Positions 1-64,000 are shown, counted from the first letter of the stretch. The stretch is 64,000 nucleotides of DNA from Armatimonadota bacterium (GCA_039811685.1 JBDHZC010000009.1:32001-96000), one strand, 5' to 3'. Notes: generated from the sequence alone by a model not told the origin. A program made the numbers and translations.

Positions 1-2285
1 TAGAACGGCTTGGGGTCGCCGGTTGAGTAGAAGATACCTTCGTGGCTTCCGAACGGCCAGTCTTCTCTTGAGCCTACCGCGTCCAGGTCTATCGCTGGCC
101 AGTACTGCAGCGCTTTGACATATCCGAGCCTGCGGGCGTACAGCAGGTAACGGCCTCCGTAATCGGCCTGGCGCTCGTCGTTGAGTCCACCGCCCCCTTC
201 CAGAATGCCACTGCCAACCGCCAGTTCCCCGAAGAAGACCTCCTTGTCCGCGTCGCCATTGGCCAGCATAAGGCTGCGCCCGACCTGATTGCTGCGCAGT
301 GGCCCGTAAGCCCAGTCAAGGGCGTCCGGAGATTGATTGGAGAAAGAATACGGATGCCACGCTGCCAGGTCGAAATAACCGTTTCCGATGGTGTCGTAAA
401 TGCGTCCAAGCTGCCAGACACCGCTGTCTGCAAAGCCGCCATTCATCACTTTTGCGCTCGGGTCCGCTGCCTTTATCGCCAGGTAGGCTTCCTTCAGATA
501 GACACTGTAGATGTTGATGCCGCCCTGGAAAGCCCAGCCCTGGTCCGGCTCGTTCTGTATCTCCCAGAACTTTACGCGATCCTTGAAATGCCCCACTATG
601 GTTGCGATATAGTCTTTGAAGGGCTGTGGGTTCAGATAGTTGTAAAAAGCCCTGACTTCGCTGTCCGCCGCAAGACGCGGTGGAGACAGCCGGAACCAGT
701 CCACATCCACGCCGGACGCCTCACTTCCCGTGCACGAAATGCCAACTTTCAGCGGGAAGTTCAGCGGCTGATCCACGGAATAGACTACGCCGTTGTCGGG
801 GCGGTCCGGCGAGTACCCGGCCGCGAAGAAGGAGATGGTGTCTCCACTCTTGCGGACAGTGATGTAAATCGGTGTCTGCACCAGGAACCCGTATTCGCCA
901 CTGAGTCCCACAGTGGTCTTTGTCCCACCCACACACCGTACCAGGTACGGCCTTCCAGCGTCGCCCGTCAGACCAAAGCGCAGCCAGTTGTCATCGTCCT
1001 GGTAGATCATGATGCCGCTCTGCCAGTTACCGGCGTTGGGGCCTGGAGAGCCGCCCAGGCGCATGCTGGCGGAGAAGCGTCCGGAGCCGTCCACCGACTG
1101 GTAGAGAAAGTGTCCCGGGGTCTGTCCGTCAGGTGAGGACAGCGGCACGTGCAGGCTGCCCGGAGTGGTCGTGTTGATGTCCCAGCCCGCTGGCGCATTC
1201 ATCCACTGCCACTTCGGATCGAGGGTGGATGAGTTGAAATCGTCTCTGGGGATGTAGTTTGTCAGCGTGCCCTGAAGACGCGTGACGACACCGGTCAGGT
1301 TGTCAAACAAGTAGTCCTGGTCATAGACGTAGGGGTTGTCGATGGAGTCGTAGCTGATCTTGACCGTCGCGCCCAGCGGCGTGCGCCCATGGTTGTAGTA
1401 GTAAACATTGTTGCGGAACTTAACCCGTCCGTCTGTTTCAAGCTGGTAAACATGAGCGTCGTCGGGAGAGTTCAGGATATTGTCCACCCGCGTCCAGAGC
1501 TGGAAGCCGTTGCCATCTTTCTCATCCACCCAGACCTGTTCTGTTCCGACTTTGATGGGCCAATGCTGAACGCGTGGCTGGTCAGTTATCCAGTGGTTGG
1601 TGGTGATGATTTCGTCGTTGTAGCGGGTTGTCGTGTAATCCCCAGGCGTCAGGACTGTGGGCATCACATCCTGGTTGCTGAAGATGATGTTCTGGTGTTG
1701 AAGCGTGAGCTGATCGCCCGTGAGCTGGCCGGACTCGTCCGCTACGGGCAGATTGGGCGGGTAAACGGGATCGCGCATGCCGTTTGCCCAGGCGGGCGTG
1801 CTGCCAAGCACGGCCGTAATAGACCCACCTGAACCCGTAACAAGGTCCACCGCATCCTGAAGTCCCAGCCAGTTGAAGTCTGTGGCGGATGGGCCGTTCT
1901 GCTGCACGCCGTTCCAGAGAATGTCGTAGCGCAGTCCGGTTATGTTGGCGTCTTTCAGGTATTGCCACTGGACGGGGTAGGTCTGCGGCGCATAGCTGTG
2001 AGGCGCGTTTGTGCCCCAGAAGTTGAACTGCCCGGCCAGATAAGAGGTTCTCGGAAGGCTTGACGCGCCAACGTAGAAAGTAACCCACTTTGAGTCGCTG
2101 GTTGATGAGCTTGCCCGGGCGCCGTCTGTGAGGTTAACATGGGCGTTCAGGTCCAGGGTTGACGCCTGTACACGGCTGTTGGCACACAGCGTAAGACTCA
2201 GAGATGCGCCAGCAGCGGCAAAAGCCAGGGCCGCCAGGCTGCAAGTGCGACGCACGGACGCAGTACAGCGGGTTTTCTCAGTCAT
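1..2285 (-). CDS. Secreted clan GH-A glycoside hydrolase (GH39/GH5-like) with inserted domains; 3'-partial, runs off the window start
   Basis: Not in the ORF track because there is no stop codon in the window. Manual translation from ATG 2285 (RBS AAGGAGG): MTEKTRC..LAALAFAAAGASL signal; LRYDILWNGVQ; VLGSTPAWA; FWEIQNEPD (acid/base); AWHPY; VFFGELAVG (nucleophile); ends GDPKPF at the edge. Confidence 0.85.
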   Translation of the reverse strand, partial: MTEKTRCTASVRRTCSLAALAFAAAGASLSLTLCANSRVQASTLDLNAHVNLTDGARASSSTSDSKWVTFYVGASSLPRTSYLAGQFNFWGTNAPHSYAPQTYPVQWQYLKDANITGLRYDILWNGVQQNGPSATDFNWLGLQDAVDLVTGSGGSITAVLGSTPAWANGMRDPVYPPNLPVADESGQLTGDQLTLQHQNIIFSNQDVMPTVLTPGDYTTTRYNDEIITTNHWITDQPRVQHWPIKVGTEQVWVDEKDGNGFQLWTRVDNILNSPDDAHVYQLETDGRVKFRNNVYYYNHGRTPLGATVKISYDSIDNPYVYDQDYLFDNLTGVVTRLQGTLTNYIPRDDFNSSTLDPKWQWMNAPAGWDINTTTPGSLHVPLSSPDGQTPGHFLYQSVDGSGRFSASMRLGGSPGPNAGNWQSGIMIYQDDDNWLRFGLTGDAGRPYLVRCVGGTKTTVGLSGEYGFLVQTPIYITVRKSGDTISFFAAGYSPDRPDNGVVYSVDQPLNFPLKVGISCTGSEASGVDVDWFRLSPPRLAADSEVRAFYNYLNPQPFKDYIATIVGHFKDRVKFWEIQNEPDQGWAFQGGINIYSVYLKEAYLAIKAADPSAKVMNGGFADSGVWQLGRIYDTIGNGYFDLAAWHPYSFSNQSPDALDWAYGPLRSNQVGRSLMLANGDADKEVFFGELAVGSGILEGGGGLNDERQADYGGRYLLYARRLGYVKALQYWPAIDLDAVGSREDWPFGSHEGIFYSTGDPKPF

Positions 2286-3606
2286 CTGAGACGATCCTCC
2301 TTTGCTCCGCCTGCGACTTACGCAAGGCAGGAGCCAGCACGCGAAAATTCCTCTTCTCCAGCTCTGCCAACCGCGACCACCTCGCAGAAGGCAGAGTCAG
2401 AGAGTCTTTCTGTCCGCACTGAAGAAGTGCGGTTGCCGCTCGCTTCTCGAATTGCGACCAGGCCAGGTTCCCAGATGGCCGGCTGCGCAAGCGTTGGTAA
2501 GACAACTTTGCAGGTTCAGGTGTCACAGTATAACCGCAATCGACACTGCGTTGCGGGTCTTCAGACGCATCAGCCCGAAACGGCAGCTTCGTATTGACGG
2601 TTGCGTCTCTTACTCCCCGAACAACACGGAAGTCAGGGGCGCAGACAGAACCAGCCTTCCTCGCCCGAGACGCGCGCAGAAGCGGCACTCTTTATATCGT
2701 AGTAGATTTCTCGGCTTCCGTGTTACCAGATTTGCAGGAAAACTCCGTCTGCCGCTTGCCGTTCGTATTATCGTTTACTACATGATCCGGCTCACAGCGA
2801 TTCACACGCCTGCTATCACGTTGCGAGCTTGCGCGGCGCAGTCTGGGAAGGACGCGCGCGATATTCCTGCCTCCGCGAGAACCTGTGCCAACAAGACCTC
2901 TCATACTTATTAAATGCCGTTCTTGGAGGCATTTCCGACAACCATTTGGTGTGTCAGGGCGCACAAAGTTGTCTGCTGAAGAGGCAAATCGCGGTAGCCT
3001 GCTGCGTTATGTTGGGAGCAAAGACAGGTCTTTTTCTCAAAAACCCGTACGTTAGCTGATGTGTGAGTAGAAGAAGAATGGTAAAGTCGTGCATGCCGGT
3101 TCGTCTGCCGGAAGATGGTGCAGCAGCTTTCTTCCGTTCGGCGAAGCGGTACTTCCGGGAAGCAAGAGGAGGCGAGGGGCATTGACAGCCGGTCCAAGCA
3201 CGGCTGCTGTAACCTGCTGCCGAACGGGGCGTCACGGCAGATTCGCCGCCCTCTGACATCACACCACCCAGTCTCAAAACACTGGCGTGCGGGTGTCGGC
3301 TATCCAGGAATGTTGTTCAGGGGCTGAGGCCGGACCGCCGCACTCGCAGAGTTGAGAGGCAAAACGGGCGCCGGTGGTCCGGCCTGGCTTCAGCGCGCCA
3401 CAATCACCCAGGGACCCAGCAGGCACGCCAGACCGTCTGTGTTTTCGGGCTACGCAACCAGACTACGCCTGCCCCGCGCTTCAGAACAATCCTTCGCGTA
3501 TGTGCCTGCGTTCTTAAGAGCATTTCTTCGTGGAAATGCTCTTCAATGGTGTTGTTCCACAGGCGAGAGCGCCCGCGTGAGAATCCTGCTCCCTGCGCGG
3601 CTTCAT

Positions 3607-5907
3607 TTACTCCTCTATCAGAAGCGCCGCGTCTATGAACTGTCCACCGCTGTCTTGATGGCAGTGGATGGCTATGGTGTTGTCACCCTTTTTCAGCGCC
3701 CTTTGGGCCTTGTCTGTCACATCGAACATGGCGTAGCGGTCGGTCCAGCCCTCTCCTGTCCAGATCAGATGGCCATTCAGATACACCTGCGCGTCGTTGT
3801 CGAAGTGCACAATCAGAGCCACGCGCTCTCCCGGCGCAGCGCGCAGCGCGAAGCTTTGCCTCAGCCAGATGTCCGGAGTTGTCCACGGTGTTCCGGTGCG
3901 GCTCTGCCAGTGGTCTTTTTGACCGAAACCTCCCTGTCCGCTTTTCCAGGCAGAATCGTCAAAATCAGACGCCGCCCAGTCTGCAGGCGGTGTGTCTAAA
4001 GAGTACCGCCAGGGTTTGTGGTTTTCATCAACTGCGGCGCCCACGGCTGTTGCCCACTGAACAGTCACCGGGCGATCGGCGGCTGGAGGAGATTTCTCGT
4101 AAGCGGCTTCGCCCTGTGTCATGGCATGGATCCGGGCTATATCCCACTTGGGTTTTCTGTCATAGGTGTAGAGGCCGTTGCGCTCCTGTTCGACGTCAGT
4201 GAGTTGCGTATAGCAGAAACCGAACATCAAAGGATTGTCCAGGAGAGCGTCTGTCAGACCTTTGTAGCGCTCATAAAACTCCGCTTCGTCTTTGGGGGCT
4301 GTACCGTAGCCCCAGCCTTCACCGGTCGGGTTCCACTTGATGCCGCCGTACTCGCTGACGAAAAACGGTATACCGCGATACATATCCTCTCCGCCGTAAC
4401 GGGCTGGAAGGGCGCCCAGGGCTGGTGGACTGCTGAAGCGGTGGCGGAAGGAGGCCGGATTCTGATCGTAGTCGTGAGCGTCAAGGACTTCGGGATCGGG
4501 AAGTGTGTGCGTCCATCCACTGGAGTCTATGACAGGTCGCGACGGGTCCAGCGCTCGCGTGAGGGCTACGATGGTATTCTGCAGCTCACCGGCAGACGGA
4601 GGGGTCTCGTTGAAGGGACACCAGCCGATAATGCACGGGTGGTTGCGGTCGCGCCCGACGATCTCGGTCCACTCACTGACCACCGGCAGATTGGCTTCCG
4701 GGCGCGCATAGTCCAGTCCCCAGTTTGGGTACTCACCCCAGCAGAGATACCCTTCGCGATCCGCCCAGTAGAGAAAACGCGGCTCAAACACTTTCTGGTG
4801 CAGGCGGGCCCCGTTGAAGCCCACGGCTTTCGACAGCAGGATATCCTGATGCAGCGCTTCGTCGGAAGGCGCCGTCCAGATGCCTTCGGGATAGAATCCC
4901 TGATCCAGCACAAGGCGCTGAAATACGCGCTTGCCGTTTATCAGGATGGCCGGTCCCTGAATGCGAACATCGCGCAGGCCGAAATAGCTGTGCAGGCTGT
5001 CAATCGTGTCTTTGCCGCGGCGCAGTGAGAGCTTGAGATCGTAAAGGAACGGTGTTTCCGGCGACCAGATGCGCTTCCTGGACAGCGGGATAATTAATTG
5101 ATTGTCCCGCCAGACGGCGGGAGCCTGCGCGCTTCCGGCTTTTGCGCCGTTCGCCAGCGCCTCTGCTGTGACTTCCAGCCCTTTCGAAGCGCCATCCACA
5201 TCCACCTGTACGACAGCTCGCCCACCAGCAGGGTCCGGCAGAATGCGTACCGCGCTGATGAAACTCTCGCCCACGCCTTCCAGCCAGACGGTTTGCCAGA
5301 TGCCCGTAGTGCGCGTATAGACCGCACCGTGGCTTTCCGGCTGAGCAGACTGCTTTCCGAGCGCCTGCAACCCGCTTCGCGTGTCATCGTAGGCGGCGAC
5401 GACGATTGTATTTTCGCCGGCTTTGAGGCAATGAGTTATCTCAAAGGCAAACGGGGCGCTGCCACCGGTATGCTGGCCGAGAAACACACCGTTCACCCAC
5501 ACGCGCGTGCGCCAGTCTGAGGCGCCAATGTGCAGCCTTGTTCGAGGCGACTTCCACGATGCGGGAAGCGCGAAAGTGCGGCGGTACCAGACGTTTTTCA
5601 CAAAGCCGGTGCGCTGGAGTCCGGAGAGGCGGCTTTCACGGCAGAAGGGCACCAGTATCTTGTCCGGGTAGGGTGCAGAGCTCAGGTAGAGCTCGTCCTG
5701 ATTCTCGTCAGTCTCAGCGAACTCCCAGACGCCGTTGAGGTTCAACCACTCAGCGCGCTGCATTTGAGGAAGTGGGTGCTCCGGGCGCGGGATGTCCGGC
5801 GGCTGATGACTTTGAGCCGCACTCACGCGGACGGCCGCGGGCAGCAGCACAGCGAGCGCCAGAGCGACTTTGAGCGCAAGAGTTGCTTCTGGGAGAGAGA
5901 CGAGCAT
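3607..5907 (-). CDS. Glycoside hydrolase family 2 (beta-galactosidase/glucuronidase-like), secreted, with C-terminal beta-sandwich
   Basis: PRPEHP..WLNLNGVWEF, TGIWQTVWLE, GFNGARLHQK, WCPFNET, FVSEYGG motifs; N-terminal signal peptide. Confidence 0.92.
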   Translation of the reverse strand: MLVSLPEATLALKVALALAVLLPAAVRVSAAQSHQPPDIPRPEHPLPQMQRAEWLNLNGVWEFAETDENQDELYLSSAPYPDKILVPFCRESRLSGLQRTGFVKNVWYRRTFALPASWKSPRTRLHIGASDWRTRVWVNGVFLGQHTGGSAPFAFEITHCLKAGENTIVVAAYDDTRSGLQALGKQSAQPESHGAVYTRTTGIWQTVWLEGVGESFISAVRILPDPAGGRAVVQVDVDGASKGLEVTAEALANGAKAGSAQAPAVWRDNQLIIPLSRKRIWSPETPFLYDLKLSLRRGKDTIDSLHSYFGLRDVRIQGPAILINGKRVFQRLVLDQGFYPEGIWTAPSDEALHQDILLSKAVGFNGARLHQKVFEPRFLYWADREGYLCWGEYPNWGLDYARPEANLPVVSEWTEIVGRDRNHPCIIGWCPFNETPPSAGELQNTIVALTRALDPSRPVIDSSGWTHTLPDPEVLDAHDYDQNPASFRHRFSSPPALGALPARYGGEDMYRGIPFFVSEYGGIKWNPTGEGWGYGTAPKDEAEFYERYKGLTDALLDNPLMFGFCYTQLTDVEQERNGLYTYDRKPKWDIARIHAMTQGEAAYEKSPPAADRPVTVQWATAVGAAVDENHKPWRYSLDTPPADWAASDFDDSAWKSGQGGFGQKDHWQSRTGTPWTTPDIWLRQSFALRAAPGERVALIVHFDNDAQVYLNGHLIWTGEGWTDRYAMFDVTDKAQRALKKGDNTIAIHCHQDSGGQFIDAALLIEE

Positions 5908-6076
5908 GTCTGGATAGTGTCCTGTCAGGGTTTGTGGGTGTCTTATCGTTTGTGTAACGGGTTACCTGCACCACTTTTGTGCGGTCTAGTGGCTTTATGG
6001 GGCGGATATTTCCGTCATGGGCGGATTTCGTGCCGGTCGCCACGCTTCTGGCTTTTCGATACAATCTGCAACGAGC

Positions 6077-6694
6077 ATGGAGACAGAGCGAAACTCCAGT
6101 CAACACAGACGGATTGTGGTGTCCCTGGGCGGCGCCAGCGGGAGCGCTTACGGCGTGGAGTTCCTGCGTCAGGCATCCCGCATCTGGGACCACGTCTGGT
6201 TGACGTTCAGCTCACAGGCGCTTACAGTGGCCAACCACGAGCTGGGTCTGAAGGGTTTTGACCCGGAGAAGGACCTGCGCCTGGGAGAGTTTGCGCACAG
6301 AGTGCATCTGCTCAATCCCAAAGACCTCGCCGCTGCGCCCTCCAGTGGCTCCTGCCGCTATGACGGTCTGGTTGTCGTTCCGTGCTCGATGGGGACGCTC
6401 GGGCGCATCGCGCATGGAGTGTCAGACGATCTTACGACCCGGGTGGCTGACGTGTGCCTCAAGGAGCGCCGGAAGGTCGTTCTCGTTGTGCGGGAGACTC
6501 CTTTGTCCGCCATTCATCTTCGCAATATGCTTTCCGTGACGGAGAGCGGAGCGATTGTGCTTCCGGCATCCCCGGCCATGTATCACCAGCCGAAGACTGT
6601 TCAGGATATGGTAGAGTTTGTCGTGGCGCGTATTGTGCAGACGATGGGGATGGAGCAGAAGCTGATGCGCGGATGGCGGGAGGATGAGCTTTGA
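6077..6694 (+). CDS. ubiX: Flavin prenyltransferase UbiX
   Basis: IVVSLGGASG, SSGS, VPCSMGTL, LKERR, RETP, PASPAMYHQP; ATG 6077 preferred over 6017. Confidence 0.93.
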   Translation: METERNSSQHRRIVVSLGGASGSAYGVEFLRQASRIWDHVWLTFSSQALTVANHELGLKGFDPEKDLRLGEFAHRVHLLNPKDLAAAPSSGSCRYDGLVVVPCSMGTLGRIAHGVSDDLTTRVADVCLKERRKVVLVVRETPLSAIHLRNMLSVTESGAIVLPASPAMYHQPKTVQDMVEFVVARIVQTMGMEQKLMRGWREDEL

Positions 6695-7578
6695 GCGCCT
6701 CCGGCCTGCGCCGAAGCGGGCAGCCGGGGCTGATTGTGCGTCTGGCTTCTCTGGTCAAGTTTGAGCACACTGTTTTTGCCTTGCCTTTTGCTTTTATGGG
6801 GGCGGTGGTAGCCGCGAACGGGCTGCCTTCGCTGCGGGTGTCTCTTCTGATTCTGGCTGCTATGGTGGGAGCGCGCACGGCGGCTATGACATTCAACCGG
6901 ATCGCCGATGTCGAGATTGACCGGCGCAATCCGCGCACGCAGGGCCGGGAGCTGGTGACGGGTGTGGTGAGCGCGGCTCAGGCGTGGGTGCTGCTGGCAG
7001 CGTCGGTCGCGCTGTTTGTTCTGGCGGCGTGGCAGCTCAACGCGCTGGCGCTGACGCTTTCGCCGGTCGCGCTGCTGGTTGTGCTGGGATATTCTTTCAC
7101 GAAGCGCTTCACCTCGCTGTCCCATGTGGTGCTGGGGCTGGGACTGGCGATCGCTCCGGTTGGCGCGTGGATAGCGGTGCGCGCTTCCGTTGCCCTGCCC
7201 GCCTTTATTCTTGCCGCGGCGGTGGTGAGCTGGACGGCTGGCTTCGACATCATTTACTCTATGCAGGATACGGACTTTGACCGCAACGAGCGTCTGTTCT
7301 CGCTGCCGTCGAGGCTGGGGGAAGCCGAGGCGCTGTGGGTGGCGCGCGCTTTGCACGCGGCGATGGTAGTGATGCTGGTGTGGTTTGGGCAGGAGGCCGG
7401 ACTGGGAGCGGTTTACGGCGTGGCGGTCATTCTGGTGGCGTTGTTTCTGGTTTACGAGCACTCGCTGGTGTCACCGGATGATAAGAGCCGGATCAACGTC
7501 GCATTCTTCACGCTGAACGGGGTGGTCAGCATTACGCTTTTTGTGCTGACGCTTGTGGATATTCTCGCCGGGATTTGA
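6691..7578 (+). CDS. ubiA: UbiA-family prenyltransferase (MqnP-like, futalosine menaquinone pathway)
   Basis: KFEHTVFALPF, NRIADVEIDRRNPRT, YSFTKRF, GFDIIYSMQD; multiple TM segments; adjacent to mqnA. Confidence 0.9.
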   Translation: MSASGLRRSGQPGLIVRLASLVKFEHTVFALPFAFMGAVVAANGLPSLRVSLLILAAMVGARTAAMTFNRIADVEIDRRNPRTQGRELVTGVVSAAQAWVLLAASVALFVLAAWQLNALALTLSPVALLVVLGYSFTKRFTSLSHVVLGLGLAIAPVGAWIAVRASVALPAFILAAAVVSWTAGFDIIYSMQDTDFDRNERLFSLPSRLGEAEALWVARALHAAMVVMLVWFGQEAGLGAVYGVAVILVALFLVYEHSLVSPDDKSRINVAFFTLNGVVSITLFVLTLVDILAGI

Positions 7579-7581
7579 TCT

Positions 7582-8391
7582 ATGAAGACAACAGTTCTGG
7601 GCTGTCTGCCCTATCTGAACGTAAAGCCGCTGATTCGCTCCATTGAGCGCGAGGTCCCTGCGGGGTATGAGCTTATCTACCGGACTCCGTCGCTGCTGGC
7701 GCAGGCGCTGCGCAGCGCGAGGTGTGATATTGCCGCCGTTTCCAGCTTTGAAGCGCTGGACAATCCGGATCTGGTTATTGTGCCGGATATTTCCATTTCT
7801 TCGGATGGAAAAGTGTCCTCCGTTCTGCTATTCTCAAACAGGGATTTTCAGGACATTCGCACAGTGGCTCTGGACACGAGCTCACTCACCGGGGCGGCTC
7901 TGACGCGCATTCTCCTGAACGATCTCTACGGCGTGCAGCCTGACGTTATCCGCAGTGATCCGGAGCCTGAGGATATGTTGAAAGTTGCCGATGCTTGTCT
8001 TGTCATTGGCAACAACGCTATGACCAGAGCGCCCCGGACGCCGTACGTGCTGGATCTGGGCGAAGGGTGGAAGCGACTGACGGATCTGCCGTTTGTTTTT
8101 GCCGTGTGGGCGGCGCGCCGGGACGCTGTGGACGACCGCGACGTCGAGATTTTGCGGGACGCAAGAAGCCGGGGAATGGAGCGCATCGACGAAATTGCCC
8201 GTGAAGAAGCGCCGGGACTGGGAATTACAGAGGCGCGGGCGCGTAACTACCTGGCGGAAATCATGGTCTATGATTTAGGAGAAAGGGAGCTTCAGGGGCT
8301 CGGGGAGTTCTGCCGCCGCGCTCAGGCTCTGGGGCTATTGTCCGCAGATGCCGGCGCATGTCTTTATCAGGGGCAGACCGCGACCCGCTAG
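7582..8391 (+). CDS. mqnA: Chorismate dehydratase
   Basis: YLNVKPL, V.SVLLFS, SSLT, LVIGNNA, DLGEGW..LTDLPFVFAVW. Confidence 0.9.
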   Translation: MKTTVLGCLPYLNVKPLIRSIEREVPAGYELIYRTPSLLAQALRSARCDIAAVSSFEALDNPDLVIVPDISISSDGKVSSVLLFSNRDFQDIRTVALDTSSLTGAALTRILLNDLYGVQPDVIRSDPEPEDMLKVADACLVIGNNAMTRAPRTPYVLDLGEGWKRLTDLPFVFAVWAARRDAVDDRDVEILRDARSRGMERIDEIAREEAPGLGITEARARNYLAEIMVYDLGERELQGLGEFCRRAQALGLLSADAGACLYQGQTATR

Positions 8392-8461
8392 AGGCCCTGG
8401 CTTTCGGACGAACCTGGGCGCCGCGTGCCCGCGCGGCGTCACCTGGGGGTGGGTGACTTTC

Positions 8462-9760
8462 ATGAATACATCTGATGTTACTTACAGCGCATCTGCCATG
8501 GCTGTGAACCGCGCCGCGGCCCGGGGAGATGTCTCCATGCTTCGCGCAGCCCTGGCCGCTGAGCCAAACCGCCTGAACAGGCGGGAGGGACGGTGGAGCC
8601 TGACTCCGCTGCACGAAGCTGCGCGTCACGGCCGCCTGGCGGCCACCGAGTTTCTTCTGCTTGAGAAAGCGGCCAATCCCAATGTGCCGGACGCTGCCGG
8701 TGAAACGCCTCTGCACGGCAGTCTGCGGCGCCCGATCGCTGATCTTCTGGTCCGGTGTGGCGCGGATTTGAACGCGCAGGACTGTATGGGCCGAACCCCT
8801 CTGCATGTCGCCGCTTCTTCAAGACATTGGATGGTGCGGTTGCTGCTGGAGTCCGGCGCAACGGTTGACATTCGCGACGAGGACCACTGCACGCCTTTGC
8901 ACTACGCCTGCCGCACGGGCCGGGTCAAGTCGGTGAAGCTCCTGCTGGCAGCAGGGGCAGACCCAAACGCGCGCGACACGTGCGATAGAACCCCCTTGAT
9001 TGAAGCCACAAGCTCCGGCAGTTGCCGGACTGTGCAGATTTTACAGAAGGCCGGCGCTGAGTGCAGTTGCCGCTTTTCGGGTGAGGCTGAGACGCCTGTG
9101 CACATTGCGGCTCACTTTGGGTACAGAGAGGTGCTGCAGCTTCTGCTTGCTTCGGGTTGCCCTGTGGACGCTCGCAACGGGCGCGGAGAGACACCTCTTC
9201 ACCGGGCCGTGCGTATGTGGCAGATTGTGCCGGTTTGCGCCCTGGTGCGGGAAGGAGCGGATGTGCGGGCTGTGGACAGCAGGGGCCGGACTCCTCTCCA
9301 CTACGCGGCTGTCGGACTGGATTCGGGGCTGGTGACGTTGTTGCTGAGTCGCGGAGCAGAAGCCTCAGCGCCGGATAGTGAGGGCAATACCCCGTTGCAC
9401 CGCGCAGTGGGAATGGGTTGCCTGGCCAACACCAGAGCGCTGGTGGAAGGTGGCGCTGAGATTTCGGCGCGCAACTATGCCGGGCGCAATGCGCTGCACG
9501 AGGCCGCCCGCTGCTCCCAAATTGAAATCATCCGGTATCTAGGGGCCCAGATGGACTGCGAAGAGCGCGACAATGCCGGGCGAACAGCTTTGCATGTGGC
9601 GGCGCTGGAGGACTGTTGGAAGGGCTGCAAAGCGCTGGTCAAAATGGGGGCTTCGCTCAACGCACGGGATTTCAGCGAAAAGACGGCGCTCGCTCTGGCG
9701 GTGGGGGAGGGTCACTACAAACTGGCGAAGCGCCTCAAGGGTCTTGGCGCGCGGATGTAG
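8462..9760 (+). CDS. Ankyrin repeat protein (about 12 repeats)
   Basis: Repeated G.TPLH.A...G....V..LL..GAD.N units; start uncertain (8348 or 8462). Confidence 0.9.
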   Translation: MNTSDVTYSASAMAVNRAAARGDVSMLRAALAAEPNRLNRREGRWSLTPLHEAARHGRLAATEFLLLEKAANPNVPDAAGETPLHGSLRRPIADLLVRCGADLNAQDCMGRTPLHVAASSRHWMVRLLLESGATVDIRDEDHCTPLHYACRTGRVKSVKLLLAAGADPNARDTCDRTPLIEATSSGSCRTVQILQKAGAECSCRFSGEAETPVHIAAHFGYREVLQLLLASGCPVDARNGRGETPLHRAVRMWQIVPVCALVREGADVRAVDSRGRTPLHYAAVGLDSGLVTLLLSRGAEASAPDSEGNTPLHRAVGMGCLANTRALVEGGAEISARNYAGRNALHEAARCSQIEIIRYLGAQMDCEERDNAGRTALHVAALEDCWKGCKALVKMGASLNARDFSEKTALALAVGEGHYKLAKRLKGLGARM

Positions 9761-9806
9761 CTATCGAAGCGCCATGCTTGCTTGACGGCGAATCCCCGTA
9801 CAAATG

Positions 9807-9836
9807 AAAAGCCCCGGCGCCTGAGCCGGGGCTTTT
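9807..9836. terminator. Bidirectional intrinsic terminator
   Basis: AAAAGCCCCGGC-GCCTGA-GCCGGGGCTTTT between convergent genes. Confidence 0.85.
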
Positions 9837-9852
9837 GTCGAACTCGAACAGC

Positions 9853-10032
9853 CTAACGCCAAATCGGCCTGGGTGTCTCCCTCTCATTCCTTGATTGCGC
9901 GGAGCCAACAAGGCTTCCCACGCTGGGCCGAAGCACGCGCTTGAAAAAGCGGGACCAGTTAAGATCCCTTCCGCAGCCTCCACACTGCTGACTGTGCACG
10001 GAGTTGGGCCGTCCACACCAGAAACACTTCAT
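9853..10032 (-). CDS. Small 59-aa zinc-ribbon protein (CxxC-x10-CxxC)
   Basis: MKCFWCGRPNSVHSQQCGGCGRDLNWSRFFKRVLRPSVGSLVGSAQSRNERETPRPIWR*; RBS GAGGGGAG; terminator just downstream; below the track's size cut-off. Confidence 0.75.
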   Translation of the reverse strand: MKCFWCGRPNSVHSQQCGGCGRDLNWSRFFKRVLRPSVGSLVGSAQSRNERETPRPIWR

Positions 10033-10272
10033 GATGTGAAGCTCCCCTCTCGTCTGTTCGATTGTATGTCAGACATCTCCGGACGCGCGAGATGCCCGTT
10101 GAGCCCTGGAGGCGACGGTGAACAACGCTGGCGCGGCTGAATAGTTCTCCACCACAGCCGGCGCAGCTCGGACGCCGCTTCACGCGCTCAACCTTCGCAC
10201 ACCGTGCGAAGGTAATCCACCATTACCGGTTTTCCTACGGACGCAGGTAAAGATACCGGCATGGAGGAATCC

Positions 10273-10288
10273 TGCAGAATTCGTGCCA
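10273..10288 (-). promoter_or_regulatory. Sigma-54 (-24/-12) promoter
   Basis: TGGCACGAATTCTGCA with exact GG-N10-GC spacing, oriented toward the zinc-ribbon gene. Confidence 0.7.
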
Positions 10289-10418
10289 ATCCCCCTCATT
10301 TTCACCAAAACTGGTAATTGCGGTGACACGCATTTCTGAAAGTCTGTTATTTCTGTCAGGCGGCTATATCTTATTATACTACAACATAGGGTACTGTGGA
10401 TGCTGAGGTGGTGTGGCG

Positions 10419-11787
10419 GGTACCACCTTCTCGAGTGTGTAAAATGGATTTGGCTCTTGTCTGGTGAATGGCTATGCAGCCTGCTGGGGCTGCTGTTTGG
10501 GCGCTCTCCTTCTTCTAGGCTCCCAGATGTCTATGTCAGCCCACCGGTCGTTTAGCCAGGCAAAGACACGGTAGACGGCCCGGTTGCAGGCATCCCGGTT
10601 GGCAAATGCCCCGCAGCCGAAGTTCTGACGGCGCAGTTCTCTGAAGGCCCGCTCGATTGGATTACTCGTCCTCACATACTCACGGTGCAGCTGCGGACAA
10701 CTAAAGAAGGCAAGCAGATGCCCAAGGTCCTCCTCCACCGATGCCACTACCCCCGGATACCGCACGCGCCACAGCCGGGCCCAGGCCCGAAATGCCGCTC
10801 TGGACGATGTAAGATGCGGCGCCTGGTAGACTGCGCGCAGGCCTGACAAGACCTCCTTACGGTCTGAGGCCTTCACAGCCTTGTGGACGTTGCGCATCCG
10901 GTGGCTCCAGCACAACTGGTGCGCTACGTCTCCGAACACCTCTCCAACTGCCTTCTTCAGCCCCAGGTGCTCATCCGAGATGATCAGCTTCAGACTCTCC
11001 GGACGCACGCCACGCTCCTTCAGACGCATCAGAAACCCACGCCACCCACTCTCGTTCTCAAGGGGCGCCCGCTCATACCCGAGCATCTCAAGGCGGCCTT
11101 CTGCGTCAACTCCCTTCGCGGCAAGAACACAAATCCGGGTCGCTTTCACCCCCACGATGTCCTTGGCCCACGCCGCATCCAGAAACAGATACTGCCACTG
11201 CCTCCCAAGCACACGCTCCCGCCACGCCTTCACCCGAGCGTCCAGCTCGACTGCGCACCTTCCCCAGAAGCTTGTCCGACGGCCGGCATCCGCTCACCGA
11301 CTCCATCAGACGTATAACCTCCGCACGCGACAAGCCACAACTGAACGCGCGCAACACCCAACCCTCCACCTCTGGAATGGCTCGGGCGCTGCGCTCCAGA
11401 ACACTCGGAACATAGCCCTGCCCTCTCAGACGTGGAATCCTCACCGTGATCGTGGCAAAAGACGTCTGTACCGCCCGCTCCCGATAGCCGTTACGGTGAT
11501 CTGTGCGCCCCGGCCCACGCTCATACAGACCCGCTCCAGCCCTGACCTCAACTTCTGAAAGGGCCAATGTCTCAAGAAACAGCTTCATAAGACCGGCTGA
11601 TGCCTGGTCCAGATTCCCCCAGAGCTGATGCTCCGGATCCTCAATCCGAGACAAAACCTTCCGCATAACATCAACTGAAGCTATACTCCTCAACAGGGTG
11701 CTCCTCTCGCTTGGTTTTCCATGACAAAGTCAAGTTCAAGACAAGAGCACCCTCCGCCCTTTTTACACACAAGAAAACTACGCTACC
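10419..11787 (-). mobile_element. IS256-family insertion sequence, copy 1 (1369 bp)
   Basis: Imperfect terminal inverted repeats GGTACCACCTTCTCGAGTGTGTAAAA and GGTAGCGTAGTTTTCTTGTGTGTAAAA; near-identical to 14724-16092. Confidence 0.93.
10472..11693 (-). pseudogene. IS256 (Mutator-type DDE) transposase, split by a +1 frameshift near 11250
   Basis: 5' frame: RNGYRER, IPRLR. 3' frame: YLFLDA, IISDEHLGL, QLCWSH, TSNPIER. Removing one base gives about 406 aa. Confidence 0.85.
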
Positions 11788-12171
11788 TACGACGTGGCTG
11801 GTGAGACGGGTCAGGAGCCGACTCCGGGTATGGGAGATTCGGGAGACATGTTCTGGGCAGGGGAAATTCGGGAGTTGGAGAGAGCGATTGCCCGGGCGTG
11901 CAGGTGGCAGAAGCTGCTCGACGAAGGCAAGTTCGAGTCCATCTCCGATCTGGCCAGGGAGATAGGGCTGGATGTCTCCTTCGCCGCCCGGTTGCTGCGG
12001 CTCACGCTTCTTGCGCCGGACATAGTCGAAGCTATCCTCATGGGAGAGGAGCCGAGTGGGTTGTCCCTGACGATGCTGACAAAGCAGTTGCCGTCGCTGT
12101 GGGATGAACAGCGGGCCATGTTCGGCTTCACGCCTCCGAACTGCCCTGGGACGGCGCGATCAGCTGTCTAG
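11788..12171 (+). pseudogene. Probably 5'-truncated HTH protein of the type found beside serine recombinases of integrative elements
   Basis: AIARACRWQKLLDEGKFESISDLAREIG..RLLRLTLLAPDIVEAIL..LP..WDEQR; the frame is open up to the IS end. Confidence 0.7.
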
Positions 12172-12270
12172 GAAAAAAGCGTCTCACGGGCCGGCCACTA
12201 TACCCCCGTAAGCCGCATATCCGGTGCAGTTCTCCACAACTTCCGGGCCAGATAGGACAGCAGGCCCGAT

Positions 12271-13521
12271 TCATCGAGAATGCCACCATGCCACACCGAG
12301 ACATCGCTTCCCAGAGTCAAAAACCTCTTCGCCCTTGCCGCTACGAAGCTGTGTGTCATAGAGCCAGAGCTTGAACCAGTCGTTCGCATTGTCCACTGGC
12401 TTCTCACCGTAGCTGATCGCCCCGACTATGACGACCGTCTTCCCGTCGGGATGCCAGCCTTGCATCCGTCGCTCGGTAGCCGGGTCTGAGCCCTGGAAGA
12501 ACTCACCCCACCGGACTACTCGATCTGCCCGTCTGCTCTTGGTATCCACAACCCAGAGCTGTTGGTCTAGACTCAGGCGAGGCTCCCCCGACCAGGATGA
12601 CACTAGGATTGCCAGTCGGTCTCCGCCCTTGTTGAACTGGAAGGATGCGTCAAAAGACCCTTCCCCTGTTGGTATCTTCAGCTTAGAAGCCTGTCGGCCG
12701 CCTTTGCGAACGAGATAGAAGCCTTTTTCGTCGGACAGGACGAAATGAGAACCGTCCGGCGACTCGGCTACTCCCCCGACATACCTCGGCCAGTCGAAGA
12801 GATGTCTGCTCTTTCCCTTCAGTGGCAGATAGGACAGGTGCGAGCCTTTTCGCTCTGGCGTGCTCTCCACAGTGATCACAGCGTTGCCGTCAGCGGACCA
12901 GTTCGCTATGTCTAGATTCTGAATAGAGGAGAGTTTGCGAGCACTGCGTGTAGCCGTATCGTAGAGGTAGAGGCATGCCTGGTATGGTCGCCTGCCAAGG
13001 TCGCGGCGACCCAGGAGCAGATTGCTCTTGGGTGACCATTGCATCCGGCCCTTCAACTCGTCTGAATACCATCTATCCCCCGTGCACTCCGAAGGAGGAT
13101 CGACGCGCGTTACGGGTTTGCCCCACTCCCAGTACCAGTCACTCTTGTCGATGCTGGAAATCAGCTCTTCTTCTCCGCCGAAGGAGAAAGTGCCGCCAAG
13201 CACGGTGCGCGTCTCTCCTGTTGTCTTGTTCTTGAACACCATACCGGAACTGCCGGTGAAGTACAGATAGTTGCCGTCAGGCGATGGGGTAATAGAGTCG
13301 ATAACGGTCTTGAAGTCAGCCGGTAGCGACTCATGGGAAATGAGCACTGTCGTCTTGCCGGTGTCGAGGTTCTTTTCCAGTACATCCGTTGGCGACAGGA
13401 GTGCGCTTCCGCTTGGGCGAAGGAATATGACACGGCCCAGCGATTTGGAGTGGGCGGGCGGACTTGCGCCGAGAAAGAGTGCAAGGCACAAGGCTCCGGT
13501 CAACCGGCAAGCTGATATCAT
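12271..13521 (-). CDS. Secreted TolB/WD40-like beta-propeller protein
   Basis: Signal peptide; repeated SPDG, WSPK, WSADG, WHPDG blades; RBS AAGGAGG. Confidence 0.75.
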   Translation of the reverse strand: MISACRLTGALCLALFLGASPPAHSKSLGRVIFLRPSGSALLSPTDVLEKNLDTGKTTVLISHESLPADFKTVIDSITPSPDGNYLYFTGSSGMVFKNKTTGETRTVLGGTFSFGGEEELISSIDKSDWYWEWGKPVTRVDPPSECTGDRWYSDELKGRMQWSPKSNLLLGRRDLGRRPYQACLYLYDTATRSARKLSSIQNLDIANWSADGNAVITVESTPERKGSHLSYLPLKGKSRHLFDWPRYVGGVAESPDGSHFVLSDEKGFYLVRKGGRQASKLKIPTGEGSFDASFQFNKGGDRLAILVSSWSGEPRLSLDQQLWVVDTKSRRADRVVRWGEFFQGSDPATERRMQGWHPDGKTVVIVGAISYGEKPVDNANDWFKLWLYDTQLRSGKGEEVFDSGKRCLGVAWWHSR

Positions 13522-13611
13522 CGTATCGCCTCCTTCGTCGTCTCATCCCAGTTCTCGTGCGCCCCGAATCCGCGCTTCCTGGGCTTCGGGGCGCATCATC
13601 AAGCCCTACCG

Positions 13612-14723
13612 CTATTCCGACGGTATGGTGATTCTGATGTCGTCCTCCCTCACATGCGGAGACGTCGGATACCACGATATGGTAGCGATGCCACCCGTGA
13701 ACTTGCCGTCCTCGTCCGACGTCCCGCTGGACCAGTTAGTCCAACCGCCCGAACTCGTCTTCAGTTGCCCGGAGTTCCAGTAGACGCGCTCGCAGTAAGA
13801 GCCGGTCTTCTTCACACCCTTCCAGCCCTGTGGTGCCTTGTGAGCGATTGAGTGCGTCCGTTTGACACGCACATTCTCGCCTTCTTTGCACCCCGCATAG
13901 CTCCCCAGAGTGCGAGTCAGGTCCTGCGACTCGCTGTAGATCTTCAGAGCGCACACCTTCTCCTTCCGTCCTGGGAGTGTCGCACGGGCGTGATATCGGA
14001 TCTCCAAGTCTTGGTCCGGGTTGAACCTCCCCCACTCTCCGGGCGGGATGTTCACCAGAGGGTGGTTGGGATCGCTGCCCCGAGACTTGATGTAAGGTGC
14101 CCATGTCTTGCCTCCGCCCTCGCCCTCAGGTGGCTCCTGGTTCGGCAGATACTGACTCAACACTCCAGCATCGACTTCCCACTTGGTCGTGCCGCCCGTG
14201 CTTCCGAGCATTATGTAGGCGAAATCTCCCTTTCTCTGATGTATGAAGCAACCGGTCCCCTTATACTTCGGCAGCGTAATGCGCCCTTGCGCCCCAGCGT
14301 AGCCGTTCGCGAGTTTGGTCTTCACTCTTCGATACGGCCCATCCGCAGCAGGAAGGTTTGTGGCCAGCAGTTGCATGCCCGAAGCCTCAGACTCATCAAA
14401 CAGAGAGATGGCGATCTCATCGTGTCTCCACACGAACTGATTTGTGCCCGGAATCACATATCCGTCAGGCGGCAGGATCTCGGATTGACCATCTTGGTAG
14501 ACTCTGCCGTCAGGGCCCACCACCCTCAGTTGCCCTTCAGTATCCGGGTAGACTGACCGGAATGCGCTCAAGACGGCACCCGGAGTGGGGCTGTCCCAGG
14601 GGATCGCGCCAGACATCGGAGCGTCGTCGTCCTCATTTGATGGGTGGATTTCGCCATAGTCAGCAACGGCCTTGACAGTGTAGTAGTATCGCGTTCCGTC
14701 AGTCAATCCCGTATCCGTATAGG
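13612..14723 (-). pseudogene. 5'-truncated secreted protein: end of an Fn3 domain plus a YrpD-like beta-sandwich
   Basis: The frame reads YTDTGLTDGTRYYYTVKAV directly from the IS boundary; GPYRRV..GY.G..G.ITLP resembles the YrpD family (recalled similarity). Confidence 0.65.
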
Positions 14724-16092
14724 GGTACTACCTTCTCGAGTGTGTAAATTGGATTTGGCTCTTGTCTGGTGAATGGCTATGCAGCCTGCTGGGGCTGCTG
14801 TTTGCGCGCTCTCCTTCTTCTAGGCTCCCAGATGTCTATGTCAGCCCACCGGTCGTTTAGCCAGGCAAAGACACGGTAGACGGCCCGGTTGCAGGCATCC
14901 CGGTTGGCAAATGCCCCGCAGCCGAAGTTCTGACGGCGCAGTTCTCTGAAGGCCCGCTCGATTGGATTACTCGTCCTCACATACTCACGGTGCAGCTGCG
15001 GACAACTAAAGAAGGCAAGCAGATGCCCAAGGTCCTCCTCCACCGATGCCACTACCCCCGGATACCGCACGCGCCACAGCCGGGCCCAGGCCCGAAATGC
15101 CGCTCTGGACGATGTAAGATGCGGCGCCTGGTAGACTGCGCGCAGGCCTGACAAGACCTCCTTACGGTCTGAGGCCTTCACAGCCTTGTGGACGTTGCGC
15201 ATCCGGTGGCTCCAGCACAACTGGTGCGCTACGTCTCCGAACACCTCTCCAACTGCCTTCTTCAGCCCCAGGTGCTCATCCGAGATGATCAGCTTCAGAC
15301 TCTCCGGACGCACGCCACGCTCCTTCAGACGCATCAGAAACCCACGCCACCCACTCTCGTTCTCAAGGGGCGCCCGCTCATACCCGAGCATCTCAAGGCG
15401 GCCTTCTGCGTCAACTCCCTTCGCGGCAAGAACACAAATCCGGGTCGCTTTCACCCCCACGATGTCCTTGGCCCACGCCGCATCCAGAAACAGATACTGC
15501 CACTGCCTCCCAAGCACACGCTCCCGCCACGCCTTCACCCGAGCGTCCAGCTCGACTGCGCACCTTCCCCAGAAGCTTGTCCGACGGCCGGCATCCGCTC
15601 ACCGACTCCATCAGACGTATAACCTCCGCACGCGACAAGCCACAACTGAACGCGCGCAACACCCAACCCTCCACCTCTGGAATGGCTCGGGCGCTGCGCT
15701 CCAGAACACTCGGAACATAGCCCTGCCCTCTCAGACGTGGAATCCTCACCGTGATCGTGGCAAAAGACGTCTGTACCGCCCGCTCCCGATAGCCGTTACG
15801 GTGATCTGTGCGCCCCGGCCCACGCTCATACAGACCCGCTCCAGCCCTGACCTCAACTTCTGAAAGGGCCAATGTCTCAAGAAACAGCTTCATAAGACCG
15901 GCTGATGCCTGGTCCAGATTCCCCCAGAGCTGATGCTCCGGATCCTCAATCCGAGACAAAACCTTCCGCATAACATCAACTGAAGCTATACTCCTCAACA
16001 GGGTGCTCCTCTCGCTTGGTTTTCCATGACAAAGTCAAGTTCAAGACAAGAGCACCCTCCGCCCTTTTTACACACAAGAAAACTACGCTACC
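14724..16092 (-). mobile_element. IS256-family insertion sequence, copy 2 (1369 bp)
   Basis: Same terminal repeats and ORFs as copy 1 at an offset of 4305 bp. Confidence 0.93.
14777..15998 (-). pseudogene. IS256 transposase with the same frameshift as copy 1
   Basis: ORFs 15411-15998 and 14777-15538 match copy 1. Confidence 0.85.
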
Positions 16093-16127
16093 GTGTGGCG
16101 AACGTGTTTGTGCAATAGTGTGCATTT

Positions 16128-17294
16128 ATGGACAGAGATGAGGCGGGACGGAGCAACGGTGATCCGCAGGGTAGACGATTAGCACGACGCAGAGTAACTC
16201 ATCTGAGTGAGGCAGGACGACTGGCGCAAGCGCTGGATGTTTTGCTGCAGAAAGCCGGCGTTTCCTCTGACGAACTCCACACTCTTCAGCGGCGGATTAC
16301 CCGCGAAGAAAAAGCCTGCATCCAGAGAAGCGAAGGGCGAATAGAATCTCGTAAACGCTTCAAGTGTCATTCACCGCACCCGTTGCTGGATAAGCGTCCT
16401 GTCATCAATCTGTTCATCGACGAAGCCGGCAAGTCAACGCCTGAACCGCGAAATCAAACGCCGTTCTTCGCGCTGGGAGGCGTCGCACTTTCTTCAGATG
16501 CCGTAACGCGATACTGCAAGGGTGCAGATGAGCTGAAACGAGAATTCTTCGGCCGATCTGACCTGACATTCCACGAGCCAGCGATGCGGCGGCGAGAAGA
16601 GCCCTATTACTTCGAAGGGGACATCAATAAGCAGATGGCGTTTGATAGCGCGCTGCGTGAGCTCCTTGCCCGGACCGACTTTACCGCTTTTGGCGTTGGA
16701 GTAAGAAAGGCGGCCTTCCAGAAAGAGTTCGTGGAAAACGGGCTGGACCCGTACCTGCCGACGGACGCTTACTCGGTCGCAATTCAGATGCTTCTCGAAC
16801 GCTTTGTGGATTTTCTGGCGACGCGCTCAGATCGGAAGCTCGGCCAGGTCTCATTTGAAAGCCAGGGACCAAAAGAAGACGTGCTGCACCAGCTCGACTA
16901 TGCGCGCACGCTGGCGGACGGAACGCAGTGGGTGCCTGAATCCGCTTTTCGATATTGGCTGGAGCCCGGATTGCGCTTTCTTCCAAAGAGCGGAACGCAC
17001 CCTATGGAGATAGCTGATTTGTGGGTACGGGACATCTTCGAATGGGTCCGCTCCAACTGTTCCCACTCTCCAAAATTCTGGGATGCGCTCGGCAGGAAGA
17101 TCTATTGCCGGGAGGACGGAGCCTACGGAAAGTTCGGGCTGAAAGTCTTTCCAGATTCTGATTTGCGGGCGGAGATACTGGCTCACCGGGTCTTGTGCGG
17201 GGCGACGCCACAAAAACTGAAAGCGCCTCCCCTGAAGCAGGAGAGGCGCCGACAGCGTAAATCACTGTCCACTGATATAGTTCTACCATACTGA
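16128..17294 (+). CDS. DUF3800 family protein (RNase H-like fold) with N-terminal extension
   Basis: LFIDEAGK, FFALGGV, FHE, FESQG, MEIADL, C-terminal GLKVFP motif. Confidence 0.8.
   Translation: MDRDEAGRSNGDPQGRRLARRRVTHLSEAGRLAQALDVLLQKAGVSSDELHTLQRRITREEKACIQRSEGRIESRKRFKCHSPHPLLDKRPVINLFIDEAGKSTPEPRNQTPFFALGGVALSSDAVTRYCKGADELKREFFGRSDLTFHEPAMRRREEPYYFEGDINKQMAFDSALRELLARTDFTAFGVGVRKAAFQKEFVENGLDPYLPTDAYSVAIQMLLERFVDFLATRSDRKLGQVSFESQGPKEDVLHQLDYARTLADGTQWVPESAFRYWLEPGLRFLPKSGTHPMEIADLWVRDIFEWVRSNCSHSPKFWDALGRKIYCREDGAYGKFGLKVFPDSDLRAEILAHRVLCGATPQKLKAPPLKQERRRQRKSLSTDIVLPY
17211..17275 (+). ncRNA. Candidate DUF3800-associated structured RNA overlapping the gene's 3' end
   Basis: A-rich CAAAAACTGAAA, then hairpin GCGCCTC..CCTG-AAG-CAGG..GAGGCGC, then hairpin GACAG..CTGTC-CA. 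Confidence 0.45.
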
Positions 17295-17407
17295 GGCTTG
17301 GTCGTCAACCATTCTGGCCACTTTCGACTGACGTTCTGACCTTCCGTATTGCCAGTACAGGAAGCGGATATAATATGAGCCGTAGCGCCTGCGTATGATT
17401 TCCGGGG

Positions 17408-18505
17408 GTGACAGAGATGAAGACTTCGTTTGCAGCGTTTGTTCTGACAGCCTGTATTAGCGTGGCCCTGGTTGTCTCGCCGCGCGCGTGCGGGGCTGCG
17501 GCCGAGGGCTTCGATGCGCCCTCTTTCTCACTGAAAGATCAGAATGGCAGAGCGCACGCACTGAGTGACTACAAAGGTCAGTGGGTGGTTCTGGCGTTCT
17601 ACCCGGCGGATATGACTCCGGGGTGCACGCTGGAGAATCGGTCGCTGAGAGACTCAAATGCGCAGCTCAAGAAGCTGAACGCGGTGACGCTGGCTGTGAG
17701 CGTGCAGGACTCCGCAAGCCACGCCAGGTTTTGTGAGGCGGAGAAGCTGACGCAGACTCTGCTGGCGGATACTGAGGGCAGCGTTGCACGCTCCTGGGGC
17801 GTTCTGGGAGACAACGGTCTGGCCCGGCGCGTGACTTTCATCATCAATCCACAGGGGCGGATCGCCCGTGTGATGGACAAGGTGAATGTGCAGACGCACG
17901 GGGAGGATGTCGTTGCGGAGATAAGGCGGCTTCAACAGGCAGGCCCCGAACCCACAGTCTACAAGCCGCGCACCCGTGGAATAAAACCGCTCAAAGCCGG
18001 GGAAACCGCGCCACTGTTCAGTCTCCCGGAGGTTGGTTCCGGCAAAGTGGTGGCTCTGAGCGATCTTCGCCACGGCCACAAAGGTGTGCTTGTCGTCTGG
18101 GTGAGCGTGCAGTGTCCGGTATCGAATGCCTACCAGGGCCGTCTGAATGCGCTGAAACAGAAGTACGCGGAATCCGTCGCCTTTGTCGCCATTGACTCCA
18201 ACAGCACAGAGACTCAGCAGCAGATCGAGAAACACTTTGCGCCGCCGGTGCTGGGCTTCGCCGTTCTCAGAGACGTTGAGAACGTTGTTGCCAACGACTA
18301 CGGCGCCAGGGTGACTCCGGAAGCGTTTCTGATTGATAAGGATGGCATTGTGCGCTATCACGGCGCGGTGGACGACTCTCAGGACCCTGCCGGAGTTCAG
18401 ACGAGCTACCTCGACAACGCTCTGAAAGCCTTTGTCACCGGTGATCCGATTGTGCCAACAGACACCAGAGCCTTTGGCTGTTCAATTCAGCGAGTGAGGA
18501 AGTAG
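17408..18505 (+). CDS. Secreted tandem redoxin: BCP-type peroxiredoxin fused to an AhpC/TSA thioredoxin-like domain
   Basis: FYPADMTPGCTLE; second domain QCPVS, TPEAFLID, YHGAVDD, GCSI. Confidence 0.85.
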   Translation: MTEMKTSFAAFVLTACISVALVVSPRACGAAAEGFDAPSFSLKDQNGRAHALSDYKGQWVVLAFYPADMTPGCTLENRSLRDSNAQLKKLNAVTLAVSVQDSASHARFCEAEKLTQTLLADTEGSVARSWGVLGDNGLARRVTFIINPQGRIARVMDKVNVQTHGEDVVAEIRRLQQAGPEPTVYKPRTRGIKPLKAGETAPLFSLPEVGSGKVVALSDLRHGHKGVLVVWVSVQCPVSNAYQGRLNALKQKYAESVAFVAIDSNSTETQQQIEKHFAPPVLGFAVLRDVENVVANDYGARVTPEAFLIDKDGIVRYHGAVDDSQDPAGVQTSYLDNALKAFVTGDPIVPTDTRAFGCSIQRVRK

Positions 18506-18610
18506 AGGCAGACCGCCCACGGAATGACCCGCCGACTCCTTCGAGGGCGCCGCCTGGTCTGGAGGGCACTGTTCTGCTTTAGTCCCTCCAGTTGGATCGC
18601 TCCAGAACGG

Positions 18611-19114
18611 TCAGTCCGCAATCACCTTGTAGGTTCTGGACTCAGAAGCCACCAGAGGCGGGGCGCCGCCGTCTTTCGTCGCCTCGGCCACGTCCTTGAA
18701 CACGCGCTTGTGGCCATCACGGAACTCCTCTGACTTGGTCCAGGCGAGGAAGGTCTCTTCAGACTCCCACAGTGTCATTACTAGATAGGACAGCGGCTTC
18801 TTGCTGTCCTGAAGCACGCGCATCGCCACAAAGCCAGGGCTGCCGTCAATGGCGTGTACGCGGCTCTTGAAGAGCTTCTCAAAGCGCGCCTGATAGCTCT
18901 TTGCGCAGGTGATCTCGTTGATCACGATGCACCCGATTCTGGCAGCCTGTTCTTTGCTGACGGTCTGGTCCTTACTCAGAGCTGCAGAGACTACCGCTGC
19001 GGCTCCGGGCTCCCTGGGCTCAGCGACGCGGTTGCTCATGTTCGCTCCCTGCGTTACAGCCACCGCGCTGACAAGCACGACGGAAAGCACCTCAAGCAGT
19101 TTCATCTTCATCAA
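18611..19114 (-). CDS. Antibiotic biosynthesis monooxygenase (ABM/IsdG-like) protein with N-terminal signal
   Basis: IVINEI, FEKLFKSR, PGFV, YLVMTLWESEETFLAWTKSEEFRDGH. Confidence 0.8.
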   Translation of the reverse strand: MMKMKLLEVLSVVLVSAVAVTQGANMSNRVAEPREPGAAAVVSAALSKDQTVSKEQAARIGCIVINEITCAKSYQARFEKLFKSRVHAIDGSPGFVAMRVLQDSKKPLSYLVMTLWESEETFLAWTKSEEFRDGHKRVFKDVAEATKDGGAPPLVASESRTYKVIAD

Positions 19115-19390
19115 GTTGTATCCCTTTTACATGCCACTCAGTAGCATGTAATGTGTCCATGACCGCGCTCCTTGGGAGAGGGCGGCCTGCAAGAGTCACA
19201 TGCAACTGAGTGGTATCTAGATGCGATGGCATCCACTGTGTGTGAGACGCCGGGGGCCGATGTCCTCTTTCAGAGTTTGCAGCGGCTGTTGCTCGGGCGT
19301 CCCGTGCCCTATCCAGAAAAAGACACGCTTCAGTACTGGTACTATTGGTCTCTTTTCATCTGGGGTGACGGTTACGCATTATACCGTAGA

Positions 19391-19405
19391 TGCAACCGAT
19401 TTGCA
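19391..19405. promoter_or_regulatory. Imperfect 7-1-7 palindrome, possible Fur-family operator
   Basis: TGCAACC-G-ATTTGCA between divergent genes, beside a minus-strand TATAAT (19378-19383). Confidence 0.35.
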
Positions 19406-19431
19406 CCTGGTCTGGCCATAAAAAAGGAAAA

Positions 19432-20151
19432 ATGAAGATGGTGAAAAAGCTGGCCGTCGCCGCCGTTTTCGGCGCTTCTATCGTTGCAGCGTGGGCTGCC
19501 CTTCCCACATCTGTAATCGCGGCGCCCTCCGGGCTCAATCTGATCCCCACCGCCGAGGTCCTGCCCAAGAACGCACTCAGTCTGGAGATGGAGACTCCCC
19601 ACGTGCGAGGTCTGTGGAACGGCAAAGACAGTGTCTGGATGATGACTCAGATGGGGCTGGGGGCAGGCATTGAGGCAGGCATTGACTGGAGCCCGCGAGA
19701 CAGAAAGGCTGTCTTCAATGCCAAAGCGCGCTTGCTGCAAAGTGGAAAGAACGCCGTGCATCTGACGGCGGGTGTGCAGGGAATCACACAGCGCTGCGCG
19801 GCTCAGCCTTACGCCGTCGCCACTCACTTCCACAGTCGGGCGACGCTGCACGCGGGCGCTATGCGCATCGAGCGCGCCACCAGTCTGATAGCGGGCGCTT
19901 CTTATCTAATCAGCCCGCAATGCGTGCTGCAGGTGGACTACACGTCAGGGGCTCTGAACAGCTCTTCTGCCGGCATCGCCTGTCAGATAAGCGATAGCAT
20001 CACCGTCACGCTGGCTCACACAGTGGGCAACTCTTCTCTATGCGGCAACTCGACGTTGCTGAACGTCTCTTTGTCCTGTGCCCTGGACAGATCTCACGCT
20101 TCATCAGCGAGTGACGCGGTCCGTGGACATGAGGAGCTTCCGTCAAAGTGA
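19432..20151 (+). CDS. Secreted, putative outer-membrane beta-barrel protein
   Basis: Signal peptide; APSGLNLIPTAEVL start; alternating beta-strand pattern. Confidence 0.6.
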   Translation: MKMVKKLAVAAVFGASIVAAWAALPTSVIAAPSGLNLIPTAEVLPKNALSLEMETPHVRGLWNGKDSVWMMTQMGLGAGIEAGIDWSPRDRKAVFNAKARLLQSGKNAVHLTAGVQGITQRCAAQPYAVATHFHSRATLHAGAMRIERATSLIAGASYLISPQCVLQVDYTSGALNSSSAGIACQISDSITVTLAHTVGNSSLCGNSTLLNVSLSCALDRSHASSASDAVRGHEELPSK

Positions 20152-20249
20152 TTGTGACATGGGGCAAGCTGGAGGTTCGCCCGTCGCTCGACGGTCTGAG
20201 GCTACCTGGCTGGAATAGTATCAGCCTGCGACCCCAACCGGAAAGAGGC

Positions 20250-20510
20250 TTACTTGAGTTTGTGCGGGTGTGTCGCTAGCATTAAGACTGTCGCGGCGAA
20301 CGTGATGGCCAGAAGTGCCAGCAGCCCCGCCCAGATGCCGCGGCCGAAAGTAGGCAGCCTGTCGCGGTACATGAAGTAGGCGATTACGGGCGGAAAGCAC
20401 ATCAGAAACGGGCCGATGAGCGCAAATACGAAGCCGAGCGTCCAGTCAGCCCACTTGAAACCTGTGAGCAGTCTGCGCTGGTACGGGAGTATCAGATCAT
20501 CGCTGTTCAA
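20250..20510 (-). CDS. Small membrane protein
   Basis: Two to three hydrophobic segments; follows the Nfu gene on the same strand. Confidence 0.6.
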   Translation of the reverse strand: MNSDDLILPYQRRLLTGFKWADWTLGFVFALIGPFLMCFPPVIAYFMYRDRLPTFGRGIWAGLLALLAITFAATVLMLATHPHKLK

Positions 20511-20562
20511 ATGTCGCTGGTTTCAAGGTTGTGCGCCCACGCGCAGGCAGAAGAGGCGCAGG

Positions 20563-21123
20563 CTAGAGCTGAATCACTTCCTGAATCTCTGGAATCTCCG
20601 CCTTCAGCATGTTCTCCACACCCATCTTCAGCGTCATCATCGAGCTCGGGCAGGTGCCGCAGGAGCCTTCCAGGCGCAGCAGTACAATCCCGTTCTGGTA
20701 ACCCTCGTAGTTGATGTCGCCGCCGTCGCGGGCGACTGCGGGACGAACGCGCGTGTCCAGAACCTCCATAATGCGCTTTTCAATCTCCGTATCGCCTGAG
20801 GCAAAGGTGATGTTAGGCGTGATCCGCTCTTCATCCACCAGTGGGATATCAGCCGTGAGAACGTCTTTCATCGTGTGCGTCACGGGGATGAGGCTCTCCC
20901 AGTCAGCTTCCGGCTTTTTTGTGATGGAGATGAAGGTGCGTCCGATGAAAACGCTCTCCACCGCGTCAAACTCAAAGAGCTTCTCGGGCAGAGGCGATCC
21001 GGTGGCCGCTTCTTTGTCCTTGAAGTTCGCCGTCCCCTTCTCAAGAAGGGTGCGGTTGACGTTGAACTTAACAGTGTTGGGATTGGGTGTGCCTTCCGCG
21101 GTTATGCTTAGCTGCTGACTCAA
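20563..21123 (-). CDS. NifU/Nfu-family Fe-S carrier (Nfu_N + NifU-C)
   Basis: TPNPNTVKF; VRPAVARDGGDI; GSCGTCPSS..TLK.GVE. Confidence 0.92.
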   Translation of the reverse strand: MSQQLSITAEGTPNPNTVKFNVNRTLLEKGTANFKDKEAATGSPLPEKLFEFDAVESVFIGRTFISITKKPEADWESLIPVTHTMKDVLTADIPLVDEERITPNITFASGDTEIEKRIMEVLDTRVRPAVARDGGDINYEGYQNGIVLLRLEGSCGTCPSSMMTLKMGVENMLKAEIPEIQEVIQL

Positions 21124-21446
21124 ATCGCTGACTCCTATGAGTGTTCTTACAACTCATGATAACGCTATTTTCGTCGAATTTATTCCAGGAGAGGATTATT
21201 GAACATTCTCCTGCAGCAAAGTCTCAGTGAGTTTGGCCGTCCTCTCACAAATGTTTTAGCGATTGGGTCAACGCCAGCCCCGGCGCGCCAGTAGAGAGCT
21301 CAATTAGTTCCCTGGAACAAGACTGTGGCCCATCCTGGCTGTAGGCCTGACACGGCTATCTACCGACAGATTGCCCGGGCAGATCAATTTGGTGAGTCCA
21401 AATATTGCGTTCCAGGCGCTGGGTACGGGTAAAATTGCCCCGAATT

Positions 21447-22628
21447 ATGCAGGACGGGAAAAGCTCAGGTTTCGGGGATAGCCTACGCCGAATTGTCGTA
21501 ATCCGCACAGGCAACTTCATTGGTGACGTGGTAATCACCACCCCTGTTTTGGACGCGCTTCGTCAACACTATCCAGAGGCGTTCATTTCGCTTGTCGCGG
21601 ATATGCCGGGTGCGGCGCTGATGGAGAATCATCCGTCGCTGGATGAAGTCATCGTCTACAGACAGGCGGATCGCTATCGCACAAACCGGATGCGCACGAC
21701 GCTCAAGGAACATTGGGACACCTTCCGCCGCATCCGCGCCGGCGCCTTTGACTCCGCCTTTGTCCTGCATCCACAGGAGCGGGCTGCTCTTCTCGGGCGG
21801 TTCAGTGCCGCGCCACTGCGCGTGGGGTTTTCCCGTGGCGGTTACAACGACTCCGTTTACAGGAGTATCTACAGTCTCGTGATTCCATGGCCGGAAGATG
21901 ACTGCGGCAGGAATCAAAGCGACCGTCTGTTGGACGCGGTCCGAGCTATCGGGCTGACGACTCCGCCACCCAGGCTGTCCCTTGCTGTTAACCCGGAGGC
22001 GTTTCAGTCTATTCTGCCGCTCGTGCAGCGCCTGCGACATCCCAGGGTGGCTCTGCATACTGGTCCGAAAGGACAGTCCAAGAGCTGGACAGTGGAAGGA
22101 TGGCGAGAGGTAGTAAAGCATCTGCGCGAGGCCTGGAATGCGTCAGTGATTTTTGTCGGCTCTGAGAGGGAACAGGCATCTGTGCAAGACGTTATCCCAA
22201 ACGCACTGGCCGGTGTCTATTCTGCGGCTGGCGGATGGACTTTGAAGGAAACAGCCGCGCTTTTGAGTTGCGTTGATGTATTTGTGGGAGTAGATAGTGG
22301 GCCGCTGCACGTAGCTGCCGCTGTGGGATGTCCGACGGTTATGCTTTCAGGGCCTACTGACGCCAGGCGGTGGAATCCTGTCGGGGGATGTCATCTGGCC
22401 GTGCGGGCCCAGCCTTTTCCATGCCCATGCTGTGACTGCAAGAAAGAGGGGCCCTTGCCCTGCATGGAAGCTATTTCAGCCGAGAGTGTAATCGCGGCCG
22501 TCAACCAACTCTTGAAGCAGTCAGAGGACTCCCCACTTCGAAGTCTTAGTTACGACTGGACGCGCGAACGGAACTCCGCGACACCGCGCACGCCCGGGCG
22601 CAGGCGGAACAAGGCGCCCCAGCTCTGA
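21447..22628 (+). CDS. Glycosyltransferase family 9 (LPS heptosyltransferase-like)
   Basis: IGDVVITTP, KSW, VGVDSGPLHVAAAVGCPTV.L.GPT. Confidence 0.9.
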   Translation: MQDGKSSGFGDSLRRIVVIRTGNFIGDVVITTPVLDALRQHYPEAFISLVADMPGAALMENHPSLDEVIVYRQADRYRTNRMRTTLKEHWDTFRRIRAGAFDSAFVLHPQERAALLGRFSAAPLRVGFSRGGYNDSVYRSIYSLVIPWPEDDCGRNQSDRLLDAVRAIGLTTPPPRLSLAVNPEAFQSILPLVQRLRHPRVALHTGPKGQSKSWTVEGWREVVKHLREAWNASVIFVGSEREQASVQDVIPNALAGVYSAAGGWTLKETAALLSCVDVFVGVDSGPLHVAAAVGCPTVMLSGPTDARRWNPVGGCHLAVRAQPFPCPCCDCKKEGPLPCMEAISAESVIAAVNQLLKQSEDSPLRSLSYDWTRERNSATPRTPGRRRNKAPQL

Positions 22629-23410
22629 TCTGCCGGCCTGTCTTTTCCGTCTGCAGTGGTGACGTAGAGGTCCTCGAAGCTCTCTCCTCCGAAAGCGACG
22701 CTTGTCACGAAAGGAGCGGGAATCGGAATGCGCAGCATCTCTTTGCCTGCATGGTCGTAGCGGATGACGCAGCTTCCGCCCCATATCGCGGACCAGATGC
22801 AGCCCTCGGAGTCCACGGTCATCCCATCCGGAACCCACTCATCGTGCTCCAGGCGGTGGAACACGCGCTGATTGCTGATGGCTCCCGTTGCGAGGTCATA
22901 GTCGAAGACATAAATGACGCGGTTGGCGCTGTCAGTGTAGTACAGAGCCGTCTTGTCCAGCGTGAAGCCAAGCCCGTTGGACAATCCTATGCCATCCACA
23001 ACTCGCACGACACTCCGGTCTGTGTCCAGCCTGTAGAGCCGCGCCGGATGCGGGCTCTCGCCAAGAGTGCCGCAGAAGACCCTTCCGCCAGGATCGGCGA
23101 TGACGTCATTGAAGCGTGTGGCGCGCTCCTCTTCAATCTCTTCTACGACAGTGATGAGTTCCGTGTCCCGGAGTAGCTTCACCGCCCCGCGCTCCCCAAA
23201 GAGCAGAAGGTCACCGTTTTCCTGAAGAGTGAACCCACCCACAACGTCTCCTTCATAAATGGTGCCGTGACTGTGTGTCGCGGGGTTGTAGGCGAAGATG
23301 ACTCCACGCGGTATGTCCGTCCAGTAGAGGAGCTTTGCGCTGTCATCCCACAGCGGGTTTTCTCCGCACTCGCATGCGTAGTCTGCAATCATCTCAAGCT
23401 CGAGCTTCAT
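22550..23410 (-). CDS. SMP-30/gluconolactonase/LRE family protein
   Basis: GENPLWD, RFNDVIADP.GR, SNGLGF, PDGMTVDSEG. Confidence 0.93.
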   Translation of the reverse strand: MKLELEMIADYACECGENPLWDDSAKLLYWTDIPRGVIFAYNPATHSHGTIYEGDVVGGFTLQENGDLLLFGERGAVKLLRDTELITVVEEIEEERATRFNDVIADPGGRVFCGTLGESPHPARLYRLDTDRSVVRVVDGIGLSNGLGFTLDKTALYYTDSANRVIYVFDYDLATGAISNQRVFHRLEHDEWVPDGMTVDSEGCIWSAIWGGSCVIRYDHAGKEMLRIPIPAPFVTSVAFGGESFEDLYVTTADGKDRPADQSWGALFRLRPGVRGVAEFRSRVQS

Positions 23411-23668
23411 AGGCGCTTGATTCCTCTTCAACGCCCGGATTTCCTGTATTTCGGCCTTGCGCTCTGACCATCATCCTCCGCGTAGAGTGGAAGAAATTCC
23501 GGCGCTCGAGTCTGGCGGTAAGCTTGTGGATCGCCGGAAAGGCATGGTTTTGTGCGCGGAATTTGGGGTACACGCCCGATGTGTGCCTGAGATATCCTGC
23601 GCTAAGCTACTTCAGGCGCGCACCACTGCCCACATGCGCGCCATAGCAGAAGTAAAGGAGATCGCACA

Positions 23669-24397
23669 TTGATCAGACGCTTTGCGTCCACACTTGCCGT
23701 TGCAGTGTTCGTGGGACTGGCCATTAACGCGCATGCGGCGACCTATCAGTCTATTGATTCAGCAGATATCTGGTACTATCCGTTTGGCAGCGGTTCGGCG
23801 GATCTGCGCATCTGGGGAGACGGCGTCAACGCGCTGTCACCCACCTATCCTTCCGGCCACACGACTTCCCACGCCTATATGAAGTGGGATATGTCGTCCA
23901 TTCCGGCTGGCAGCTACACCGTTCAGAGCGCAAAGCTGGTGGTGACTCAGCAAACGCCTGGCTTCACGCTGCAGGAAGGGCTGGATTCCCCCCTCGAAGC
24001 GCGGCAGCTCGGGAGCAACTTCGACGAGAGCACGTGGGACTTCTACGCGGCGGGCAATCCGACACCCGGAGCGGTTTACGGGACGAGTGACCTCTCCAAC
24101 TACAATGCATCAGGACCTTTTCAGATTGAGATCAATCTGCTGAGTGGGCCGGCAGACTTTGCCGCTGCGTTCAATCAGGCTGTGAATGGCAATCAGCAGC
24201 TTGCGCTTGCGGCGACGTCCAAAATCGCCCTGGCCGGGCCAGGCGGAAGCACCTACTACAGGCTCTACTCTAACGAGACACCGACCAGCGCGCCTCAGCT
24301 TGTCGTTCAATACGCACCTGTGCCAGAGCCTTCCAGTCTTCTGGCGCTTGCCGGAGCGCTCACCGGCGCAGTGGGTCTGTTGCGGCGCAGGCGCTAG
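23669..24397 (+). CDS. PEP-CTERM sorting-signal surface protein (DNRLRE-like domain)
   Basis: Signal peptide; C-terminal VPEPSS + TM + RRRR. Confidence 0.9.
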   Translation: MIRRFASTLAVAVFVGLAINAHAATYQSIDSADIWYYPFGSGSADLRIWGDGVNALSPTYPSGHTTSHAYMKWDMSSIPAGSYTVQSAKLVVTQQTPGFTLQEGLDSPLEARQLGSNFDESTWDFYAAGNPTPGAVYGTSDLSNYNASGPFQIEINLLSGPADFAAAFNQAVNGNQQLALAATSKIALAGPGGSTYYRLYSNETPTSAPQLVVQYAPVPEPSSLLALAGALTGAVGLLRRRR

Positions 24398-24458
24398 CAA
24401 GCCCGTTTCTCATTTCTGAGAGATACAAATCACACAGCCGCCCGGTATGACGCCTGTT

Positions 24459-25295
24459 TCACATGGTGGAATGCCTGGCGGCTGTCCGCTCTTTCGGGCG
24501 GCCGAAGCGCTGCGTGAGGACATCTGTCACTTCCGCGCCAACAAGCGTGACGAAGGAGAGGTAATAACACGCCAGCAGGATGATCACCACGCCTGTGAAC
24601 GAGCCGTACATCTTGTCGAAGTGTCCGAAGTTGCGAAAATACAGCAGCAGCCCCGCATTCGCCAGCGTCCACATAAGTGAGGTGGCCGCGCCTCCAATCA
24701 GAGCGAAGCGCCACGCCAGCTCCAGGCGTGGCAGGACTCGATAAGCCGCGGCGAATATCATCGCCATCAGAGCGAAGCCGGCCATCCAGCTTGCGGCGCG
24801 AGTTGCCGCCGGGTAGGGTATGAGACCGACTACATAGGTCGAAATGAGCGACAGAGTGCTGAGCATTCCCGCGATTACCACAAAAAGCAGGGCGCGAAAG
24901 CGCGCGGTGATCCAGCTCAGATGCACCTGCGCCCCAAAAACCCGGTTCAGCGCCACCTGTGTCGCCAGGACCACCTGGATACCTGTCCACAGCAGGCCCA
25001 GAAGCGCAATCAGCCCGGTCACTCCACGTATCGCGCTGACGTGCTCCAGAAGCTGGTAGAAGTCAATACCGGACGCTTTGAGCACCGGGAGATTCTGGGA
25101 GAGGATGTCCAGCGTCTGCTCACGCGCGCCCTCCATCCCCAGCCAGATGCCAAGCGCGCTGACACCCGCGAGGAGCAACGGAAAGATAGACATCCACGCG
25201 TAGAAGGCGATAGCTGCGGCTGCAAAGCTGATCTGGTCCTGGACGATTTTGCGGAAAAGGTCCCTGAAAAACTGCCACACCGGCTGGATGTTCAT
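24459..25295 (-). CDS. YihY/BrkB family membrane protein
   Basis: AAAIAFY..SIFPLL; YGSF.GV.I.L...Y; GAE. Confidence 0.9.
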   Translation of the reverse strand: MNIQPVWQFFRDLFRKIVQDQISFAAAAIAFYAWMSIFPLLLAGVSALGIWLGMEGAREQTLDILSQNLPVLKASGIDFYQLLEHVSAIRGVTGLIALLGLLWTGIQVVLATQVALNRVFGAQVHLSWITARFRALLFVVIAGMLSTLSLISTYVVGLIPYPAATRAASWMAGFALMAMIFAAAYRVLPRLELAWRFALIGGAATSLMWTLANAGLLLYFRNFGHFDKMYGSFTGVVIILLACYYLSFVTLVGAEVTDVLTQRFGRPKERTAARHSTM

Positions 25296-25438
25296 AGCGC
25301 TAGCATACCACCGGAAGGCCGAAAGTCCAAGAACGCCGTGACTGAGAGAGCCTCAGCAGCCTCGACAGCGTTGGATGGGCAGCGTCCCGGGAACGGCAGA
25401 GCTCCCAGAACGCTGGCGAAAGCTGGGCGTTGTGATGT

Positions 25439-26674
25439 CTAGCGCAGGTCTGAGAGCGGGCGCTTGCCGTCGCGCAGGATGTCGTATTTGCCGGTTATAC
25501 TGAGGCGCTCCCGCACCAGCTCCTGCGCCGTGTCAGATTCTTTGGCTGCCTCACCCATCAGAAAGACGCATGAGACGCGGTCGTCTTTGACGTAAACGCT
25601 GCAGATGGACTCCCTGGACGGTGTAACGCGCTGGATGACCTGATCTGCCTCGGAAGGATCGCCCCACAGCTCCCAGGTCAGATCGTAGATGTCGGAGAAG
25701 AACATTGAGACAGCGTTGAAAGTCTCGCCTGCGCCCGCCAGGTTGCGCCCGGCTGTCTGCCCCTGTTTCTCCGCGTTGTCCCAGTGTTCGGTGCGGCGTC
25801 TGCGCTGGAAGATCGGGTCGTAGAAGTTGGCGACGTCTCCGGCGGCGAAAATGTCTGGCTTGCTGGTCTGCAGGTGTTCGTCTACGACGATTCCATTGTT
25901 CACCTCAAGACGGCTCTCTTCCGCCAGTTGCACGTTCGGCCGAACTCCAATAGCGATTACCACCGCGTCCGTGCTGAGTTTCTGGCCATTCTTCGTGTGA
26001 ACCATGTTGACGCGACCCGCGCCCCGAAAACCTTCCGGCTCATCTCCCAGCAGGAAGCGGACGCCATTGCTCTCAAAGTAGCTGCGGAAGAAATCGCTCA
26101 CGGCCGGATTGTTGAGTTTCTCCCACACTTGCTCGGAGCGTGAAATGACTGTCGTTTTAATCTGCTTCTGAGAAAATCCGCTGGCCAGCTCCATGCCTAT
26201 AAAGCTGCCGCCGACGATTACGACTTCGTTGAGCTCCTCTGCTGCCTTCTTCAGACGGTCGCTGTCCAGAACTGTGCGCAGATAGTGCAGCCCTTCCAGT
26301 CCCCGGCCCGGGCCGGGGAAGCGAAAGACGCTGGATCCGGTGGCGATCAACGCTTTTTCAAACTTGATGCTCTTGTTCAACTCGAGTTCGCACACATGAG
26401 CTGCGGGGTCGATGAGACGGGCGCGCCGGCTGTACCAGACGTCTATCCCGTTTTCATCGTAGAAGCTCTGTGGTTTGATGAGGATGTCGTCCTGGGACTC
26501 TTTGCCGAGGAAGTAACCTTTGGAAAGCGGCGGACGGTGGTAGGGAGGGGTGTTCTCGGCGGTGACGATAGTGGTGGCCCCTTTCGCGCTCGGGTCAGCT
26601 TCAATGAGCTGCTCCACCGCGCTAGCCGCGGCCAGACCCCCGCCAATAATCAGATACTTTGCAGCACGTGTCAT
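25439..26674 (-). CDS. FAD/NAD(P)-dependent oxidoreductase (ferredoxin-reductase-like)
   Basis: IIGGGLAA, PYHRPPLSK, ATGS, GGSFIGME, TSKPDIFAAGD, EHWDNA. Confidence 0.9.
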   Translation of the reverse strand: MTRAAKYLIIGGGLAAASAVEQLIEADPSAKGATTIVTAENTPPYHRPPLSKGYFLGKESQDDILIKPQSFYDENGIDVWYSRRARLIDPAAHVCELELNKSIKFEKALIATGSSVFRFPGPGRGLEGLHYLRTVLDSDRLKKAAEELNEVVIVGGSFIGMELASGFSQKQIKTTVISRSEQVWEKLNNPAVSDFFRSYFESNGVRFLLGDEPEGFRGAGRVNMVHTKNGQKLSTDAVVIAIGVRPNVQLAEESRLEVNNGIVVDEHLQTSKPDIFAAGDVANFYDPIFQRRRRTEHWDNAEKQGQTAGRNLAGAGETFNAVSMFFSDIYDLTWELWGDPSEADQVIQRVTPSRESICSVYVKDDRVSCVFLMGEAAKESDTAQELVRERLSITGKYDILRDGKRPLSDLR

Positions 26675-26815
26675 AACTCCCTCCTTGCGTGTCAGTCTTT
26701 GATAATGTGCCAGAAACAGTTGGCGCTCGGGCGTCTGAGAGAATAACTGGCTCTCCCGCTACTGCGCGGTCTGCGGACGCCCGCTCCGCCGCTATTGTAC
26801 CCAATGCGCTAGCAA

Positions 26816-26845
26816 TTGACGCGCGCCGCGTGCTGCGATTATAAT
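26816..26845 (+). promoter_or_regulatory. Sigma-70 promoter for rpoZ-dnaK-dnaJ
   Basis: TTGACG-N18-TATAAT. Confidence 0.55.
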
Positions 26846-27051
26846 CGTTAGTTGTGCCGGTGTGACTGTCAGGGCGATGTGACAGTACGCCCCGCACACA
26901 AGCCGCGTGCGTCTGTCGTTGCGGGCGCGGACTTCGCTTTTCCTGCGTAATGCAGGGTATCCTCACTGTGGCAGGGGCGGCTATCCAGCCTGCCGTTGCC
27001 AAATCAGGTGGCTGTGACGACGCCACTGTTTGGGAGAACCAGACCAGCAAC

Positions 27052-27510
27052 ATGGCAGATACTGAGAATATGACGAGTGTGCCCGGAGAAGAGGGGCAGA
27101 CGTCTCCGGGACCGCAGGCTTCCGACCTTGAGCCCAGCGTGATGGCGGAGAACAGCTACGGACTGACTGAAGAAGAGATGGCGCTTGCCACGATCCAGGA
27201 TGACCCCGCGGGCGGGGCGCTGGGGTCTCTTGAAGAGACGGACAACGAAGCCAGTTATGGCGATGCGTCCAGCGCTGAGCAGCAGTTTGTGGACGAAGAC
27301 GGACGCCCGGAGCTGAACCTGCCGACCACAGAGTCGCGCTATGCGTATGTGGTGCTGGCGGCCAAACGCGCCAAGCAGATTCGGGACGGCGGCCGCGCCT
27401 TCGTTCAGATTTCCAGTCCCAATGTGCTTACGACGGCGATGCAGGAGATCACAAACAAGAAGATCGGTTACAGGCTGGCGGAGGAAGACGGCAAGCCGGC
27501 TGACGACTGA
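27052..27510 (+). CDS. rpoZ: RNA polymerase omega subunit with long acidic N-terminal extension
   Basis: SRYAYVVLAAKRAKQI..NVLTTAMQEI..KI; GGAGA RBS before ATG 27052. Confidence 0.85.
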   Translation: MADTENMTSVPGEEGQTSPGPQASDLEPSVMAENSYGLTEEEMALATIQDDPAGGALGSLEETDNEASYGDASSAEQQFVDEDGRPELNLPTTESRYAYVVLAAKRAKQIRDGGRAFVQISSPNVLTTAMQEITNKKIGYRLAEEDGKPADD

Positions 27511-27522
27511 CGGATCGGGTCG

Positions 27523-29367
27523 ATGTCCAAGATAGTCGGCATTGACCTGGGAACCACCAACTCCGTTGTCGCGGTGGTGGAGGGCGGGGAGCCGGAAGTT
27601 ATCCCTATGACAGACGGCGCTCGTCTGTTGCCGAGTGTCTTCGGCATTTCGCGCAGCGGAGAGCGACTGGTGGGACAACTGGCCAAGCGCCAGGCGATCA
27701 GCAGTCCGGAACGGACTGTCTCCAGCATCAAGCGCCGCATGGGCTCCGACGCTGTGACGCCTGTTGGCGGGCGCAACTACACGCCCCAGGAGATCTCCGC
27801 GCAGATTTTGTCCCGTCTTCGCGAGGACGCTGAAGCGTACCTTGGCTCGCCCGTTACCCGCGCGGTGATTACGGTTCCGGCATATTTTTCGGATGCCCAG
27901 AGGCAGGCGACCAAGGATGCCGGCGCCATTGCGGGGCTGGACGTTGTGCGCATTATCAACGAACCCACTGCGGCGGCGCTGGCCTACGGGATGGGGTCCT
28001 CCAACGCGCAGACGGTGCTGGTCTGGGACCTTGGCGGCGGCACATTTGACGTCTCGATTCTCACGCTTTGCGACGGTGTGTTCGAGGTGAAGGCGACCAG
28101 CGGAGACACGCAGCTTGGCGGCGATGACTGGGATCAGGCAGTCATGGACTGGATCGTAAGCGAGTTTCGCGTGGAAGCCGGAGTTGATCTCTCGCGCGAC
28201 CGGATGGCCGTGCAGCGGCTGAAGGAAGCTGCGGAAAAGGCGAAGATGGAGCTTTCGGCGGTCGTGACAACCAGCGTCAATCTGCCGTTTATTTCCGTCA
28301 CCTCGGAAGGGCCGGTGCATCTTGATCTGACGCTCACACGGGCGCGCTTTGAGGAGCTGACGTTTGGTCTTCTCAACAGGATGGTGAAGCCGACCAGGCA
28401 GGCACTGGCGGATGCTCACGTGCAGCCAGAAGACATCGACCGCGTGCTTTTGGTCGGTGGCTCCACGCGGATGCCGGCGGTACAGGAGCTGGTGCGCAGC
28501 ATGTTTGGTCAGGAGCCGCACCGTGGACTGAATCCCGACGAAGTGGTGGCGCTCGGAGCAGCGATTCAGGGCGGAATACTGGGTGGGGACGTAAAAGACA
28601 TCGTCCTGCTGGATGTGACGCCGCTTTCTCTGGGAATTGAGACGCTGGGCGGTGTGTTTACACGTCTGATTGACCGCAATACAACTATTCCGACCAGCAG
28701 GACACAGCTTTTCACGACGGCGGTTGACAATCAGAGTACAGTTGACATTCACGTTTTGCAGGGTGAGCGGGCGATGGCTTTGGGGAACAAGTCACTGGGA
28801 CGCTTCCAGCTTACGAACATCCCGCCGGCGCCGCGTGGAACCCCGCGTATTGAGGTTTCGTTCGATATTGATGTAAACGGTATAACGCATGTGTCGGCGA
28901 AAGATATGGCGACCGGCAACAAGACTGGCGTCACGATAACATCGTCCACGTCGCTGAGCCGCGAAGAGGTGGAGCGCCTGATGGCCGACGCTGAGGCGAT
29001 GCGGGCCGAAGATCGAAGGCGGCGGGACCTTCAGAATCTACGCAACAGGGCCGATTCACTCATTTACAATGCCCAGCGCGCCTGTGTTGAGTGTAAGGAC
29101 ATGGCGCGGTCTTCGCTTGTCGAGGATGTGCGCGAAGGCATAGCGCGGCTTCGGAGCGTGGCTAGAGGAGACGATCTCGAGGCGCTGCGCGCGGCTCTGG
29201 ACTCTCTCACAGAGAGCGTCTACCGGTTGAGCCAGTCCCAGTGCCCGCAGAAGCTGGAGACAGACGGGGCAGATTATCACACAGTTGTTTCTGACGGCGC
29301 TCAGGACTTCGGCGATGTGGAGGAGGAGTCTCTGATCGGGGACACTCCCACGGAGGAGGGCCTCTGA
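27523..29367 (+). CDS. dnaK: Chaperone DnaK (Hsp70)
   Basis: [49 protein letters not shown]. Confidence 0.97.
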
Positions 29368-29460
29368 GGCGGCGGGCTCTGTCTGAGTTTGAGGGCCGCG
29401 AACAGGCGCCGCGGCGGAAGGCCGGGCGTCTGACGGGTGCTCGTGAACAGGTTGTAGAAG

Positions 29461-30576
29461 TTGGCAATGACCTCTGATAAAGACTACTACGAGCTTCTGG
29501 GCGTCTCACGGGACGCTGGAGGCGACGAGATCAAACGGGCGTACAGGAAGCTGGCCAGGGAGCTGCATCCTGACGTAAACCCTGGCGACAGTGAGGCGGA
29601 AGCGCGCTTCAAGGAGCTCAATGAAGCCTATGAGGTACTGCGCGATGATCAGAAGCGCGCGGTGTACGACAGGTACGGCCACGAAGGTCTGAAAGGCGGT
29701 GGTGGCTTTGGCGCGGACTTCGCGGGGTTTGGCGATCTGTTTGAGGCGTTTTTCGGCGCAGGCTCGCGCACTGACCTGCGTTCGGGACCTCATCGCGGCG
29801 AGGACTTGCGCTACGACCTGGATGTGACGCTTGAGGAAGCGGCCTACGGCGCGCAGAAGACGATCAAGGTTCCGCACCTTGTCGCGTGTGAAAGCTGTCA
29901 TGGAATGGGCACGCAGGACGGCGCCGCTCCGGAGACCTGTTCCGTCTGCCGCGGAACCGGCCAGACGCGCCGCCAGCAGAACACGCTGCTTGGCTCGTTC
30001 GCCACAGTTACGCCGTGCAATCACTGTGGGGGAGCGGGTACTATCGTGCGCAACCCATGCCGTGAGTGTCACGGGGCGGGCAATGTGCGCAGAACAGAGA
30101 GTATTACGATTACTATAGCGCCTGGAGTGGACACGGGTGTGCGTCTGCGTGTGAATGGCAAGGGTAACGCAGGGCCCAAGGGCGGACCCAGCGGAGACCT
30201 CTATGTGGTCATGCGCGTGCGCGGGGACGAGCGCTATCACCGTGAGGGTTCTGACCTTCAGACGGAGCTTCACGTCGGGCTTGCGCAGGTGGCGTTGGGC
30301 ACGCGCGTCAAGGTGGAGACGCTGTGGGGTGAGGAAGAGCTTGAGATTCCCGCCGGATCACAGCCGGGAGACGTTTTCAAGCTTCGCGAGGCCGGTATGC
30401 CGGAGTTGCAGGGCCGAGGGCGGGGTTCGCTGTACCTTGTCCTGCGCGTGATTGTGCCCAAAGACCTGACGCCCGAGCAGAGTGAGCTTCTGCGCAAGTT
30501 CGCTGAGTTGCGGGGTGAGGAACTGGAGGCGCCGAAGGGATTCCTCGGCAAACTTCGCGACGCGATCTTCGAGTAG
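29461..30576 (+). CDS. dnaJ: Chaperone DnaJ
   Basis: J domain with HPD; G/F region; four CxxCxGxG. Confidence 0.97.
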
Positions 30577-30792
30577 GTACACGGCAACTTTCGCTTCTGT
30601 CCAAATCAGCGTAAGCGGTTGTGTCCTGGCAGAGTTTTTTCAGCAAGCGCCCGATGTGGCAGGAGCCGAACGGCTGTAAACGCGTATTATTCTCTACAGG
30701 TTGCTGTCGGCGGTTGATGCCCGGCAACTCTCCTCAAAGCGGCTGATTTTCCAGCCGCGCCAATCTGGCAGAAATAGACGAGGACTTCAACG

Positions 30793-32550
30793 ATGAGACT
30801 GCCTGGACTGAGTATATTCAGATTTCTGGGGGTTGTGGCGCTAACCGGGCTGGTGGCTCTGCCGGCAGGCGCGGACGCACCAGCTCCCGCTCCGCCGCCC
30901 GCCCCAGCGCCTGTCCGGCAACCCGAGCGTCCGGCCCCTGCGCCTCCGGCTCCAGCCCCGCCCGCGCCTTCGCGGCCTGCTCCGTCACGGCCTGACCCGC
31001 CACAGCACGTTTCTCCTGCGCCCGCTCCGGCCCCGGCTCCCCGTCCGGAGCCCGTCCGCCAGCCTGACCCTGCGCCGCGACCAGAGCCCGTCCGCCAGAG
31101 CGAACCAGCGCGTCAGCCAGACGCTGTTAGCCAACCTGAACCGGCTGCACAGCCACGCCGGCCCGCACCTTCGCCAGAAGCCAATCCGCCGCACGGCCGC
31201 ACGCCGCGCAATGAGCCGAGCAGCCCGGCGCCATCGCCGCAGCCGCCAGAGGTTCGACCCTCTCCCAGTCCCGGGCCTTCCGCGCCGTCTCGCCCGCCGT
31301 CCAACGCTCACCAAAGGCCAGCGCCCACGCCGCCACCTGCGGATGTGCGGCAGCCTGTTGAACAGCGTCCAGATGCGGTCCGCCAGCCCGAGTCGCGCCC
31401 TGAGCAGCCCTCTGTTGCGCCGAGTCTGCCTTCGCAGCCTCTGCGTCAGGACGACGGCCGGCTGCAGCGACCCGCGGCGCCTCCGAGTCCGGCTCCCATG
31501 CCGCGCGATGAGCGTCCTTCGAACCGGGAGCCGGGCGTCCGGCAACCCGGGCGGCCTGTGGCGCCCGCGCCTTCGCCGCTGATGCAGCGCCCCGCACAGG
31601 TCACGGCTACTCCGGCGCTTCCGCCCGCTTTTGCGCACCTGCGCCTGCCTGGAAACTCACCTCAGCCCGTTCAGGGACCGGTGAGCGCAGCAGAGCAGCG
31701 GGCATTTGGAAGCTGGTTGCGCACGCAGCAGGCCAGACAGCCTGACGCCATCCGCGTCCCATCGAATGTGCCAGCCTATCGCAGTCCCCTTCCACGCGAG
31801 CGCTACGACCGCACAATGCGGCTGTGGGAAGAAAGCCGCCGCTACGACAACTCCAAGCGCTGGTTCTTCCGGCACTATGCATCCAGACCCGTCAGGCCGG
31901 TGATCGTCTATCGCAACTACGTCTGCCCCGCGCCGGTGTATCAGTACTGGCCATTTGGCTCTTCCAGCTACTATTACTGGGGCTATACTGATTCGATTTA
32001 CGATCCGTATCGCAGCTCCAGCGTGGTAGTGGTCTATGCACCGCCGGAGACGCGCTACAACGTGATCGAGCGTACCAAAGTCGTTTACACTTCTACAGAC
32101 GCCCCAGAACAGCGCCGCAGTGTAAGTGAAGATCAGGACGTTGCGGGCGTGCGCTATCCGGGAATTGAAGAGGACATCTCGGACGCGGAGAGAGTAGCCA
32201 AGGATATTGAGACCGCCTGGGAGCGGGGCAATCTCTCCAGACTGGCCGGGCATGTGGACCCGGAGATGCCGGTACGCATTTACGACTCTGGCGAGTATCT
32301 GGAATACCTCAAAGACCGCGAGTTTCTTCTGCGGATGCGGGATTTGATGGACGACAACGGCACACGCGCGTTTCTCACACAGCGGATTGTGCCGGTGCGC
32401 CCGGGAGAGGTGATGATCTACGCCCGTCACGACCTTGAGACGCCGACAAAGCGGGCGGAGACGCTCTATGAACGCTATACTATCGAGCGCCTTGGGAAAA
32501 GATGGCTGATCTCGGCGTATGAATCCAGCCCGTCGCGCCTGCTGGAGTAA
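30793..32550 (+). CDS. Secreted proline-rich protein with Tyr-rich linker and C-terminal NTF2-like domain
   Basis: Signal peptide; about 270 aa P/A/R/Q-rich with VRQP repeats; globular C-terminus; RBS GAGG. Confidence 0.7.
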   Translation: MRLPGLSIFRFLGVVALTGLVALPAGADAPAPAPPPAPAPVRQPERPAPAPPAPAPPAPSRPAPSRPDPPQHVSPAPAPAPAPRPEPVRQPDPAPRPEPVRQSEPARQPDAVSQPEPAAQPRRPAPSPEANPPHGRTPRNEPSSPAPSPQPPEVRPSPSPGPSAPSRPPSNAHQRPAPTPPPADVRQPVEQRPDAVRQPESRPEQPSVAPSLPSQPLRQDDGRLQRPAAPPSPAPMPRDERPSNREPGVRQPGRPVAPAPSPLMQRPAQVTATPALPPAFAHLRLPGNSPQPVQGPVSAAEQRAFGSWLRTQQARQPDAIRVPSNVPAYRSPLPRERYDRTMRLWEESRRYDNSKRWFFRHYASRPVRPVIVYRNYVCPAPVYQYWPFGSSSYYYWGYTDSIYDPYRSSSVVVVYAPPETRYNVIERTKVVYTSTDAPEQRRSVSEDQDVAGVRYPGIEEDISDAERVAKDIETAWERGNLSRLAGHVDPEMPVRIYDSGEYLEYLKDREFLLRMRDLMDDNGTRAFLTQRIVPVRPGEVMIYARHDLETPTKRAETLYERYTIERLGKRWLISAYESSPSRLLE

Positions 32551-32606
32551 GTCCACTCTCAGCGCGCGCCCATGCACTGGGTCTGGGCATAGGACAGTTC
32601 AAAAGG

Positions 32607-32635
32607 AAGCCCCGGGGATTGCTCCCGGGGCTTTT
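32607..32635. terminator. Intrinsic terminator between convergent genes
   Basis: AAGCCCCGGG-GATTGCT-CCCGGGGCTTTT. Confidence 0.8.
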
Positions 32636-32702
32636 CGGCACCTAGTGTATTTTGCGAAGGAGTGTCACAATCGGGAAGCGCTGCGCAAGCATAAGAAGCC
32701 CC

Positions 32703-33113
32703 TTAGTGCGCCCAGATCAGGGCGTCCAGGCTCCACGGGCCGGCGCCGAAGGCAAAGAACAGCAGAAACGCAAAGCAGAACAGAACCGCCATCTCGCCCT
32801 TGTTCTGAATCGGCCACAGCGCCTGACGCTGATGCACCATGAAGTACGCTACAGCCATTTCACCCGCCAGAACGAAGCCTGCCGGCCTTGTGAACAGACC
32901 AAGCAGGATCAGCAGCCCGCCGAAAAACTCCAGAAATCCCGCCAGTCCCATTTGTGACATGAGTGGGAGCGCTTTACCGTCACCCTGCGCTCCACCAAAG
33001 GCGCCGAACAGTTTTTGCGCCCCGTGTGGGATAAACAGGATTCCCACGACTATGCGAAGCAGAAAAAAGGTAATAATCTCAAGTTGCGGCCAATAGGCGC
33101 TCATCTCTGTCAC
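32703..33113 (-). CDS. DoxX family membrane protein
   Basis: LRIVVGILF..HGAQKLFG, EFFGG..LGLFTR, GAGPWSLD. Confidence 0.92.
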   Translation of the reverse strand: MTEMSAYWPQLEIITFFLLRIVVGILFIPHGAQKLFGAFGGAQGDGKALPLMSQMGLAGFLEFFGGLLILLGLFTRPAGFVLAGEMAVAYFMVHQRQALWPIQNKGEMAVLFCFAFLLFFAFGAGPWSLDALIWAH

Positions 33114-33256
33114 CGTCCATTTCCAAAAACGGCATAAAGCGTGGATCTGCGCTCACACCGCGCTTTTTCCAGCCGCTTGTATCGTACCATCAACGGGCGC
33201 TGTCTAAACACAGCCGGCCGGTCGCAGTTTGTGGAGCGGCTTTAGTGGAGGCACAC

Positions 33257-34465
33257 ATGTCTTTTGAAAGAGGCGCGCCGGAGGAGAGGCCTGCTCAAGA
33301 GCTATCTGCTCAAGAGCTATCTGCTCAAGAGCTATCTGCTCAAGAGATTGAGCGCTACTCCAGACACATTCTGATTCCGGAAGTGGGGCTGGAGGGGCAG
33401 CTCAAACTTAAGAAGGCGCGAGTGCTGCTGGTGGGGGCGGGTGGACTGGGCGCTCCGGCCGGGATGTATCTGGCCGCGGCGGGTGTCGGGACACTCGGGC
33501 TGGTGGATTTTGACGCGGTGGAGCACAGCAACCTTCAGAGGCAAATCCTGTTCAGTGGAGCAGATGTGGGAAGCTCAAAGACTCAGGCGGCCAGGCGGCG
33601 ACTGGAGGGAATCAACAGCGAGATAGACGTGATAGCTCACGAGGTGAAGCTGAGCGCAGAGAATGCGCTGGAGGTTTTTACCGGCTACGACGTAGTCATT
33701 GACGGCACGGACAACTTCCCCACACGCTATCTCATTAACGACGCGTGCGCCCTGCTTGGCAAGCCGGATGTCTATGGCAGTATCTTTCGCTTTGAGGGGC
33801 AGCTAAGCGTCTTTCGCGCCCGCAGCGGGCCGTGTTACCGCTGTCTGCATCCCGCGCCGCCACCACCAGGCGCAGTTCCGAGCTGCGCTGAGGGAGGAGT
33901 GATGGGAGTGCTGCCGGGGGTCGTCGGCTCGCTTCAGGCAATGGAGGCTCTAAAGCTGATTCTGGGAGTTGGGGAGCCGATGACAGGGCGGATGCTGCTG
34001 TTTGACGCTCTTGCCGGGCGCTTTACCCAGATGAGGCTGCCGAAGGATCCGGCCTGTGCGCTGTGCGGTGAAAACCCGAGCATCACCGGGCTGGTGGATT
34101 ATGAAGAGATGTGCGGTCTGAAGCGGCCCCGCGAACCGCTTCCACCGGAATGGGAGATCGGCGCTGCGGAGGTGAACGAGATGAGGCGCAGCGGCCGGGA
34201 TGTTGCGCTGCTGGACGTGCGGGAAGCTTCGGAGCGGCGAATCTGCCGGATTGAGGGCGCAAAGTGGATTGCGCTCGCAGAGCTGGAAGCCCGCTTGGAG
34301 GAGCTGGACAGAGCGGTGGAGCTGATTGTCTACTGCCGTATGGGAGTTCGCAGCGCTCAAGCCGTGCGCACCCTGCGGGCGGCGGGCTTTGAGAGGGCAC
34401 GGAATCTGTCCGGCGGAATTTTGGCCTGGGCGGATGAGGTGGACAGCTCTATGCCAAAGTACTAA
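33257..34465 (+). CDS. moeB: MoeB/ThiF adenylyltransferase fused to rhodanese (MoeZ-type)
   Basis: RYSRH, GAGGLG, SNLQRQ, DGTDNF, CYRC, C-terminal YCRMGVRS. Confidence 0.93.
   Translation: MSFERGAPEERPAQELSAQELSAQELSAQEIERYSRHILIPEVGLEGQLKLKKARVLLVGAGGLGAPAGMYLAAAGVGTLGLVDFDAVEHSNLQRQILFSGADVGSSKTQAARRRLEGINSEIDVIAHEVKLSAENALEVFTGYDVVIDGTDNFPTRYLINDACALLGKPDVYGSIFRFEGQLSVFRARSGPCYRCLHPAPPPPGAVPSCAEGGVMGVLPGVVGSLQAMEALKLILGVGEPMTGRMLLFDALAGRFTQMRLPKDPACALCGENPSITGLVDYEEMCGLKRPREPLPPEWEIGAAEVNEMRRSGRDVALLDVREASERRICRIEGAKWIALAELEARLEELDRAVELIVYCRMGVRSAQAVRTLRAAGFERARNLSGGILAWADEVDSSMPKY
33291..33346 (+). repeat. 15-bp tandem repeat (CTGCTCAAGAGCTAT x3.7), in-frame AQELS
   Basis: Read directly from the sequence. 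Confidence 0.95.
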
Positions 34466-34474
34466 GCTGGCGCC

Positions 34475-35857
34475 TCACGCAGTTGAACGCGACCGCTGCT
34501 GGAACGACCCCAGAATGACGAGGCTCAGCAGCCACGACAGCGAAAGAAACGCCGCTGAGAGGTAGATGGGCACGTCGTGCGGGGAGAGGCTGAAGATGTC
34601 CCTACCCCAGTGGTAGAGCTGCCCTCCCGCAACTGCTCCGATGATAGCGCCGAAGCCCTGAGCCATCCCCGCCGCGCCAAGCACAGAACCTCTGGCCTGT
34701 TCATCCGTCACGTCCGCCACCAGCGCCATCCACGCGGGAAACGCCAGCAGAAAGCCGATGCCGACCAGAATAGCGCCGCCCGCCAGAATCAGATGGCTGT
34801 TCACAAATGGAAGCGCCCACAGCGCCGTCGCGCACAGGAACATGCCGCATCTGATGGACGCCAGACGCCCCCACCTGTCCCCGAGACGCCCGAGTGGCAC
34901 AGCCACCAGCGAAATGACGACTGCGGGCACGACGAAGAGCTTACCAAAAGTCTCCTGAGTAATTCCGAACCGATCCAGCGCGTACAGCTCCAGCACAGGA
35001 ATCAGCAGACCAATGCCGAGAAACGTGATAAACGCCAGCAGCATCAGCCTCCACACACGGATGGCGGCTGAGGCCATGGGGCCAAAACCGGTCCACTCTT
35101 CCTGCGCGTGTGCTGGCGCATGGGCAGCGCTCTTGACTGCTTTGCGCGGAACAACCAGCAGGGCCATCACCGCCGCGCCGATGAACAGAGCGGTTGAGAG
35201 GTAGAACGCGGCGTGGTACACGGGATGTCCGGGCGTTGAGTACAGGCTGTTCACCCACCCTCCGGCCAGCGGACCGAAAGCCAGACCCACCATATACGCG
35301 ACGTTCAGCACACTCATACCGGTGCTGCGGTTTTCCTCTGAAGTGTGGTCGCCGACCGCCGCAAAGACCGCAGGCCAGAAAGCGGCTGCGCCAAGCCCGT
35401 CAAAAACGCGCACGCCAACGAGAAGGTACGGATTGGCGGTGTGCATCACCAGAAATGATCCGGCTGCGGACATGATAGGGCCGAAGAAGATCAGAGGTCT
35501 GCGCCCGACAACGTCGCTCAGAGCGCCCAGCCAGAGACGTCCGACAGCCTCCGCCAGCAAAAAAGCGCCCATGACGATGCCGACCCAGCCGCCCAGCCCC
35601 AGCTCTTTGGAGACGTAAACGGGGATAGCCAGAACGTTGACGACGGCATAGGCAAGCTCTACCAGAGCGCAGAGAAGTCCCAAACCGATGATAGTCGCCA
35701 GAGAAGAGCGTCCGGATAGCGCTTGTGAAGGCTGCTGAGTCGAGTGGTCTATGGTCTGTACCTCGCCCGGCTCCCGTCGGTGGCGCCTGCGGCGGCTATG
35801 AGCGTTTCTTCTCCGCAGGCGCTGTGTTGCCCTCTTGAGAAAGCTGATCTGGTACAA
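34475..35857 (-). CDS. MFS transporter (true start probably near 35760)
   Basis: GALSDVVGRR and GRLGDRWGR motif A; about 12 TM segments; the track start overlaps the upstream terminator. Confidence 0.88.
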   Translation of the reverse strand: MYQISFLKRATQRLRRRNAHSRRRRHRREPGEVQTIDHSTQQPSQALSGRSSLATIIGLGLLCALVELAYAVVNVLAIPVYVSKELGLGGWVGIVMGAFLLAEAVGRLWLGALSDVVGRRPLIFFGPIMSAAGSFLVMHTANPYLLVGVRVFDGLGAAAFWPAVFAAVGDHTSEENRSTGMSVLNVAYMVGLAFGPLAGGWVNSLYSTPGHPVYHAAFYLSTALFIGAAVMALLVVPRKAVKSAAHAPAHAQEEWTGFGPMASAAIRVWRLMLLAFITFLGIGLLIPVLELYALDRFGITQETFGKLFVVPAVVISLVAVPLGRLGDRWGRLASIRCGMFLCATALWALPFVNSHLILAGGAILVGIGFLLAFPAWMALVADVTDEQARGSVLGAAGMAQGFGAIIGAVAGGQLYHWGRDIFSLSPHDVPIYLSAAFLSLSWLLSLVILGSFQQRSRSTA

Positions 35858-35897
35858 AAAAAAGCCCGGTCCTGAACAATTTCAGAACCGGGCTTTT
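35856..35897 (-). terminator. Intrinsic terminator after the prepilin-type gene
   Basis: AAAAGCCCGGT..ACCGGGCTTTT with T8 on the minus strand. Confidence 0.8.
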
Positions 35898-35933
35898 CAA
35901 CAAGTGAAAGTCAGATCACACGATAGACTTTAC

Positions 35934-36701
35934 TTACTGCACCTCATCCCGGAACTGGGTGGGGTCGCAGGAGTTCGTCGCTACGCCAGTCGCAAAGATC
36001 GTGTTGGTGTTGATGTTGTAGTTGAAGTACATCGGCCACCCGGGTGTGGTGAAGGCTGTCGGCGCAGGATCAGCGTTAGAGCCACCGCCCGCCTTGGATG
36101 TCTGATACTGAACGTGACCATCCAGGAAGCCGGCGTTCATCTTCACACCTACCTTGAAGCCCTTGCCGGACTCACCACTGTGGAACCCACGGCGCTCGAT
36201 AAAAGCCATCTGGCTGGCTGGGCTGTCGAAGCTGCTCTCATTGGAGAAGCCGTTAACGCACGAGCCATCCACAGCCGGGCGGTAGTAGTAGGATATCTCT
36301 CCCGTGTAGTTAGCCGGAGCAAAATCCAGGCTGTCAGACGGGCAGAACCAGACGTCCTTGGACTTCTGATAAGAGTAGAGCGCCGTTGCGATAGTGGCAG
36401 CGGCCGGGCCGATGGTCTGCGGCGGATACTGCCCCAGAGTCGTGCAGAAGGCGGGATCCGGCGCTGATGCGTTCTGGTTGCGGATCTTGCTGTTGGGAAG
36501 CTGCTGACCGTAATCGTCAACATACATCTTCATCGCCTTGACCAACTGGTTCAGGTTGCTCTGGCAGGACGACTTGCGCGCCGCTTCACGGGCCCGGGCA
36601 AACACCGGGAACAGAATGGCTGCCAGAATTGCGATAATGGCAATAACGACCAGGAGCTCAATGAGCGTAAATCCCGATCGGTTCTTTCTCAATACGGACA
36701 T
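35934..36701 (-). CDS. Prepilin-type N-terminal cleavage/methylation protein (DUF1559, H-X9-DG type)
   Basis: [44 protein letters not shown]. Confidence 0.92.
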
Positions 36702-37266
36702 TATAGTCTCCTCGAATCTGTCTCCCTGTGAGGAGGGTCAGACCTTTGCGATACACACGGATTATTGAGCTCTCCAGGTTGATGAAGAAGGGCTCATCTC
36801 GCTTTCGCCAGACAGGGCGCTCTGGGCGTCTATCCGGCCGGGCGCATCAGAAGCAAAACAGATAAGCGTGTTGTCCAGGCGCAGGGGCGTCTGGATTCCA
36901 GTCGCCCCACCAGGTCAACTCCCAGGCCGGTCACGGGTTTCCGGGAGCGCGTGAGAGAGCAAAACGCTACAGTTGCCTGCTTCTGAGGAGTCTCCCGGAC
37001 ACAGGCTGCCTGTCAGGGCAGTTGAGCGCAGTCATGCTGGAAGCCGCACTGGGGATGATTCAGAGGATGACATATGAATAAGGCTTGGTTACTTCACAAG
37101 CAGAATCACCCGCCGCGGCCCCCGAAGCAGACTTACTCTTCCGGGTCCAGGATCGTCACAGAACGCTATTTGGTTTGTGTTTCAGGGCCGGATTTGGCCG
37201 GCACATCCATAAGGAGCCGCTTCGTACTCCCAGGGGCTGCGAAGCGGCTCTCAAAGTATTCTCAGC

Positions 37267-38094
37267 CTACGGCGTAATCCAAACTACCGGTGAGCCGCTG
37301 GCGTTCTGGCAGACCCAGTAGCCCGGGCGCTGCGGGTTGTTGTTCACAACATTGGTGTCCATCAGCGTCTCGTTGGGGAACGACTGCACGTGTCCATCCA
37401 GGAAGACGATGTTGCTCTGCCCGCCGTGAATCTTCAAGTTTGCGCGTCCACCGAACGTGCTGTGAGGATTTGTGAGGAAGATGTTCTGCGGACGCCCATT
37501 TGGCGGGGAGACCTGTTCGGTAGTCCACGCACAGCAGAAGGACTGATCGTTGATTCCCAGCTCCCGGAACATCATCGTGGAGGCGGGGAACTTGGCGGTG
37601 CCGTCCGTCTCTTCGCAAATGCCGAAGTTCATGGCGTATGTGATGCGGGAATCGCCGAAGCCTGGAACCGATCCGTTGGCGCTGGGCGCATACTGCTGGC
37701 CCACGGCGGGGCACTTCCACACAGTGACCGTATCCTTGGTGCCGGAGTTCTTGATGTACTTGTCCAGACCCACAACGAACGGAAGCTGCGTGTAGTTGGC
37801 GGCCGGCGGGATGGTCGGGAGGAACACCCGCATAGCAGGCAGCGGCGCATTCGAAGCCAGTTTGTTCGTAGGATACGTTTCTTCGTTATCCTGCGTGTAC
37901 ATCATGACCGCTTTGCCAATCTGGTTCAGGTTGCTCTGGCAGCCAGCCTTCAGCGCGGTCTGGCGAGCCTTGGCAAACACCGGGAACAGAATCGCCGCCA
38001 GAATCGCTATGATGGCGATAACCACCAGAAGCTCAATAAGTGTGAATCCGGACGGAGAACTCAAGCCCCGCTGGATTCGCTCACGCTTAGTCAT
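37267..38094 (-). CDS. Prepilin-type N-terminal cleavage/methylation protein (DUF1559, H-X9-DG type)
   Basis: [32 protein letters not shown]. Confidence 0.92.
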   Translation of the reverse strand: MTKRERIQRGLSSPSGFTLIELLVVIAIIAILAAILFPVFAKARQTALKAGCQSNLNQIGKAVMMYTQDNEETYPTNKLASNAPLPAMRVFLPTIPPAANYTQLPFVVGLDKYIKNSGTKDTVTVWKCPAVGQQYAPSANGSVPGFGDSRITYAMNFGICEETDGTAKFPASTMMFRELGINDQSFCCAWTTEQVSPPNGRPQNIFLTNPHSTFGGRANLKIHGGQSNIVFLDGHVQSFPNETLMDTNVVNNNPQRPGYWVCQNASGSPVVWITP

Positions 38095-38507
38095 TGCGCA
38101 TCTCCTGCCCCGAGCATTCCGGGGCTTGCCTTCGACAGAAGGTCTTGCTGATTTGTAAAGAAGCCTTTTGGTATTCAGGCCGCTACATTGCCAGCACTTT
38201 AACCACCGGAATATGTCGGATGGTCAACCGCAAGGTTGACCGCACGTCCGCGGTAGTGCCCTGCCCGCGGCCCACGCTCTGGCAAAAACAGCTCAAATCC
38301 AGAAGCGTCCATATCCGGTCCGGCAGATTGACTGAAGCCTTTCGGCCTCAAAGCCCGCATCTGCCCACACGTTGTGCAACCGATTCCACACCTGACGGCA
38401 CGCCCGCCACAAGGCTTGAAGCCACACGCGATGAGCCGGTACGCCGAAGGCGGGGTAAGGAATCGAAGCCGCCTGAGTCAAACCCCCTGCAGGCTCCACA
38501 CTCTCGA

Positions 38508-38536
38508 ATCGTACTATACCGCCCCTTCGATGTCAA
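38508..38536 (-). promoter_or_regulatory. Sigma-70 promoter about 410 nt upstream of the prepilin gene
   Basis: TTGACA-N17-TACGAT on the minus strand. Confidence 0.55.
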
Positions 38537-38870
38537 GCGAAACTCTCGCAGGTTTTCCTGAAAGACGCGCCACATTGACAGCGAAGCCCACTCGGTGAGC
38601 CGATGCGCCAACTGAGTATTTCATTGACGAAACGCCCGCCGAAGATGTTCCAGCAGCACAGCGGCTGCACTCTTATTTTTTCACCATCCGCCACACTGCG
38701 CAACAGGGCCGCCATTCCGGCAGGTAAAACAGGCTTCTCCGGGTGTCTTGTGGCGCATCTGGCATCTCTGAAATTGACCTGCGACAAGGCAGATCCATTT
38801 CTTTTGGAGCTATCATCGGCTTTCGAGACAGCAATCTGAAGAGGATGTAGCCCGGAGAGGACGTGAAAAA

Positions 38871-39191
38871 ATGGATATGAAAGTCTATGATCTCACAGTG
38901 AAGGCAGAGTTCGCGGAGAGCGGGATCGTCAGCAAGACGCTGGTGGATGAGCCGTTTACGAAGGTTGTGCTTTTTGGATTCGCCAAAGGCCAGTCTCTTT
39001 CGGAGCACACCGCCAGTATGCCGGCAATCATTCACATTCTGTCCGGCCGGGGCGAAGTGTTGATGGGAACCGAGCGCCACCAGGCGCAGGCGGGAAGCTA
39101 TTTCTTTATGACTCCTCAGACAGTTCACGCAATAGAGGCGGCGGAGGATATGGTGATGCTCCTGACTATGTTTCGCAAATGGAGTGAGTAA
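38871..39191 (+). CDS. Cupin domain protein
   Basis: VVLFGFAKGQSLSEHTA..ILSGRG..M.PQTVHAIEA. Confidence 0.88.
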   Translation: MDMKVYDLTVKAEFAESGIVSKTLVDEPFTKVVLFGFAKGQSLSEHTASMPAIIHILSGRGEVLMGTERHQAQAGSYFFMTPQTVHAIEAAEDMVMLLTMFRKWSE

Positions 39192-39200
39192 GGCGCGGGG

Positions 39201-40142
39201 ATGATGCCCGACCCGGCGGATACCCTGGAAGTCTCCCGCTACTGCATGCGCACGCGCTTTGAGATTGTCATGCGGGGCGCTTCCGCACAGAGGCTGCGGG
39301 CGGCAGGCGAAGCGGCGCTGGATGAGGTGTCGCGCATTGAGACCGCCTTGAGCTTCTACGATCCCGCGAGTGATATCTCCAGGCTCAACAGTCGCGCGGC
39401 GCGCGAAGCGGTGCGCGTGGATCCGCGCCTGCTGCATCTGCTTGAAACGGCAAAGCGCATCTGGACGGAGACGGGCGGGGCGTTTGACGTCACCGTTGGG
39501 CCGTTGATGCGGGCGTGGGGCTTTACGTCGGGCTCCGGCCGTGCTGCGGATGAGGATGCTGTGCACAGCGCGCTGGAGGTGACGGGAATGGATAAGCTCC
39601 TTCTGGATGAGGCGGGGATGAGCGTGCGCTACAGGCGCGAGGGCGTTCAGGTCGATCTGGGAGCTATTGGCAAGGGTTTTGCTGTGGACGCGGCGGTGGG
39701 GACTCTGCGGGAGTGTGGCGTGAGCAGCGCGCTGGTTCACGGCGGCACGAGCAGCGTTTATGCTCTGGGCGCTGGGCTCGGAGAGGAGCCGTGGCCTGTC
39801 AGCCTGCGCAACCCTCGCAACGCGGATGCGCCGCTTGCTGAAGTGCGTTTGCAGGACGTTTCTCTGTCGGTCTCCGCCAGTCACGGCAAGTCTTTTGTAC
39901 AGGACGGGCAGGAGATGGGGCATGTCCTGGATCCACGCTCCGGCCGGCCGGCTGTAGGGGCGCTTGTGGCTGCCGTCATCGGCCCGTCAGCGACGGAAGG
40001 CGACGCTCTTTCTACGGCGCTCTTGGTGCTGGGAGAAGAGGGCTTGAGGATGCTGGAGCGGGTGGACCCGGATCTTTGCGGGCTGGTGGCGCTGCGGGAC
40101 GGGCGTGTGGTGACGCGCGGAGACGCGTGGATGGCGCATTGA
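39201..40142 (+). CDS. apbE: FAD:protein FMN transferase ApbE (no signal peptide)
   Basis: MRT, S.Y.P.SDISRLN, GAFDVTVGPL..WGF, DLGAIGKG, HVLDPRSG, DALSTA. Confidence 0.92.
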   Translation: MMPDPADTLEVSRYCMRTRFEIVMRGASAQRLRAAGEAALDEVSRIETALSFYDPASDISRLNSRAAREAVRVDPRLLHLLETAKRIWTETGGAFDVTVGPLMRAWGFTSGSGRAADEDAVHSALEVTGMDKLLLDEAGMSVRYRREGVQVDLGAIGKGFAVDAAVGTLRECGVSSALVHGGTSSVYALGAGLGEEPWPVSLRNPRNADAPLAEVRLQDVSLSVSASHGKSFVQDGQEMGHVLDPRSGRPAVGALVAAVIGPSATEGDALSTALLVLGEEGLRMLERVDPDLCGLVALRDGRVVTRGDAWMAH

Positions 40143-40227
40143 CTGCGGGCGTCTGCCGTCCTATAATGCGCCTCAGACGACGCCGGTGACTCTCCCACTC
40201 CGGCGGCTACAGGAGACGCTCAAGCCG

Positions 40228-41520
40228 ATGAATCGCTCTCACAAGTTCCGGACCTTTCGCCTTGCCAGCCTGGCTATCGCGCTGATGGCTGCGGGCTCTG
40301 CATATGCGCAGGCGCCCTCAGCTTCACCTTCTTTTGCGCCGGGGTTTATCCTTGAGCGCTCTCCCAACATTGACGGCGTACGCGAGGCGGATGAGTGGAC
40401 AGTTTTTTCGACAGTGAAGACCGGCGATGGGGATGTGCTGGGCGCAGCGTCGTGGGATTCCGACAACCTTTACCTCATGGTTGAGGGGCCGGTTCTGTCC
40501 TCAGCGGTCGTGTATCTGGATGTCAAGATGGATGGATGGTTGAACGGTACGGACAATTACCAGATAACCGTCACGCCCAACGCGGACAAAGCTGATGTTC
40601 TGACTGAAGTGTACAGCTCTGATGCGCCTTCCCCCGCCACAGCCCTGACAAAGGTGGCCGTCGGCGTGCGCGCGGCTTCCAGGACAAGTGATGGCCGCAC
40701 GGTTGTGGAGATTGCCATTCCCAGGGATGGCCTTGCGGACCTGAAACTGGCGCCCAGGACGAAGGTGGGAGTGTCGTGTGGGGCGACGCTTGCCTCAGAC
40801 CCCGGCAAAACTTACCCTGCCGACCCGCGCGAGCGTATAGAGCCGCTTTTGCTCGTGAACGAGCTGAGCTCGGGCGTGGATGGGGTGAATCTGGAATTGA
40901 GAATCCGCGACCGGCGCGTCGTTCCCGGGCAGACGCTGAGCCTGGACTTTTTTGCCAAGAACACGTCTGAGCTGCCTCTCAAATACAACAACTTCGCGAT
41001 CGGCGGAGAGGCGCGCGTGGCTGATCTGGTGAACTACCTGCGCGTGCGCGGCGGTGAGCTTGAGGCAGGCAAGACGCTGAAGTGGGGCTATTCGACGGAC
41101 CTGCCTCAGACTATGCCCCTCGGAGCCTACGTGATGGAAGCGCGCTTCAACCTTGCGGACGGCCGCCAGGGTACGGTGCTGTCCAGCTTTGAAGTGGTTG
41201 AGGTACTGGACGCCAGTCTGGACCTGGGAAACGGCCCGATCAGCCCCATCAGTGAGCGCAAGATGTTCGTGGTTATCCGCAACAACAAGAATCGCTCTAT
41301 CAAGGGGACTGTAACCCTCAAGCTGCCCGCAGAGCTGGCGTCGGGGTTGGACCGCACAGAGGCGAAGTTCTGGATTCAGGCTGAAAATGAGGTGATCCGG
41401 GCGCCGTTCAAGTTCAAACCGAAGGAGCCTGTCGCCGCCGGGCATTATCCGGTGACAGCAGAGGTCTCAAGCGGAGACTTCACCCGGACGCTGGACGCGG
41501 TGCTGCAGGTGGGGCGCTGA
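40228..41520 (+). CDS. Secreted protein with CBM9/DOMON-like domain and Ig-like domains
   Basis: Signal peptide; PNIDG..EW, WD..NLY, VEIAIP; start uncertain (40186 or 40228). Confidence 0.65.
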   Translation: MNRSHKFRTFRLASLAIALMAAGSAYAQAPSASPSFAPGFILERSPNIDGVREADEWTVFSTVKTGDGDVLGAASWDSDNLYLMVEGPVLSSAVVYLDVKMDGWLNGTDNYQITVTPNADKADVLTEVYSSDAPSPATALTKVAVGVRAASRTSDGRTVVEIAIPRDGLADLKLAPRTKVGVSCGATLASDPGKTYPADPRERIEPLLLVNELSSGVDGVNLELRIRDRRVVPGQTLSLDFFAKNTSELPLKYNNFAIGGEARVADLVNYLRVRGGELEAGKTLKWGYSTDLPQTMPLGAYVMEARFNLADGRQGTVLSSFEVVEVLDASLDLGNGPISPISERKMFVVIRNNKNRSIKGTVTLKLPAELASGLDRTEAKFWIQAENEVIRAPFKFKPKEPVAAGHYPVTAEVSSGDFTRTLDAVLQVGR

Positions 41521-41544
41521 CAAGAAGAGAAGCCGGGAGCCAGA

Positions 41545-41618
41545 TAGCGGAGGTCGGACTCGAACCGACGACTCCACGGGTATGAACCGTGTGCTCTAAC
41601 CAACTGAGCTACTCCGCC
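41545..41618 (-). tRNA. tRNA-Met (CAT), elongator type; CCA not encoded
   Basis: GGCGGAGTAGCTCAGTTGGTTAGAGCACACGGTTCATACCCGTGGAGTCGTCGGTTCGAGTCCGACCTCCGCTA folds as a cloverleaf. Confidence 0.95.
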
Positions 41619-41697
41619 ACAAAAATGCCTCTGCTATAGGCGCCTCTTTGGCAGGCGGTATTATATACAAAACCGCACGCGGCCTTCAACAGAGGGC

Positions 41698-42093
41698 TCA
41701 CGACTCCCAGACAGACGTGGGTTTGGCGTCATCCAGAGAGCCGTCCGCAGGCATTGGCGTTCCCTGCTCATTGAAATGGATGGGGCGCTGGCAGAAGTCG
41801 CAATCAAACTCCGAGACCCCCACAAACACCGAGTTGGCGTTGTCACAGTAAGGACAGCGGATTTCGCGGCGCGGCGCTTTTTGCAGGTGGATCATCCAGA
41901 CAAAGACGCCAAACATCAATATCCCGCTCAGAACCATGAGTGGAACGGCCAGGAGCACCAGCGGAGCCATCAAGAACATGAGGAACCCGACGCCCATCAC
42001 CACGCCAAGCGGCTTGAGCAGTCCGTAACAACTGCGCTCAAGCTGGCGGATTGTGGCGAACTCTTTGCGCCAGATAACTGATACAGCCTTCAC
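41698..42093 (-). CDS. Two-TM membrane protein with C-terminal zinc ribbon
   Basis: GTG 42093 with AGGAG RBS; CPYC..CDFC. Confidence 0.75.
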   Translation of the reverse strand: MKAVSVIWRKEFATIRQLERSCYGLLKPLGVVMGVGFLMFLMAPLVLLAVPLMVLSGILMFGVFVWMIHLQKAPRREIRCPYCDNANSVFVGVSEFDCDFCQRPIHFNEQGTPMPADGSLDDAKPTSVWES

Positions 42094-42186
42094 ACTCTCT
42101 CCTGTCTTGCCCGCGATCTTATTGAGAAGAATTCTACCCTGCGCCCGGTGGGGTGTCAAACGAGCGGATAGGGAGGTGGTGAGAGG

Positions 42187-42318
42187 CGGCGGTTGAAACC
42201 GCATTGGGTTCGACGGTCACAGCCGGCGGTTGAAACAGTCGCGGAAGCGGCATCGGGTTTAGCGCAGCCGGCGGTTGAAACCGCGCCTGCGCAAACGAAG
42301 TCTGCCTTCGCAGACTAG
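42187..42318. repeat. REP-like cluster: three CGGCGGTTGAAAC copies plus AGTCTGC-CTTC-GCAGACT hairpin
   Basis: Copies at 42187, 42224 and 42269; GCGGTTGAAACCGC is self-complementary. Confidence 0.7.
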
Positions 42319-43496
42319 TGCGGAGTTGTTTCCAGTATTTGTTGCAGGGTGGCGGGGTCGGTTCTGTGGCCCATTTGCACCGCCAGGACAAACTCCAGAT
42401 TGTATCCTCTCGCGGATGGGCGCTGGCTGGAAACGCGGTAGCGTTTGTACGGCCTGTGAACCCAGGAGAGGCGGCCATGTTCCGACAGCATTGTGAGCAC
42501 GCGCTCCAGTGGAATCAGGCCGTCCGTCGAATAGCTCATCAGCACCCAGCGAGCCCTCAGACGGCCCAGAAGATCCCGCAGCGCCGTCTCCGCATGCCAC
42601 CGCCGGCAGTAAGCGCTGTTGCGCAGTGTGCGCCAGTCGCGCCGTATGGCCGCTTTGTGTCCGCGCTCACCCGGCGTTACCCGCGCCGGAATGGGCGGTT
42701 TATCCCACAGAGCTACTGTGTTGAGCAGGTGGTAGTTGGCGCCGTACTGGTGCTGGTTGTAGGGTGGGTCCAGATAGGCGATGTCGCAGTCTATGTGCGC
42801 TGCGAGTGTTGCGGCGTCTTCCTGAAACACCAGATTGTGCTCAGAGTTGTCCAGCAGCACAGGCGCGCGCAGCACCAGCGGCTCTTTTATCCGGTACCAG
42901 GCCGTCTGCGTTGCGCCACCCCAGCCCCGGTGGAACCCCTTGAATACACCGGAGGTGTTGGAGCACCAGCTCGTTCCCCACACCAGCGCGGCTGTCAGCA
43001 GGTCGCTTTCGGCTGGCGTGAGTTGTCCGGTCTCGGTGAGGTCGAATACGCGCTGGCGCATGGCATCCAGACGGCGTCCGTTGGCCTGTGTGAAGAACAT
43101 GCGCTCATGATCCAGGTCCGGGCGTTCATCGTCAGCCGGGCAGTAGTGACGGGCGATGTATCCGCGCTGTCCGGGAAGACTGTTAAGATAGCCGAAGGCG
43201 GCGTCCATGCCCCCCAGGGCTGCGAAGGCAGGCGGGCGATTGAGCGAGATATAGGTATTGTTGATGCAGCGGGTGTACGGCTCCCAGTCATTGGCTATCA
43301 CCCGAAAGCCAAGGCTCTTGGCCAGGCGGCTCACAACGCCACTTCCGGAAAAAGCGTCAAAGAAAACACCTGTGCGGAGTCCCGTAAGCGCAATAGCTTC
43401 CGAGATGAGATCGCGCAGCTTGCGCTTGTTGCCAATATAGGCGATGAGTTGGTCGGTAACGTAGTCCCGCGACGCCAGGCGCCGAGCCTCCGTCAT
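42315..43496 (-). CDS. Orphan N6-adenine DNA methyltransferase (D12/alpha class)
   Basis: YIGNKRKL, FDAFSGSG (motif I), YLDPPY (motif IV); ATG overlaps the upstream stop. Confidence 0.88.
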   Translation of the reverse strand: MTEARRLASRDYVTDQLIAYIGNKRKLRDLISEAIALTGLRTGVFFDAFSGSGVVSRLAKSLGFRVIANDWEPYTRCINNTYISLNRPPAFAALGGMDAAFGYLNSLPGQRGYIARHYCPADDERPDLDHERMFFTQANGRRLDAMRQRVFDLTETGQLTPAESDLLTAALVWGTSWCSNTSGVFKGFHRGWGGATQTAWYRIKEPLVLRAPVLLDNSEHNLVFQEDAATLAAHIDCDIAYLDPPYNQHQYGANYHLLNTVALWDKPPIPARVTPGERGHKAAIRRDWRTLRNSAYCRRWHAETALRDLLGRLRARWVLMSYSTDGLIPLERVLTMLSEHGRLSWVHRPYKRYRVSSQRPSARGYNLEFVLAVQMGHRTDPATLQQILETTPH

Positions 43497-44671
43497 TTGC
43501 GGGCCGCTTTGAGAACCGGAGACCATGTGGCGGAGGAGTTTGATCCCTGACCCCTGGTGAGGTTGAGCGTCTTGCCGGTCTTCATGTCGTAGCGCCATAG
43601 ATCGCCGCCAGACTCATACAGCATCCATTTTCCATCCGGGCTGAAGAGCGGGCGGTGAGCGTCTCCCTTAACAAGTTGACGCAGCGTGCCGGAGCCGTCC
43701 GCAGCGACCAGCCATATCCCCTCTGGAGTCTGCGTGAGGTCGGAGGCCAGCCTGATGCGCTCAAAGCCGATACTCGCTGCGTCAGCGGTGAAGGCGGGAT
43801 TGCGGAATCCGTCAGTCTTTGGCGACACGCTTATCAGCGCTCTGGCAGGCGCTTCAAAAGGAATGGGACCCTGCTCACTCTGCTGGGGATCGGGTTGGTA
43901 GATCGCCAGAAAGGAAGGACTCTGGTCTCCGATGCTTGCGACCGCCAGCGTGGAGCCGTCGGGCGACCAGCCGTACGTGCACTCGTTCACCAGCATTGGC
44001 GCGTTGGCGACATCCAGCAGAGTGCGCGTGACTGTCTGGTCGCCCAGTGAAAGGTAAGCCCGCTCTCCGATGAACAGATCGTCCTTCGCGCCGGAGCCCT
44101 GAGATGTTGCGGCGATCCAGCCGGTTTCAGGCGCAAAGACAGCGTTGGAATAGCGGCGCAGCGACGGTACGTCTGCTTCGTTGATCTGAATGGCTTCATC
44201 CGCGTGCGACGGGAGGACTTTTTCCAGACCCTTGCCATCGAACCCGCACGCAAAGACGTGGGAATTGCTGATGTAGCCGATGACGCCGGCTCCTGCGGAG
44301 ATATTTGACTGAGGCCCCTGCACGCTCAGCAGGCGACCGGAAGCGCGGCCGTCCGGGCGAACGCGCCCGAGCTGGTTGGTGTCTTTGGCATATTGAGCGG
44401 TGTAAAACACCCATTCTCCGCTGGCAGCGATTGCTGTTTCGCGGATTTCTCCTGGTTGGCCGACAACCTCTTTTGCTCCAGAGCCGTCAGCGTTCATACT
44501 CCACACCGCCGGTCCGGAGCCCCGGTCGCTGACGAAGAATATCTCGCCGGGCCGGGCAACTGAGTGTGTCCAGCCGCCCGCGGCCAGCCAGTTGGCCACC
44601 CAGATGAAGCCTACAACCAGCACAAAGGCAATCAGAATAAAAACGGCAAGGCTGCGTCGCTCTCTACTCAC
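43493..44671 (-). CDS. Membrane-anchored TolB-like beta-propeller (PD40) protein
   Basis: N-terminal TM; IFFVSDRG, MNADGSG, WSPDG, FSPDG, WSP. Confidence 0.82.
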   Translation of the reverse strand: MSRERRSLAVFILIAFVLVVGFIWVANWLAAGGWTHSVARPGEIFFVSDRGSGPAVWSMNADGSGAKEVVGQPGEIRETAIAASGEWVFYTAQYAKDTNQLGRVRPDGRASGRLLSVQGPQSNISAGAGVIGYISNSHVFACGFDGKGLEKVLPSHADEAIQINEADVPSLRRYSNAVFAPETGWIAATSQGSGAKDDLFIGERAYLSLGDQTVTRTLLDVANAPMLVNECTYGWSPDGSTLAVASIGDQSPSFLAIYQPDPQQSEQGPIPFEAPARALISVSPKTDGFRNPAFTADAASIGFERIRLASDLTQTPEGIWLVAADGSGTLRQLVKGDAHRPLFSPDGKWMLYESGGDLWRYDMKTGKTLNLTRGQGSNSSATWSPVLKAARK

Positions 44672-44686
44672 GTCACTTTCTCCGGA

Positions 44687-46294
44687 TTACGCTCGCGATT
44701 CCCTCAGCACACTCCCGCTCTGGACACCGGTGATTTTGTAGTCTCTCAGCGCAAACTCCCCGTTGACCAGCACGTGCTCAATACCCGCAGAGAGCTGATG
44801 AGGCTCAACGAACGTTGCCGTATCCTGCACGGAGACGGGGTCAAAGACGACGATGTCCGCTTTGCATCCGGCCTGCAGGCGTCCTCTGTTCTTTATTCCC
44901 AGACGGTCTGTAGCAAGAGAAGTCATCTTCTGAATCGCCAGCTCCAGCGGGATCACGCCCCGGTCGCGGACGTAGTGGGAGAGGATGCGCGGAAACGTCC
45001 CAAACGCGCGCGGGTGCGGCCTTCCCTTGCTCATCGGTCCACTGCAGGCGCGCGCAGTTGCGTCTGAACCAAACAGCGTGTATGGCGTGCGCATGACAGC
45101 TTCCACGTCCGTTTCCGACAGACAGAAGTGAACCATCCCGATTTCGAAATCCTCTTCAAGCAGGAAATCCAGCAGCGCGGGCACAGGCTCTTTGCCGAGC
45201 TTAGCGGCAATCTGCGCCATATTCAGCCCTTCCGTCCAGCGGTTTTGCTCTGTGCGCACTGAAGAGATGACGATGCTCTCCATCCCACCGGCATCATACT
45301 GATACCCGCCAGGCTCAAAGTCTCGCGTCACCTCCGCTTCAATCTGCGCCCGGGTCTCAGGGTCCGTCAGGCGCGCGCGCATAGCCTGTGCCCCTCCGGA
45401 GTGCGCCCAGGCGGGAATGGCCGTATCCAGTCCTGTGCTGGTGGCAATGTAAGGGTACTGATCCGCCGTCACATCTACTCCGCGAAAACGGGCCTGCTCG
45501 ATCAGTTCAAGCGCGCAAATGGCGTCTCCGTGGTTGGATTTCCCACAGGCTTTCAGGTGAGAAATCTGGACTTTTGCGCCGGATTTTTCTCCGATTTCGA
45601 TGGCTTCGCGAACGCTGTTCAACAGATCATCAGCTTCGCTTCGCATGTGAGTGGCGTAAATGCCCCCGCGAGCGGCCACCGGCTGACACAGCGCGACGAG
45701 CTCCTCAGTGGAGGCGTAGCAGCTCGGAGGGTAGATCAGGCCAGTTGAAAGACCGATCGCGCCCTCATCCATCGCCCGCGCAACGACGGACTGCATTTCG
45801 CTGATTTCTGAGGGTGTGGCGGGTCTGTCCTCTTCACCGACCACCTGACGGCGCACATTGCCGTGTCCGAGAAGCGTGCAGAAGTTGACACTCGATCCGC
45901 GCTCTTCCAGCACGTCCAGCATCTCGCCCATTTCCGTCCAATTGAGATCAATCCCCATCCGCTTCCAGGCGTCCTGCGCGCGCCGCCGGGCTTCGGGCCC
46001 GCCGATCGGAGCGTCTGAGGCTCCGCAGTTGCCATTGACCTCCAGCGTCATCCCCTGAGAGATTTTGCTCTCGCAGGTCGGGTTAACCAGCAGCGTCATG
46101 TCTGTGTGGGCGTGAAAATCCACAAAGCCGGGACAGACAACTTTGCCAGAGACATCCAGCAATTCAGCGCCGTCGCGCGGCCCTTCGTCCACCCAGGCTA
46201 TATCCTGTCCGGATAAGCGCACGTCTCCTCTGCGTCCTGCGCTACCGGTACCGTCCACAATCGTCCCACCCGTCAGAATTATGTCCTTGTGCAT
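44687..46294 (-). CDS. N-acyl-D-amino-acid deacylase (D-aminoacylase)
   Basis: PGFVDFHAHTD, GNCG, GLSTGLIY.P, HMRSE, SHLK, DQYPY, HPRAFGTFPR. Confidence 0.93.
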   Translation of the reverse strand: MHKDIILTGGTIVDGTGSAGRRGDVRLSGQDIAWVDEGPRDGAELLDVSGKVVCPGFVDFHAHTDMTLLVNPTCESKISQGMTLEVNGNCGASDAPIGGPEARRRAQDAWKRMGIDLNWTEMGEMLDVLEERGSSVNFCTLLGHGNVRRQVVGEEDRPATPSEISEMQSVVARAMDEGAIGLSTGLIYPPSCYASTEELVALCQPVAARGGIYATHMRSEADDLLNSVREAIEIGEKSGAKVQISHLKACGKSNHGDAICALELIEQARFRGVDVTADQYPYIATSTGLDTAIPAWAHSGGAQAMRARLTDPETRAQIEAEVTRDFEPGGYQYDAGGMESIVISSVRTEQNRWTEGLNMAQIAAKLGKEPVPALLDFLLEEDFEIGMVHFCLSETDVEAVMRTPYTLFGSDATARACSGPMSKGRPHPRAFGTFPRILSHYVRDRGVIPLELAIQKMTSLATDRLGIKNRGRLQAGCKADIVVFDPVSVQDTATFVEPHQLSAGIEHVLVNGEFALRDYKITGVQSGSVLRESRA

Positions 46295-46333
46295 CTCGAC
46301 AGAGGTTTATCCGCGCGTGACCGGCTTTCCTTT

Positions 46334-46422
46334 ACGGCCACTGTGGCCGACACGGCCGCTCTGGCCAACACGGCCACTCTGGCCGACACGGCCGCTCTGG
46401 CCAACACGGCCACTCTGGCCAA
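46334..46422. repeat. Intergenic 18-bp tandem repeat x5 (ACGGCCRCTSTGGCCRAC)
   Basis: Read directly; alternating A/B units give a 36-bp higher-order period. Confidence 0.95.
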
Positions 46423-46488
46423 AGCATCCAGTCGTCCGCTATGCTTCCACAGGCGCAGCTTGACAGGGCGGCCCGCAGGGAGATTTGT

Positions 46489-46902
46489 ATGAAAGCGTAC
46501 ACAGACTATCTCTGGTTCAACACGGAAAAGCAGAAGGAGTTTGTCAACATCACATCAGACTGTGAGCGGATACTGAGAGAGTCCGGCATCCGTGACGGGA
46601 TGATGCTGGTTTCGGCGATGCACATCACCGCCGGAATCTGGGTAAACGACAACGAGTCTGGAATTCTCGCGGACGCGATGGAGTTTCTGGAGCGTCTGGC
46701 TCCGTTTGACAGGGGCTATCGCCATCATCGCACGGGTGAGACCAATGGTGATGCGCACCTGAAGAATCTTCTGACGCACCATCAGGCGATTATTCCCGTC
46801 ACTGCCGGAACACTGGACCTTGGCCCGTGGCAGACGATCTTTTATGCGGAGTTTGACGGTCAGCGCCGCAAGCGGGTAGTCGTCAAGGTGATGGGAGAGT
46901 AG
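46489..46902 (+). CDS. yjbQ: YjbQ/UPF0047 family protein
   Basis: MHITA..ND.E, YRHH..GE.NGDAHLK, LGPW..IFYAEFDG.R. Confidence 0.9.
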   Translation: MKAYTDYLWFNTEKQKEFVNITSDCERILRESGIRDGMMLVSAMHITAGIWVNDNESGILADAMEFLERLAPFDRGYRHHRTGETNGDAHLKNLLTHHQAIIPVTAGTLDLGPWQTIFYAEFDGQRRKRVVVKVMGE

Positions 46903-47092
46903 CCTGACGTCTCAGGTGCGCTGTTGACGGGCTTCGAAGCGCGAGGTAGCGACGTCGAGCTTGTCGTGCCTGGCGCGAGCTCCGTGGCAGGTCTTCGGGC
47001 AGGAACAACAACGGCGCGGCGCGCTTGCGCCGGGTGAGGGCATCGGGTATTGTGCGTGTGACTTTCAGGAACTATGCAAAGGAGTAGCTAAA

Positions 47093-48928
47093 ATGGCTCT
47101 GCGTCCGCTCATCCCCCGCGAGATTCTCTTCGGCAATCCCGAGCGTATGAATGTGCGCCTGTCGCCGGACGGCTCGAAGATCGGGTACATCGCGCCCCAT
47201 GAGGGTGTGCTTAACGTCTGGGTGCGCTCGCTGGAAGGCGGCGACGACCGGCCGGTCACCTTTGACAAACACCGCGGCATTCACGCGTTTTTCTGGGCGT
47301 TCGACGGGGAGCGGCTCTGCTACATTCAGGATAAGGACGGCGACGAAAACTGGCATGTTTACGCTGTCAATATCCAGTCAATGGAGGCGCTGGATCTCAC
47401 GCCTTTTGAGAACGTACAGGCGCATATCATCTCTGTCCGGCCGGAACATCCGGACCGCATTCTCGTAGGGCTGAACAAGGAGGAGCCACAGCTTCACGAC
47501 GTGTACAGCGTCAACATCCGCACCGGTGAGTGTGAGCTGCAGGTGGAAAACACCGGCGACATCCTCGGCTGGGACGCGGACTGGCACATGCAGGTGCGGG
47601 GCGCGAGCGCGCAGACGGGAGACGGCGGGACGGACCTGCGTCTGTATCACGCTGATTCCGGCGAGTGGGAGACACTGCTGCATGCGCCCTTTGGCGAAAT
47701 GATAGGCGCGGTGGCTGTGACGCCGGATGGCGACGGCTTCTACATTATGAGCACGCTGGAATCCAACACCATGCGCATTCTGACTCTGGATTTCAGCACG
47801 AAAGAACAGCGCGTTATCGCCGAGCGCCCGGATGTGGATGTGGACGGTAGCGCGGTTATCCACCCCACCAGGCACCATCTCCAGGCTGTGTCCTTCACAC
47901 GCGCGCGGCAGGAGTGGATGTATCTGGATCCAGAGTTTGAGGCCAGCTTCAAAGAAGCGGCGCGGCTGCATCATGGAGATGCGGATCTCGTCAGCCGGGA
48001 CATTGAAGACCGCGTCTGGATTGTGGCGTTTTCTTCTGATACAGACCCGGTACGCTACTACATCTTCAACCGGCAGAGCGGCGAAGCGCGCTATCTGTTC
48101 AGTCAGAACTCCCGCCTGGAAGAGGCTCCTCTCACGCCGATGCAGCCTGTGGACATTGCCACCCGTGACGGTTTGACGATGGTGTGCTACCTGAGTCTGC
48201 CGCCCGGAGTGGAGCCGAAGAATCTCCCGCTGGTGCTCAACGTCCACGGCGGCCCGTGGGCGCGCGATGAGTGGGGTCTCAACTCGGAGGTTCAGTGGCT
48301 GGCGAATCGCGGCTATGCGGTTCTGCAGGTGAACTACCGCGGGTCAACGGGCTTCGGTAAAGACTTTGTGAACGCCTCCAACAAGGAATGGGGCGGCAAG
48401 ATGCACGAGGATCTGATTGACGCGGTGAACTGGGCGATTGAAAAGGGCTATGCAGACCCCGAGAAAGTCGCCATCTTCGGCTGGTCCTACGGCGGCTATG
48501 CGGCGCTGGTTGGCATGACGTTTACGCCGGAAGTCTTTGCCGCTGGAGTCGCCGGCGTTGGCATCAGCAATCTAATCTCCTGGTATCATACGATTCCTCC
48601 CTACTGGGAGCCTTACCGGGAACAGCTCAATTTGAGGGTGGGCAATGCGGACACGGAGGAGGAGTTTATGCGCTCGCGTTCGCCTCTGTTCAGGGTTGAT
48701 CAGATCAGAAATCCACTGCTGATAGCGCAGGGCGCCAACGACCCGCGAGTGCCGCGCGCAGAGGCGGACCAGATGGTGGAAGCGCTGCGCGCGCGGGGGA
48801 TTGCCGTGGAGTACCTCCTGTTTGAAGACGAAGGGCACGGATTTGCGCGCCCTGAGAACCGGCTGACATTTTACGCCTCGGCTGAGAACTTCCTGTCCAG
48901 AGTGCTCGGCGGGCGTGTGGAGGCCTAG
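47093..48928 (+). CDS. S9 family peptidase (dipeptidyl aminopeptidase/acylaminoacyl peptidase)
   Basis: VHGGPW, NYRGSTGFG, GWSYGG, QGANDPRV, DEGHGF; RBS AAGGAG. Confidence 0.94.
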   Translation: MALRPLIPREILFGNPERMNVRLSPDGSKIGYIAPHEGVLNVWVRSLEGGDDRPVTFDKHRGIHAFFWAFDGERLCYIQDKDGDENWHVYAVNIQSMEALDLTPFENVQAHIISVRPEHPDRILVGLNKEEPQLHDVYSVNIRTGECELQVENTGDILGWDADWHMQVRGASAQTGDGGTDLRLYHADSGEWETLLHAPFGEMIGAVAVTPDGDGFYIMSTLESNTMRILTLDFSTKEQRVIAERPDVDVDGSAVIHPTRHHLQAVSFTRARQEWMYLDPEFEASFKEAARLHHGDADLVSRDIEDRVWIVAFSSDTDPVRYYIFNRQSGEARYLFSQNSRLEEAPLTPMQPVDIATRDGLTMVCYLSLPPGVEPKNLPLVLNVHGGPWARDEWGLNSEVQWLANRGYAVLQVNYRGSTGFGKDFVNASNKEWGGKMHEDLIDAVNWAIEKGYADPEKVAIFGWSYGGYAALVGMTFTPEVFAAGVAGVGISNLISWYHTIPPYWEPYREQLNLRVGNADTEEEFMRSRSPLFRVDQIRNPLLIAQGANDPRVPRAEADQMVEALRARGIAVEYLLFEDEGHGFARPENRLTFYASAENFLSRVLGGRVEA

Positions 48929-48954
48929 TCTCCCACGTCACTCACCAGCGAGAT

Positions 48955-49518
48955 GTGAGCGGATCTGATCGTGGCGGTTGCTGTGGCGGTCTATTGCGGA
49001 TTGTACGGGAGACAGCGTCTGAACAAGTGCTGAGACATCAGTTCTGGGAGATTATTGAGCGCAGCAGAAGCAGCTATGCGGACTGTGCGGATCATGCGCG
49101 AAAGCTGAGCATCCTGCTGGAGGCGCTGAATCCGGAGGAGATCATCTCCTTTGACGCGCAACTGCGAGAGCTGCTGGTGCGGGCCTTCCGCTGGGATGTG
49201 TGGGGAGCGGCTTACATAGTGCTGGGCGGGTGCTCGGATGAGGAGTTTGAGTCTTTCAGGCTGTGGCTGATTGGTCAGGGTGAGGATGCTTTTGAGCAGG
49301 TTATCGCCGAACCCGAGGCCGTGCTGGAGTATCTGGCTGAAGAGGAACCTCCGCAGTGTGAAGAGCTGCTCTATGCGGCTTCCTGGGCCTATGAAAACCA
49401 GACAGGCCGCCCTCTGCCGATCCCCGAAGTGAGCCACCCGCTGGAGCCGGAAGGAGAGCCGTGGGACGAGGAGGACCTGCGTACGATGTTTCCTGATCTC
49501 TATGAAGCCTGCCGCTGA
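48955..49518 (+). CDS. DUF4240 family protein
   Basis: FWEIIE, W..WGAAY...GGCSDE.F..FR.WLI.QG; start uncertain. Confidence 0.82.
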   Translation: MSGSDRGGCCGGLLRIVRETASEQVLRHQFWEIIERSRSSYADCADHARKLSILLEALNPEEIISFDAQLRELLVRAFRWDVWGAAYIVLGGCSDEEFESFRLWLIGQGEDAFEQVIAEPEAVLEYLAEEEPPQCEELLYAASWAYENQTGRPLPIPEVSHPLEPEGEPWDEEDLRTMFPDLYEACR

Positions 49519-49640
49519 GAACACTCTCCGGCTGGACGGATTTCATCCGGGTACAGGCAGGGAAGCGCGGGGATTTGCCGAACCCATACGCTGTTTGTGT
49601 AAGTCATGCGAACAGCACATTTGCGTAAGGATTACTAACC

Positions 49641-50372
49641 ATGGGCGATATTCGAGTAACAGTCTGGCACGAGTTCCGGCACGAAAAAGACGGGCAGCAC
49701 CCTTCCGGCAAGATTTACCCGGAAGGCATGCATAAACCTATCGCGGACTATCTGAACGCGCAACCGGGCCTGAGCGCGCGCACGGCCACTCTGGATGAAC
49801 CGGAGCACGGTCTTACCGAAGAGGCGCTGGCCAACACCGACGTCCTGACGTGGTGGGGGCACATGGCTCACGGTGACGTGCGGGACGACATCGCCGAGCG
49901 CGTTGTGCAGCGGGTCTGGCAGGGGATGGGGCTGATTGTTCTGCATTCGGCGCACTTCTCCAAAGTCTTCAAGCGTCTGATGGGCGCTTCATGCGACTTG
50001 AAGTGGCGGGAAGCCGATGAAAAGGAGCGCATCTGGGTTGTGGAACCCGGACACCCTATCGCCAACGGTCTGCCTCACTATTTCGAGCTTGAAAAGGAGG
50101 AGATGTACGGCGAGCGCTTCGACATTCCACAGCCTGATGAGCTGGTGTTTATCTCGTGGTTTGAGGGCGGCGAGGTCTTCCGGTCCGGCTGCTGCTGGAC
50201 GCGGCAGAAGGGGCGCATCTTCTACTTCCGGCCCGGGCATGAGTCTTATCCCACCTATTACAATGAGACCATTTTGAAGGTTATCGCCAACGGCGTACGC
50301 TGGGCTGCGCCGCAGGAAGGCGCAGAGCAGGTGTACGGGCACTGTGAGCCGCTGGAGCAGATAGGCAGATAG
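49641..50372 (+). CDS. thuA: ThuA (trehalose utilization) domain protein
   Basis: [44 protein letters not shown]. Confidence 0.9.
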
Positions 50373-50400
50373 GGAGCAGGGAAGGGGAGAGGCGGAGTTG

Positions 50401-50964
50401 ATGCTGGATCCGAAAATTGATTCGTTCCTGAAGGAGCTGGAGGGCTTTGCCCGTGAGAATGACCGGATGTGGAACATCCCGCCGGAGACCGGACGATTCC
50501 TGCACATGCTCGTGCGGGCGACCAACGCCCAGAGCGCTCTTGAAGTCGGGATGTCCAACGGCTATTCGGGTATCTGGATAGCTTCGGCGCTGCGCAGCAC
50601 TGGCGGTCACCTGACCACGCTGGAAGCTGACCCGTGGAAAGTGGAGCTTGCGACAGAGAACTTCGCAAAGGCGGGTTTGCAGGACATCATCACGATCGTG
50701 GAGGGCGATGCGCGGGAGAATCTCGGCAGTCTCGAGGGCGTCTTTGATTTTGCGTTTGTCGATGCGACGAAAGATCAGTACCTCACCTACCTCAAGCTCA
50801 TAGAGCCGAAGATGGCGCCCAATTCCCTGATTTTCGCCGACAACGCTATCAGCCACGGCGCCAGTATGCAGGACTACTTTGATCACATCCAGAGCTCAAG
50901 CGGCCTGGAAGGTGTCATGGTTCCCATCGGCACAGGCGTCATGATGGCGCTGAAAGACGCGTGA
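50401..50964 (+). CDS. SAM-dependent O-methyltransferase (family 3)
   Basis: LEVGMSNGYS, FDFAFVDATK, ADN. Confidence 0.9.
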   Translation: MLDPKIDSFLKELEGFARENDRMWNIPPETGRFLHMLVRATNAQSALEVGMSNGYSGIWIASALRSTGGHLTTLEADPWKVELATENFAKAGLQDIITIVEGDARENLGSLEGVFDFAFVDATKDQYLTYLKLIEPKMAPNSLIFADNAISHGASMQDYFDHIQSSSGLEGVMVPIGTGVMMALKDA

Positions 50965-52136
50965 GCCCGGCGAGAGTGCCGGAGGTCTGCGGAATCATCG
51001 TGGCTGCGGGGCAGTCATCGCGCTTTGGCGGGCGTGCGAAAGTGCTGGCGGCTCTTCTGGGACATCCGGTGCTGGAGTGGTCTATCCGGGCGCATGCCGC
51101 CTGCGAGGCGGTCCGGCAGATAGTTGTCGTAGGGCAGCGTGAGCATCGCGCCGAGATCGAGCTGATGCTTCAGGAGTGCGGCGCAGGCGGCAAGGCTTCG
51201 GTCTTTGCTGAAGGCGGCGCAGACCGGCAGGCATCTGTGCGCAGCGGACTGGCACACGCGCGCGGAGATCTGGATCTGATTTCAATTCATGACGGGGCCC
51301 GCCCGGGTGTAAGCGCGTCTTTGATTGAACAGGTAGCGGCGCAGGCAGAGGTGAGCGGCGCGGCTGTGGCGGCCCAGAGGGTGCACGATACGGTGAAGCG
51401 GTGCACGACCGACGGGGTGGTGGAGGAGACGCTGGATCGGTCGCGGCTGTGGCGCATTGCGACACCTCAGATTTTCCGCCGGGAGCTGATTGTCCGGGCG
51501 CATGAGGATTCCTCTGAGGCGGCAACCGACGATGCGGCTCTAGTGGAGCGCAGCGGGCACAGAGTCAGTGTAGTGGAAGCGGATGAGCGGATTGGAAAGA
51601 TTACGACGGCTCTGGATCTGCGCGCGCTGGAAGGGATGCTGGGAGGCGAGAGCATGCGCGTTGGCTTTGGTTACGATATTCACAGGACTGATCCGTCACG
51701 CTCGCTTTTTCTCGGAGGTGTGCATTTTCCAGAAGGGCCCGGCCTCAGCGGGCACTCAGATGCGGACGTGGTGTGTCATGCGGTGGCGGATGGGCTTCTG
51801 GGCGCCGCAGCGCTGGGTGATATCGGACGCCACTTTCCCAACACAGACCCGCGCTATGCCGGTATTTCCAGTCTGGAGCTGCTCAGGGAGGTTGCCGCCA
51901 GACTGAGAGAGGCTGGAGCTCGAGTCATAAACGTGGACGCGGTGCTGATTGCGGAGCGGCCAAAAATAGCGGACAGGGTGGATGAAATGCGCGCGCGCAT
52001 GGGGCAGGCGCTTGGAGTGGACGTTGAGAGGATCAGCGTCAAGGCGACAACGGCGGAGAAGACAGGGCCGGCCGGGCGCGGAGAGTGTATGGAGGCGCAT
52101 GCGGTAGCTCAGATTGCATTGTGTTCCGCGCGGTGA
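50961..52136 (+). CDS. ispDF: Bifunctional IspD/IspF (MEP pathway)
   Basis: AAGQSSRF..K, IHDGARP, TPQ.F, TDDA; then RVGFGYDIH, GHSDADV, GDIG.HFP, KATT.E. Confidence 0.94.
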   Translation: MSPARVPEVCGIIVAAGQSSRFGGRAKVLAALLGHPVLEWSIRAHAACEAVRQIVVVGQREHRAEIELMLQECGAGGKASVFAEGGADRQASVRSGLAHARGDLDLISIHDGARPGVSASLIEQVAAQAEVSGAAVAAQRVHDTVKRCTTDGVVEETLDRSRLWRIATPQIFRRELIVRAHEDSSEAATDDAALVERSGHRVSVVEADERIGKITTALDLRALEGMLGGESMRVGFGYDIHRTDPSRSLFLGGVHFPEGPGLSGHSDADVVCHAVADGLLGAAALGDIGRHFPNTDPRYAGISSLELLREVAARLREAGARVINVDAVLIAERPKIADRVDEMRARMGQALGVDVERISVKATTAEKTGPAGRGECMEAHAVAQIALCSAR

Positions 52137-52172
52137 GCCTGCCTGTGCCTCAGTGCGAGGGGGTGGGTTCGT

Positions 52173-52201
52173 TTGACAGCCACCCGGCTATTTGGTACAC
52201 T
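52173..52201 (+). promoter_or_regulatory. Sigma-70 promoter for hpf
   Basis: TTGACA-N17-TACACT. Confidence 0.65.
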
Positions 52202-52240
52202 TTGAGGCGAAGAGAACAGATGGGAGAAACTGCCCGGTCA

Positions 52241-52804
52241 ATGCTGGTAACTGTCAAAGGGAAGAATGTCGAGGTCACCCCGGCCTTGCGAGATTACGCT
52301 GAGAAGAAGCTGTCCAGGCTGTCGAAGTATTTCGGGGAGATAAAAGAAGCGCGGGTCGTGCAGAGTGTCCAGCGCAATCAGCACATTGTCGAGGTGATGC
52401 TGGAGGGCGATGGGGTGCTGCTGCGGGGCGAGGAGCGCGGAGCGGACATGTACGCGGCCGTCGATCTGGTGCTGGAGAAGCTGGAGCATCGCGTGAAGAA
52501 GTTCAAGGGCAAGCTCCACAACCGCGCCCACCAGCAGGGGCCGCGCGAGAAGGAACACCTCAAGGAACGGACGGTCACGGAGGCGCAGACACCCGAGGGC
52601 GTTGTCCCGGAGGAAGAGTACGAACCCACCATTGCCCGCGTCAAGCGCTTTGCCGCCAAGCCGATGGCGCCAGAGGAAGCGGCCCGGCAGATGGAGCTTC
52701 TGCATCACGACTTTTTCGTTTTTGTTAACTCTGAGTCTTCTGAGGTGAGCGTGGTTTACCGGCGCAAACATGGAGATTACGGTCTCTTGGTGCCGGACTA
52801 CTAG
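52241..52804 (+). CDS. hpf: Ribosome hibernation promoting factor (long HPF)
   Basis: VKGKNVEVTPALRDYAEKKL, DMYAAVD; C-terminal KPM..EEA..QMELL.HDF..VVYRR..GDYGL. Confidence 0.94.
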   Translation: MLVTVKGKNVEVTPALRDYAEKKLSRLSKYFGEIKEARVVQSVQRNQHIVEVMLEGDGVLLRGEERGADMYAAVDLVLEKLEHRVKKFKGKLHNRAHQQGPREKEHLKERTVTEAQTPEGVVPEEEYEPTIARVKRFAAKPMAPEEAARQMELLHHDFFVFVNSESSEVSVVYRRKHGDYGLLVPDY

Positions 52805-52945
52805 TACCGGTTTTGGCGCGGCTATGGCCGCATTGAAACACTGATTCTTGCAGGAGAGTTGTACGGACTACAGTATTATCTGCTCTTGCCGCTGCGTTAG
52901 CGGCTGACCAGGACGCCGGTGTCTGACAGGCAAAACAGGACAAAA

Positions 52946-54616
52946 ATGATAGACACACAGCGCGCTGCTGACGCAGTTTCCCCTCTGGATCGCATCCGGC
53001 AGGCTTACCAGCCTCGTCTTCCTCGCGGGCTAAGCGGATCGATTCGGCTCCATCTGGACCCGGAGCCGCTGGTCTCTGACTACCCGGCTCAGATTCTCGA
53101 GGAGTTTCCGAACTCACTCAACAAGCCGGTGGTCCGCTTTGTGCAGGGCGAAGGCGGCCTCACGACTGAGGCGATTACTGTTGGTGTTGTGTTTTCCGGC
53201 GGACAGGCGCCTGGCGGACACAACGTCATCGCGGGGCTACTGGATGCTTTGAAGAGCGCCAACCCGGAAAGCCGGCTTATCGGGTTTCTCGATGGGCCTA
53301 TCGGCATTGTCAAAGACAACTGGATTGAGCTGACTCCAGAGCTTGTACAGGCGTACCGGAACACGGGCGGGTTCGATATGATCGGCTCGGGGCGTGACAA
53401 GATCGAAAAGGCGGCTGATCTGGCGGCCTGCAAAAAGACTCTGGAAAGCCATAACGCGCGGGGTCTGGTGGTCATCGGCGGGGACGACTCCAACACAAAC
53501 GCCGCCGTGATGGCTGAGTACTTCCTGCAGCAGAAGAGCAGTGTTCAGGTGATTGGCGCTCCAAAGACTATTGACGGGGACCTGAAGAACGATCTGATTG
53601 ACGCGAGTTTTGGCTTTGATACGGCCGCCAAGGTGTATTCCGAGCTGGCTGGTTCTATCTGCCGCGACTCCGCCTCCGCGCGCAAGTACTATCACTTCAT
53701 TCGCTTGATGGGACGCGCCGCCAGCCATGTGACTCTGGAAGTGGCGCTTCAGATTCATCCAAACCTCACAATCATTTCCGAGGAAGCTGAAGCCGCCCAG
53801 TGGACTCTGGAGCAGGTGGTTGATCAGATTGTGGATGTGGTTGTCCGCAGGTCGGCAGCGGGTAAAAACTACGGCGTGATTGTCATTCCGGAAGGTCTGC
53901 TGGAGTTTCTGGCTGATGTTAAGGTGATGATCAGCGAGCTCAGCGACATTCTTGCCGCGGATGAAAGCCACATTAAGACCCTCAAGCGCCGCACAGACCG
54001 CGTGGATTACTTCAACCAAAAGATGTCACCGGCCGCTGCGGCGACCTACGCCTTTCTGCCGGATTCCATCCAGCTTACGCTGCTCAAGCGCGACAAACAC
54101 GGCAACATTCCGCTGTCGCAGGTGGAGACGGAAGAGCTTCTGATGGGTCTGGTGTCACAGAAGCTCAAAGCCCTCAAGAGCGAGGGCAAGTACAGCGGGT
54201 CGTTCTCTCCGCTGGGGCATTTCTTCGGGTATGAGGGACGGTGCGTGCAGCCCTCCAACTTCGACGCGGACTACTGCTATGCGCTGGGGTACACAGGCGC
54301 GCAGCTCATTCGCGGAGGTGTTACGGGCTACACGATCAGCGCACAGAATCTGGCAGCGCCAGTAGAGGACTGGCAAATGGGCGGTGTTCCGGTCACAAGC
54401 ATGCTGGTCATTGAACAGCGCAAGGGCAAGCCAAAGCCAGTCATAAAGAAGACGCTGGTAGATTTGCAGCGTGGGCCGTTCCGCTACTTCGCCAGCCACC
54501 GCGGCGACTGGGTGGAGAAAGACGCTTTTCTGTATCCCGGTCCGATTCAGTACTTTGGGCCGTCAGATGTCTGTGACGCGCGCACCAAGACGCTGGAGCT
54601 GGAAGCCGAAGACTGA
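52946..54616 (+). CDS. pfp: Pyrophosphate-dependent phosphofructokinase (long clade)
   Basis: SGGQAPGGHNV, GGDDSN, PKTIDGD, MGRAASH, GYEGR, PGPIQY. Confidence 0.94.
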   Translation: MIDTQRAADAVSPLDRIRQAYQPRLPRGLSGSIRLHLDPEPLVSDYPAQILEEFPNSLNKPVVRFVQGEGGLTTEAITVGVVFSGGQAPGGHNVIAGLLDALKSANPESRLIGFLDGPIGIVKDNWIELTPELVQAYRNTGGFDMIGSGRDKIEKAADLAACKKTLESHNARGLVVIGGDDSNTNAAVMAEYFLQQKSSVQVIGAPKTIDGDLKNDLIDASFGFDTAAKVYSELAGSICRDSASARKYYHFIRLMGRAASHVTLEVALQIHPNLTIISEEAEAAQWTLEQVVDQIVDVVVRRSAAGKNYGVIVIPEGLLEFLADVKVMISELSDILAADESHIKTLKRRTDRVDYFNQKMSPAAAATYAFLPDSIQLTLLKRDKHGNIPLSQVETEELLMGLVSQKLKALKSEGKYSGSFSPLGHFFGYEGRCVQPSNFDADYCYALGYTGAQLIRGGVTGYTISAQNLAAPVEDWQMGGVPVTSMLVIEQRKGKPKPVIKKTLVDLQRGPFRYFASHRGDWVEKDAFLYPGPIQYFGPSDVCDARTKTLELEAED

Positions 54617-54738
54617 CGAGTCCCCGGACTCCGGACACGCTCTGAACAGATAGCGCACAAAGCCGGCTGAGCCTCGCGCACCGTCAGGGACTGTACTCAG
54701 CCTCGCACTCAAGCACACATAGTCAACACGAGGAACGC

Positions 54739-55722
54739 ATGAAGCTCAACCAGTCGGGAAAATATATTATTGGCGTGGACATCGGCGGTACAAACGTGCG
54801 CGCCGCGGTGACGGACCGGGCGGGCAAGGCTTTCGGTGAGAGCCGCAACAAGACGCTGGCGGACGATGGCCCCAAGGCTGTCCTGGCTCAGATTGTCAAG
54901 ACAGTCCAGGAGGCTATGGCCAGTGGCGAGGTCACGGCGGAGCAGATTACCGGCGTCGGTTGTGGAATGCCTGGAAGGACCAACCGGGAAGGTGTTGTCA
55001 CCTGGTCGCCCAACTTCGTTGACATTGAGGGCTTTGAGCTGGTTGGCGGGCTGAGCAAGGCCCTGAACATGGCCGTGCTGGTGGAAAACGACGTCAATAC
55101 CGCCGCGGTGGGGGAGTTTCGCTTTGGCGCTGGGCAGGGAGTTGACAGCCTCGTTATGCTCACGCTTGGCACGGGCATAGGTGGCGGCATTATCCTGAAC
55201 CGCCAGCTCTGGCGGGGAGCGAATGCGGGCGCGGCGGAGATCGGTCACATGGTGGTCAATCCGGGTGGCCGGAAGTGTGAGTGTGGCAATCACGGATGTC
55301 TGGAAGCGATGGCGCAGCGCGACGCGATCGTGGAGCGCGCGGCTCGCAAGATGCAGGCGGGGATGCCAAGCTCTCTGGCGGAAGAGGCGGACTATCAGGT
55401 GGACAAAATCACTCCTGAGATTATCTCCCGCCATGCCGCCAGCGGCGATGAGCTCTGTCTGGAGACCCTGGCGGAGACCGGTCACTGGGTCGGCATCGGA
55501 ATCGCCAACTGTATCAATCTGCTCAATCCCGATATGGTCATCGTGGGCGGTGGCATCGCTCAGGCGGGTCCGCCGCTCTGGGAGCCGCTAAAGCGCGGAG
55601 TGCGGGCGTATGCCATTCAGGAATCCAGAGTTGTCTGCCAGGTAGTTGAGTCCAAACTGGGTGACGACGCGGGGATTATGGGCGGAGTTGTGCTTGTGCT
55701 GCAGGCGCTGGAGAGAGCGTAA
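54739..55722 (+). CDS. ROK family sugar kinase (glucokinase-like)
   Basis: GVDIGGT, ENDVN, LGTGIGGG, EIGH, CECG..GCLE. Confidence 0.92.
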   Translation: MKLNQSGKYIIGVDIGGTNVRAAVTDRAGKAFGESRNKTLADDGPKAVLAQIVKTVQEAMASGEVTAEQITGVGCGMPGRTNREGVVTWSPNFVDIEGFELVGGLSKALNMAVLVENDVNTAAVGEFRFGAGQGVDSLVMLTLGTGIGGGIILNRQLWRGANAGAAEIGHMVVNPGGRKCECGNHGCLEAMAQRDAIVERAARKMQAGMPSSLAEEADYQVDKITPEIISRHAASGDELCLETLAETGHWVGIGIANCINLLNPDMVIVGGGIAQAGPPLWEPLKRGVRAYAIQESRVVCQVVESKLGDDAGIMGGVVLVLQALERA

Positions 55723-55888
55723 ACTCCAAAAGCTCAGGCTGAGGAGCCGAATCGCAGGCCTTGCGCGTCTCATACAGGGTATCCGTGTGATGTGTCCCTC
55801 AGCAGGTGACTGCAAGTAAGAAACCTGCCAGCAAAACAAGCCTTCAGCGCACTGCCGGGCTGAGGACGAAGGACAGGAGAAAGAAACA

Positions 55889-56848
55889 ATGACCGTTTCG
55901 AAACTGCTGCGAGCTCTTCTGGCGCTTGTTGCGGGAGTGTGCGTAGCGTCCCCGGGGTGTTGTGATTTTACGTTCGTTCAGATCAGTGACATCCACGTGA
56001 CTCCTGAGAAGTCCGAGGTCGGGCAGAATTGGGCCCGCAACCGCGAAGCTTTGATCCGTCAGGTAAACGCGCAGCGGCCGGACTTTGTCATCGTTACGGG
56101 AGATCTCACAGAGACCGGCGCAAGCGCGGATTTCCGGGCGCTGAAGGGCTGGCTGCGCAAGTTTGACGCGCCGGTTTACGTGGTGCCTGGCAACCACGAC
56201 GTCGGCCGCAGAGTCAGCCGCTCCCCCGCTCGCTCCGCCAAGCCTCCTTACACCCGCTCTTTGCTGAATTACGAGCGAGTTTTCGGGCGGTCTTTCTATT
56301 CCTTTGCGCACGAGAACGCCTACTTCATCTTCATGAACTCCGGACTGTTTTCGACGGATAACCCGCGTTACCCGTATCAGCGTATGCGCGAGATGGAAGC
56401 CGCGCAATGGCTGGATTCTGAGCTGCGCTATGCGAACAATGCGGCCTACCCCCTTGTGTTTGTCCTGCAGCACTATCCGCTCAAGGAAACTCAAGGGTTG
56501 GGTGACACGCTGAATCGCGCGGAGGTTTCAGCGCTGATGTTTGGGCATATCCACCGTTTTACAAGTGGCGTGAGAGGCAGGGTACTGACGGTGTCTGTAT
56601 CTTCGTCCAAGGGAGGCGCCGCGCCAAACGCGCTTCCGTGTTTTGCGCTCGTAAAAGTCAGCGGGGACGGCGCTATCTACAACTATATTGCGGCGAACGG
56701 AGAGGTTGTTCGTCCGCCCGTGAGTATCCCGGCGAGGGCTGTCGGTAGCAATACGCTGTGGGACGTGCGAAGCGCGCTCTTTCCCCGGCTTCCGGCTGCG
56801 TCGCTGGAGCGCATACTCCCGGAGCCACGTGAGGGACACAGACTATGA
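55889..56848 (+). CDS. Secreted calcineurin-like metallophosphoesterase
   Basis: SDIH, TGDL, PGNHD, H.P, GHIH. Confidence 0.9.
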   Translation: MTVSKLLRALLALVAGVCVASPGCCDFTFVQISDIHVTPEKSEVGQNWARNREALIRQVNAQRPDFVIVTGDLTETGASADFRALKGWLRKFDAPVYVVPGNHDVGRRVSRSPARSAKPPYTRSLLNYERVFGRSFYSFAHENAYFIFMNSGLFSTDNPRYPYQRMREMEAAQWLDSELRYANNAAYPLVFVLQHYPLKETQGLGDTLNRAEVSALMFGHIHRFTSGVRGRVLTVSVSSSKGGAAPNALPCFALVKVSGDGAIYNYIAANGEVVRPPVSIPARAVGSNTLWDVRSALFPRLPAASLERILPEPREGHRL

Positions 56849-57939
56849 GAAAATGCAGGTGGTCTAGCGCTATCTCGGCCGGGCTGCTGATTGCTGTTGC
56901 TCTTTCGAGCACAGCTTCGGCGACGAAGGTCGTTTTTAACGGAGACGGTGTGGCGGTTGTGGATGGGCGGCCTTTCTTTCCGATTGGCATCTACTGTTAC
57001 AACCTTACCAGCGACATAATGGCTGATTTACACGAGCGGCGCTTCAACACGATAGTCAACATTGTTACGGGATTCGAGGCTTCGCAGCTTGACTTCATTC
57101 ATCAGAATGGGCTGATGAGCGTTGTTCCTTACACTCCGGAGTGGGTGAAGGCCGCCAAAGACCACCCTTCTCTGCTGGCGTACTATCTGACGGATGAGCC
57201 GGAAGGGCACGGCGACGTGGTAGAGAAGGAGCGGGAGAAGTACCTGGAGATGCGCCGGGAAGACCCGAACCATCCGGGCGGGTTGTGTCACTATCTCTTC
57301 GGGGCGATCGAGCGCTTCAAAGACGCATGCGACTTCACGATGAGCGATGTGTATCCTGTGACGGCCAGCCGGGATACGCCGCTGCGAAATGTCGGGGTTC
57401 ACATAGACGAGGCGCACCGCGTACACGGGCGCATGTGGCCGACGTGGGCGTGGATTCAGGTTTTTGGCGGGCCGGATACCGATGGTGGCAAATGGGCGCA
57501 GCCTCTGGCGCAAGAGGTGCGCTGCATGACTTACATCGCTCTGGCGCATGGAGCAACGGGGATTCTCTACTTCTCTTACTGGCCGAAAGCTCCGGAGACT
57601 TGGGGGTCGTTGGGTGAGTTGAACCGGGAGATAGAGGTGATAACTCCCTATCTGGTTGCTCCGGGCAAAGAGAGTGCGGTGTCTTCTGACAAAAATCAGA
57701 TCGAGATGCGGGCTCGCAAGTGCGTGAGTGGAGGGGTTGTCATAGCCGTCAACACTCAGCCAACTTATGTCAGCGCAAAGCTGAAGGTGGACGGTTTGCG
57801 CAACTCTCTGGAAGCGCCCTTTGAGAACCGCGCGCTGGAGACGGAGAACGGGTCCTGGCAGGATCGCTTCGCGCCCCATGAAGCGCATGTGTATGTCTGG
57901 GGAAAGGCTCCGAAAGTTGAGCTGGGAGGGATGAGATGA
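56845..57939 (+). CDS. Secreted glycoside-hydrolase-like TIM-barrel protein
   Basis: DGRPFFPIGIY, FNT, YYLTDEP, DVYP, HGATGILYF. Confidence 0.7.
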   Translation: MRKCRWSSAISAGLLIAVALSSTASATKVVFNGDGVAVVDGRPFFPIGIYCYNLTSDIMADLHERRFNTIVNIVTGFEASQLDFIHQNGLMSVVPYTPEWVKAAKDHPSLLAYYLTDEPEGHGDVVEKEREKYLEMRREDPNHPGGLCHYLFGAIERFKDACDFTMSDVYPVTASRDTPLRNVGVHIDEAHRVHGRMWPTWAWIQVFGGPDTDGGKWAQPLAQEVRCMTYIALAHGATGILYFSYWPKAPETWGSLGELNREIEVITPYLVAPGKESAVSSDKNQIEMRARKCVSGGVVIAVNTQPTYVSAKLKVDGLRNSLEAPFENRALETENGSWQDRFAPHEAHVYVWGKAPKVELGGMR

Positions 57940-58823
57940 AGCTGGCGATGGGTGAGCGTGAGATGGAGCTGGGCGGCCCTTACCTGGGCACGTTGCCGGA
58001 GGCCACACATCTTATGGGAGATGCGGATGCGTTGCGTGAGCAGATGGAGCGTGACGGATTTTTGCTGATCCGCAAGCTGCACGATCCGGAGAAGGTGAAG
58101 GCGGCGCGGCGGCTGGTTCTGGAGAATCTGCGCGACAACGGCCAGCTTGACTCGGAAGCGTCGTTGGAAGAAGGGTTGCTGCGCGAAGGCGGTCGCGGCG
58201 CGTTTCTGGGAGGCTCAAAAGCAGTGACGCACACACCAGAGTTCCTTTCGGTCGTGGAATCTCCGGAGCTGATGCGGTTCTTCAGCGATTTTCTGGGGGC
58301 GCCGGCGCTGACTTTTAGCTACAAATGGCTGCGAGCAGTGGGGCGTGGGGAGTTCACGGGCGCGCACTACGACGTGGTCTATATGGGGCGTGGAACAGCA
58401 CGGCTTTTCACATGCTGGACTCCACTGGGCGATGTGTCTTTTGAAAACAGTCCCCTGGCTATTCTGGAGGGCTCGACGCGCATTGAGCGGCTGAAGCAGA
58501 CGTACGGGCGGATGGACGTGGACAGAGACAACGTCGAAGGGTGGTTTTCCAATGATCCTGTTGAACTGGTCGAAAACTTCGGCGGGCGCTGGCTGACTTC
58601 AGAGTTTGAGATGGGCGATGCTTTGATCTTCGGGATGTATCTGATGCATGGATCGCTGAGGAATATGACGAATCGCGTACGCCTGAGTTGTGACACGCGC
58701 TATCAGAGCGCAAATGAGCCGGCGGATGAGCGCTGGACCGGGGAGAATCCTCTGGCGCACTACGCATGGGGACAAACTGAGATGACTCCAATGGCCGAGG
58801 CGCGCAGACGCTGGGGCGTCTGA
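57936..58823 (+). CDS. Phytanoyl-CoA dioxygenase (PhyH) family Fe(II)/2OG oxygenase
   Basis: AHYD, WTPLGD, GD..IF....HGS, RLSCDTRYQ. Confidence 0.9.
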   Translation: MKLAMGEREMELGGPYLGTLPEATHLMGDADALREQMERDGFLLIRKLHDPEKVKAARRLVLENLRDNGQLDSEASLEEGLLREGGRGAFLGGSKAVTHTPEFLSVVESPELMRFFSDFLGAPALTFSYKWLRAVGRGEFTGAHYDVVYMGRGTARLFTCWTPLGDVSFENSPLAILEGSTRIERLKQTYGRMDVDRDNVEGWFSNDPVELVENFGGRWLTSEFEMGDALIFGMYLMHGSLRNMTNRVRLSCDTRYQSANEPADERWTGENPLAHYAWGQTEMTPMAEARRRWGV

Positions 58824-59050
58824 CGAATCGTCGCTGTCTCTTCAGAAATTCGCCTGTAAGTGCGCGCCAGTCGCTGTCGCGCCTTGAGAAAGACGCGCGC
58901 CGCACACGCCTGTATGCCGTCAATCTTTGCCCGGCCTCGTTAAACAGCGCCTTTTCTGATTCCACTGCCTGCTTACTCCTCACGGTCTAGCGCCGGTTCG
59001 CGCTTCTGATACTCGCACGAATTTAGTTCTTATATTTTTGCATAAAGTAC

Positions 59051-59093
59051 TTGCATTTGCCTAAAACGCCTGTTATGATACGAACAAATGTTC
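59051..59093 (+). promoter_or_regulatory. Sigma-70 promoter with adjacent LexA (SOS) box
   Basis: TTGCAT(59051)-N17-TATGAT(59074) with TG extension; GAAC-AAAT-GTTC at 59082-59093 over the predicted start site. Confidence 0.75.
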
Positions 59094-59112
59094 TGTTCAA
59101 GGAGGGCGAGGA

Positions 59113-59475
59113 GTGGTCCACGGTGCGGCGGTGGCGATCGGTTCTTCGCGCGGGTTGGCGCAGACGCTCTGGCGGCCGGCGCTGGAGGCGGTTGGCTCTG
59201 AGGGCACAGAAGCGCAGACGGGAGTGGCGTATCTGCTGGAGCGCGAGTTTCGCGAAGTGGTGGCGCTGGCGCGGATGAGCTTTCGGGAACGCGAGGCTCT
59301 GGAAATGGCTCGCTGCGGATGGAGTGAGACGGAGATGGGCAGGGCGCTTTCTCTCAGCCGCTCTCAGACGACAGAGTTGCTCTCCAAAGCGCGACGGAAG
59401 CTACAGGCGGCGCGCGAGAGATATCCGTTTGCGGGTCTGTGGGAAGTTTACCGGGATGAAGTAGCGCGGCTGTAG
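59113..59475 (+). CDS. Sigma-70 region-4-like HTH protein, putative late-gene activator
   Basis: MS.REREALEM...GWSETEMGRALSLSRSQ....LSKARRKL; RBS AAGGAGG. Confidence 0.7.
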   Translation: MVHGAAVAIGSSRGLAQTLWRPALEAVGSEGTEAQTGVAYLLEREFREVVALARMSFREREALEMARCGWSETEMGRALSLSRSQTTELLSKARRKLQAARERYPFAGLWEVYRDEVARL

Positions 59476-59506
59476 GCACGGTGGTGGAGGTTGGGCTGAA
59501 GGGACT

Positions 59507-59887
59507 TTGCTGAAGAAAAAACAGAGCCAGGCAGTGGATCTGCTGTTTCTGGGCTCCCCGGAGAAGGTGGCGCAGAAAGTGGGCGTGCGGCACTCGACGC
59601 TGCAACGCTGGCTGGAGGACAGGCGCTTTCAGCAGGCGTTGAAGGCGCGGGCAAAGCAGAAGCGCAGGGCCAGCGAGCGCCTGGCGCTGCAGGCGGTGAT
59701 GATGGCATCGAGCGCTCTTGAGGCGGCTCTTCGAACAGGTGAGGACCGGCCCGTGACGCGAGCGGCTCTGGAGACGTTGAAGATCAGCGGCGTATTGCCG
59801 GGCTGCCTGGAAGCGACGCGGGACAGCGCGGACTCTCTGGCGGATGTGATTGCGCGGGTGAAGGCGGAGATGGATGAGCACGGTTAG
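59507..59887 (+). CDS. Putative terminase small subunit (N-terminal HTH)
   Basis: L.KKQSQAVDLL..G..EKVAQKVGVRHSTLQRWL....F, then helical; overlaps the terL start. Confidence 0.65.
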   Translation: MLKKKQSQAVDLLFLGSPEKVAQKVGVRHSTLQRWLEDRRFQQALKARAKQKRRASERLALQAVMMASSALEAALRTGEDRPVTRAALETLKISGVLPGCLEATRDSADSLADVIARVKAEMDEHG

Positions 59888-61235
59888 CCGGGCGGGAAGT
59901 CAACCTCGGCTCCGGCTGGCCCTGGCTAAAGCGCTATGGAACTGGCAGGCGCATCCGACGCAGAGAGAGTGGCTGTTGTGTGACGCTTCTGTAAAAACTG
60001 CGGCTTGCGGGCGGCGGTGGGGAAAGACGGAAGCGCAGGCCGTGGACGCAGCGAGCTTCGCGTTGGTGCACGATGGCTCTGAACAGATAGTGGTTGCGCC
60101 GACCTACGACCAGGCGTCACTCATTGCGCGCGGGGTCGAGCGCCTGTTGCTCGGCTCACCGGCAACGCGCACGCTAACGCAGGTGCGCCGGACTCCCTAT
60201 CCGTTGATTACTGTTGGTCGGAGCCGGATTTCCGCCCGAACGGCGGATGAAGACGGGCGCGCTCTGCGGGGACACCGCGCGGATCGCGTGATTGTGGACG
60301 AGGCGGCTTTTGTGCGTGACAGCGTTATCTCGGAGGTCATCCAACCTATGCTGGCGGACTCCGACGGGCAGCTTATCCTGATCAGCACTCCTTACGGGCG
60401 CAACCTGTTCTGGAAGCTGTGGAGCCAGGGCGCCTCCGGGAACCCGAAAGCCGCCTTCCGCTTTCCGTCCAGCGCAAATCCGCACATCAGCGCCCGCTAT
60501 GTGGAAGAGCAGCGGGAGCGCCTGCCCGAGCGGGCCTTCCGGGCGGAGTATCTGGCTGAGTTTGTGGACGATCAGGCGCAGGTGTTCGCGTGGACGGATA
60601 TTCAGCAGTGCTTTGAGCTTGGGCGCACGCCTCACCAACCCTCTAGCTCTGTGCGGGAGCGGCGCATTGTGGCGGGGATTGACTGGGCCCGCTACTCGGA
60701 TTGGACGGTGTGTGCGGCGGTGGAGTGCGCCTGCGATCCATGGCGCGTTGTGGCTCTGGACAGGTTTCAGGGGCTGAGCTGGCAGGCGGCGGTGGAGCGC
60801 GTGGCAGGTTTTCTGAAAGACACTGAAGCGTGCGCTGCGCTCTCAGACGCAACCGCAACAGGAGGAGATGCGCTCCTGGAGCAGCTTTGCGTGGCTGTAG
60901 CGGGAGCGGGTTGCGAGGTAGATGGTTATGTCTTCACGTCAACGTCCAAGCAGCATCTGGTGGAGAATCTGAGCGTGGTTATGGCGCGTGGCGGCCTTGC
61001 GCTGCCGCCGGAAGAGCTTTCGCATTCTGGGGCGCTGATTCACGAGTTGAAGAGCTATCAGTATGTCCAGCGCCCTGGCGGCGCTGTCAGCTTTGGCGCA
61101 GCGCCGGGGGAGCATGATGACTGCGTCACAGCGCTGGCTCTGGCCGTGTGGCAGGCGAAGAACGCGCCGCAGTGGCGGATTATGACATCGGGTGCGCTGC
61201 TCGGCGATCGGCGGCGCGGGCGCGCGTTGTGGTGA
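59874..61235 (+). CDS. terL: Terminase large subunit
   Basis: Walker A CGRRWGKT, VAPT, Walker B VIVDEAAF, ISTP; nuclease GIDWARYSD.T and HDDCVTALALA. Confidence 0.93.
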   Translation: MSTVSRAGSQPRLRLALAKALWNWQAHPTQREWLLCDASVKTAACGRRWGKTEAQAVDAASFALVHDGSEQIVVAPTYDQASLIARGVERLLLGSPATRTLTQVRRTPYPLITVGRSRISARTADEDGRALRGHRADRVIVDEAAFVRDSVISEVIQPMLADSDGQLILISTPYGRNLFWKLWSQGASGNPKAAFRFPSSANPHISARYVEEQRERLPERAFRAEYLAEFVDDQAQVFAWTDIQQCFELGRTPHQPSSSVRERRIVAGIDWARYSDWTVCAAVECACDPWRVVALDRFQGLSWQAAVERVAGFLKDTEACAALSDATATGGDALLEQLCVAVAGAGCEVDGYVFTSTSKQHLVENLSVVMARGGLALPPEELSHSGALIHELKSYQYVQRPGGAVSFGAAPGEHDDCVTALALAVWQAKNAPQWRIMTSGALLGDRRRGRALW

Positions 61236-61286
61236 TAAGTGAGCAGTCTCTCTGGTTAGGGCAGGGACACTGAGAAGGAGGGTTTT

Positions 61287-62384
61287 GTGGCAATAGCTGG
61301 TCTCTTGAAGCGTCTGAGGCGTGAGGGGAAGGGGTCTGAAGCGCCGGTGGAGCTGGCGGCAGCCAGGCGACGGTACTTATCCGGACCGGGCGCCTTGCTG
61401 CCGTACAATCCGGACGACCTTGCCCGGCGCGAGGGGCTGGAAGTGTACGACCGGATGCAGACGGATGCCCAGATTGCGGCGGCGCTGGTGACGAAGAAGT
61501 TTGCGGCACTGTCCGGGGGCTGGCGGGTTACGCCCGCTTCAGAGCGGCGCGAGGACGTGCAGGCGGCGCAGTTTTGTCACCGGGCACTGGAGGAGATGAA
61601 AGGGACGGTGGAAGACGCGCTCTACGGAGTGCTGGACGCTCTGGCAAAGGGCTACTCGGTGGCTGAGATGAACTTTGCGCGCGTTGGAGACCGCGTCGGT
61701 CTGGCGTCTATCAAACAGAAGGATCCGGCGCTGTTTGAGTTTGAGACAGACGAGTATCTGAACATCACAGCGCTTGTCAGGATAGGAACAGACGGAGATG
61801 AGCCCCGGAAGCTGCCTGTGGAGAAGTTCATCATCTACACCTACATGCCCACCTATGCGGACCCGCGGGGACGCTCGGATCTGCGCTCATGCTACCGCCA
61901 CTGGTGGACCAAAGATGTCATTCTGCGCTTTTTCGCGTCGTATCTGGAGCGCTTTGGCTCACCCGTGGTCAAGGGGACGTACCGCCGCGGGGCGACGCGC
62001 GCCCAGCAGGAGGATCTCCTGCGGATTCTGGACCGCATCCAGCAGGAGACCGCCATCGTCATTCCGGAGGACGTGACGGTGGATCTCCTTCAGGCGGGGC
62101 TGCAGGGCGAGAAGGGATTTCTGGAGGCCATCGCCTATCACGACCGGCAGATGGCCAAAGCCATCCTCGGAGAAACGCTGACACAGGAAGAGGGGCTGCG
62201 CACGGGCGCTCTGGCTCTGGCGAAGGTGCATCAGGATACGCTGAAGCTGCGTCTGCAGAAGATCAAGCGCGATCTGGAGGAGACTGTGGCGCGTGAGCAG
62301 ATTCTGCGTCCGCTGACACGGCTGAACTTTGCCGGAGCGGCTGTACCGCGGTTTGAGCTGGGCGCATTCGACGCCAGCGTGTGA
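61287..62384 (+). CDS. Phage portal protein (DUF935/Mu gp29-like), short
   Basis: Y..M..DAQI, LDAL.KGYSV.E, W..K, ERFG.P, I.YHDRQMAKAILGETLT, ALAKVH. Confidence 0.88.
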   Translation: MAIAGLLKRLRREGKGSEAPVELAAARRRYLSGPGALLPYNPDDLARREGLEVYDRMQTDAQIAAALVTKKFAALSGGWRVTPASERREDVQAAQFCHRALEEMKGTVEDALYGVLDALAKGYSVAEMNFARVGDRVGLASIKQKDPALFEFETDEYLNITALVRIGTDGDEPRKLPVEKFIIYTYMPTYADPRGRSDLRSCYRHWWTKDVILRFFASYLERFGSPVVKGTYRRGATRAQQEDLLRILDRIQQETAIVIPEDVTVDLLQAGLQGEKGFLEAIAYHDRQMAKAILGETLTQEEGLRTGALALAKVHQDTLKLRLQKIKRDLEETVAREQILRPLTRLNFAGAAVPRFELGAFDASV

Positions 62385-62463
62385 AGCGCATGTGTTGGGT
62401 TTGGGCGGCGGACCCTGAGAGCCCGCTGACAGCAGGTAGGTTTGCCTGTTCTGCCTAAATTGA

Positions 62464-62512
62464 TTGACATAAACTACCGAAGAGGGTATAAGATAATTAA
62501 CCTGGAAGTTAA
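62464..62512 (+). promoter_or_regulatory. TA promoter with palindromic operator
   Basis: TTGACA-N17-TATAAG, then TTAAC-N6-GTTAA (62497-62512). Confidence 0.6.
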
Positions 62513-62514
62513 CA

Positions 62515-62898
62515 ATGCCAGTCTCGCTCTGTAAGCTGCCGCTCGCAGAGAGGGTCCCTGCTGTTCAGTATGAGTTCTACCTGTGGACGGATGGTGAGCG
62601 CTCGCCCGTTGCCGAGTTTCTGAGTAGCCTCCAGCCCGCAGACCTGGACAAGGTCAAGGCGTTGCTGGTCCGGGTGGCGCGCTGCGGGATTCCGAGGAAT
62701 GGCGAGAGATACAAGCGTCTGGCGGGGAACTACGAAAATCTCCATGAGTTCAAGTTGCACCAGGTGAGGCTCTATTTCTTTATGGAGGGCAAGAAGATTG
62801 TCTTCACGGAGGCAGAGATCAAGAAGAGGGACCGGTCCAACCCCCAGGCGCTTGCCCGAGCTGATGCGCGACGACGGAGATATTCCAGTGAGAAGTAA
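62515..62898 (+). CDS. RelE/HigB (Gp49-like) toxin
   Basis: SPVAEFL..L, YKRL.G..NLHEFK..QVRLYFF..G..IV.T....KK. Confidence 0.85.
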   Translation: MPVSLCKLPLAERVPAVQYEFYLWTDGERSPVAEFLSSLQPADLDKVKALLVRVARCGIPRNGERYKRLAGNYENLHEFKLHQVRLYFFMEGKKIVFTEAEIKKRDRSNPQALARADARRRRYSSEK

Positions 62899-62911
62899 AA
62901 GGACAGGCGAA

Positions 62912-63340
62912 ATGGCTGTAGATGATTTGTTGAAGAAGATGGCCGGGGGCGCCGAAAGCCCTGTCTATCAGACGGAGAAGGTTATTCTGGATTTCACGGA
63001 GCGCATCTGTGAGATTATGGAAGACTCGGGAACAAGCCGTGCTGAGCTGGCTGAACGGCTCGGGCGCTCTCGTCCGTGGGTGACCAAGCTCCTGAGAGGT
63101 GATCAGAATATGACCATTGCAACGATGGTCGGGGTCATGCTGGCTCTTGGCTACGAACTGAGGCTTGAGGCGCTGCCACGTGACAGGGTCGCTGCGCAGT
63201 GGCAACTCATTGAAGAGAGCCATCCTCCGGTGATTAAACTCTTTCCCAGGGCTGCGCGAGATATCTCTTATGAGTTTGAGGAAGAGCTGGTTGCAGCGGA
63301 AGCAGGGAGCACAGCCGATGGACACACTGTCGCCGCTTGA
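62912..63340 (+). CDS. HigA-like XRE HTH antitoxin with C-terminal extension
   Basis: IMEDSGTSRAELAERLGRSRPWVTKLLRGDQNMTIATM..ALG; tail of about 50 aa ending HTVAA. Confidence 0.85.
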   Translation: MAVDDLLKKMAGGAESPVYQTEKVILDFTERICEIMEDSGTSRAELAERLGRSRPWVTKLLRGDQNMTIATMVGVMLALGYELRLEALPRDRVAAQWQLIEESHPPVIKLFPRAARDISYEFEEELVAAEAGSTADGHTVAA

Positions 63341-63776
63341 GGCGAACCGGATCTGGGTGGAGCGTCTGGATATTCGTTTTGCGCAGGAGCTTAGGGCGCA
63401 CGACTGCTCGGCCTACGATCTGAAGATTGAGCCAAAGGCATGGAAGGACGCCAGTGGTGTCTCATACAAAGTGCGCCTGGCTTTTGCGCTGCGGCCTCGA
63501 GAAGTGGACCAGTGCTGCTACTCAAAGCTGGATGTCGCGATCGTTGGGGTTTTTACACTTCCTAGTGATACGGATGAGGCGATTCGTAGAAACCTGATTC
63601 CACTCAACTGTTATGTGATTCTCTACGGTTTTGCGCGCGGTCTTGTTGCACAGGTTACCGGTCTGAACCCGGGTGGGCCGTTTCTCTTGCCAGCGGTCAA
63701 TTTTATGGAAGTCCTGCGCGCACAGCGGGCTCCGCGTCGCAAGGCCCTGAGGAGTGAGGTGGCGCAGGCTCAATAG
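63318..63776 (+). CDS. SecB-like chaperone
   Basis: SPL, L.V.I.GVF, N...ILYGFARGLVAQVT...PGGPFLLPAVNF. Confidence 0.82.
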   Translation: MDTLSPLEANRIWVERLDIRFAQELRAHDCSAYDLKIEPKAWKDASGVSYKVRLAFALRPREVDQCCYSKLDVAIVGVFTLPSDTDEAIRRNLIPLNCYVILYGFARGLVAQVTGLNPGGPFLLPAVNFMEVLRAQRAPRRKALRSEVAQAQ

Positions 63777-63810
63777 ATAGGCGCGTTTTTCTGATAACGG
63801 CGGTTTTTTG

Positions 63811-63844
63811 AAGGCTCTTCGGACTTGTTCCGGAGGGCCTTTTT
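63811..63844 (+). terminator. Intrinsic terminator after the TAC module
   Basis: AAGGCTCTTCGGA-CTTGT-TCCGGAGGGCCTTTTT. Confidence 0.7.
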
Positions 63845-63888
63845 CATTGCCTGGCTTCGGTGTGAACCAGGAGAAAGGAAGGGTAGGC

Positions 63889-64000
63889 ATGGGGCTTCGT
63901 TGGCTGACACCTTTGTGGGCGGTGGTGCGCTCGGCGGTGCGGCGCAGGCTGCATGAGCTTGTAGATTCTGTGGATGAAGAAGATGTGGAGCGCTTTCGCG
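63889..64000 (+). CDS. Partial ORF, possibly the next head-module gene
   Basis: AAGGAAGG RBS; MGLRWLTPLWAVVRSAVRRRLHELVDSVDEEDVERFR, open to the window end. Confidence 0.5.
   Translation, partial: MGLRWLTPLWAVVRSAVRRRLHELVDSVDEEDVERFR

Follow-up and report, generated by a model that had tools for sequence, protein, structure and literature searches.

A tail-less phage-derived head, packaging and lysis cluster behind a putative LexA box: a candidate relative of gene transfer agents in Armatimonadota

A cluster of about 10 kb, which starts inside the window analyzed here (the whole 64,000-nt stretch of DNA) and extends past its end, probably represents a phage-derived head, packaging and lysis system that has become fixed and vertically inherited in Armatimonadota chromosomes and that is SOS-wired in this genome. 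Because a head set devoid of a tail sits behind a DNA-damage switch and is inherited by bacteria across several classes, the system seems to be a new relative of the gene transfer agents (GTAs), one that lacks tails; it is GTA-like in evolution, cf-PICI-like in gene content and a member of neither group. A literature search found no paper describing such a system. The earlier note on this DNA had proposed a domesticated, SOS-controlled packaging element resembling PBSX or a GTA: inheritance, selection, the LexA box and the lack of mobility genes favor the first part of this proposal, while a likeness to PBSX or a classical GTA is not supported.

Gene content and the putative SOS switch

The cluster is preceded by host metabolic genes (PPi-PFK-like, ROK kinase, phosphoesterase and PhyH). 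The layout described in the earlier note, a phyH gene, a gap of ~290 bp, a promoter with a LexA box and four packed genes, is borne out by the placement of the ORFs: phyH occupies 57936-58823 (Pfam PhyH E 2.2e-12), 289 bp separate it from the HTH gene, and the promoter and its GAACAAATGTTC box are followed by genes for an HTH protein, terS, TerL and a Mu-type portal. In this genome (G000) the set forms a single 10-kb block, of which the window holds:

59051-59079, + strand: putative promoter read from the sequence; -35 TTGCAT (59051-59056), 17-nt spacer, -10 TATGAT (59074-59079)
59082-59093 (C9:91082), no strand assigned: LexA (SOS) box GAACAAATGTTC, a matrix match with like sites at host SOS genes
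59113-59475, + strand: small HTH protein, 120 aa, first gene of the operon (Pfam Sigma70_r4_2 E 5.8e-4)
59507-59887, + strand: terS, small terminase subunit, 126 aa, N-terminal HTH (phrog_7344 E 9.5e-8)
59874-61235, + strand: TerL, large terminase, 453 aa, ATPase and nuclease domains (Terminase_6N, Terminase_6C, phrog_2)
61287-62384, + strand: Mu-type portal, 365 aa (Pfam Portal_Mu, PF06074, formerly DUF935, E 4.5e-70)
62515-62898, + strand: Gp49/HigB-like toxin, cargo insertion (Pfam Gp49 E 4.2e-6)
62798-63340, + strand: Xre-type HTH antitoxin, cargo insertion (HTH_31, HTH_37; phrog_1373 E 3e-12)
63270-63776, + strand: SecB-like chaperone, third gene of the cassette (Pfam SecB E 1.1e-5, 25.8 bits against a 26-bit cut-off)
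63777-64000, + strand: spacer ahead of the remaining cluster genes, which lie beyond the window

The terminase and portal assignments of the earlier note are upheld by these matches. The terS gene, which overlaps the TerL frame by 14 bp, matches three further terS PHROGs and adjoins TerL in relatives; TerL scores well against Terminase_6N (E 2.3e-12) and phrog_2 (E 5.5e-38), and its Walker A (G46-T52), Walker B (D142/E143) and acidic residues (D270, D332, D415, D416) are invariant in 13 sequences. The portal is full length for its family, because relatives align to residues 362-365. The first gene is present, as had been claimed; the match behind its sigma-r4, xpf-like label scores 19.9 bits, short of the 25.7-bit cut-off. 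The HTH protein has no PHROG match, and homologues of its gene were seen only in family f1, in divergent orientation at two loci (L017, L046); it is possible that it acts as an activator or as a DNA-binding partner of terS.

The earlier note had let packaging genes run to the end of the window; instead, 62515-63776 encodes a toxin-antitoxin-chaperone cassette inserted 3' of the portal, and head genes resume beyond the window. The toxin occupies the same slot in the nearest relative (G004) and is absent from G001; the antitoxin probably starts at a later ATG, past the toxin stop. DUF3800 cargo also lies within the operon. The remaining genes are given in coordinates of the cluster locus L001 (window coordinate = L001 + 58000):

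L001 6029-6847: protease/scaffold (PF10123 E 1.1e-4, C-terminal part only)
L001 6848-7261: decoration protein
L001 7524-8420: Mu gpT capsid protein (Mu-like_gpT PF10124 E 1.6e-74)
L001 8439-9005: ORF without assignment
L001 8816-9691: GDSL esterase
L001 9708-10142: adaptor, from its predicted fold
L001 10139-10444: stopper, from its predicted fold
L001 10381-10686: XhlA-like membrane protein with a C-terminal membrane helix
L001 10683-11141: probable lysin, CHAP/NlpC-type (Atlas lead to CHAP/NlpC-P60)

Thus, of the capsid, tail and lysis genes that the earlier note had suggested seeking downstream, the next 10 kb holds head, connector and lysis genes and no tail gene. Downstream genes also match phrog_976 and phrog_1731. 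The two connector assignments are suggested by structure models. The adaptor model (pLDDT 75) best matches phage neck adaptors (P74-26 Z 9.0, HK97 gp6 Z 7.6, Mu neck Z 6.9, an RcGTA virion chain Z 5.7); the stopper model (pLDDT 91) matches the T1 stopper, lambda neck, SPP1 gp16 and RcGTA 6tba (Foldseek probability 0.99-1.00 for the top phage matches), with the PBSX XkdH structure also among its matches. The last two genes of the cluster encode a membrane-anchored coiled-coil protein and a probable CHAP/NlpC hydrolase. In relatives, too, the cluster ends in lysis genes: a scan of the unassigned ORFs at 14 class loci, which excluded L029 and L030, gave Amidase_3 at seven of them and NlpC/P60, VanY-like or M23 proteins at others, and one relative has an XhlA Pfam match (E 4e-6, below the cut-off). 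The slot after the capsid gene is variable, encoding lectin-like proteins, esterases or very large proteins.

What would switch this operon on? The putative promoter was missed by a consensus scanner because its -35 element matches TTGACA at only 3/6 positions; the gyrA-lexA promoter of the same genome has the same layout (TTGACG, 17 nt, TATACT, then a box). At the cluster, a palindrome of the GAAC-N4-GTTC type, an operator that we take to be the Cheo box, overlaps the promoter, lying 2 nt past the -10 element and 19 nt ahead of the start codon (AGGAGG at 59100-59105, GTG at 59113); the same motif is found at the operon of lexA itself and at canonical SOS genes. Scored with a matrix derived solely from three host SOS promoters of the genome, the box attains 21.7 bits, and only 22 sites in 3.42 Mb come to at least 14 bits. 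The top matrix scores in the genome belong to the imuB-like gene (23.0), the cluster (21.4), the gyrA-lexA promoter (16.8) and ruvB (15.0); because the same type of box precedes the imuB-like gene, the gyrA-lexA operon and ruvB, the cluster box is read as a true LexA site, no chance match, which would place the cluster under a host regulator.

Relatives add to this picture. With the host-only matrix, the 1 kb ahead of TerL contains a site in 6/17 class genomes; the density there is 0.35/kb, versus 0.016 in the rest of those loci and 0.006 across whole genomes. Family f29 has perfect boxes at 2/4 unlinked TerL loci and before the capsid gene in 4/4. Both the score and this recurrence speak for the LexA box of the earlier note. 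Against the main reading, no box was found at ~7/17 class loci, the nearest relative included, or at the loci of families f18 and f13. Transcripts are limited to a few 150-290-nt contigs from four RNA libraries, a weak signal and possibly carried-over DNA.

Inheritance, selection and composition

TerL is present in 37/41 genomes of the class and in 27/28 genera, that is, near-universal as opposed to patchy. In a sample of the phylum, TerL (98/301) and the capsid protein (91/301) turn up in the same families as each other; outside the class (n = 270), both were found in 49, TerL only in 18 and the capsid protein only in 11. Conservation across relatives and agreement of the TerL tree with host taxonomy, two checks that the earlier note had put forward, thus both came out in its favor: nine of the ten GTDB families with at least two rows are single clades in the TerL tree, the class is a clade (SH-aLRT 97), and the portal and capsid trees agree. 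TerLs of the system form one clade, which excludes all but one of 27 rows labelled viral (IMG/VR); the exception, L197, falls inside that clade and is probably an Armatimonadota contig because it carries Cem, MCP and u144 matches. These trees come from quick searches with SH-aLRT only, and the split between Armatimonadota and viruses has a support of 88, not 95, which weakens the main reading, as does the similarity of real-phage TerLs (~40%), the same as that of TerLs from other classes. Among 50,697 phage records, the capsid protein has no match above 39% identity, and TerL has none above 35%.

Identity declines with taxonomic distance (58-61% within the family, 39-55% within the class, 30-47% to other classes); identical or near-identical copies across species, a mark of horizontal spread, were not found, and families are clades. 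Most genomes have one copy, and its location is syntenic within genera. In other classes the modules are dispersed: in nine genomes with both genes on one contig, TerL and the capsid gene are 25 kb to 2.26 Mb apart, the modules are flanked by plain host genes, and gene order is family-specific. Host flanks are not common to different families, each of which places the locus differently, an observation that counts against the main reading.

The dN/dS check suggested in the earlier note indicates strong purifying selection (0.02-0.27 for eight genes in four close species pairs); cluster dS and dN/dS equal those of flanking host genes, and frames are intact in most of the 37 genomes, which span five families. 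The system is nevertheless dispensable and at times decaying, and the main reading has to accommodate this: TerL, portal and capsid protein are all absent from G002, G011 and G014, and in-frame stops interrupt the portal and capsid genes in G017 and TerL in G020, G022 and G023. Composition is also at odds with it: cluster GC is 0.612 versus 0.578, which puts it at the 99.7th percentile of 10-kb windows, and the rise affects all three codon positions; tetranucleotide distance, too, ranks in the top 1%. Such values are unusual for a long-established locus.

Proposed working and alternative explanations

How might such a set work? DNA damage would induce LexA self-cleavage and, judging from the box, free the promoter region (59051-59093). 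The portal, protease/scaffold, Mu-type capsid and decoration proteins would, as their families suggest, build procapsids; terS and TerL would fill them with DNA; the adaptor and stopper, assigned from predicted folds, would seal the portal; and the XhlA-like membrane protein, together with the peptidoglycan hydrolase, would presumably lyse the cell. With no tail gene in the set, the heads produced would be sealed, filled with DNA and tail-less. Their delivery, if any, is a matter of speculation: they might borrow phage tails, as cf-PICI capsids do, or use another uptake route. Joining phage tails is, to our knowledge, the only demonstrated way for such heads to deliver DNA; the lack of tails weighs against the main reading, leaving a transfer function without a demonstrated route.

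If the heads have no tails, are they made for transfer at all? Domestication for another role, either anti-phage (consuming the tails of invaders, or dead-end packaging in SOS-triggered altruistic lysis) or protected release of community DNA, is a less likely but serious option. Such a role would suit a system that lacks a tail, encodes its own lysis functions and harbors toxin-antitoxin and DUF3800 cargo inside the operon, and a possible partner or target exists in a separate myovirus-type prophage (sheath, tape measure, own distant TerL) found in ~1/4 of class genomes; yet the family searches matched no known defence family, and the full terS/TerL/adaptor/stopper set exceeds the needs of a decoy and fits stable DNA-filled heads. 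Alternatively, this could be a GTA of the classical tailed kind, with tail genes located elsewhere and diverged beyond the reach of the families searched. The dispersal of modules in other classes would agree with this, as RcGTA genes are reportedly multilocus, and the variable post-capsid slot with its lectin-like, esterase or very large proteins could be taken the same way. We consider this improbable: sheath, tape measure, Baseplate_J, gpD and Phage_tail_2 were not found in this genome (97% complete), a search of five Pfam families that would miss a divergent or novel tail; none of ~50 module loci examined has an adjoining tail gene; and in the class, tape-measure (11/41) and sheath (10/41) matches are sporadic, sited together with a different TerL as in ordinary prophages, and both absent from 23/35 genomes with strong TerL. 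The lack of a tail in the next 10 kb and the failure to find these five families in the genome also speak against a likeness to PBSX, as drawn in the earlier note, or to a classical GTA.

A still-mobile, cf-PICI-like phage satellite that spreads among Armatimonadota via helper tails would explain why the gene content (terS, TerL, portal, protease, capsid and connectors without a tail) agrees with that of a cf-PICI packaging module, why the locus sits differently in different families and why its composition is atypical. Such mobility should leave traces, but no integrase, att site, tRNA or replication module was found on either side of the cluster, the earlier note having claimed this for the upstream side: the only two tyrosine recombinases of the genome are on another contig (C2), no direct repeats flank the cluster, the closest tRNA is 17.5 kb upstream, with none within 17 kb, and neither a primase/rep gene nor a helper-responsive regulator has a Pfam or PHROG match at the locus or its flanks. 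Given also the mostly single copies, trees that follow host families, synteny within genera, dS equal to that of the flanks and modules up to 2.26 Mb apart in other classes, mobility of this kind has little to commend it. The least credible alternative, for which we see hardly any chance, is that an old Mu-like prophage shed its tail and early genes and left an inert remnant behind. Neither tail genes nor Mu F nor a transposase were found (Mu F, PF04233, in a search whose control worked; transposase, PF02914, in one whose control gave no signal in any genome), cargo has been inserted between genes, and a few copies have stops; against decay stand the low dN/dS of eight core genes in four independent pairs, the invariant TerL catalytic residues, the mostly intact frames in 37 genomes and the retention of the set in other classes even when scattered. 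A domesticated head, packaging and lysis system related to GTAs remains the reading that we prefer.

Comparison with known systems

Several parts of the cluster recall Mu-like head modules: the portal (PF06074), the C-terminal part of the protease/scaffold (PF10123), gpT (PF10124) and the Mu-neck-like adaptor. The best phage capsid match is Faecalibacterium phage FP_Mushu (39% identity). Unlike Mu-like phages, the cluster has no Mu F and no tail, and no transposase was found, with the search control silent; its TerL comes closest to the terminases of Thermus and Meiothermus phages (33-35%) rather than to those of Mu-like phages. PBSX of Bacillus subtilis is likewise chromosomal, non-propagating and DNA-damage-linked, with a small regulator followed by terS and terL and with an XhlA-like membrane protein and a wall hydrolase at the end. 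PBSX, however, produces contractile tails and is limited to strains closely related to a single species, whereas here no tail was found, the spread is phylum-scale and the xpf-like match of the first gene is sub-threshold, the gene being seen only in family f1.

GTAs of the RcGTA type share with this system the chromosomal fixation of phage structural genes, vertical inheritance over a large clade, purifying selection, the presence of several loci in part of the clade and a tie to host regulators, here a predicted one; the literature also connects GTAs with SOS/LexA control. The RcGTA particle combines an HK97-type, spiked head with a tail and tail fibres, whereas the set described here has a Mu-type portal, protease and capsid protein and yielded no tail gene. 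Chains of the RcGTA virion (6tba) are among the matches of both the adaptor and the stopper model. GC is raised here at all three codon positions, not at GC1/GC2 only, the pattern reported for RcGTA (PMC7360931).

In gene content, the system resembles the cf-PICIs. According to two reports, cf-PICIs such as EcCIEDL933 possess genes for terS, TerL, portal, protease, capsid and head-tail connectors, lack tail genes, and release tail-less, DNA-filled capsids that are later joined to phage tails (10.1101/2022.09.08.507074, 10.1101/2025.02.11.637232). The system described here shares that set: its own capsid, packaging and connector genes and no tail. Yet cf-PICIs are integrative, replicating, helper-induced mobile islands, whereas this system has no integrase, replication genes or att sites; unlike theirs, its phylogeny tracks that of the host and its modules are scattered over the chromosome in other classes, and it brings its own lysis genes and a LexA box.

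Gene content of the cluster and its surroundings

The gene order proposed in the earlier note (a host phyH gene, a gap, then helix-turn-helix (HTH), terS, TerL and portal genes) was recovered, with the open reading frames in the expected places. The first cluster gene does encode an HTH protein, but its assignment to sigma region 4 is weak, the match being sub-threshold. The window spans C9:32001-96000, and the contig (JBDHZC010000009.1, C9) continues 40 kb past the window end; the next 10 kb, part of the DNA that the earlier note had singled out for reading, carries head, connector and probable lysis genes, and neither integrase or replication genes nor tail genes were found in it.

Genes of the cluster and its upstream neighbor (window coordinates to 63776, then coordinates of L001, the fetched locus that holds the cluster and the downstream DNA; window coordinate = L001 + 58000)
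57936-58823: PhyH, host gene upstream of the cluster, followed by a 289-bp gap
59113-59475: HTH protein, 120 aa; weak match to sigma region 4 (E 5.8e-4, under the Pfam cut-off), no PHROG match
59507-59887: terS-like protein (phrog_7344, E 9.5e-8)
59874-61235: TerL (Terminase_6N, E 2.3e-12; Terminase_6C, E 2.9e-4; phrog_2, E 5.5e-38)
61287-62384: Mu-type portal (Portal_Mu, E 4.5e-70)
62515-63776: toxin-antitoxin-chaperone cassette (Gp49/HigB-like toxin, Xre-type HTH antitoxin, SecB-like chaperone), inserted between portal and protease
L001 6029-6847: protease/scaffold (phrog_976, E 2e-12; Mu-like_Pro over the C-terminal part only)
L001 6848-7261: decoration or cement protein (phrog_1731, E 7e-28)
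L001 7524-8420: Mu gpT capsid protein (E 1.6e-74)
after the capsid gene, before the GDSL esterase: protein of unassigned family, 188 aa
after the 188-aa protein: GDSL esterase, then four small proteins
small protein 1, 144 aa: putative head-to-tail adaptor (model from a 12-sequence alignment, pLDDT 75)
small protein 2, 101 aa: predicted stopper/head-closure protein (model pLDDT 91; T1, lambda neck, SPP1 gp16 and RcGTA matches, Foldseek probabilities 0.99-1.00)
small protein 3: coiled-coil region and one C-terminal membrane helix
small protein 4: Cys...His pattern; language-model neighbors include CHAP, NlpC/P60 and Amidase_5 clusters at 0.93-0.94

The connector assignments come from structural models, as profile searches of the adaptor and stopper against the PDB gave nothing usable. 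The 144-aa protein is read as a probable adaptor because nearly its whole list of structural matches consists of adaptors: VIA-align returned the P74-26 neck (Z 9.0), HK97 gp6 (Z 7.6) and the Mu neck (Z 6.9 and 6.3), values that are middling for a helical protein, as well as the SaPI1 neck and the RcGTA virion, while Foldseek gave only E > 1. Small protein 4 may be a CHAP/NlpC-type hydrolase; its neighbors are a lead rather than a proof.

The genes at 62515-63776 are thus not packaging genes; their cassette occupies the same slot in G004 (L016 7766-8976), which among relatives on a long contig is the nearest, while G001, another genome, lacks it. In G004 (at L016 15239-16645) the cluster ends ~600 bp from dnaA. 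In the window's genome (G000, GCA_039811685.1), the host genes after the cluster encode a fatty-acid desaturase, a sigma-GGDEF fusion and pilus/secretion ATPases; the fusion (L001 13782-15167, minus strand, 461 aa) combines a GGDEF diguanylate cyclase domain with sigma-70 regions 2, 3 and 4. A 101-nt tandem repeat, in two copies, separates the decoration and capsid genes (L001 7266-7467, window 65266-65467), and related 37-nt and 59-nt copies lie directly 3' of the last cluster gene (L001 11124-11262, window 69124-69262). Every copy contains the hairpin AGTCTCCCTTCGGAGACT, found 14 times in the genome at <=2 mismatches, several times at contig ends; the hairpin-bearing repeat is a REP-like element.

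The LexA box at the cluster promoter

In the gap 5' of the HTH gene, TTGCAT, 17 nt, TATGAT and 2 bases are followed by GAACAAATGTTC, AGGAGG and a GTG start; this -35 is poor and the promoter is not listed by the consensus scanner. Does the organism itself use such a box? A perfect GAACATATGTTC lies 34-36 bp 5' of an imuB-like Y-family polymerase gene (IMS, E 5e-15), with a DUF6504 gene next (C1:274693-276359). In a genome matrix scan the imuB-like site ranks first (23.0 bits), the cluster box second (21.4) and a site just 3' of the gyrA-lexA operon promoter (TTGACG, 17 nt, TATACT) third (16.8 bits); ruvB has a site 86 bp upstream (15.0 bits). To avoid circularity, the matrix was rebuilt from the three host sites alone (imuB-like, gyrA-lexA and ruvB); the cluster box then scores 21.7 bits, and 22 sites in the genome reach at least 14 bits. 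Judged by its sequence, the cluster box is a LexA box of this organism, as the earlier note had it.

Raw counts of GAAC-N4-GTTC show no excess in the genome (27 vs ~47 expected); only AT-centered sites in promoters matter. Direct inspection found no box in the short gap 5' of the lexA or recA start codon because each follows another gene: gyrA and lexA are co-transcribed (C1:602224-605014) and the gyrA promoter has the box, whereas no box is visible at the gene that precedes recA.

Among class loci, a perfect GAAC-N4-GTTC occurs 400-560 bp 5' of TerL in 5/16 and a one-mismatch version in four more. With the host-only matrix, a site falls within 1 kb 5' of TerL in 6/17 class genomes, a density of 0.35/kb vs 0.016/kb elsewhere in the loci. 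In family f29, in which the TerL and head modules are unlinked, a perfect AT-centered box is present at the TerL start in two of four loci and 114-316 bp 5' of the capsid gene in all four head loci; f3 places the box 5' of the capsid gene in the same manner. Searches of the f18 and f13 loci found no box, and ~7/17 class loci, among them G004, likewise showed none.

Inheritance of the cluster and the separate tailed prophages

TerL matches in 37/41 class genomes and 27/28 genera, mostly as a single copy and mostly without stops, with 58-61% identity among members of the family and 39-55% across the class; G002, G011 and G014 are without TerL, portal and capsid protein. The conservation that the earlier note had asked about extends to synteny: terS, TerL, portal, protease, decoration, capsid, adaptor and stopper genes are collinear in 14/16 fetched 20-kb loci; in the other two, both from genus g10, terS and TerL lie on a different contig from the portal-to-stopper block. 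Host flanks are different between families and shared within genera g9 and g10. In-frame stops occur in G017, G020, G022 and G023; in G017 (L155) they fall in the portal (5255-6493, TAA) and capsid (7878-8903, TGA) genes, which are intact in its congener G013, and reflect either recent decay or sequence error.

The ends and insertions of the cluster vary. Most class loci end in a wall hydrolase, Amidase_3 in 7/14 (unassigned ORFs scanned; L029 and L030 left out) and NlpC/P60, VanY-like or M23 in some others; XhlA has one sub-threshold match, in one relative. Cargo among the core genes includes aquaporin, DUF3800, GNAT, a sugar-nucleotide enzyme, a lectin-like protein, a ClpP-like protease and GGDEF proteins, in slots that differ by lineage: aquaporin in the TerL-portal gap (L019, L021), two DUF3800 genes (L019 7645-10152), an 874-aa nucleotidyltransferase/GHMP-kinase fusion (L020 10826-13450), a ConA-like lectin protein after the capsid gene (L018 11308-12078), and GGDEF proteins between the protease and decoration genes (L031, L045, L054).

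Beyond the class, every named record among the best 80 of 306 confirmed loci is from Armatimonadota (Fimbriimonadaceae, Chthonomonas, Capsulimonadaceae, Armatimonadales); some titles in this set read only "bacterium" and one MAG is labeled Methanoregulaceae. In an even phylum sample, TerL (E <= 1e-30) was detected in 98/301 genomes and the capsid protein (E <= 1e-20) in 91/301, with the same families enriched.

TerL and capsid protein by GTDB family in the phylum sample
f18: TerL 18/18, capsid protein 17/18
f29: TerL 13/19, capsid protein 13/19
f13: TerL 16/31, capsid protein 14/31
f21: TerL 0/12, capsid protein 0/12
f25: TerL 0/10, capsid protein 0/10
f27: TerL 0/15, capsid protein 0/15

Outside the class (n = 270), 49 genomes have both genes, 18 TerL only and 11 the capsid gene only, and the modules are split: TerL occurs by itself or paired with the portal, separate from the head block. 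In nine genomes with both on one contig they are 25 kb, 97 kb, 0.32, 0.35, 0.57, 1.0, 1.36, 1.78 and 2.26 Mb apart, flanked by ordinary host genes (rimI-tsaD, glgA, acrB, uvrD, rpmB); gene order, read from profile searches, is fixed per family and differs from family to family.

The trees follow host taxonomy. Across 40 genomes and 13 families, nine of the ten families with at least two rows form single TerL clades, the exception being G199, and the class is a clade (SH-aLRT 97); portal (36 rows) and capsid (32 rows) trees are concordant, save that f35 nests in f13. When 30 IMG/VR TerLs were added (27 labeled viral and three, L161-L163, grouped with the window's class), the system TerLs formed one clade (SH-aLRT 88, 39 rows), with L161-L163 inside the class clade and with L197 included; the latter is labeled viral and is probably an Armatimonadota contig because it has Cem, MCP and u144 matches. 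These four contigs are probably host fragments called viral that carry the domesticated cluster. The TerLs of G199, G073, the two f19 genomes and G050 group with the remaining viral rows, and for these copies an ordinary prophage is the better reading. Four close pairs in which dS is not saturated give dN/dS of 0.02-0.27 over eight genes; cluster dS and dN/dS are in line with those of neighboring host genes. Among 50,697 phage records, the best capsid match is 39% identical (FP_Mushu) and the best TerL match 35% (Thermus phage Riverbug). A phage-derived system that is host-fixed, selected and vertically inherited is well supported.

The lack of an integrase, att site or tRNA noted earlier was also upheld: G000 has only two tyrosine recombinases, both on contig C2; no direct repeats bracketing the cluster were found, and no tRNA lies within 17 kb of it. 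A Mu transposase search of G000 carries no weight, as its control was silent too. Sheath, tape measure, Baseplate_J, gpD and Phage_tail_2 were absent from a search of G000 (97% complete) in which the controls matched in known genomes, and Mu F had no match in G000. Tape measure is present in 11/41 and sheath in 10/41 class genomes; these contigs are ordinary myovirus-type prophages, because the tail genes sit together with a different, distant TerL. Neither gene was found in 23/35 class genomes with a strong system TerL. The separate prophage, whose TerL is 28-31% identical to that of the system, occurs in about a quarter of class genomes (G008:C67, G010:C9, G015:C1:1.25-1.27 Mb, G029:C160, G035:C7, G036:C123, G040:C77, G006:C1) and is a candidate tail donor or antagonist for it. 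In Fimbriimonas ginsengisoli, a 45.5-kb prophage (PMC4072686) is of the ordinary integrative type.

Two observations do not fit neatly: the odd composition and the scattered RNA cover. Cluster GC is 0.612 vs 0.578, which ranks at the 99.7th percentile among 10-kb windows, and by tetranucleotide distance the cluster falls in the top 1%. Each of the three codon positions shows a GC rise of about one standard deviation; an RcGTA-like signature, in which GC is raised at GC1 and GC2 only (PMC7360931) and GC3 is unchanged, was not seen. RNA libraries (four runs, four studies) yielded a few short identical contigs from the promoter/HTH, terS, TerL, portal, unknown, esterase and lysin regions, which does not prove transcription of the cluster: no level, strand or start is readable, DNA carry-over is possible, and uncovered parts are uninformative.

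A possible function and comparison with known systems

Taken at face value, the gene content predicts sealed, DNA-filled, tail-less heads and cell lysis, placed in G000 under LexA. More tentatively, and with doubt outweighing confidence, Armatimonadota may own an anciently domesticated, independently evolved GTA-type system, the first without a tail: a host "head factory" kept across several classes that, upon DNA damage, would pack cellular DNA into sealed capsids and lyse the cell. The heads would become infectious by attaching to tails released by unrelated phages, a cf-PICI strategy encoded here by the host, or would deliver their DNA through another uptake route. The cf-PICI work (10.1101/2022.09.08.507074; 10.1101/2025.02.11.637232) is the sole demonstrated precedent for tail-less heads turning infectious.

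If this reading is true, a long-kept, SOS-wired, tail-less head system in a little-studied phylum would be a new origin and a new design of GTA and would bring together the active fields of GTAs and capsid-forming satellites. A concrete, testable question would follow as well: what does a tail-less, DNA-filled head bring to a cell that dies in making it? Experiments are feasible because related species have cultured representatives; Chthonomonas calidirosea is named in one locus title. The system further serves as an annotation marker, its loci being host genes called viral in public catalogs, as with three IMG/VR contigs in the host clade. We found no description of it in literature on Armatimonadota GTAs or prophages, on C. 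calidirosea phage and on tail-less or head-only GTAs.

To our knowledge, only a handful of GTAs have been domesticated independently, and all are tailed. The likeness to a GTA or to PBSX that the earlier note proposed breaks down in both cases at the tail, for which five families were not found in G000: the system differs in this from RcGTA-type agents and from PBSX, and it differs from cf-PICIs in integrase, replication and mobility, none of which was found for it.
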